DNA of 63,964 bases, counting the filler, from Bigelowiella natans CCMP2755 (taxonomy: Eukaryota > Protista > Cercozoa): NCBI GenBank assembly GCA_000320545.1. It is 6 parts of 6 records of this genome, joined end to end, with 100 filler letters (N's around TTAATTAATTAA, not from the genome) between each part and the next. Parts side by side here need not be neighbours in the genome. Positions count along the whole stretch, not along the records: positions 15,278 to 34,708 come from ADNK01002761.1; 5 more parts are not named here. One strand, given 5' to 3'. The notes below the pieces were generated by a model. That model saw only the letters and a program-made list of their open reading frames with translations. It ran no database searches and had not been told where the DNA came from. The position numbers and the translations under genes are program-made. Numbering within the stretch: position 1 is the stretch's first letter; each line of letters opens with the position of its first letter. Below are positions 1 through 63,964 of this stretch, one piece after another.

Positions 1-410
1 TCCCTCTCCACGCAGCCGTTCGATGTGGCAAACTCAATTTTAAAAAAGATCTTCTGTTTTTCCTCTCTCCCTCTCTCGCGACCCGATCTCCAGCTCCCCC
101 CCAACCAGTATTTAGGAGGTTATTTTTTTCGGTCCTCTTATCCCTTTCTCATATCGCGGTGAAACGGAAAAGGCACAGTATTCGTTTTACAAACAGCGGG
201 ATTTACACAGCAAATTCTTGCGACGGGGGGAAAATACCAACACCCCCCGAGCAACAGCCCCCTGGATACCCCCCTTCCCGAGGAGAACATGCACCTACCT
301 GTTCTTCCCAAACCCAACAAAACGAGGGATCTACGTACGTTACGTACGTTTACGGTAGTTACGTACTTCGTAGAAAGTCCCCCCCCCCCCCCCCCCCCCC
401 CATACACACA

Positions 411-446
<36 letters not shown>

Positions 447-1181
447 TCGAAAGATACCGAGACGCGTCTTGGCGTCCCAGTCTGGGAAGCCGAAGCGAGT
501 AGGATATCTGCACCAACAAAGATCTCTTAGCGAATGGGTTTCATCGAGGGGCCAAAACAAGCTGAAAGCTGTTAGCTTATCCCAGAGCTCGTCGCCTGTG
601 GTTCTCCAGTACGATTTCTCCAAAACCACCTCGCCATCGCTCTCATTTTCACTTACTTCGTGTTGTCCAAGCAGCTCCAAGCTTCTTCGATGAGATCGAG
701 GAGGCCGTCGACCTGTGCAGCATTCGCGCCATCATTACAAAGCATCTTGGCTCGATTTGTCGTTAAATTGGGGTTCAAAAGGAAGACAAGCGTCCACCAT
801 TCACGTAAATCAGTATGCCATTTATGTATATTTTGGGCGACGGAGTACTTGCCGTGTTAGGTCTCCAATTCCAACAGATATATACCACATACAAGAATAC
901 ACAAGATGCAACCTCTGCAGCTTTCACTGGATCCTTTGGATAAAGACCCCCTCTTTTGCCAACAAGCCTATTCCACGTCGGCATGAATACGTATGTATTA
1001 GTTGCGCGACGAAATTTCGAATATTTCACTCGGATGAGACAAAAACCTGAGAATTGAAGTGCTTTGAGCGACCTTCTTCCCGTCGGTGAGGAAAACCTGC
1101 GAAGTGGCGGTATGCGAGGGTTCATTCAAAAAATCTGCAAGCTGTACTGACATATCTCTCGAATATAAGATATTGACAGCT

Positions 1182-1227
<46 letters not shown>

Positions 1228-1994
1228 ACCACACACATTATATATATATATAATATTATATGTATATATTTTTTCTATAAATGCCTGTCTTCGCATTCTC
1301 TCACCGGCACTTGACTGAAGTTGAACTCCCCACTCTTCTTTTTCCGGAGGAATTCGTCCCTATTTAAGTCAATCAATCCCAATGTTGGCCAAGTATATAA
1401 CGCACGACTCTCCACTCTCCTTTCTTTCGAACGAGTTCGTCCCTATTTAGCCAATCTCAATGTTGCTTGTGGCGGAATATGCATCAAGATGCTGTGGAAC
1501 GGTCACGAATATGCTATCGCTAGCACACCTCCAGAGCCCCCCTCGTTTTTACAACCTCCACCATCAACACCACCACTACTGTTATTACTATCACTACTAC
1601 TGCTACAGTAGTACAGCTGTTACATTAAATCATGCCAATCCACCCCCTACCTGGTAAGTCTTCTGTCCTTAAAGGACACGTTTCCGATAACACCAGCTAG
1701 CCGAATGTACTGACCGATGCGAACAAAGGTAGTTGTCAAATGAATCGCTGTTGTAATGTGAAGTGTTTCCATTCCTTCATCACCTCTCCGCGCCCTGCAA
1801 GGTCGAAGTAGACCAGCTCGTCCTTACAAAAATATCAGGTTGAAGATAAAATAGACATGGGCTTCCTGCCTCCAACACGCCCTCCTCGGACCCTCGCGTA
1901 CCTCCTTCGCCGTCTTCGCTTGGCCCCGAACCAGTTTCCAAGCAGCTACGGCGCTAACCATTGAAGCAGCAAGTACAGTCCCAGTGGCTGACAT
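1..1994 (-). CDS. Glutathione S-transferase family protein, multi-exon, 3' end probably beyond window start
   Basis: ATG at 1994. Exons read DELVYFDLAGRGE, KSGEFNFSQVP and LVGKRGGLYPKDPVKAAEV, typical GST N-terminal and linker motifs. Exon structure approximate. Confidence 0.72.
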
Positions 1995-2183
1995 TTTTCG
2001 AATGGGGGGCGGATCGATCGATCTTAGTGAATCTGAAGACGAATGTCTTAAATTTGCCGAAGAAATTTTCTTTCGAAAGTCGTCAAATACATGCGATTTA
2101 ATCGTAGCGACAACGCATTTATCGACAGATTTTTTTAAAATTTTACTTGAATTCCGTTCGCTTCGATCCGGGCCGTGGATGAG

Positions 2184-3214
2184 ATGGCGTCGGCGGCTTC
2201 ATTGAAGTGCGTTGTCTGCGAGGCCGCGACTGCCAAGTATAAGTGCTCCAAATGCAGGATGCGATAGTAAGCAGAACGTTTGATTTGTATCCGTGTAAAT
2301 CCGGTACTTTTTTAATATCAACTTTTGCTCCTCCCCCCCGCCTCTCTGCTCTTCAACAGCTGCACGGTGCAATGCTACAAGAAGCACAAAGGTCGGCTTT
2401 AACAATTGATTGATGGGCAAGGATTTAACATTTGAATGGACCATCCACGTTAAATATTTTACTACGCATTTTTACATCCCAGCCAAATGCAAACCGCTGC
2501 CTTCAATAGCTAAGCAGGGCATGCAAGATTCCGGAGAGGCTGCAGCTTCGAGCAATTGCGAGCAGATTAATCTCCCGCATCTCTGTCCTAGTCTCACGAC
2601 GGAAGAAATTAGAAGACTTGGTATTTCTTCGTGTTTTCTCTAGTTCTGCCAAAGTCTTGAGCACGATAATAGACATCTGTTTCCTGTGGGTAGGCTCCTC
2701 TCCGTTTGTGAGACTTGCTGTGCAAAACGATGAGCTGAAAGGGATAATACGCACGATCGATCAGGTGGGGCTATTTCGATATATTTTCTTCGGTGCTGTG
2801 TAGTTTCGTTTTGGGGCACCTACCGTGTGCAATGCTGAACACACACCGTGAACAGAAATAACGAAATGTGATTTCGTTGATAGCGAGAGACATTCCATGG
2901 ATTCGTAAAGTCTTTGTGACATGTGCAAAGTACCAAGGGGGGGAGGGGGGAAGATGTGTGTGCAATGGCTAGCATGGTTAGAATTTAGTTGTTTTGCAAA
3001 CTTTTGGATGTTTAGATGGCACTTTTGGGGGGGGGGTAGCATCTTCTTTCTTCACCGTAGGTGCGAAGCAATGAATGATCCCCATTTGGTTGTTGCACTT
3101 CAGAGCTCCGATAGGGAACAGGCTCTTGAGAACCACATGCGGATGAACCACGATTTTGGAGATTTCATAGACAAGATGTTGCAAGAGATTGATCCAGCAA
3201 GGACGGTGCACTAG
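2184..3214 (+). CDS. ZNHIT3: Zinc finger HIT domain protein (ZNHIT3/Hit1-like box C/D snoRNP assembly factor)
   Basis: MASAASLKCVVCEAATAKYKCSKCRMR|YCTVQCYKKHK zf-HIT motif. C-terminal LKGIIRTIDQ..SSDREQALE..DFGDFIDKMLQEI. GT-AG introns; stop TAG at 3212-3214. Confidence 0.8.
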
Positions 3215-6200
3215 TGCAGCATGTCAAGCAATGGCACGTGCAGATCTTGTTGGCTCAATTCCATGCCACATCAATGATGGACATGATGATCAAATGCGCG
3301 CATGCGTGTCTGCATGCCACATCAAACGTGTCATCAGCACCAAACAATTGAACAAACAATTCGCAAAATCTGGACGCGTGTGTGCGTGTGCATCATCGTG
3401 TGTGTGTGTGTTTGTGTGTGTGTGCACCGCAATGTGGTTGGTGACGTGGTGCAACACGTGCAACGTGGACGTTGCAACCTGCACGCAGTGATGTGCAGTC
3501 GCATCCACGTTTGATGCGTGTTGTGCTCCTGGTGAGTGTGAAAGGTGCACGGGCAGCAAGACTCACATTGCTCACGTTCTGCGTGCATCGCTCGATTGCA
3601 ATGAACCAAGAAGTGCCTGGAAGTGCAAAGAACCTGCTCTGGTGCTGTGCACAGTCCAGCAGTCCAGCAGTGCCAAATCACGTTGCGCGTGGCGTGCCTG
3701 GAAGTGCAAACAGCTGCGGTGCTGCGGTCAGATGAACAACAGTTTGTCAATTCAATTGAACGCGTTTCTGGACTTGTTGCCAGTCGCAAGTCACGATTGA
3801 TTTGATTGACACAGGCCTCTCTGTCCGCCAGCTCTTGCACCCCAGGCCTTCCCGTGGGCCTGGTCTTGACACGAACTTTTCCCGTCCACACGTGCGTCAC
3901 GACACACAGCGTTTTGGGGGTGCGACAAACCCCGCCTGGCGCAGGTGCACAAAGGACAACGTCTCGCATGCGTCCACTTCCAGACTTGTCGCAGCAAAAC
4001 TGTCGCGCTCACTCTGAAGTGCACGTCGCCCTCGTCAGCGGCGTGTGTGTGGCGCGCTTGTGGCCTTTGCGTGTGGGACCAGCGGCTCGCGGCGCGTGGT
4101 TCTTGCCTCCAAAGTGGACAACCAAGCAGGAGGTTGTGGACTTGGTTGGGAAGCTGATCGAACCGCACGAACAACTGGCATTGGACCTTGAAGAGAGCAA
4201 TGCTGAGAAGGGTTTGATCGTTGTTGGACCACTTGACGAAAGTGACAAGTTGCGAGCTCACGTGGTGGACCTCCAAAAAGCAAACCACAGGCTTTTGCAA
4301 GCACGACGGAATCGTTTGGGCAAGGAGGTGGCCTCAAGACTGTTGTCGCGCTGCGCGGTGTTGCACCATCACTGTCACTTTTGGCGGGAGGCGTTGGCAT
4401 GCGAGTGTTCATTGGAAAAACTTTTGGCGGCTCTGCGGCCACAGGCATGGCACAAAGGTGCAGCGCGTCGTTGGAACCGTCCGCACGCAAAACGGCCGCA
4501 GCCGGGCCATCGTCCTTGACTTCGTGGTCAAGGCAGGCTGCGTGCTTCTGAACGGTTGGCACTGAAGCACAAGCTTGTTGGGGCGACGTGTCTGAGTGTC
4601 GGGACGCCTCGTCGCCAACACCGTGCGCGGACTTCGCTTGTGGAGTGGGCTGTGCAGCCACTTCTTGAGGTGTCTCTGCTGGTGTCGTGCTTGTCGGTTG
4701 TTTGTCTTTTTTGTTCTCGTGGGTTGGTCTGCTGTTGTTGTCAACTTTTGTCATCGTTGGTCTCTCGGTCCTTTTTGGTTTCCCTTCCTTTTGTTTGGTT
4801 TTCTGTGGTTTTGGGACTTTTGTGGTTTGGGGTTTTTGTTCTTTCCTTGTTGCTTGAAGTCTTCTGTCTGTTGGGATTTTGAGTTCTCTCCCTCGAGGCC
4901 TCGAAGTGTTGTGTGCGGGTGGCGAAGTGATGAGAGCAAACTGGGGGCGCACAAAGGGAACGCGTGCGCAGAACTCAACTCCAGAGCTCACCCTGGACAC
5001 TGGTTGCCAGTCGAAGGAAAGTTCTGGAACTCTCTGCCCTGGGTGCTGCTCGGAAAAAAGCGTGCTCTTTGTGCACGTGCGCTCCGGTGTGACTTGTGTT
5101 GTTGTGTGCGTCTTGGCGTTGCGCGGCTCGCGCCACCTTGCTGCTCGGTGTTCCTTGCTCTCGTTCCTTGCTCTTGCTGTTGTCGTTGCTGCAATCGCTG
5201 CGTGCCGCGCCATTGGTGCTGCTTGCCAACCAAGGCATTGGTGCCGTGCATTGCGTGTTGAGAAAACGACATCGTTGCTGCGTGCTGCGGTGGCGCCTGC
5301 AAAAAGCTGCGCCACAGGCTCCCCCCTTTCCTTTTTCCTTGGGCTCACTCAAGGGGCTCTGTCCTGACACAGCCGGGGAGGCGCCTTCGCAACGCGACCT
5401 CCGAGTGTGGTTTGCGAACGTGCATTGGAGGGCTGTCGGGGTGCAACAAGGCGGCAAAAGGTGCGCCGTTCCTCCTGCCGTTTCTTCCACGTGTGCTCAG
5501 TGACCTGTTTGACCTTGACACATGGCAACCCCCTTTTTTCCTCAAGTCACCCAACAACCCCCTCCGAACGGGAACCCGTTCTGTTTGGGAAGTGGCCCAG
5601 TCAGCTGGAGTCAACCCACCTTTTTCGCCCGTCAACCTGACAAAAAGAACTCTCCCTGCACTCACACGTGGCGCGCATGCTGGCTGCAAAGCAACCCCCT
5701 TGCACAAAGAACCCCCTTCAAAGGGAACCCACCGTGCGCTCGCTGCACGCGCGCTCACTGCGAAGCACACAGCCCCTTCACTTGCCACGAGACTCGGCCC
5801 ATCACAACCCAAACTCCTCCACCGACCAGCCGGCCAATGACTTTTTTTTTTGCCCTTCAGAGACTCAAGCTTGCTCCGTTCACCGCTGCTCTCCTGCTGC
5901 CCACTCAGTCTCCCGAAGCCAAAAAAGAGCTCGTGGACGACGACGACTTCGAAGACGACTTTTTGGCTTTCGACCTCGAACAAGCTGACGACGACAAGTT
6001 CCCAGGCCCTCCAATTTTCGGGCAATTTCCTCCACCCCAAGAAGAGACTGAGTCTCCGATCCGCCCTCCTCTGCTCAAACGACAGCGTCGCGACTCTCCT
6101 GAGAGGACACCCACCTTCGTTGGGTGTGAGGATTTCCAGAACGCGTTGTGGGACCGTTCTTCTTTTGCTCCACGAAGTCCCGAGCCTCCAAACGGACAAC

Positions 6201-9200
6201 TTGCGCGCTTGCTGCCGAACTTGCGCTTGCCGCCGCGTTTGCGCGCTCACTGCCGCAGCGAGGCATGCACTTGGTGCATGGCCAATGCTTTCCAGGTTTG
6301 GTCAACGTGGGGCTCGTTTTGTCGCTTCGTGTTTCACGACACTCCTCCTTTCCGTTCAATTGCACTCCCAGGGAGGTGTCGGTGCGAGGTGGGGAGAGGC
6401 AAGACAGCGTCGAGAGGGGTGTTGCTCAATCGGGTGACGTTTCAGACGGAGTTCTGGCACTCGTGATTGTTGAGACCAGGCAGGAATCACACCGGCGACG
6501 GCGCCGGTGAGTGTTCAAATGGTCCTGCATCCTCAGTGTCAATGGGGATTGACACTGGTGCTGATTGTTTGGTGTTCAATGGTGTTCATTGAAGGTTCAC
6601 GTTTTCCGTCAATTGTTCCGATGTTGCGCGACGTGTTGCGGGCGCAAGCGCGGCGCAGAGGGACAATTGCACACACCTCCTTTCCTTTTTGTTTCAATTG
6701 CACTCCTCCCTTCCGTTCGTTGCTTCGAGGATTGCGCATCGTTCGACCCAGGTTCGAGAAGGCGAGAGCTCACCAGTTGCAAGCACGCTGGCACGTGCCA
6801 ACTGGCCAAGAGCTTTCGAAAACTGCACAAGTTTCGAAGGACTCGGGCCAAGCAAGTTCAAGTGGGCCCTGCCAGCCTGTTCGATGTGTCCAGTTTCAAA
6901 AACGCTCTCAAAGGTGCTCGTCTGCCAAGTTTGACGTGGACGTGCCAAGTTGGAGCGTTTGGGAGGTCGGTGAAAAACGCACCGATCGTCTGAGCAGTGG
7001 GCGGGGTTTCACCGACCGATCGTCTGAGCAGTGGGCGGGGCACGTGCTGCGTGCGTGGGACCACACGTTCGCCAGCGTGCAGCACGATTGTGTTGGTTTG
7101 TGGCTCGTGGTGCAACTTTGAGGCAGTCTGACTCCAAACTCACCACCCCGTTCCGTGAACGTTTGCAGGTTTCACGAGAGGTTGTGAGGAAAAGACACCC
7201 GCCAAGCTGTGGTCCAAGTGCACGTTCTCTGGCTGTTTGGTTTCCAAGGACGTGGTTTTTCAAAGTGGAAACCAAGGACTTCAGGCGACGTGAAAGCCAA
7301 AAAGTGAACGACTTGCAATTGCTCCAACCTCCGCGAGTGTCCACGAATCGAAAGCAAAGTGAAGAGTTGCCAAAGACACTCCTCCAAGGAACCCAGTGGT
7401 CACGTTGACCTCAGCGACATCGTTCAGGAGTGAGCACGTTTTCGCTCGTCACAACGCGCTCACGGACTTGGGATTGGACGCAAACGTTGCTTCCCGAAAG
7501 GCGTGCAAGAGGTTGAAAGGGAGTTTTCCGAAAAGCACAAACCAAGTCCACACCTGGTCAAAGTTGTCCTGGCAACGCTGGAACCCAGAAACGGACACGA
7601 TGACGTGGTGTGCGTGTTGGAGGTCGTGTGGACGCTGTGTCACGTGTCCACCACTGAGCAACCCCCTGACACGTGGCTTGAAAAAAGGCCACGTGGTCGT
7701 GTGTCGCAGGGAGCTTCCCCCCTGCAATTGCCGTGCTGGCCGTGTGTCGTGCCACGGTTTCCCAGAAAGACCACCCAGGCTGAAGAGAAGGCCACGTGGT
7801 CACGCATCGCGAGGGAGCTTCCCCCCTGCAAATTGCCGCACTGTCCACGCGGCACGCTGTGGTTTTCCAAAAAAACCGCCCTGGCTGAAGAGGAGGCCAC
7901 ACGGTCGTGCGTCGCAGGGAGCTTCCCCCCTGTGATTGCCACGCCAGCCACACGGCGTGCTGTGGTTTTCCAAAAAAACCGCCCTGGCTGAAGGAAAGGC
8001 CACGTGGTCGCGTGTCGCGAGTTGCAGGCACCAGGCTGGCAGGGCACAGCAATGGCACGTGCACCGTGCGTGCGACGTTGCACGTCCGTCGTGAGTGTTC
8101 GTGGCTTGGACACAGGCACAGCAATGGCACGCGTGTCGCACGCACGGCGTTGCGTGCCCACTGTGCGAGGGAGCTTCCTCCCTGTGGTCACCACGCTGAC
8201 CACACGGCACGCTGTGGTTTTCCAAGGAAACCGCCCTGGCTCAAAAGTGGGCCATGTGGTCACGTGTCGCGGGGAGCTTCCCCCCTGCGTTTGCCAAACT
8301 GGTCACGTGGCGTGCTGTGGTCCAAAAAAAAAGTCGCCCTGGCCAAAGAAAAGGCCACGTGGTCAGTGGTTCAACTCGTTGCCTCACACCCCCAATCCAA
8401 ACCTGCCCAGGTCGGGAAACGTGGGACTTGAGAATTGCACTCATCGTTGTCACTCGCACGTGGGGAACTCGTTTGCTCTGATTGCTCAATCGAAAGGGAC
8501 TGAACTGACTCTTGCAGGTTTTTCCAAAGGACCAGGAAGCGATGGTCTCAGCCCAGCAGTGAAAGTGCAATTGGCGTGACCTGCCTCCGCCAGTCCGTGG
8601 CAAAACGTTGCTCGGTGGCACCGTTGACGAAGGCTCACTTGGCTGTTTGCTCACAAACTTCACGAGGTTTGCTTTTGAAAAAACGACACAAAAACTGCCA
8701 AAAACTTTGAAGGCTTCGTGGTCGGTTTGGAACTCGATCCCCCACAAGCGGGTCATCCCGAACCCAGTGCACTCCTCCAGCTTCAATGGCAAAGTCGAAC
8801 GGTCACACAATGAACTGGTTGCCCTGTCCCGCCTGCACGACAGCACCCCTGACAAAGCAATGCAACACGCGAAGCAAAACAAAGCACGTTGACAGTGACG
8901 CCCATGGCAACACCCCGAACACCGTTGGCACCACTTCTCCACCACCTCGTTGCCGCAAACAGCACTGGCACACTGATTTCCAAGTGGTGACTTCTGAGCT
9001 GGCCATCGCGACAACTGCAAACGATTTGTTGGTGCGAAGTTTTTGCAAAGCGACGTCCAACACACAAGTGGGTTGGTGTGAACTGGATGGCTTTTTCCAG
9101 TTCTCAAAGCGCGACAACGCACACGTTCGACAGTGCCAGAGTGGGCGCAGTGGTGTGGTGCACGTGTCAAGTTTGTGCGCACGCCACGTTGCACGTCCAC

Positions 9201-10620
9201 CACCCCTCACTGTGCGGACTTCAAACGTCCACCACCGGTGCTTTGCAAGTCCTCGGACTCTCACCACGCTCACAACTTCGCAGGCTGGCCGAGCCCCTGC
9301 TGGCCTGACCTCCCCAGCTAGCCAGCTCCGATGAGGACAACTGCAACTGCGCGGTGCCTCGACTGTGAGCCACGTGGAAGTTGCAAGTTGCCTGCACGAC
9401 TTCTCACATCGCGGAGTGGACGGTCGAGCAGGGGAAAAGCTTGGAAAAGCTTGCACGCTCCAAGACGAGCTTGGTGACGAGCGCCGACCAGCACCAAAGC
9501 ACGCAAAGCGACTCTGACCTGACCAACTGAGGAGCAAGGAGCTCCGACCGCTTCCACTTTCGTGCAACTTCCTCCAAAAGCTGACCAGCTGGGAGTCAAA
9601 AGTTTGCAGTGGAGCTTCCTCGCCTGGAGCGACCACGGTTTCAATCGCCTCACCCTCCAACCTGCTTCCCTGACCACGTCGTGGTCACCGTCGGTGGTTG
9701 GGCCTCAGGAGTTTCAGGGTGCCTCGCGGGGAAACCCAGCTTCGTGCTCATCGCGTTCCGAGGACTCAATCGTGGACGACGAGCCGCGACTGGGACGAGC
9801 TTGGAGTCGTGGTGTGCTCCCTCCGACAACTGGCACTGGCAGGCTGAAACACCGTGGAAACTTGAGGGCTGATGTCAAATCTGGACTCAAGGAGCACTCT
9901 GCCCAACGTTGTCCTTTGCGGCCCCTGACAGGAAGTCCAAGGAGGGCTTGCCAACTGGCCAAGGCGGACAACCCCTCGCAAAGGTGCAAGGAACACAAAG
10001 AGGAAGCACGCTGAGGTTGCTGAGGTGGCCACAGCGTTTGGACTGGTGACCTCGCTAGCTCGTGTGAACGAAAACGAACAAGTGAGCAAAATTGCACTGG
10101 TCCAAAGTCCACAGCAGCGTTGGAGAGTGGGAGTGACAGGTCACGCCTGTTCGTCACAAGTGACCTCTTCCTCGCGTTTGTTTGTCCCAACGAGCTGAGG
10201 GTGGCACCGAAAGGAAGCACCAAAGGAAGGAAGAGTTCAAAAAACGTGCGGAAAAACACTGCGACAAACGAAAAGTGTTGTCGTCCAAAGCATTTCAAAC
10301 TTGCATGCAAGTCAAACTTCCATTGCTTGAGAATTTTGACTGAAATGGAAGCATTTCTTCGCCTGCGTCATGGCGTTTTGCAACACTTAGCAAAGTGTGA
10401 TCGAATTCATGGGTTTGCGACAACACAACCAATGGAAATTTGGGTGAATTTTGTGGGGATTTTTCACATTTTGTCACAACACCTGTGTCTTCAAAACATT
10501 CGAAATTTCAAACTGTCGGCGCCTCTCAGGTTGGGCAAGCGACGTGTTTGAGATGGAGAGGGGGGCGGGGAATGATTGGAGGGATTCAAATGATTTTTCA
10601 TTTTCAAATGAACGTGTCTC
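3215..10620. mobile_element. ~7.4 kb TpA-depleted insert of unidentified type (hypermutated transposon or endogenous virus relic)
   Basis: Only three TA dinucleotides found by eye (CTAG 9318, CTAG 10055, TTAG 10387). No Tyr in any ORF, internal tandem repeats, protein-like fragments on both strands. No confident domain recognised. Confidence 0.45.
7676..8362. repeat. Degenerate ~105-bp tandem repeat array (about 5 units, interrupted)
   Basis: Core GGGAGCTTCC(C/T)CCCTG recurs near 7708, 7813, 7917, 8169 and 8272, with flanking GGTTTTCC..CCGCCCTGGCTGAAG..GGCCACGTGGTC. Confidence 0.85.
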
Positions 10621-11397
10621 TATTTCAGGATGCCTAGTTTAGGCCTCATCCTCATGTTCCTCGCCGCTGCAGGAGGTTCAGTTCACCACATGATACTGTC
10701 GTTGCCAAAAAGCTGCTCTTATGCTGAACGTAATGTCTTAGTCTCGGGGATATCAGGGCACAGAACTGCTCCGGGACCGCCCCTTCTGGTGAGAAAATGC
10801 GTGTTTATGCAGTCTTGAGTGACGTGAAGTACATGTCAAGTGCTTCTGTTTGTCATGAGCTCCTTTCAACATCGCAAATACTTTTCCTCATAGCACGCCG
10901 GATGCCACCACCCGAGTGTTAGAATTGCCACCTTCAATAGCGTAATCTCCTTAAGGTAAAAATGTCTTGGGCTAAAGACGATTGGGGTGTCACAGCCTTG
11001 GACGCTCCTGGAGGGAGAGACCATGTGAAGGGTACGAACGACAAGATGTGATGACAAATGTTTTGATTTCGATCTGACGGCACCAGGATCATTTCACCTT
11101 ATATTCACAACACTACACAGAGACTATAATTATTTTCGCTGTCTTATCATTCTTCCTTAATTGAATCATGTGTAAATAAGTAAGTGAATACACACACACA
11201 CATATATAATATATTACACATGTAGATGTGAATAAGGGTAAATATTTCCCTTCTGAAGATGCGTGCCTGATAGGCACACAAAGATTCGGAGGCTTTTCTC
11301 ATTGAAATAATAGCTTTGGAATACAAACATAATGATGATAATAGACCTTTTATCACTCCTCACCAGCATTTTCCCTCCTCCCCCACAAACATCTAGG

Positions 11398-11776
11398 TGA
11401 ATTATCGCTGATTTCAAGCAAACTAGCAGGGCTTGGGACCCGGCAAAAAGCCATCGAATTGCTCACTATAAAAGACTCAGATCTCCACAAGTTTAAGTCC
11501 ATTAAAGCAGGCGAGGATGGAACAGCAGCCCGGAGGCGGGGTAATGAGGGGCGGGGGGTGGAGAACTTCCCAAGGTTTGTATCATCAGTACCGAGAAACA
11601 TGCTTCAGATGGAGGAATCGAGAGGTACGAATTATAACTCGCGAGCGGAGAATCATGCGAGTAGGGATTTGGCAGGTCTTGGGCGCGTCGCAGGATTTGT
11701 CGAACAAAAGCCACAGATGATGCCTCCAATGGGGGTGTATCCTGTCGGGGCAGTGCCTCCATTCTACTACAGGTAG
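11398..11776 (+). CDS. Hypothetical protein, probable last exon(s)
   Basis: ORF ending QMMPPMGVYPVGAVPPFYYR* with normal composition; no domain recognised. Confidence 0.3.
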
Positions 11777-13573
11777 CAGTGCTCGGTGCATCACGTAGGG
11801 GACGGAGTCTAGGTGGTGAATTGAGAACAGTGTGTAGTAGGAACAGCGTAAGTCGACAGATATTTGCCCGAAAAAATGGTTACAGCTGCATGCAGCAGCG
11901 TAGCAATGAGATCGCGGGATTCATCATCGATGTGTGTGTGTGTGTGTGTACGTATCATTGCAGCAACCCAAGAGGACTCCAATTCGGCCAGTCAGTCTCA
12001 TCGTCGTTTGCCGTGCCAACATCATCGGTTCAACCATCGGCATATCTTAGACCTCAGCGGCTTCAGCAGTAACAAGAACAACGCTAGTGATGGTTCGAAA
12101 GGATGCAACAGTGGCAATCATTGTCCTTTGATGACAAGCCAGGACGTCAAGACGTGCATGCTAGCTCTAGAGCTGCTGACATTGTCGCTCAGCGCTATTT
12201 GTCTGTTACGTTGTACATCTGTACATCTAGATATCCAAACGCATGCCCAATCTAGCTAGCAATGTACATGCTAGAATGCTATGATCGCACATGCAAGCGA
12301 AGCTGTCACAGTGAATCTGTTCAACGAGCACATACAAACATGTCTAAATGTGCGCATTGACATGCATTTAGGCGCAGGTTAGCAGGCTCAACGCGTGTTG
12401 CGGCAAACATTAGGGTGAAAACATGCATCGAACGATTTCATTTCGTCTACGATGTAGACGTTCCTGCTAGCTAGCTAGTTAAGCTAGCTAAGCTAGTAAG
12501 TCCCATGTTGGGATTCGCTCTACTACAATTTTCTATTGCAGTCAAGTAGTTAAAATTGATTTGCAAAAATACAGCTGTGTTTTCATCACTCATTGTGCGG
12601 TGCTGCTCGCAGCTCGATTTCGGCTTGCACGTGTCGCGAAGTGGCACCATCGCATGCCTCATGCGTGTCTAGCTAGCTAGCTAGCTATGGTAGCTAGGTA
12701 GCTACATAGTTAGATCTAGAGATGCGCGTGCGACGACAGCCCGCCTGTGTTGCACAGTGATCTTAGCACGTTAGACCTACCTCTAGAACTCTAGAACTTG
12801 CTAGCTAGCTAGCTAGCTTGCCACACATTCTAGCATTTTCAAATCTAGACATTCATTAGCATGCCAGCTAGCCACTAGAGCCAGACGCACATCTAGACAT
12901 GCTAGCATGGACAGTCCATAGACCATCTACAGACAACATCTAACAATGCTGAATGATGCTAGAACATCCAGATGTGCTTGACGTTTGACTAGCTAGCTAG
13001 CTAGCTAGTTGATGCTGAAAGCTGTTTCATTTTGGCAACTAAAGTGTTTAGCGCACGTGCCATGCTAGCATGGTCACATCAAGACATGCAAGCTTTGATG
13101 AACGTGCAAGAGTGATTACGTGAAATGCTACCGCACGCAGCACGTCATGACATTGAAGATGACTAGTTTGAGCACTGACATTGAACAGTGAGTTGAAAGA
13201 AGCATTGATGCGAGCAGCTTGCGAGAGTGATGCGATGCATGCAATCTAGCAATGCTGGCCTCAATTTGCGCGATTTAGAAATTGCGTTCATCGGTGTAAT
13301 GATGTGATTTGAAATTGCAAATAGCTCTCAAATCATCAGCTATGCTGTTGCATGACGATGCTAACACGAAGTAATCAGAATCATTTTACAATGCAGACGT
13401 TTCGATAACTAAAGCAGGAGATCAATGATGATGGTGATACTATGATAACAATGATGAAGACGGCGAGCAAATGTACCGCACTTGAGTAGTAGTCAATAGC
13501 GCTGTTCATGCCCACACTATAGTAGTAGGTTGCACTTAAATAACACCTCCATGTAACCGCAAGCAAAAGCTTT

Positions 13574-13609
<36 letters not shown>

Positions 13610-14048
13610 GCCTTACTCCGATTATTATTCTCGCCTCCCTGCTCTAATCGACCGGAGAATCTGCAACCTCACTCGATAGGGTCAGGGAATCGTATTTATC
13701 CTTGTTGCGAAAACGAGGGGGAGGTGGGGGAGGTGGGCCTCTGGTGGCAACTACTCCGCCATTATGAAGCAGAGGCGAGTCACTACTCATGACCTATAGA
13801 AAGTAACAGCCAAATATGCTTGTGTGGAAATGGAAAGCTACTACGTGCATCTGCACCACATACATCTGGGGTCTATGCGCCCCTACTTTCCACAACAATA
13901 AAATACGAAGTTACATTTCCAATGGAAGAGGCCTTCGCATCCACAAAGGCGAATTTACCCTTCAATAGTCCCCACCCTCACATCATGCCATCGTGCTAGA
14001 GGCAAGCTATAACTACAGGCAAGCACACACGGAAAAAGACGCCCCCTT

Positions 14049-14690
14049 TCAATGGCGGGAAAACCCGCTCGAGAGAGTACAGAAAAGTGTCATTGTTCCG
14101 TGTTTGGTTTTGTCTTTTTTTTCACATAATAAGAATAAGGAGTAACTGAGAAAGGTTGGCATCGCCATCGCTACAATCGGACTTAATCGAGCGCGTCTAA
14201 GGATATAATTCCAAGCATTAGCACATTTCTTTCCTTCCGCACAATTGAATCGCATATTCCCCCCCTCACCCGCCCCCCCTCCCTTCGATGAATCTACTAC
14301 CAAGCTTGCACGTGGATTATGCCCCTTTCTCGAAATCGCGTCTCGTACAGATGAGCTGGTTGGGCTGGGAGGAATCAAAATGTTCTCCCTGCTCCCAGCT
14401 GTACTCCTTTGCTTCCGATGTTTCTTGCTATTATGATGGCCGGAGAGCGAAAGATGCTGCTGCGAGGGCCTCTTGTGGTGACCCCTGCCTCCCCCCCTCG
14501 GCATCATCATCACCGAACCCCTCACTCCGGAGCTTCCGCTCGTCGCCGCAGTGTTGCGCGAAGACTTTGTATCACCGCTCGAGTTCCCACGGTTGGAGCT
14601 GCTTTTCACTGACGAAAGGACGCTGAAGGAAATCGAGACGAAGAATGTTGTCGCGTGGAGACCGGAGATGTAATCCAGCTGAAGCATCAC
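14049..14690 (-). CDS. Hypothetical multi-exon protein (hydrophobic segments plus Ser/Gly-rich loop), partial
   Basis: 213-aa ORF with flanking intron-like microsatellite segments; 5' part likely cut by the gap at 15178. Confidence 0.35.
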   Translation of the reverse strand: MMLQLDYISGLHATTFFVSISFSVLSSVKSSSNRGNSSGDTKSSRNTAATSGSSGVRGSVMMMPRGGGRGHHKRPSQQHLSLSGHHNSKKHRKQRSTAGSRENILIPPSPTSSSVRDAISRKGHNPRASLVVDSSKGGGAGEGGNMRFNCAEGKKCANAWNYILRRARLSPIVAMAMPTFLSYSLFLLCEKKDKTKHGTMTLFCTLSSGFSRH

Positions 14691-14922
14691 CTGATTTGCG
14701 AGAAATCGGTCAAGAGGAAGGCAGTGAAGGGGGGGGAGGTAAGCCCCGACAATGTTGGCGCCTCTTTTTCTTTTCCAACAACATCATGGAGCACATTTAT
14801 GCAGAGCGTAACGTGTGTGTGTGTGCGTGTGTATTGTGCGTGCAAAAGTGTGTGATTATTAGGCCACCATTAGTATATCGGCAAGGTAGAAGGCGGTGAG
14901 GGCCGTTAACTATGAGGAAGAA

Positions 14923-14998
<76 letters not shown>

Positions 14999-15177
14999 CA
15001 AACAAAGTAGAGAGGTGACATCTCAGAGTAACCCAACGCTAAGATGCAGACTCGTAGCATATGCATGTTTGAATGTCATTCCACGGAGCAGGAAGTCATC
15101 GGATAAACATCGAATTGGCGTGAGAGCTTCGCAACGAAAAACGCCAACATCCCCTCCCCCCCACCCCACCCTTCCGC

Positions 15178-15277
15178 NNNNNNNNNNNNNNNNNNNNNNN
15201 NNNNNNNNNNNNNNNNNNNNNTTAATTAATTAANNNNNNNNNNNNNNNNNNNNNNNNNNNNNNNNNNNNNNNNNNNN
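15178..15277. other. Artificial contig linker N44-TTAATTAATTAA-N44
   Basis: Identical 100-bp linker occurs five times and has stops in all six frames. Confidence 0.97.
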
Positions 15278-16014
15278 CGTTTGCTTCCTTTCGAAGAGTT
15301 GTGTTTATTTTTATTAAAGGTTAATATTTTTATTAAAATCGTGCAACGCGTAATCATTGGCGAAGCTTTCGCGAATGCCACCGCACGTGGGGCAGCACAC
15401 TTCCGGTGTGCTGCCATGAGTCCCGCCCGGAACCCACGTGCCTATGCTGTATTAATATCTACGTTATCTATATTCTATATCCCGCGCCCACTTCTCCCTT
15501 GTTGTCGCACGTGACCCCCCTCTCCCCGTAGTGGTACGCGCTACAGTCAGCACACCGGAGTGTGCTGCCCCACGTGCGGCGGCCACGGCACAAGTGTGCC
15601 ACGAACAAATGAATGAGTGCACGATTCAATGAACACAATGTTCAACGAATTGTTCAACTGTCCAAAAGGAAACAAACGTGTCCCCCCCCTTTGAGCACTT
15701 GGCGCCAACCTTGAGCACTCACCTGCAACCCCACGCGCAACATCCAAATCCCAAGTTCCATCGCAAACTGCAGGAAAAGGCGTTGAAAGTCCACACTTGT
15801 CAATGAGCGAAGTGTGAATGCCAATGCTTGACCACTTCTCCAACGACCACGAACGCCAGGACGCTCCAGCGCTGTCCAGCTGTGCACGAAAGCGTTCACC
15901 ACATCACAGCAAAGTTTGTGATGCACGATGGACGTGCAATGTGACACGTGCATGCCACACGTTGCTGTGTCTGTCGTGTGTCGTTGCGGACGTTTGCATC
16001 GCTGTTTGCACACG

Positions 16015-16619
16015 TGTGGTCAGTTTGCGACCACCAAGTGCATGCAAGCGCGCATGTGCATGCACAGTGCAAATGGTGGTGCATGCTGTGCTTTGTTGTG
16101 TCTCACGTTTGCATGTGAGCACGTTCACGTGGGTTCAGGCTGTCGTTCCTGCACCTCAGTTGGTCACGTGGGGGCACGCAACGTGCATGCCCGGAAACGT
16201 GGTCACAGGAGGGGGGCATGCAACTGGGAACACCCTTCTCGGTTGTTTCCCCAACCGTGGATGTTCCTAGGAGCACCCTCGGTGTTTTGCTTGCGACATG
16301 GAGTCGGCCTGCGTGTCACGACGTTGCAGGGGAAAGTGGCCTGCGTTTTCCCTGACGTTTTGGGCAACTGCTGCTGCGTGGCGTGTTGCTGCTGGGGATG
16401 CTGTGTGTCCAGCACACGACGTGCATTGGCGCGCAACGCGCTGGTTTGGCACACTCTGAAAGACCCGCAAGCAAGCGGCAAGCTTTCTTCTTTGGTGGCA
16501 CGCTCACGCATGCTCACGTCACGTCGTCTGTTCAACAGGGTTTCAGTTTTGTGGGTTCAAAGCATTGTCAAAGCACACATTGCACAGTTGTGTTGTCAGC
16601 GCTGCGCAATGCAACTGCA
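16015..16619 (+). repeat. 5' LTR (605 bp)
   Basis: Aligns end to end with 22268-22877; begins TGTGGTCAG, ends ACTGCA. Confidence 0.95.
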
Positions 16620-16620
16620 C

Positions 16621-16635
16621 TGGTGGCGGACGAAC
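16621..16635 (+). promoter_or_regulatory. Putative primer binding site (TGGTGGCG..., possibly TGGTAGCG tRNA-iMet-type before mutation)
   Basis: TGG one base after the LTR end. The tRNA assignment is inference. Confidence 0.55.
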
Positions 16636-19600
16636 TGCGTCAAGTGGAAAATCGAGGGAACTCGTTTGGGGCTCAGGGGGAGCCCAGAAACCATGCAGAG
16701 GAAGCTGAGAGCAAGGAATCCAAGATTGAAAATCCGGAAGTTTCGACGGGTGGCCATGCGTCACGGGAAGGCATCCCAGTGGCTCAACCCGTGACTTCCA
16801 GACGTTTGAATGAGCTTGGATCGGGCGCCCGGCACTCCCTGACGGTGGATGAGGTTCTGGAGCAGTTTGGTGACCTGACTGTTTCAGCAGGCCGACGAGT
16901 TGCAAAGTGTGTTTTGCACTGCGACGGCATTGATGAAGGTGTGTCTGGTTTGGTCAGAACGATGACCACTGACTTGGAATCGCGAGAGTTCGCATTTCAT
17001 CGTTGCTTGGATGAGGGAACAACTTTGCGAACTTGGGCCTGCACGATGAAGAAATGCAGAGACCCAGGTTGTGCTCCGCCAGGCATGGTGGACAGGATGG
17101 AGCGGAAGGCCAAGCTGCAGCCTTCGGTCCGAGACATTGCGGGTGCCATCGACTCGTTTCGACGGCACTGCCCTGTCAAAGGCAAGCTGTGTGTGGCTGC
17201 CATGAGCCCGGCACAGTTCCGTGGGAGTGCTCGTGGGCTTCACAATGGAATTGAAGCACACGCTGCTTTGGTCGGCCAAGCCGACTTGGGGTTCGGTTGC
17301 AAGTGTTTCCAGACGTGTTTGTCCTCTCACACGCTTGAGAGGCTCCGTCGGGAGGCCACAAGGAATGCACATGCTTCTGAGAGCCCAGAGACCCAGTTTG
17401 AGATGGCTCTGCAGCACCTCTGCGATGAGGAGGACGAAGAGAAGCTTCAGCGCGACTTCGAGGATGAGCTCGATTTCCTTCGGCGAAAGCGGTGTCGACG
17501 TGTTGATGCGATGCACCGGCAGTTCAGCGAGCTTCTTCTGGAGTTTGCTGGACTTCGTTTTGGGCATGCCAACAAGTTGCGGCACTTCCGGCGCTTGTTG
17601 GTGGGTCACCAGTTGCACGACAAGTTCATCGCGCCACTCAACGGATTTGCGCCGTGTGACGTCGATGGACTTGTTGAGTTTTTGCGGCCACTGGAGGAGA
17701 GCCATTGTGAACTTGCGGCTCATCCTCCACACGCTGATGCATCCACAGTTGCAGGACCTGCGGTGCAACGCGAATGCGTGCACTTTTCCAAACGTGGGAA
17801 GTGCAATCACGGTGATGAGTGCAAACTTTTGCACGTCAAGCAAAGTTCTGCAAGTGAGCAGAACGAGCAGAAATCTGAGCAGTGCACCAAGGAGCAGCTT
17901 GATGAAGTGAAAAATCAAGACTGTGGGCTTCGTTTGAAAGGTGAATGCCATCGTGGGGACAAGTGCAAGTTCCGCCATGGTGCTGGGAGTCTCAATGCTG
18001 CTGGAGGGGCGAATGCCAATTTGGCCTCTCACACCTGTGAGGAATCGGCGGATGCTCCAAGGCAAAGTGTGGAGGCATCGCTGCTGCAGGTCAACTCCCA
18101 GTCACTTCCCAAGTTGACAAAGGAAAGTGAGCGTCGTCACTGTGAACGAGACCCAAGTTTGAGGTCTCAGAAGAAAGCAAAGTGCTTTCTGCAGGCGGAT
18201 GACGGCGCTGTTGCAGTGCTTGGGTCAATCGACGATGGCGCTCAACCTGCTGCCATTTCAGAGGCTCCGTGCCAAAAGTTGAAGTCCTCTGGTGTCAGGT
18301 TTGGATGCAGGCCGATGGTGGGTGAGGTGGGTGGGCTCAATTCATCGATTGAGAATGAAACTTTGCGGGAAGTCGATTTTGCGGTCCAGATCAAAAAGTG
18401 CAAAAAGCATGGAGCGCGTGTTGAACTCCGAACTTGTGCTCTGGCAATGTCTGGACCGGTCTCGCAGGACTTTGCATTGGGCACAGGTGCCCTCAACACA
18501 AATGGCATCAATTCTGTCAAGGATCCTGACCCAGCAAAGCGAATTGTCACCATCGATGGTGAAATCGTCAATTTGCATCCGTGCAGCGTCGACGTGCTTT
18601 CGGCGACTGTTGTGACCGTCGTGGGCATGGACATGCCTCCGATGGCAGCTGCTCCCGGCGAGATTTGCAGCATGGATGCCAACGCCGTGGGAGAATTGCC
18701 TGGAGTGGAGGAGGTGTCGTCTGCAGTTCGAAAAGAACTGCAAAGTGCCGTGGATCATGACTTTGCAAGTGATCATGACCACACGATCAATGCACAAGGT
18801 TTGCCTGATGTCGACATCAAATCGATGGCAAGTCCCATCGAATCGGATGGAGTGCTTCTCCAGCGATCATCCAGCATTGCACCGTTGTCAGAGTTTGGCG
18901 ACCAACGTGCAGTCGCTGACTCTGACTTGGCAAACGGCCACGTGCTGGACATGCTTGATCGCTTGGAGAACGAGGTGGTGACGAAGGAGAGCTTGTTGCC
19001 GGGTTCACAGCAATTCCATCACCTTCGCACTGTCACTTGCCGCTTCCGGAAGTGTTTTGTTGTGAAACTGCCGGAGGTGGGAAAGTGTGAGCTGCGGGAA
19101 CCGCACGATGTCAAGCGATGGCTGAAGCCGGGCTGCAAGCCGGTTCGCCAGCGGCCTTGCCACTTGGAGCCGAACAAACTTGAGCTCACGAAGCTCAAGC
19201 TCGACCAAGTGGTGAGCGATGGGTTGTGTTGCAAGGTGACAAGTGACACATCTGAGTGGGCGTCGCCAGCTTTTTGTGTGTGCGATGAAGGAAACGCATC
19301 ACCACGCGTCGTGGTGGCGATGGGTCGCTCAAACAAGCTCGTCGAGCTCACGTGTGCTGTTTGCCCTGTGACTCGGGATGCAGTGAGAAAATTGATGAGT
19401 GCTCAATGGGTGACAGTCTCTGACAGCAAAGCTGCATGGAGACAGCTTGGGATGACTGAGTGCACGAAAGTGGTGTTCGCATTTGTCACTCCATTCGCGT
19501 CGTTTGCAAGCGACGGCTTGCCGATGGGGCACAAGAACGCTCCTCAAGTTTGGGTCGAGGAGGTGGCCACAAGGTTCCTCGTTGGGACACCAGGTGCTGT

Positions 19601-21110
19601 CGTGCACTTCGACGACTTCTTTGCCATTGGACAGTCGCCGATGCAAGCGCTTGTGGGTTTTGCCAAACTTGTGCAACAGTGCGAAAAGTGCAATGATCAT
19701 CGAAGTGCCACCAAATTGCACACTTTTCCCAAGCGACTTGCAGCAGCAGGTTTGATGAAGGAAGCGAAGACTCACTGTCCAGATCCCAAGCGCACGGTTG
19801 CCATGGACAAGCTGGAGCGACCAACAAAAGGGAGGCGGTTCTCAAAGCACGTGCGCCGTCTTGTTGGTTTGTTCGTTCATTGTTTGGAATGCACGAAAGG
19901 CTTCTGGCAAATCGCTGCGCCGATGAAGGATTTGCTCATGCAAGGAGCGGCACAAGTGTGGACAGCGAAGCACGATGAAGCTTTGGATGCATTGAAAGGC
20001 ATGCCAAAGAAGGCGGTGTTGCACGTGCCTGATTGTGAAGCTGCACCCATGAGCCAGCCATTTGTTCTTGACACTGACGCGTCTGATGTGGCTGGAGGTG
20101 CTGCGCTTTCCCAGGTCATTGGTGGGAGCGAACGCCTGCTGGCTTGTTGCTCGTTTGCATGGAAGACAAACGAGAGGAGCTGGCACATTGCACGAAAGGA
20201 GCTTGCGGCTGGAGCGAAGGGGCTTCACCGGTTCCAGCACGTCACTGAAGGCTGCCCAATTTCAATTCGCATGGATGCGAAAACGGCGCGGCATTTCGCG
20301 CTGCACGGAATGGATGAAGTGCAGCTGCCGTGTGCAAGGTTGAGCGCAGCACACTCTGGATGTCCGTTGGTGGACATCCAACATGGAAAGGGGGAAAAGC
20401 ACACCAATGTGGACCCTTTCTCGCGGCCGAATGCTGACGAAACTCGCGACGAAAGGAAGTCGCATCGTCAGTCGCTGGCCTCTCTTTTCCCGTCACGTGC
20501 GGAGGCGGCGAAGCAAGAGGAAAAGCTGGTGAAGTCTGAAGCTTGCCTCTCCTCTTGCTCAGCCAATGAGACGATGATTGACTTCGATGTCCCTCATCTC
20601 TCTGTTCATTCTGTGGAGTTGCAGACTTGGGCGTGCTGTGCCACAGAGGTCCAGGTGTCGACGACGCTGTCTGATGTCACTTTGGAGCAGCAGCGTCCCG
20701 ATTTTGAGAAAATCATCGATGCTCTCGAGGACGAGAAGAATGTCAATCATCTTCTCGTTTCCTCTGAATGCAAAATGGCTCCTGGTGAGCTGTGCCACAT
20801 GGGCTCCTTCCAGATTGGAGGAGGTGCACCGCTGCAACTCTGTGCACCTTCTGATGAACGCCAGGAGGTGTTGCAGGCGTGTCACGTGGACAATGTGGCG
20901 AATCATCGCAACGCTGATGATCTCGCAAAGAAGGTTCTGCGCGGCCATTGCTGGGTTGGAGTCCAGAAAGCCTGCCGTGGATTTGCAAGGCAGTGTCAGT
21001 CTGCACACGTGCCAAAACGCGCACGAAGCAGCGCCTTGCTTGCAGCATGGCGACCGGGAAATTGGTGGCACGATTGCAGTGGATGCAATCGGCCCTGTCG
21101 ACGGCGCTGA
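16621..21110 (+). pseudogene. Gag-Pol polyprotein (CCCH fingers, aspartic protease, RT, RNase H, integrase Zn finger), Tyr-free
   Basis: IDDGAQ (PR). WASPAF, FAFVTPF, LPMGHKNAP, VVHFDDFF (RT). FVLDTDASDVAGGAALSQ, KELAA, HTNVDPFSR (RH). The computed ORF start at 16383 lies inside the LTR and is an artefact of stop-codon loss. Confidence 0.92.
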
Positions 21111-21720
21111 GCACCACACGCAGACGCTGTGCGTTGTGGCCATTGGTTGCGTTTGCACCAGGGCAGTGAAGCGCACGAGCTCGGCGCGCACGGCGGAATT
21201 CATCACGTCGCACACGTCAAAACACGGATGCCCTGAGCAGGTCATCATCGACCAAGGGCCAGAGAACGTGGGCAAAATTGTGCAGCACTTGCAAAATCGG
21301 CTGCGGCTCAAGTTCATCAAGGTGTCTGCTGAAAATGGCCAGGGAAACTCAGCATCAGAGCGGAAGCATCGACCTGTCAATGATGGGATCATGGCGATGC
21401 TCCTGCAAAACGTTGAGGATCGGCACAACTGGCACAAACGTTTGGAGGTGACAACACTCAGTGTGAATGCCACAATCGATGAGTGTGGTCATTCACCGGC
21501 TCACCTCACGTTCGGATGTCAGCCGAAGTTCGTGGCTGATGTGGAGAGCAAGTCGGTGGCGGCTCCAGGGACCGGGGACCTCGATGAGAGGATCCAAGAT
21601 CTGGAAAAAATGCGGCTGCTGTGTGCCACTCTGAAGGAAGATTGCAAATTGGTGAAAAACTTCACGAGAAACGAGAAGCTCAATGCTCAAGACGAACGTG
21701 AAGTGGGGGATGTGGTGTGA
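21000..21720 (+). pseudogene. Integrase catalytic core (DDE), frameshifted relative to pol
   Basis: IAVDAIGP, HGCPEQVIIDQGPENVG, GNSASERKHR and GHSPAHLTFG in ORF 20578-21720; frame change near 21000-21060. Confidence 0.88.
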
Positions 21721-22251
21721 CTTTTCCGCAAGGAAAATCGCAAAGAAAATGCTGTCACGAAAAAACACGAAATCAAAAAGACTGGCCCTGTGACTGTCGT
21801 GGCCAGGAGCAGCAAATCCCATGCCCATCAAATCATTGACCCGAGGACGGGGCACGATGATGATGTGCACGCGAAACACCTTTCGCCTCATGGTGCACTT
21901 GCCCCGTTGCCAGAAGTGCGCCCGGTGGCTCCAGACATTGAGGATGATTTTGCTGGCAAGGATGATGAGGATGCTGATGGTTCCTCCAGCTCGTCGGACT
22001 CCCAGGGGCCTTCTGGTGACCGGATTTCGCGGGACAACACTGTCCAAGGTGAACGCAATGGGAGACCAACCAATGTTGGTCCGCACGTTTCTTGGATTTT
22101 GTGTTTTCGCAAACACGTGCTGCCACACGAATGAATTGGTGGCGGTGCAGTTGGTGCAAAAATTTTTTTTCTTCCCTTTTTTTCCAATTTTCTTTCAGCA
22201 CGCGTGATCCCACTCGTGTGTTGTCATCATTGAGTTGGGGGTGCAAAAGTT

Positions 22252-22267
22252 GGGGGGGGGGGGGCAG
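22252..22267 (+). promoter_or_regulatory. Polypurine tract
   Basis: G13-CAG immediately before the 3' LTR. Confidence 0.8.
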
Positions 22268-22877
22268 TGTGGTCAGTTTGCGACCACCAAATGCATGCAA
22301 GCGCGCATGTGCATGCACAGTGCAAATGGCAGTGCATGCTGTGCTTCATTGCACCTTGCATTTGCATGTGAGCATGTTTGCATGGGTTCAGGCCATCGTT
22401 CCTGCACCTCAGTTGGTCACACAGGGGCATGCAACGTGAGTTGCATGCCCGGAAACACGGTCACAGGAGGGGGGCATGCAACTGGGAACATCCTTCTCGG
22501 TCATTTCCCCAACCGTGGGTGTTCCTAGGAGCACCCTCGGTGTTTCACTTGCGACATGGAGTCGGCCTGCGCATTGTGATGTCATGGGGGAAAGTGGCCC
22601 ACGTTTTCCCCAATGTTTTGGGCAACTGCTGCTGCGCAGCACGTTGCTGCTGGGGATGCTGTGTGTCCAGCACACGATGTGCATTGGCGCGCAACGCGCT
22701 GGTTTGGCATGCTCCAAAAGACCCGCAAGCAAGCGGCAAGCTTTCTTCTTTGGTGGCATGCTCATGCATGCTCACATCGTGTCATCTGTTCAACAGGCTT
22801 TTGGTTTTGTGGATTTGAAGCATTGTCAAAGCACACATTGCACAGTTGTGTTGTCAGCGCTGCGCAACACAACCACA
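22268..22877 (+). repeat. 3' LTR (610 bp)
   Basis: Matches the 5' LTR with one 5-bp insertion; ends ACCACA followed by TSD ACACG. Confidence 0.95.
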
Positions 22878-23679
22878 ACACGTCGTGCCCTGAACTTGCA
22901 CTCCCATCAAGGTTCAGTTTCATCAGGTGTCGTGCTTGGAGAAGCAGCCCTCGATTGTGTCCACGCTTTTCGCGTGCATTTCACGTTTTGTGTTTCCAAT
23001 GCATGGCCATGCTTTTGCAGCTGAGCCACGACAGCTAGACACCCTCCATGCAACGCAACTGATCAGGTGCAAGTGACAAGCACGCGTGCTCAGTCGTGCG
23101 AGCCCGAGCCCTCGCCAGCTCGACTGCACGTTGATGACGCACGCTGTGGCTGCAGGGTGCAGCAAGCAAACACCCCTGCTAGCCTGGCTAGCTGGACGCG
23201 TGGTCCATGTGACCCAGTGAGTGTGGTGGTCGCACCACGTGCTGCGATGTCGCACAACAACAGACGAACAAGCAACCGTTTGTCCATTTGACCACTCAGC
23301 CATCACGGCGTTGCATGTGCTTTTCCCCATGCCAGCATGACTCAGCAGGCTTGCTAGCTTGCACCTCTGTGTCTGCACGTCAAGTCGTGTTGCATGCACC
23401 ACATGGCGTCCAGAAGCCCAATTTGCAAATTGGTTGGCACACAATGGGAGGGAGGAACATGCGAGCATGCCAGCATGGCAACACTTGGACACTTGCGCTG
23501 TGCATGCACACACGTGTGCATGTGCATGTGCACACATTTGACATGTGCTGTTGCTTGGTCTACAATGAGTTGCTCTCAATGGACACGTGACATCACACAT
23601 GCACAATGCATGCTGTTGCTTGGTCCACAATCATTTGATGTTCGACTTGCAGCATGCCATGCACGACGACAACAACATT

Positions 23680-26600
23680 TCAGCGTTGCTGGCTTGACGG
23701 CACAAAACCTCCGTGAAACGAATGTGGCACGTGATGCTCCAGCTCAACTTCAGCCAAGGAATTGCCTTGAATGTCTTTCGCATCCAGAATCACAAGCTGA
23801 GATGAATGAATGAGATGCGGTGTCATGTGATGGTCTGCATAACCTCTTCCCCCTACAAGCCCCGTTTGGCAACATCATCATCTCTAGATGTTCACTAAGA
23901 TTCTAGTCTGGACCTTCGATTTGTGAGTCATTGAGTCGTACACATACGTCAGCACGTAGCCATCATCCTGAAAGAAGAGATTTCGTGACAGATGGAAAAA
24001 AAGTGCAGAAATTTGGAATGATTTGATCACTAAACAATGTGAGACTCCAATCTTCACAACACCAACAAATCAACTAATAATCTGAAATGTCGATTCCCCC
24101 CCCCCCCCCCCCCCCCCCCCCCCAAGTGGTTCTACTGAATCAACGCTCACCTCCTCGTTTGAGTTCTCTCGAGCCGCAAACACAGGCTCCCCTGAAAATT
24201 TTCATAGAAGTAAAATAAAATGAAGATTTTTAGATAATGATATCCAGGAAGATGAACCCATCCCGAATTCTCTCAAGCTCCCGTGTGTCGCGTTTATCCA
24301 TGGATTAAGATAACGGAAAAGAAGAAAAATTAGGGCTACGAATCTCCACCGACCAGCATATTTCGTTGGACCAAAGCCTCTGATTGTATGAATTCCCGTT
24401 TTCATGTCGATCTTTCCGATTGCGTTGAGAAACCCTGGAGTTGCTCCATTTGGGAGGACTTCCAGCGCATTGACAAATGCGAATCTAATGGAAATTTGAA
24501 GACACAAGCGATGTCAAGAAAACCAGAGGAAAACACGCAGGAGATAAAGAGAGATTGGAGAGAGGAGAGCGGTTTGTAGAACCTTGATTCTCTCGCTGTA
24601 TATGCCTGGTTAATCGTAGGCAATTCACATAGAAGCGGGGAAGATTTCCCGAGTCTTCATGTTGATTTCGGTAGAAGGAGTTGTGGGAGAGACATCCAAC
24701 TCTATTTCATGCAGTGTGGGCAGCGTTCTCTCGCTGAATCTTGCATTGTACATATCGAAACGGTTTGCTTCCATCTCTTCGCGGCTGCCCTCCTTGTGGA
24801 TCAGAAGCTGGACCTGAAAGAAGAAAATTACGAACGAGCGAAAAGATCGGCGCAGAAAGTATCCATTCATCAGAGATAATACCCTATCATCATCGTAACA
24901 TTGTATACACGCAGCTCTTTCATATTTGCGGGCATCTCAACCTTTATAGTACTCTTCTGTCCTTGGCTCCCCCCCTCCTGGTGCGCGTTAACCATGTGAT
25001 CAAATGACAGGGCTGGAACCTTCGCATCTTTTCGCACGCTCATATCTTTCTTATCAATGACGATGACCCTGGCGTCAGAGACGCCCCCGCCCCCCCCTCC
25101 TTGCCACCGGAATTCCCTTCCTAGAGAGTTTAACCCAAGCCCAGCTGTGAGCACCTTGGAGATGGGGCACACATACGGGTGGAGAATGAAGACGAGAAAG
25201 TCTTCGGTGCTGGCGAAATCGTGGATAAAAGCCAATTCCTCGAGGCTGATATCAGTGGTTCCTACCACACCCTGAGACTCTTGGACCTTGTACACGCGCA
25301 ATTTCATCGGGTAGCCTTTTTACGATGAAGGGAGGGGGAGGGGAGGGGGGGGGGGTAAGGAAATGGACAAGGAGGAGACGTAGGAAGAGGAGAAGGAAGA
25401 AGGGACTAAATTCGCATTATCGAAACGCATTCACTAGCAAGATTCTCAAGATTTCTTTCCCGGAAAACCTTGTACTAGTACATCTGCTTGCGATCCTACT
25501 GATACTATCTAAATCTGGTGCTCCTACCGAGCACAAGGCCGTGATTGAACATGATCTTATCGTCTGCCCTCGATCTAAACGTGTCCACCTGTGCGAAATC
25601 ATTGGACGATCAAAATTACGAGGAGTAATCAAATAAGGATGGCGTATTAATGATTCAATGGGAAGGAATCGGTCAGCTTCAACGATGACAGTAATTATAG
25701 GAGGGACCTGTGGATGCGCCGAGAAGAAGGCCCCTTTGTTCAGGCCTTTGATTGCGTATTCACCAACCGTGTGCAGCGTCTTTGGATCGATATCCATCGG
25801 CGGCCCGCCTTCGTGCATTAGGCAAAAGGAATATTACATCACTAATTGCAACCAGCGACAACTCCCTCTCTCCCTTCTCCTGATTATCGAGCTGCTCAAC
25901 GAAGTATTGTACCCTCGCAGAGCGCAAGAAGTCGTCCATTCCAGTCGATTGTAGCTGTGTTCCCGGGATTCGTAGGGTTCCGGCCGAGATTTTGTGGGAC
26001 CTTCGGCAAATGTGAGTACAGGGGTTAAGCGAGGAGGAGCTCCTTCTCAATGCAACACAAAGAACACATATCCTTTATGACTAGTACATCTTCTTACCCC
26101 CCCCGCACGCTGAGTCCACGCACCACGTAGCTGAAACCCTGCATCGTCTGACACAGACGATTGAGCATTGAATCGTTCCGTCCTAACGTATCGCCCTGTG
26201 AAGGTTGCGCGGTTAAGTTTCCCATCTAATTCCATGCGGGTGATGTAGCCGTCGCCATCGAACCAGTGACCGTATTTGTGCTCACCAACCTAAGAGCAAG
26301 TGGTTGTGTTGGTAGATGTTTCAAGGTTACACATGGATGGAAAAAGAAGGAGGAGATGATGAAGAGGGGTGGGGGGCACATAATGCCATTATAGTACCCA
26401 GACTATGGACAATCATGATAATAATAATAATCATGATAACAGCCTACCCGAACACGTCCCGCGCCATTTCGGTACAGCACGCCCTTCATGTCGCTTGGGA
26501 TTTCCCCCACTACTCGCGGTTGATACTCTTCGATGTCTCCAGCAGGCTCTAGCCCGCCTTCCATATTTTTTATTTGACAGTTTTAAGTTTACGGGGGGGA

Positions 26601-27300
26601 GACAGACAGTTCCACTGAAGAACTAACTACAAATTGGCCAAGGGAAAACAACGTTAGTGGTGAAAGCTCTGGGGGTTGCACCATACCTCTCCACGGGGCT
26701 TGCTGAATTCGAGAGAGAATAGAGGGTGGTGGTCTAAATTTCATATCCAAAGAGGGGTTTGACCCAAAAAGACGCGGAGGATGCCGTGGTAGCTTGCGTT
26801 GGGGGGGGGTGGGTGGGCAGGGACTTATCTTAGTGAATAACGCCTGTCTTGCTGCTACAATGACAAGAATTATTACATTACGAAAACCTGGAACTAGTTG
26901 AAAATATCAAAACTTATTATCTTCAGCAGTACCTACTGCGAAGTGATATCCTAATCAAGTCTCATTTAAATTCGAACGAACCTCAACGGGCGAAGAAGAC
27001 GTATGCGGAGGCTTCAGGCAACGTCGTCTCTTTTCCATGGAAGATAAGCGATTGCCGCCCATCGCAATGCTGTTTCGGAAAATCCTGTGTCTCGCTGCTA
27101 GCTCGTTTATATTTACTCTTGACCGGGCATACGACGAAGATGCATCGCCTGGCAAAAAGGGTTGAGCGTACGAGCGAGCGACAAAGTGAGGAGGGGGAGG
27201 AGGAGGAGGAAATACAAGCAGGACCTTTGATGCTTGAAGCGAGGCTCGATAGGATCCAGACGAAAGCTACACCATTAATTGAATCGCGACAGCCGAGCAT
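23680..27300 (-). CDS. Carotenoid oxygenase (RPE65/CCD family), multi-exon; start approximate
   Basis: Exons read GEIPSDMKGVLYRNGAG, HWFDGDG, FFSAHP, FIHDFASTE, FEMPTIN, DDGYVLTYVYD and LVILDA...HHVPHSFHG; stop at 23680-23682. Confidence 0.9.
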
Positions 27301-27781
27301 TATGCGGCAACAGAGAGTTGTTGCACGTACCGTTGCCCCCCCCCTCCTTTCTCTAGCCGAGGGCCACTCGTTTGCTTTTTACCACCCCGACGGTCCTCCC
27401 AATCGGCGATTTATTTTACGGCGCCACTCCATATTCCAAGTCGCACCATAAAAGCGAACGAATATCGAGCTAACAATTAAAAAACTTAGGAAATGACCTG
27501 TGAAAATCCGTTGTGACAGCATAATTTGCCCATTTTTTTTTATATTTAGAAACAGTTTTAATTTTGGAGTAAAATCCCAGCTTGAACGCAGCCCTTCACA
27601 CACGATAACGCCTTCATACGACCGTTAAGGGAGGGGGGAGAAAGTCTCCATTGGGACTTCCACGCCGCAGCTTCTAGACTGCGCCGATTCTAGGAAACAT
27701 CTCCTGGATCCAGATAGACATTTGGTCTATCCAACCCACCCACCCACCCACCCTATTCCACCTCTTTCTTTGGTGTCGACC

Positions 27782-30636
27782 ATGCACGTCAAAGCTCAGT
27801 GGAGGTTCCAAGGACAGACGGAAAAGGACTTGTAAGAAGAAGAAATAGAAGATCTCTGCCTCTGATTGAACTAACATTGCTTAAAGAAGAACCACCTTCT
27901 GCCGAAGATTGCCCTTTATTCCTTACATTTCATTAGGGTTCTTGAGGAGGGGGACATTGTCAATGTTTTGACACAAAAAGACTCGAAGGAGTCTTGGTGG
28001 GAAGGTAACGATTAGCCAGAGTATTTTCGATGTGGGATGGTGCTACTGCCCAACTTCCCCCCTATAATTGTTATGGTTATTCATATTAGGACGTAATCTG
28101 AGGACGGGCCGTGTTGGGTTTTTCCCTGCAAACTACACGGTTGAATGCTCCCAGAAGGTGCAATCGTCGTCTGAAACTATTACAGCCTGCACTCCTCTCC
28201 TTGTGAGTAAGTGCTACATATCTAAGATCGTTTGGTTGCGGTGCTGAATACTATTAGGAAATCGAATCGTTCCTGCATCGTCCGAAGGAAATGCAAGCAG
28301 CAGCTTCCATCCATCAATCAAACTTTCAAAGGGAATCAATTAGCAGCCGTACAGGGCGTGAACCGAGGACAACACGGAGAATGAGCGGAATAGTATCACC
28401 GAAACTGAGGGATATCATCAGTAAGCGCAACGCTGTTGTGTTGGAAATTATGTGATTCATTCCGGGAAATTTACTGATCAGGGAGTCCCCAGAAAAGCAC
28501 GATGATGACAAAATTTTCGCTCGATTTTGAAGCTGCGGCCAAGTATAAGGTCCAATCGCGTATCATTATCAATTATCTTCACCATCACATTCACTGTATT
28601 GCCACTGCCACCGCTCCCCATGTTAGCACAAGTATTGTATTTGAGATTGCTCTTGGCCTGTGCGGTGCTGCCTCTATTTCTGAGTCTAATACTTGGCCTC
28701 CTTGCATTGTAGTATATTAAATGCCTGGGGAAAGGGTCGTTCTCCACGGTGCACTTAGGTTTGTAGATTTCATAATGATATGGTTGTCCAAGTATTCCTC
28801 ATGTGGCCCTTGACATTGTTGTGCAAATGCAGCCAAACTGAGGAGAGATGCTAAGACTGATGGTCGAAGTCCCAGAAGTCCTAAGGTGGTGATCTCACAC
28901 GCGCCGCGCAGTATACAAGTTCCAAGAAAACAGCGGCACGCATGGCTTCAGTATCATCCATGCGAAGCTCGATAAACAAAACGCTAAATCTGTTTATTTT
29001 CCTCTTTCCAACCAAGGCGGATGACTACGTGTGCATTAAGTCAATACCGGCGAAGTCGTTAGCGGAACTGAACATGGCCCTCCAGGAGGCTATGATGCTG
29101 TGCAACACTGGAACTTCAAAGGTCGTCTCCCTGCTCTGCGTCTTCATCACACACCTCTTACCTCCCCCCCCCCCTCTTACTTCCTATATTTTCCTGATTT
29201 GCATGGCGTTCCATCAACATCTTGCCATAGGGTGTGATCGATATCATGGACGCGTTTATGGAGTGTAAAGGTACTAAGAGAGAGGGAGAGAGAGAGAGAA
29301 AGAAGGGAAGCGGGTTGAAGAATGGAATAAGAATTGCCGGCTTGATTGGTGCGCGATACGAATTGAATGAACGCGCCCCCCTCCCGTCTTCGTCTTGTTA
29401 GGCTGCGGCAGCGGTATGGCCTTGAGTGAAATGACGGGGCCTGTTTCCTTTTGCATTGTGACCGAGTAAGCAGAGACCGCCTCATTAACAACTCCAAACC
29501 AATACTCGTCGCATGCACTCGGGGATAATTCAATAAATGCCAACGGGATCTTCGTTTTTTGCTTTGAGTAGATACTGTGCTGGTGGCACTCTAAAGGACC
29601 GCATTGAGAGGAGGAAGGGACGGAAAGAGGTGCGAAGAAGAATGCCAGCAAAGATGTTTGGTCAGATACGATAGTACCCTTCGCCCTTGAAGCGTTGTTT
29701 CCTGTTATAAATGGACATTGGTTCTCATCATCACCATCACCACTACCACCATCATCATCATCATCATTATCATTACCACAGGGAGGCTTTCCGGAATATG
29801 AGACAATTCAGATCATATATGATGTAGCAACGGTACTCATTAACCATTTGGAGGAGTCTGATGTGTTTTGCTACTGCATTGCATTGTTTGAGTCATCGGC
29901 CCGAAGACTAATAAATTCTGCCTGTTCGTGCATCTGGTGTCCTATCATTCCAGAGCGTGGCAGATATTCATCGGTTGAACATCCTGCATCGCGATCTAAA
30001 ACCTTCGAATGTCTTCTTGACGAGGTCCGAAAATGGCAACGAATTTTTCTTGAATTCTAACTCTCCCCCTCCCCCCTCGCCCCCGCTACATCAAAAGCGA
30101 CGGTGAGATACGAATAGGTGACTTTGGAATTGCAAAGACGCTTTTAAGACAATCCAACACTAGCACTTTTGTGGGGTAAAAATTGTCGGATCTTCATTAC
30201 TCTTTATTATTAAGAATATATTTAGCAGTGGGGGGGGCGATAATAAATAAGTTGTTTATTCACGTACATTAATAATGGCAGGACTACTGGGTACATAGCT
30301 CCAGAAGTGCGAAATATGAAACCGTATGTTTCAGAAATAGATATAACAACTTAGATCATAGAGCAAACAACACACATTCTGAGAGGCATCGTATCCTTAC
30401 TTCTTATCCCTTTTTTTGGGATGTTTTCCCGAAAATAGTGGACTAGTTTGTGCCGTTCCTTCGCTCCGTTTGCGAGTGGATGAGTGAATGTACAAACATC
30501 TACGCGCCAATGCATACCTAACTTCCCCATTCCATCACCGACTACAGGTACGATTACAAGTGCGACATGTGGTCAGTTGGCGTCATCATGCTGGAACTGC
30601 TAACTCTATCAACTTATATGCAGTCTGAGGTAGAGA

Positions 30637-30682
<46 letters not shown>

Positions 30683-32415
30683 GAAGGGTGAGGGCGGGGG
30701 GGGATTAACAACTGTAATAATAGCAGCAGGAGGATATATGTAGATTTTTAGTGGTAGACCTATCATCTCTATTTCCTTGGAAATAACGATTTCTACATTG
30801 TCGTTCTACTGACCGTTGTAAAATCTATGGTGTGTAGGAGTTACAGAGACTAGAGAAGCGTATTAGCGCGTCTGCAATGACGATTCTCCTCGGGCTGCTT
30901 TCGCCTAACCCAAGTAAGATCATCGCCACATAGCGAGCAAACTCTACTGTTTACTTGTTCTACACTGCCTCTTCGAGAGAATATTTATGATGATAATGAC
31001 GATGGTGGTGGTGGTGGTGGTGACATCAAGTGTACGTAAGCTACACGAGTAGAGACATCGCTTGGTTTTTGTTCTCATCTCTCTCCTTTGCCCCCATTGC
31101 AGAGCAGCGTCCCTCCGCAAATAGAATCGCCAAATACATCTGGAAGCACTATCCGATCAAGTTAGTGGGGGGGGGGGGGGGGGGAGGGGTGCATAGACAT
31201 GCTCTCTGATCAGAACCCATGCTTGCGAGGAAGAAGAGGACTTAGCGACCGATGATTTTCTCACAGGCTCAGCTTTCGAATCAACAAGATAATGAGAGCC
31301 ATTGGGACGGTGAGACGACATCAACGCCCTTCGCCCAGATTACATGCTAATAGTAGCTCGCTCATGCCCCAGTGCTTCGCAGGGGGGGTATATATGTGTG
31401 ACTTTTTGATTGTTTGGCTGCTCGCTGCTGCTGCTGCTGCTGCTTTTGCTGTGAACACTGCTGAACAGAACTCCGAGGGGCTGATCACAGCGGACATTCT
31501 CTGCGGATTCCTTAGTAAGATGAGGCAGTTTTCGGGGAGAGTTGGAAAGGTAAGCTAGCAGCAGCACTGGAACACTGACACTTTTCAAAGAACGAATCTG
31601 GAGTAGCCAGTAATCAGCAAAATCTCGGTTTTTAATTGGAATCATCAGTGTTCAAAGATAAGCAGAGAAACATAGCGGAGAAGAAGTACATGTTGTGCCA
31701 CGTCACCCATGGCGTTCATTTATTTATTTTTCCCCCCAATAATCGGTATTCATTCTTCGTCGATTGTTTGTGTACAGTACATCGAGAAAACACCACAACA
31801 AGAAGCTAGAAGCTTGGTAGATTCTTTCTCCGCCAACCACTTCCACCCCCCCCCCTCTAGAGGAGAAACGTTTTCGTCTGCGTATGTTTCTTAACCTCCC
31901 GACTAATTTATCCCTCTGCACTGTTTTCCCGTTTTATCATTATTCCAGGTTGATTCCCTGGGGAGGGGCAGAAACGGGATATCAGCGCAGAAGGTGAACA
32001 GCATGTGATCTAACATTTCTGCTTCGTCTTGATTTTGCTCCTAAACGAATACAGTTTACGAAGTTTCTCGGGGACTACTACAGGCGCCATCCTCTGAAGC
32101 TTGCGTAATAATGATGTTGGTGCTGATGATTCTCTTGACAATTAATGTTACATGGATATCCAACCTCGATAGACGTCTAACTATTCTCTTTCGTTGGAAA
32201 TCACAAGGTTGATGGAGCAGTGTCTTAACAGCAGTGCCTCGCCGAAAACAGGGTTCAGCAGCGTGAGGACAGCCATAAATCCCGAGCAGCCTAATGTACG
32301 TGCATCAGCGCCATCGGAGTTTGTCAACTCTGCCCAGGTTCTCAAAGACGAGAAAAAAGCCACGGTGAGAGCGACAGCCATCACGCATTCTGCGCGATCT
32401 GCTCCAAGTATGTAG
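27782..32415 (+). CDS. SH3 domain-containing Ser/Thr protein kinase (NEK-like), multi-exon
   Basis: SH3: EEGDIVNVL..SWWEG..VGFFPANY. Kinase: LGKGSFSTV, HRDLKPSNVFL, IGDFGIAK, GTTGYIAPE, DMWSVG. Confidence 0.88.
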
Positions 32416-33382
32416 GCTTCTAGCGGGATTCGCGTCTGGAGCTGCGTACAAGGCCACTTTATCAATATTGTAATCATGTCTAGCCGTCTCTATGTGTATC
32501 GAGTTAAGTGTTATTATCAGAACTGATCGAACTTGCACAAAACTGCAAGTGATAGTTCGTGGAGCTGGTATATCCACAATGATGCTGTACGTGCTAGTGT
32601 GTCACCACCCGCGCCATGGCTGCGGCAGGTTGATCGCAGCAGACCATCTAATTATGCACACACATTCGTACGCATCAAGAGATCTGCGTATTAGCTCTTG
32701 TAGATCTAGTAGATATATGTCCCCGCGCAATGATGAAAGACGTGCACGTGGTACATGTCGGCACAAACACACATGCACACTACTAGCTACACAGCTAGAC
32801 AGCTATGGCTAGCTAGCGCACCTATCTAACTACATGTAGTTGTAGGTACGTTGCACCACACAAGCGTCACTGTGCATGTAAATCATGTAGGGATTGTTAA
32901 AAATGGGCTAGACATGATTCTGTGCTGACATACGCGTGCACATCCAACGTACCCGTCTAGTCGTCGCTGTCTTATATATACACTCTAGTACTGTCTAGCT
33001 GTGTGCAAGCGCATGTGCTAGTGTGCTGCACTCTGTATCGCTACGGTCCCGTCTTCAACGATCTAGCGATGCGCTGTACACATGTTTATGTGCAACATAC
33101 TATATATAAGCATGTAGCGCCTACGACGCTACGCTAGCTAGCTAGCTAGTTAGTACGGCCGATGCGCACGTCGATCTATAGCCATTTCATTCGATTCATC
33201 TAGCTATGCTTTAGTAGTCAATAATTTACAACTAGAGCTAGACAACTGCATGCATAGTGCTCCACGATACATGCAACAAAAGGCAATCCCTGCACGCTCT
33301 ATCTTGTTGGATGGTGCACATATTATTGAGATAAAGCGTAGATTCTCTCATCCCCCCCCCCCCCCCCCCTCCCGCCAAGGAA

Positions 33383-33481
33383 ACACAACACAATCCGCTT
33401 TTGTAGCAAGCGACAAGCAGCACCTCAACACCAAGATATTCACCGATAACAAGCATATATTATTCTTATATCATCCTTCTT

Positions 33482-33515
<34 letters not shown>

Positions 33516-34341
33516 CGTCGTCGGCATCACCGGTTGCTGGGCAAGATTTGGATAAGCCTCCAAGATAGCATACTTCATCGCCTCCCTTTCCTGTGAGCCA
33601 GGAAGCATATATCAGCGACATGCCAGTACTGCTACTACTTCTATTGAGCCAACTTTTCCTTCTTCTTCTTCTTCTTTTCTTCTTGTTCTGTTAGTTAATG
33701 TTAGTTAATGACGATCACCATAGGATTGCACATAATGTTCAAGCTGCTCCCGGTGACCCACCCCGCGACAACGAAGTGCTCCCTAGTAAAAAGCAACATG
33801 CACGCGGAGACGACGTAACACGACAAAGAACACTCAAAACAATGTCTTAATGTTGTATTTTCCAGAGGAAGATGGGCTTGCATCGGGCAGGTGTGTGAGC
33901 GGCGTCTGGGCCGAAGCGGCTACTTGTTATATCTTTGGAATCATCATCGTCGATCAGGCGTTGGGCATTCTCCGTGAGTGACAGTGCACGATGATGATGA
34001 TGATGGTGATGATGGTGGTGTGCATGGGTACTGTTGTAGCATTACTCTGAGACTTTGCGATCAGGGTCGTCGAGAACAATGGCGCATCTGATGGTGGGTA
34101 ATAGTTAGAGAATTTTATCCCATAATTACAAGTGACACACGCATATACGAGTGCAAAAGGAAGAGAAGGAACAGCAAGTGCGCGGGGTTCCACTGAGGAC
34201 GCTCCTATGACTCGGCGATGATTGAGAAACATCTTATTTTTGGAGATACGACTAACGGAAATACACCTACCCTCCTTTGTCTAACTTTTGCGCCTGTTCT
34301 TTCAACGATTCATCCATGACCGCAAACTGGTGATAAATGTG

Positions 34342-34378
<37 letters not shown>

Positions 34379-34673
34379 CTATACATTAGCACACATACAA
34401 AAATACATGTATTGTACATGATCTCATGCGGCAATAGTGACGCATTCTCCATCGTTTCCCCCCTCAAAACCCCCCTCCCTCCCCCAACGAATCTGGGATT
34501 ATCAAAGAGTTCCGCTGTCTCGCGGAATGAGTAGCGTCCATCATGGGCATATTCACGATAACAGCTACTACGAGATTTTTCTCTGCCATAGAGCTACAAA
34601 CCATCAATCTTTGTAACTGTACACAAGCTATTACCTTCCAGGACGTGACTTTGAAAAACGTCAGGAACTGCAC
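33383..34673 (-). CDS. Hypothetical multi-exon protein, partial
   Basis: Short protein-like exons separated by microsatellite-containing introns; truncated by the gap. Confidence 0.3.
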
Positions 34674-34708
34674 GGCACTTGCTTTCAGAGTTTGCTTTGA
34701 GAGGAATG

Positions 34709-34808
34709 NNNNNNNNNNNNNNNNNNNNNNNNNNNNNNNNNNNNNNNNNNNNTTAATTAATTAANNNNNNNNNNNNNNNNNNNNNNNNNNNNNNNNNNNN
34801 NNNNNNNN
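34709..34808. other. Artificial contig linker
   Basis: N44-TTAATTAATTAA-N44. Confidence 0.97.
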
Positions 34809-35199
34809 GTGTGTATGTGTCAAAATGCCAGGAGTTACTAGATGCAGAGGATTTTTGTGCATGAGATGAGGCGAAGGCGAAAAAGTAGTACAACCTTAAC
34901 CCGCAAATTCTCAAATGATGGATATAGAATCTGGTATGCGACTGCGCACCATACATATGATCTCCTTTGAATAACCGCAGCATCCTAACAACCGAGATGG
35001 TGCCGTCCGCAGCGGGGTGAGTGCAGCAAAATCGATTGGGATGCACCGGGGAACATCTAAAAATGAAGGGAAATTTTTCACAACCCGCAAACCTCGTTCT
35101 GTTTTTCTTTTCGAAATTGAAAGGGTTTTTTTAAAATAATACGCGCCAGAGCGCCACATCACGCCCTGTGGGTGCGCGAGTGAATATGTAAGTTCGTAT

Positions 35200-35240
<41 letters not shown>

Positions 35241-35294
35241 GAGACGGATGTAATGAAATGTTTAAATTGTTTCAATGGTCATCCTAATGTAGCT

Positions 35295-35338
<44 letters not shown>

Positions 35339-36446
35339 GCATATACATCATATTGTGGTGCAGGTTCTCAGCGGGTTTTGCTTGCGGGCTGTTCGCATCT
35401 TGATCAATGTGGGCGGCAGGGCATTGCTTCGGCGGGTGCCGATATGTTAGGATAATTGTAGATTTTAAAGTCAAGTCGCGCTAGTAACAACAGACCATGC
35501 TAGTGTACGTGCACTATGTACGGATCTTGTGGTACATGCACTTAGAAGATGCCACAAGCGCGTCGGTGCTTGCATCCGCCGGCATGCGGTGTCGATCTAC
35601 GATCAAGCCTAGCTTGGCATTATGCGTTGCCGTGATGTAAGCATCTACACGTTTGTTGGAGCGTATAGCGTGCGTCGTGATGTACAGGCATGCCTGTAGC
35701 GCGCTGAAGTGCAAATCTAGGCTATCATAGCTAGATAGACACTTAGTCCTTACGTAATGCAATATGTGTATCTGTTATGCATTGCTCGTGCCGAGTGATC
35801 GCTACCACTAAATGGCAGTAGCCTATGCTAGCACCTGCTACGCAACGAATGAGATGATCACACAGTAGACATGCTGGCACGATTGTTCATTTATGCTACT
35901 AGATATTGCTTACGAGTATTGTGCGATAATCTACGACATGCTAATGCTAGCATGTCGCATGCACACGGGCCCACAAAAAAACTAGAGCTAGAGAGGGAAA
36001 ATGCGCAACACAAAACAATGGTGTATGCCAGGATGCATTGTCAATCGGTTCAATGATGCCACGTGTGCTAGTAGAGGGACGGATTGACGGAAAGGGGACA
36101 GACAACCAGAGAAATGCGCAGAGTGCGGGAAGGAAGAGGGAAGAAATTTCTGCAGGGGAGAAGAGAGAAATATTGCAGATTTGTTCGGGTGTGATCGAAA
36201 GATTTGAATTCAGATCTCAATCTAGGTGAGGCCAGGGCCTAACAGACGCATGTCTGCTTATGGAAGCCATCATCGTCATGTCTAGATGTGCATTAAAGAT
36301 GTCTAATGATCGAAATTAAGCGGCAAATGGTGATGTAATCAAAGAGATAGAAATCGGAGAATTCGTGACATTTAGTAGTTTTGGTGCTCTCAATGCAGCG
36401 AAAATCAGATGATGAAATGGTCCTCAGTTTACAACAGCAGGTCAGC

Positions 36447-63828: not shown

Positions 63829-63964
63829 ATGTAAATTCTCGTTGAATATCAAGATGTTTGACGTCCCTCGTTGTTTCTCAATTTTGAAAAAAATGAAATG
63901 ACCCAGCTCGACGGTCCTTACAGCGACAGATCATGTCGCAGTAGCAGAACAACGATATATATAT

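Follow-up and report, generated by a model that had tools for sequence, protein, structure and literature searches.

An 8.3-kb stretch of the Bigelowiella natans genome that covers a complete Gypsy-type LTR retrotransposon is almost devoid of the dinucleotide TpA. The locus raises the question of which process removed TpA, how that process was aimed, and whether it is one already described. All coordinates below refer to the window, i.e., the whole stretch of DNA analysed (63,964 nucleotides).

Extent of the TpA-depleted zone

Dinucleotide counts across 15545-23850 (8306 nt) gave 8 TA against about 428 expected (observed/expected, O/E, 0.02), with TG at 908 (O/E 1.61), CA at 766 (O/E 1.64), and CG at 499 (O/E 0.81). 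These values bear out the initial annotation, which had reported near-absence of TpA and an excess of TG and CA over about 8.3 kb. The longest run without TA measures 6258 nt; the eight residual TA comprise six in CTAG, one in CTAC, and one at the extreme edge (23840). Outside the zone on the same piece, TA O/E is 0.80 on the right side and about 1.26-1.28 on the left, and host loci have a TA rho of 0.72-0.97, compared with near-zero TA within the zone. The borders are sharp (15547/15548 and 23840/23854), which supports a region-limited change with sharp edges. The features of the locus are as follows:

15278..15547, young copy of a dispersed repeat of ~270 bp with normal TA (n=21), at the contig start, adjoining the zone and setting its apparent 5' edge
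15548..16009, 5' flank without TA (n=0), TG O/E 2.2
15548-~15690, minus strand, old truncated inverted copy of the ~270-bp repeat (71-72% identity), TA sites converted
16010-16014, left target-site duplication, 5 bp
16015..16619, plus strand, 5' LTR with TG...CA ends and one residual TA at 16268 in CCTAGG
16383..21110, plus strand, gag-pol remnant: 1575-aa open frame without Tyr, with CCCH zinc fingers, reverse transcriptase (RT), RNase H, and integrase zinc domain
16620..22267, plus strand, internal region, 0 TA in 5.6 kb
16621-16632, plus strand, primer-binding-like (tRNA-primer-like) site, 3' of the 5' LTR
20578..21720, plus strand, 380-aa open frame without Tyr, frame-shifted C-terminal portion of the polyprotein
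22252-22262, plus strand, G-run polypurine tract, 5' of the 3' LTR
22268..22877, plus strand, 3' LTR, 88% identity with the 5' LTR, residual TA at 22526 (CCTAGG) homologous to 16268
22878..22882, right target-site duplication, 5 bp
22883..23850, 3' flank, single-copy in the genome, six TA, TG O/E 2.0, CA O/E 1.9
23680..23796, minus strand, last coding exon and stop of a carotenoid cleavage oxygenase (RPE65 family), 0 TA; matches PF03055 positions 438-469 of 469 and has RNA depth
23797..23913, minus strand, last intron of the oxygenase (GT..AG, predicted from sequence), with the zone edge inside it
23914..23966, minus strand, preceding oxygenase exon, TA normal
23967-24149, minus strand, oxygenase intron upstream of that exon, supported by RNA reads (joint 23966-24150, 183 nt)

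The element is complete, with two LTRs, TG..CA ends, a 5-bp target duplication, and primer-binding and polypurine sites. Its domains run from gag zinc fingers through RT and RNase H to integrase, and the position of RT-RNase H before integrase is that of Ty3/Gypsy. The RVT_1 match reached 20 bits, which is under the Pfam cut-off even in an intact copy, and a search of the element for a chromodomain detected none. Double hits are more frequent in the 5' LTR than in the 3' LTR (CG at 7 of 49 sites), and ApT is lower (O/E 0.56). The repeat of ~270 bp that adjoins the zone is very abundant, with 680 candidate copies at ~90% identity.

The zone extends about 1 kb beyond the 3' LTR into single-copy DNA, where the remaining TA are four CTAG, one CTAC, and one at the edge (P<=1.6e-18 at host TA density). 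There it covers the last coding exon and 3' UTR of the oxygenase together with part of its last intron, and the C-terminal motif of the protein has His where the Synechocystis enzyme has Tyr. Neighbouring genes and introns had been described as normal in TA; this holds for the preceding oxygenase exon (23914..23966) but not for these last parts of the adjacent gene.

The Tyr-free state claimed for the two long frames was confirmed: Tyr is absent from the 1575/1584-aa and 380-aa frames and occurs 74 times in the 1813-aa frame of the intact sister copy L003. The 380-aa frame aligns with residues 1459-1688 of the intact copy. Among 68 aligned Tyr, 36 became Cys, 24 His, and 5 Arg, and the codons lost by TA changes include all Tyr and many Ile, Met, Lys, and Val. 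Of two examples offered earlier, the change of GYSP...GY to GHSP...GC is correct, whereas the proposed change of YxDD to HFDD is wrong, because the intact copy with normal TA likewise reads HFDD. The 1575-aa frame is still open largely because a change from TA to TG or CA never creates an in-frame stop and removes TAA and TAG.

Direction, strand and timing of the change

The ancestral state was approximated by the agreement of two young copies, which differ from the old copies by about 9% outside TA sites. By this measure, ancestral TA was changed at 503 of 503 sites in each of two mutated copies, with none kept. The outcomes were TG at 230, CA at 210, and CG at 29 sites in copy one, and 219, 223, and 20, respectively, in copy two. 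When unmutated copies are compared with mutated ones, T>C changes number 448 and A>G changes 439, as against 130-170 for the reverse transitions, and the excess of A:T->G:C is located wholly at TA. The direction from TA to TG or CA is thus supported by the unmutated sister copies and by the LTR pair, and conversion at the locus is saturated. As the initial annotation had proposed, both strands were hit, TG and CA being about equal. The choice between them is random along the element: a runs test found no tracts in either copy (z=+0.8 in both). Copies L001 and L002 agree in 64% of their TG/CA choices, with ~52% expected if the hits were independent.

The two LTRs differ mainly by TG versus CA at the same ancestral TA sites, being unlike at 43 of 100 TA-derived columns, and their other differences lie chiefly in ATG/CAT contexts. 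The mutation therefore took place after integration, at the DNA level, and on both strands.

These data bear directly on two alternatives. One is that the signal is an artefact or ordinary composition, namely systematic miscalling at a modified motif, loss of CpG by decay, biased gene conversion, or an element intrinsically free of TA. Nothing speaks for it except the oddness of the signal. The segment 21563-24086 is identical (0 differences) in contigs from three DNA runs belonging to three separate studies (one dated 2021, two 2025), so the zone is no assembly artefact; nor did these contigs, which can hide rare variants, show any change at the six residual TA of 22844-24086. Each site has a single outcome (TG or CA, seldom CG, never TA), unlike the mixture that strand-wise miscalls or independent per-base errors would give. 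In the intact sister copies both TA and Tyr are at normal levels (74 Tyr), so the composition is not intrinsic to the element. The polarised spectrum from the aligned family is not dominated by changes from CG to TG or CA; CpG methylation decay was rejected, CG O/E being 0.81 and 82% of ancestral CG being kept. We therefore give an artefactual or compositional origin practically no weight. The other alternative places the change before integration: RNA of the element would have been hyper-edited from A to I at UA by an ADAR- or ADAT-type enzyme and then reverse-transcribed. ADARs and the fungal ADAT-based editing of mRNA do prefer U before A. Editing of sense RNA, however, predicts TG alone and not equal TG and CA, LTRs identical at integration differ here at converted sites, and flanks outside the element are converted. 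RNA editing fixed by retrotransposition was rejected on the LTR-pair and flank data and is extremely improbable.

Sequence preference

The frequency of A>G per strand is about 0.5 at TAN and 0.11-0.19 at NAT, falling to 0.02-0.10 (about 0.05 in most cases) in the other contexts. ApT serves as a weak secondary target, which accounts for the CG double hits. In 55 kb of such zones, 40 of the 58 residual TA lie in CTAG (14-fold enriched). Three partly mutated solo LTRs retained TA at 0 of 34 sites flanked by A/T on both sides (W-TA-W), 19 of 80 with one G/C flank, and 13 of 23 with two (S-TA-S; p=5e-6). CTAG is refractory, and A/T-flanked TA is mutated faster than G/C-flanked TA. This ranking (W-TA-W fast, CTAG refractory, ApT secondary) provides an in vitro criterion for any candidate enzyme.

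Targeting and proposed mechanism

One retrotransposon family is present in this genome in saturated, partly mutated, and untouched form, the copies lying side by side, so that the locus yields a polarised spectrum with about 500 sites for each copy. Taken together, the locus has very probably been saturated by the TpA-specific, region-limited A:T->G:C hypermutation recently reported in B. natans. A Gypsy-type LTR retrotransposon inserted and generated the 5-bp target-site duplication; later, as chromosomal DNA, the element with ~0.5 kb and ~1 kb of flank lost its TA by A->G (giving TG) or T->C (giving CA). The strand was picked independently and about equally at each site, a converted site no longer being a target. 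The rate depends on context, with A/T-flanked TA fastest, G/C-flanked TA slower, and CTAG slowest and often surviving, and an A followed by T is weakly attacked, giving the CG double hits. Since stops are never created, long dead open frames persist. An enzyme probably deaminates adenine in nuclear DNA to hypoxanthine, which replication then reads as G, and probably does so in small doses over many cell generations. Rather than sequence repetition, a heritable local state (e.g., silent chromatin or small RNA) may guide the targeting, and the targeted state appears to have sharp borders and may include neighbouring host DNA. The conversion of the flank either spread from the element or reflects landing of the element in an already targeted zone.

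The claim that a mutator inactivates repeats thus stands as regards regional, DNA-level A:T->G:C change but not as regards the sensing of repeats. A RIP-like system, in which duplicated DNA is recognised by homology and then mutated, would fit the observations that most zones examined cover transposon copies and that the small dispersed repeat within the zone was converted too. Against it, at least nine copies of the family, mutually 98-100% identical and with normal TA, were spared, some of them directly adjoining old zones, and saturation extends over about 1 kb of unique sequence that includes a host exon; the main text of a preprint on B. natans (bioRxiv 10.64898/2026.01.13.699255) likewise describes a 186-kb single-copy target mutated in asexual growth. 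The young subfamily, whose members are near-identical, has been left untouched; repetition therefore does not act as the trigger, and repeat sensing is very unlikely. A better-placed rival to adenine deamination, though still an unlikely one, is that the T of TpA is modified (e.g., oxidised to 5-hydroxymethyl- or 5-formyl-uracil), mispairs with G, and so changes to C, a change that appears as A->G on the opposite strand. TpA and ApT are self-complementary, and the sequence therefore cannot tell an attacked adenine from an attacked thymine: all counts fit T as well as A. The properties of both bases also suit this route, 5-hydroxymethyluracil being enriched at TpA in dinoflagellates and 5-formyluracil mispairing with G. 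However, no TET/JBP-family dioxygenase scored above the cut-off genome-wide (best 23.5 bits versus 34.9), and near-100% conversion by a mispairing lesion would require a very high lesion load.

For adenine deamination, TadA/ADAT-like deaminases are the available candidates. The genome has six loci of the cytidine-deaminase fold, of which all five tested best matched TadA, plus one ADAT1-type locus; no obvious expansion or domain fusion of deaminases was found in the genome. The natural tRNA context of TadA is C-U-A-C. This corresponds to one of the slower contexts in the zones, which counts against a TadA-type candidate. More speculatively, the sequence pattern would be compatible with a natural adenine deaminase acting on double-stranded chromosomal DNA (W-TA-W > S-TA-S > CTAG, weak ApT), its targets set not by homology but by a heritable state of chromatin or small RNA whose borders are sharp and can take in host exons. 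The agreement of L001 and L002 beyond the independent expectation suggests that a master element, already hit in part, may have kept its mobility. If this tentative scheme is true, the enzyme would be the first DNA adenine base editor found in nature to serve genome defence, and such a deaminase would be of interest to base-editing technology.

Comparison with known systems

The initial annotation knew of no described system with this signature; this did not hold. The hypermutation process is genuine and remarkable but already described: a 2026 preprint reports the same signature by experiment, with TpA->TpG/CpA changes arising de novo in B. natans mutation-accumulation lines, where integrated viral DNA gained them at ~6e-7 per site per generation (Mettrop et al., bioRxiv 10.64898/2026.01.13.699255, 2026). 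Its main text describes 124 genomic clusters of TpA-poor windows rich in CpA and TpG, low-TpA coding sequences enriched in reverse-transcriptase domains, and, as the main target, the 186-kb region noted above. The locus analysed here agrees with that process in showing almost exclusively A:T->G:C transitions, which fall on TpA and give TpG or CpA (503 of 503 sites changed), in delimited regions of foreign DNA. It differs in that the preprint's regions are viral and partly depleted (TpA 3.3%, rho 0.45), whereas here a retrotransposon locus is saturated and the zone additionally reaches about 1 kb into host DNA. A single giant-virus capsid locus in this genome has a TA frequency of 0.034 and a rho of 0.50, close to the preprint's viral values. 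A search of the main text of the preprint for LTR, Gypsy, retrotransposon, ApT, CTAG, context, and flank gave no match (bioRxiv 10.64898/2026.01.13.699255). Relative to that text, the family-level polarisation, the LTR-pair test, the refractoriness of CTAG, and the influence of A/T as against G/C flanks appear to be new, as do the ApT target, random strand choice, a host exon in the zone, saturation, and an untouched young subfamily. The locus also exemplifies collateral change in a host gene and shows that repetition is not the trigger.

Fungal RIP (Neurospora and others) is alike in its regional, near-saturating, dinucleotide-specific transitions, which kill transposons and can leak into adjacent DNA. 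Its chemistry is the exact reverse: RIP changes C to T at CpA (or CpG) and makes TpA, whereas here TA is destroyed. RIP is moreover triggered by duplication and premeiotic, whereas here near-identical repeats are spared and unique DNA is mutated, and the process in the main text of the preprint occurs in asexual lines. ADAR and ADAT (TadA-type) enzymes likewise convert A to I, read as A->G, with U or T before the A as in tRNA U33-A34 and the 5'-neighbour preference of ADARs. Their substrate is RNA, with DNA only in special reports (amphioxus ADAT2 reportedly acts on DNA), whereas here both strands of chromosomal DNA are targeted and CTAG is refractory. APOBEC3/AID also inflicts host-driven hypermutation on retroelements, with clustered transitions in genomic copies; APOBEC, however, changes C to U on minus-strand cDNA before integration, leaving strand-biased G->A changes common to both LTRs, in contrast to the post-integration, strand-symmetric A:T->G:C change seen here. 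To our knowledge, site-specific A:T->G:C hypermutation of cellular DNA was undescribed before the 2026 preprint; as a process it mirrors both fungal RIP and APOBEC editing.

TpA is nearly absent from a retrotransposon and its flanks

Between window positions 15545 and 23850, 8 TA dinucleotides were present against ~428 predicted from base composition (observed/expected ratio, O/E, 0.02), a deficit far beyond chance that confirms the near-absence of TpA described in the initial annotation. The O/E values of TG, CA and CG in this interval were 1.61, 1.64 and 0.81, respectively, and those of TA outside the zone, on the same piece, were 0.80 to the right and 1.28 to the left. One run of 6258 nt in the zone has no TA; six of the eight survivors lie in CTAG, one in CTAC and one at the extreme edge. 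A complete LTR retrotransposon lies within the zone, which extends beyond it on both sides.

Features of the zone and its borders (window positions)
15278–15547: young, TA-normal copy of a ~270-bp dispersed repeat, adjoining the zone and forming its apparent left edge
15548–16009: left flank without TA, including an old, inverted, truncated copy of the ~270-bp repeat
16010–16014 and 22878–22882: target-site duplication, 5 bp
16015–16619 and 22268–22877: LTRs
Directly after the 5' LTR: primer-binding-like site
Open frames of 1575 aa and 380 aa: CCCH zinc fingers, reverse transcriptase (RT), RNase H, integrase zinc domain
Before the 3' LTR: polypurine tract (G-run)
22883–23850: right flank, single-copy in the genome, saturated like the element
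23680–23796, minus strand: last coding exon of an oxygenase gene, matching the end of the family profile, inside the zone

The right flank retains 6 TA (four in CTAG, one in CTAC; P = 1.6e-18 for so few at host TA density), with TG at 2.0 and CA at 1.9, and the zone ends on this side between 23840 and 23854. On the left, the contig begins at 15278 with the young copy of the ~270-bp repeat, which stands head-to-head with the old copy in the left flank, a hypermutated fragment of that repeat. This repeat has ~680 candidate places in the genome assembly G000 (e.g. loci L032–L036), its copies being ~90% identical and normal in TA, and it is MITE- or SINE-like, judged by size.

A sequencing artefact was rejected because three independent DNA runs from three separate studies (one dated 2021, two 2025), whose contigs cover 21563–24086 piecewise, match the assembly there with 0 differing letters. 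Strand-wise miscalling at a modified motif is ruled out too, since it would mix TA, TG, CA and CG and would not leave each site with exactly one change. At 24641 and 26763 one base of the assembly is absent in all three runs, and two runs have C instead of T at 26794, a position outside any TpA; errors in the assembly or differences between strains are the likely causes.

Unmutated copies give the direction of change

Many copies of the retrotransposon family are present in the genome (91.4 Mb, 3736 contigs). Examination of 48 loci (~170 kb) revealed TA-free loci (L001, which is the window locus, L002, L005, L009, L018, L025 and L026) and TA-normal copies with 46–47% G+C (L003, L004, L006, L007, L010, L012, L014, L016, L021 and L027), the latter sharing 98–100% pairwise identity. 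Agreement between the young copies L003 and L004 at a position defined the earlier state and served only for counting site states. By this measure, all 503 of 503 ancestral TA sites in the element have changed both in L001 (230 to TG, 210 to CA, 29 to CG) and in L002 (219, 223 and 20, respectively), and 82% of CG sites are unchanged. The strand-collapsed A>G fraction per strand was ~0.5 at TAN, 0.11–0.19 at NAT and 0.02–0.10 elsewhere (mostly ~0.05); the value at TAN implies that each TA site was hit once.

The intact 1813-aa frame of L003 has 74 Tyr, and the window-locus frames have none; Tyr was replaced in the window copy by Cys (36), His (24) and Arg (5). The change of a GYSP motif cited in the initial annotation is correct, but its second example, YxDD to HFDD, is wrong, as HFDD is present in the intact copy too. 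The RT active-site box is usually Y/F-x-DD; in this family it reads HFDD (window 19605) even in the TA-normal copy L003:2146-7584, whose RVT_1 score is only 20 bits. By the genetic code, TA to TG or CA changes cannot make an in-frame stop and remove TAA and TAG; this accounts for the abundance of long frames on both strands.

The changes arose in DNA, after integration

At integration, an element has two identical LTRs. Those of the window element now share 88% identity, and most of their differences are TG in one and CA in the other at a common ancestral TA (43 of 100 TA-derived columns differ); the other differences are few and fall mainly in ATG/CAT contexts, a secondary target. The choice between TG and CA is random along the element (runs test z = +0.8 in both copies), with no long same-strand tracts. 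RNA editing followed by reverse transcription is excluded by these differences between the LTRs at the same sites and by the random TG/CA choice. The process acts on DNA and specifically on TpA; it is strand-symmetric, hits each site once, ranks sites by context and stays within regional bounds. The initial annotation had read the signature essentially correctly, and independently of the preprint discussed below, as regional, TpA-directed A:T to G:C change at the DNA level. CG double hits amount to 7 of 49 in the 5' LTR and 0 of 51 in the 3' LTR (p = 0.005) and ApT is lower in the 5' LTR, so that the dose was uneven within the zone.

Sequence preference

TA-poor zones in the loci examined (55 kb) retain 58 TA, of which 40 are in CTAG (14-fold enriched) and 10 in CTAC/GTAG. 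In three partly mutated solo LTRs, namely L017 (C3272:52158-52757), L020 (C3707:3054-3666) and L028 (C711:13794-14367), TA was retained at 0 of 34 sites with A/T on both flanks, 19 of 80 with one G/C and 13 of 23 with two (p = 5e-6), and two of the three keep the same TA sites beyond chance (p = 0.0016). CG outcomes were concentrated in ATAN/NTAT contexts, as expected if CAT takes a second hit.

No simple rule based on flanking bases was found to decide whether a site becomes TG or CA; flank effects are mild (+1 C, 0.60; −2 A/T, 0.57–0.58). Several LTR sites show TG/CA biases of 12–16 to 0–4 across copies, following no simple context rule; such strong per-site biases may come from shared ancestry. 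L001 and L002 have 64% of their TG/CA choices in common, where context bias predicts ~52% by our estimate. This sharing, together with the LTR site biases, suggests continued copying of an ancestor that had been partly hit. Among 16 LTR copies that are otherwise saturated, LTR sites 3 and 23 (the latter at window 16268 and 22526), one in a CCTAGG and the other in an ATAG context, are still TA in 7 and read CA, never TG, in the remaining 9.

Candidate enzymes

The chemistry would be deamination of adenine to hypoxanthine, and an enzyme needing local opening or base flipping would fit the faster loss of A/T-flanked TA. The genome has six loci with a cytidine-deaminase fold, of which all five tested best match TadA, and one ADAT1-type locus; the set is not obviously expanded. 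The TadA/ADAT-like loci lie on contigs C980, C570, C3623, C3286, C1679 and C3588, and the ADAT1-type gene on C2414. Thymine-directed chemistry by an oxidation route would leave the same pattern, since A-directed and T-directed chemistry cannot be separated by sequence alone. No TET/JBP dioxygenase scored above the cut-off in the genome, which weakly disfavours the oxidation route.

A host exon lies in the zone

The minus-strand gene to the right of the element encodes a carotenoid cleavage oxygenase of the RPE65 family. RNA reads support an intron at 23967–24149 and give depth over 23470–23863. The exon at 23680–23796 has no TA (P = 0.008 taken alone), and its conserved C-terminal motif has His at the position of a Tyr in the Synechocystis enzyme, a solved cyanobacterial homologue; from this comparison, the His would fit a collateral TAY to CAY change. 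A paralogue of the exon, sought to polarise this His, was not found. In the 3' LTR, a T-run precedes minus-strand position 22818 in four RNA reads, the pattern expected of a polyadenylated minus-strand transcript whose end lies within the LTR; RNA depth over 22682–22878 is low. The signal could come from the oxygenase gene with a long 3' UTR or from an LTR antisense transcript.

Repetition is not the trigger

Inactivation of repeats, as proposed in the initial annotation, was not borne out if read as a repeat-triggered process: at least nine near-identical young copies, on contigs including C2337 and C2420, are untouched and single-copy DNA is hit. Repetition does not trigger the process. Five of the seven young copies with assessable flanks (L003, L006, L007, L012 and L016) adjoin or lie within older TA-poor zones, and the junctions are extremely sharp; either the family prefers such places or the zones were already inactive when the copies arrived. 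The flanks at the window locus were either mutated by spread from the element or belonged to a zone that was there beforehand.

Further TA-free zones lie outside the retrotransposon family: L038 (G000:C2227:104610-106520), the whole loci L025 and L026, and L012:59-1489. Ten long open frames from the TA-free flanks of other copies were compared with Pfam, and the only match was a weak one to a retroviral protease, in L012:59-1489; other elements are therefore hit too, as this remnant is of the retroviral aspartic protease type. No recognisable domains were found in the zones L038, L025 and L026, and most TA-free flank DNA of other copies is too degraded to name.

Comparison with a described process

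A process of this kind is described in a preprint on Bigelowiella natans mutation-accumulation lines (bioRxiv 10.64898/2026.01.13.699255, version of April 2026). In these lines, an integrated, single-copy giant virus of 186 kb and a virophage together received 231 of the 302 new nuclear mutations, and all but one of the 231 were A to G or T to C, each at TpA. The rate was ~6e-7 per site per generation, only some lines being affected. The genome had 124 clusters of windows poor in TpA and rich in CpA+TpG, and low-TpA coding sequences were enriched in reverse-transcriptase and DDE domains. The enzyme proposed by its authors is an ADAT2-like adenine deaminase, and they liken the process to RIP. 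LTR elements, flanking context, CTAG and ApT did not come up in a term search of the preprint's main text, and our literature search returned no second account of a TpA hypermutation process.

The giant-virus major capsid gene is single in the genome (L048, G000:C3187:124672-125196; 438-aa open frame). TA at this locus is half depleted, with a frequency of 0.034 and rho of 0.50 compared with 3.3% and 0.45 for viral DNA in the preprint, and CA is raised (1.39); the host TA frequency is 0.055–0.07, compared with 6.0%. In a sample of 121 sites at L048, A/T-flanked TA may be depleted and CTAG shows no enrichment. The phenomenon is already described and is not new as a kind, and the initial annotation's statement that no such system was known no longer holds. 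What the window locus and its family contribute is an end-state of saturation, an internal control in the form of unmutated copies, and a ranking of specificity; with these, the question of the enzyme becomes more testable.

What the first reader, a model, noticed from the sequence alone, without database searches (positions are those of the whole stretch)
16015..22877. LTR pair records the mutation directly: reciprocal TG/CA at the same positions, acquired after integration
LTRs are identical at insertion. My manual alignment gives about 69 substitutions in 605 bp, of which only one is a transversion, plus one 5-bp indel. About 22 sites are double differences, TG in one LTR and CA in the other (16077/22330, 16610/22868, 16616/22874). 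That is what an ancestral TA resolved independently on either strand would give. With an intact TSD and one transversion, the element looks young but is ~11% diverged. Independent outcomes in the two LTRs argue for mutation of chromosomal DNA rather than editing of the RNA intermediate.
Basis: seen in the sequence. Interest (0 to 1): 0.93.

Follow-up and report, generated by a model that had tools for sequence, protein, structure and literature searches.

The report
TpA-erasing hypermutation of a retrotransposon
A retrotransposon copy in the alga Bigelowiella natans has had almost every TA step rewritten to TG or CA after its two end repeats had formed, which independently confirms, for transposons, an unusual A:T-to-G:C mutation process first reported for this alga in a 2026 preprint.

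Summary
The LTRs 16015-16619 and 22268-22877 differ at 69 of 606 aligned sites: 68 transitions, 1 transversion and one 5-bp indel. Twenty-two sites are reciprocal TG/CA, and the 5-bp target-site duplication ACACG is intact.

Eleven near-identical copies elsewhere in the genome carry TA at 19 of the 22 reciprocal sites and CG at none. Those copies have 514 TA and one open 1812-codon gag-pol frame; this copy has 2 TA and no Tyr codon (73 in the unmutated copies). Distant outgroup proteins side with the TA-bearing copies 64:5.

The genome is Bigelowiella natans. A 2026 preprint showed by mutation accumulation that integrated viral DNA in this alga mutates TpA to TpG/CpA about 1000 times faster than background. 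This locus is therefore a new, saturated target of a known process.

New points:
- TG and CA outcomes are interspersed without strand runs.
- ApT is a weaker second target.
- Borders are sharp at one copy and graded at others.
- Near-identical copies are untouched.
- Environmental relatives may show the same signature.

The enzyme is unknown. DNA adenine deamination is inferred, not shown.

The parts
15543..16009 (.). TA-free left flank. The last TA is at 15542. It includes an old inverted copy of a high-copy ~350-bp repeat at 15546-15745.
16010..16014 (+). Target-site duplication ACACG, left copy
16015..16619 (+). 5' LTR (605 bp, TG...CA). One TA is left, against 52 in the near-identical copies.
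16266..16271 (.). CCTAGG, the only TA kept in the 5' LTR. The same site is kept in 6 of 17 mutated LTR copies.
16621..16635 (+). Primer-binding-like site starting TGG, one base after the LTR
   Evidence: read from the sequence; no tRNA match was tested
16647..22095 (+). Span homologous to the gag-pol frame of the unmutated copies (CCCH zinc fingers, RT, RNase H, integrase). It has no TA and no Tyr codon. The frame is disturbed by a 7-bp insertion near 19505, single-base deletions near 20998 and 21030, and a TGA at 21718.
22245..22267 (+). Polypurine tract with a run of 13 G
22268..22877 (+). 3' LTR (610 bp). One TA is left.
22524..22529 (.). CCTAGG, the only TA kept in the 3' LTR
22878..22882 (+). 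Target-site duplication ACACG, right copy
22883..23839 (.). TA-poor right flank: 5 TA in about 960 bp (23036, 23180, 23189, 23355, 23561), with TG+CA doubled. The sequence is unique in the genome.

Best explanation

After its two LTRs had formed, and most likely after integration, a process that turns the A:T pair of TpA steps into G:C acted on it. Each TA became TG or CA, depending on which strand was hit, and a converted site is no longer a target. The process ran to saturation: 514 TA fell to 2. It acted site by site, with both strands used about equally and no strand runs, so the two LTRs took different outcomes at about 40% of sites. A weaker activity on ApT steps then produced the CG-versus-TG/CA single differences.

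This is the TpA hypermutation measured directly by mutation accumulation in integrated viral DNA of the same species (bioRxiv 10.64898/2026.01.13.699255).

Shown here: the polarity, the context, the strand symmetry, the saturation, and independence between LTRs and between copies.

Inferred: the chemistry is enzymatic deamination of adenine to hypoxanthine in DNA, fixed over many cell generations. Targeting follows the state or identity of the element rather than repetition as such.
For: Polarity:
- The near-identical copies carry TA at 19 of the 22 reciprocal sites and CG at none.
- Relative to them, the 5' LTR has 43 A>G and 35 T>C against 8 changes in the opposite direction and 2 transversions.
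- Over the whole element, TA became TG 232 times, CA 215, CG 30, and stayed TA 3 times.
- Tyr codons fell from 73 to 0, and outgroup proteins favour the TA-bearing copies 64:5 and 69:4.
- The unmutated copies have one open 1812-codon frame and score higher against the Pfam domains.

Replication: three mutated full-length elements each show 18-19 reciprocal and 23-30 concordant outcomes at about 51 LTR sites. Three unmutated pairs keep 49-51 of 49-52 TA.

TG and CA outcomes show no clustering along the element: runs-test z = 0.6.

Speed: the C234 pair has 0 differences at 419 non-target sites, yet has lost all but 2 of its 104 LTR TA sites.

Second target: copy-specific transitions run at 6.9% of ApT sites, against 1.7% at other A/T sites and 1.4% at G/C sites.

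Organism: a JGI Bigelowiella natans gene model maps at 100% identity to this assembly.

Published rates: 231 of 302 new mutations fell in two integrated viral regions, and nearly all were A>G or T>C at TpA. From the preprint's numbers I calculate about 1.1e-5 per TpA per generation. That would erase 99.4% of TA in about 5e5 generations, far less than the time needed for one ordinary LTR difference.
Against: - No new mutation was seen at the five remaining TAs of the right flank in three sequenced lines. The test is weak, with few sites and only contig consensus.
- At the C234 copy the mutated zone ends within 20 bp of the left LTR edge and within about 70 bp of the right edge, with the duplication ACCAC intact. 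Editing of the unintegrated DNA copy would predict exactly that.
- Ten or more near-identical copies are untouched: 4 TpA-type changes among 1,542 TA. Either they are very recent or they are exempt.
- No dedicated deaminase stands out. There are six TadA-superfamily loci and one A_deamin gene, which looks like a housekeeping set.
Confidence: 0.85

Rival explanations
1. Ordinary decay of methylated CpG: the ancestor had CG at the reciprocal sites, and each LTR lost it as TG or CA.
For: It gives the same reciprocal TG/CA picture, and the single differences are CG against TG or CA.
Against: None of the 22 sites is CG in the near-identical copies. The changes run A>G and T>C relative to those copies and to outgroup proteins. 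The CG singles sit where the unmutated copies have ATG, CAT or TA, so they are products, not ancestors.
Confidence: 0.01
2. Reverse polarity: the TA-rich copies are products of a RIP-like C-to-T process acting on TG and CA, and this copy is close to the original.
For: Classical RIP makes TA from CA and TG (general knowledge; searches list that literature).
Against: The two LTRs of one insertion cannot have begun as TG and CA at the same site. The TA-rich copies are near-identical to each other, hold one open frame, and match outgroups at conserved Tyr positions.
Confidence: 0.01
3. ADAR-like A-to-I editing of the element's RNA before reverse transcription.
For: A-to-G changes with a 5' U preference are typical of RNA adenosine deaminases (general knowledge; discussed in the preprint).
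Against: Both LTRs would be copied from the same edited template and would be identical. Only the sense strand would change, whereas T>C equals A>G here. The preprint also sees the signature arising in integrated DNA viruses during culture.
Confidence: 0.02
4. Deamination of the double-stranded DNA copy before integration, so the mutated zone equals the element.
For: The borders at the C234 copy are sharp on both sides, with an intact duplication. LTR reciprocity is compatible with this model.
Against: An unintegrated copy does not replicate. One burst would pass top-strand and bottom-strand events to different daughters and give strand-coherent outcomes. Observed outcomes are about 50:50 and interspersed. 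Unique flanks are TA-poor at this locus, and 8 of 9 flanks of mutated copies have fewer TA close to the element than further out. Solo LTRs are only about 70% mutated. The same signature arises in chromosomal viral inserts.
Confidence: 0.07
5. The same DNA-level process, but the chemistry starts at thymine (modification of T in TpA and misrepair or miscoding to C), not at adenine.
For: The sequence data cannot tell which member of the A:T pair is attacked, because TA is its own complement.
Against: No TET/JBP-type gene scores above the family cut-off in the genome. TadA-type deaminases intrinsically act on an A preceded by U or T (general knowledge).
Confidence: 0.15

Closest known systems
TpA hypermutation of integrated giant-virus and virophage DNA in Bigelowiella natans (Mettrop et al., bioRxiv 10.64898/2026.01.13.699255, 2026)
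   Same: Same species. Almost only A>G and T>C changes, at TpA, on both strands, in foreign DNA. That paper also found TpA-poor gene models enriched in reverse transcriptase and DDE domains.
   Different: The preprint does not mention LTRs or retrotransposon pairs, and it calls transposons only potential targets. Here the target is a Ty3/gypsy family and the process is saturated: 2 of 514 TA are left, against about half remaining in the viral region. The polarity is proved by LTR pairs, sibling copies and outgroups. A weaker ApT target, border behaviour and untouched sibling copies are also described here.
Repeat-induced point mutation (RIP) of fungi
   Same: DNA-level, transition-only, dinucleotide-specific mutation that riddles transposon copies, sometimes reaches into flanks, and destroys reading frames.
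   Different: RIP turns C into T (CpA to TpA) and enriches AT. This process removes TA and enriches GC. RIP needs duplicated sequence and acts before meiosis. Here ten or more near-identical copies are untouched, and the preprint's main target is single-copy.
APOBEC3 editing of retroviral and retrotransposon cDNA
   Same: Host-driven deaminase-type hypermutation of retroelements, recorded in integrated copies.
   Different: APOBEC3 edits C on the minus-strand cDNA before integration and gives strand-specific G>A. Here A:T pairs change on both strands equally, differently in the two LTRs.
ADAR or fungal TAD-type A-to-I RNA editing
   Same: An A read as G, with a preference for a preceding U/T.
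   Different: Those enzymes act on RNA. Here the record is in double-stranded DNA and differs between LTRs.
CpG decay through 5-methylcytosine deamination
   Same: It produces reciprocal TG/CA between old duplicates.
   Different: Opposite direction: here TG/CA, and then some CG, are products of TA.

Membership tests
Bigelowiella natans TpA hypermutation (Mettrop et al. 2026) | The organism is Bigelowiella natans | tested here: met
   The JGI Bigna1 model 147227 (P0003) maps at 100% identity to C236 of this assembly. The assembly is 91.4 Mb.
Bigelowiella natans TpA hypermutation (Mettrop et al. 2026) | Almost exclusively A>G and T>C changes | tested here: met
   The 5' LTR has 78 of 88 changes of this type and the 3' LTR 65 of 78, relative to the near-identical copies. 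Over the whole element the counts are 376 and 359.
Bigelowiella natans TpA hypermutation (Mettrop et al. 2026) | Mutations fall on TpA, giving TpG or CpA | tested here: met
   The A>G frequency is 0.46-0.53 per strand at TAN trinucleotides, against 0.03-0.19 elsewhere. Of the TA sites, 477 of 513 became TG, CA or CG. The additional weaker ApT effect is not in the preprint.
Bigelowiella natans TpA hypermutation (Mettrop et al. 2026) | Elevated mutation rate observable in culture lines at the locus | tested here: inconclusive
   No change was seen in the unique flank 22844-24080 in three lines. The element itself has no TA left to mutate.
Ty3/gypsy LTR retrotransposon | LTRs ending TG...CA, a 5-bp target duplication, primer-binding and polypurine sites, and domain order RT - RNase H - integrase | tested here: met
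   The gag part carries CCCH zinc fingers.
Fungal RIP | C-to-T transitions at CpA (or CpG) in duplicated DNA | tested here: not met
   The direction is A:T to G:C.
Fungal RIP | Repetition is necessary and sufficient for targeting | tested here: not met
   Near-identical multi-copy elements are unmutated. The preprint's main target is single-copy.
CpG methylation decay | CG as the ancestral state at the variable dinucleotides | tested here: not met
   None of the 22 sites is CG in the sibling copies.
Pre-integration editing (APOBEC- or ADAR-like) | Strand-specific changes, identical in both LTRs | tested here: not met
   232 TG against 215 CA, and 22 reciprocal LTR sites.

The most novel reading that the evidence does not exclude
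Bigelowiella, and perhaps related marine protists, may run a genome defence that is the chemical mirror of RIP. In this reading, a natural deaminase acts on adenine in double-stranded chromosomal DNA at TpA, and weakly at ApT. It would be directed to particular integrated elements by their chromatin or RNA state rather than by repetition. It can stop within tens of bases of an element's edge and erases every TA within about 10^5-10^6 generations. With the TAs go all Tyr codons, TAA/TAG stops and TATA-like signals. The enzyme would be a natural counterpart of engineered adenine base editors.
Probability: 0.35. Interest if true: 0.9.

Novelty: new member of a known kind. Interest (0 to 1): 0.6.

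Why it matters
A directed A:T-to-G:C mutator acting on nuclear DNA is very unusual. Known genome-defence mutators (RIP, APOBEC) attack cytosine. The only report, a 2026 preprint, rests on two viral inserts and calls the transposon link inconclusive.

This locus and its family supply what that work lacks:
- Polarity is proved by LTR pairs, sibling copies and outgroup proteins.
- Saturation is reached while the ordinary molecular clock has barely ticked.
- Both strands are used equally, site by site.
- There is a second, weaker sequence target (ApT).
- Element-sharp and graded borders both occur.
- Near-identical sibling copies are untouched, which argues against repeat-induced targeting.

There are also practical consequences. 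LTR divergence cannot be used to date insertions in this genome. TA-free copies also yield long spurious reading frames, some of which have been annotated as genes.

Tried and rejected
- I tried to use the high-copy ~350-bp repeat left of the element as a polarised control for spread into the flank. The inverted copy at 15546-15745 is old and full of transversions, so it gave no clean answer.
- Laying three lines' contigs and one raw ChIP run on 22300-28200 showed no change in the unique flank. The LTR part was swamped by cross-mapping from other copies. The one fixed difference downstream (26794 T>C) is not at a TpA.
- The deaminase inventory (six PF00383 loci, one PF02137 gene) showed no expansion or striking fusion. 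NCBIfam only calls the PF00383 loci TadA-like, below the cut-off.
- TET/JBP gave only a sub-threshold hit.
- Pfam scans of TA-free stretches that do not belong to this family gave one weak retroviral protease hit and nothing else.
- A word-based search for close intact relatives of the environmental contig L065 found nothing.
Polarity was read from counts at single sites in natural copies.
Full report
**1. The observation**

Only 15278-34708 of the window is real sequence; it equals contig C976 of a 91.4-Mb assembly. A repeat search and a global alignment confirm two direct repeats, 16015-16619 and 22268-22877.

- They differ at 69 of 606 aligned positions: 68 transitions and one transversion (G/C at 16540/22798).
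- There is one 5-bp indel.
- The mismatches are strongly paired: 29 adjacent pairs, against at most 19 in 20,000 random placements.
- ACACG flanks the element on both sides. The repeats run TG...CA. A G-rich polypurine tract precedes the 3' repeat, and a TGG-initiated site follows the 5' repeat.

The internal part is homologous to a gag-pol frame with CCCH zinc fingers, reverse transcriptase, RNase H and integrase in Ty3/gypsy order.

**2. Polarity**

The genome holds more than 45 copies of this LTR. Eleven of them are identical or within about 1% of each other.

- Relative to these eleven, the 5' LTR here carries 43 A>G and 35 T>C, against 8 changes in the opposite direction and 2 transversions. 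The 3' LTR carries 28 and 37. Other diverged copies show the same spectrum.
- At the 22 reciprocal sites the eleven copies have TA at 19, TG at 2, CA at 1 and CG at none.

Because TA and CG are symmetric end states of a TG/CA intermediate, I looked for evidence that does not depend on copy age.

- Three full-length near-identical copies each have 514 or more TA and one open 1812-codon frame. The window's copy has 2 TA in 6863 bases.
- Projected codon by codon, the 73 Tyr codons of the unmutated copy are all gone here: Cys 36, His 29, Arg 5.
- Two outgroup proteins of 43% identity, from a Tara Oceans metagenome and a Logan assembly, agree with the TA-bearing copy at 64 differing positions and with this copy at 5. 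For a second mutated copy the counts are 69 and 4.

The ancestor therefore had TA.

**3. Anatomy of the process**

- Of 513 TA sites, 232 became TG, 215 CA and 30 CG, and 3 stayed TA.
- Per strand, an A preceded by T changed with frequency about 0.5 whatever the next base. This means one hit per TA, after which the site is no longer a target.
- TG and CA outcomes alternate as expected by chance (runs-test z = 0.6 in two copies), and there is no sense/antisense bias.
- Flanking bases bias the choice of strand by at most about 2:1. This explains why two independent copies agree at 64% rather than 50% of sites.
- The two TA left in the element are the same CCTAGG site in each LTR. That site also survives in 6 of 17 mutated LTR copies.
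- A second, weaker target shows up once TA is exhausted. Copy-specific transitions affect 6.9% of ApT positions, against 1.7% of other A/T positions and 1.4% of G/C positions.
- This second target explains the single differences in the LTR pair. They are ATG>ACG or CAT>CGT, or a second hit at a former TA, and almost all lie in the 5' LTR.

**4. Replication and timing**

- Two further mutated full-length elements (on C234 and C2965) show 18 reciprocal and 26-30 concordant outcomes at about 51 LTR sites.
- Three unmutated pairs keep 49-51 of 49-52 TA.
- At sites that are neither TA nor AT, the C234 pair has 0 differences in 419, and the window's pair has 4 in 408, of which only the transversion is clearly unrelated.
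- Two solo LTRs are about 70% mutated, with the surviving TA scattered. Intermediate states therefore exist.
- The three unmutated full-length copies carry only 4 TpA-type changes among 31 private differences.

**5. Borders**

Around the window's element the TA-free zone runs from 15543 to about 23840. That is 470 bp beyond the left LTR and about 960 bp, holding 5 TA, beyond the right LTR.

- The right flank, and the part of the left flank next to the element, have no other copy in the genome.
- In 8 of 9 outer flanks of mutated copies, the first 300 bp hold fewer TA than 300 bp about 1 kb further out (sign test about 0.04, my calculation).
- Against this, unmutated copies often sit inside older TA-free DNA with knife-sharp borders.
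- The mutated C234 copy, with intact duplication ACCAC, has three TA 20-28 bp outside its left LTR and normal density from about 70-170 bp outside its right LTR.

Spread into flanks is therefore likely at this locus but is neither universal nor proven.

**6. Identity of the genome and what is known**

A JGI Bigelowiella natans gene model, itself a Tyr-less mutated pol, maps at 100% identity to this assembly.

A 2026 preprint (bioRxiv 10.64898/2026.01.13.699255) reports a mutation-accumulation experiment in this species:
- 231 of 302 new point mutations fell in an integrated giant-virus region and a virophage region.
- Nearly all were A>G or T>C, and all of those were at TpA.
- The rate there was about 6e-7 per site per generation, against 3.5e-10 elsewhere, and only some lines were affected.
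- TpA-poor gene models were enriched in reverse transcriptase and DDE domains.
- An ADAT2 homologue was proposed as a candidate enzyme.

The preprint does not mention LTRs, retrotransposon pairs or ApT, and it calls the transposon link potential.

From its numbers (211 mutations, 6169 TpA, 3132 generations) I calculate about 1.1e-5 per TpA per generation. That is about 5e5 generations to lose 99.4% of TA, which fits the saturated but otherwise young LTR pairs seen here.

**7. Mechanism**

Shown: a DNA-level, TpA-specific A:T-to-G:C process acting on both strands after LTR formation.

Inferred as chromosomal and multi-generational, for three reasons:
- An unreplicated DNA copy hit in one burst would hand top-strand and bottom-strand events to different daughters and give strand-coherent outcomes. 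These are not seen.
- The flanks are affected at several loci.
- The same signature arises in integrated viruses in culture.

Inferred chemistry: deamination of adenine to hypoxanthine.
- The genome has six TadA-superfamily loci and one A_deamin gene, with no obvious specialised member.
- It has no TET/JBP gene above the family cut-off.
- Thymine-directed chemistry is therefore less likely but not excluded.

Targeting is not repeat-induced in the RIP sense: near-identical multi-copy elements are untouched, and the published main target is single-copy.

**8. Other checks**

Contigs of three culture lines show no change in the unique right flank. This is a weak negative.

**9. A lead beyond this genome**

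Among the best 150 library matches to the pol C-terminus, the Tyr-poorest include two proteins from ENA metagenome assemblies.
- Their contigs are absent from the Bigelowiella assembly.
- The contigs have TA observed/expected 0.33-0.37, with TG and CA raised.
- They carry His or Cys at many columns where the intact relatives have Tyr.
- Intact relatives have TA observed/expected 0.65-0.95.
- No close intact sibling was found to polarise them.

**10. Verdict**

The process is already described in one preprint, so this is a new and unusually clean member of a known kind. It adds mechanistic detail and a direct demonstration that retrotransposons are targets.

Noticed in passing
window 15380-15745: A partial copy of a very abundant repeat of about 350 bp (674 first-look candidates, with copies nearly identical to each other). 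It is followed by an older inverted copy of the same repeat. The first copy keeps its TAs; the inverted one, which lies nearer the retrotransposon, has none.
   Followed up: partly
window 16266-16271 and 22524-22529: CCTAGG holds the only TA left in each LTR. The same site survives in 6 of 17 mutated LTR copies, far more often than any other site, although CTAG sites elsewhere in the element are mutated.
   Followed up: partly
G000:C236:58386-61909 (L056): The JGI gene model Bigna1 147227 (P0003, 1151 aa, no Tyr) is a hypermutated pol of this family annotated as a two-exon gene. TA-free copies have no TAA or TAG and so yield long spurious frames on both strands (25 ORFs over 120 aa in this window piece, most of them inside the element).
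   Followed up: partly
G000:C3187:1-70000 (L052-L055): Four 10-kb samples of this 229-kb contig have TA observed/expected of only 0.43-0.53. They carry long intronless ORFs (ankyrin repeats, C2H2 fingers with DUF5767, a ResIII helicase, many orphans). This is probably the integrated giant-virus region that the preprint reports as hypermutable (Rho TpA 0.45).
   Followed up: partly
L064 (ENA ERZ4903317) and L065 (ENA ERZ4903314): Environmental contigs with related pol genes, absent from the Bigelowiella assembly. They are TA-poor (0.33-0.37) and carry His/Cys at conserved Tyr columns. The same TpA loss may act in other marine organisms.
   Followed up: partly
L006, L007, L010, L011, L013 (flanks of near-identical copies): Seven of eleven near-identical copies sit inside TA-free DNA with sharp borders. 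Part of that DNA is older copies of the same family and part is unidentified; one stretch has a weak retroviral protease hit. New insertions seem to land preferentially in already mutated islands.
   Followed up: partly
G000 contigs C2112, C1679, C584, C550, C676: Other Ty3/gypsy families (31-52% protein identity to this one), several with open frames of 1873 codons.
   Followed up: no
window 32778-33527: A stretch with TA observed/expected 1.3-1.65, the opposite extreme to the element. It was not examined.
   Followed up: no
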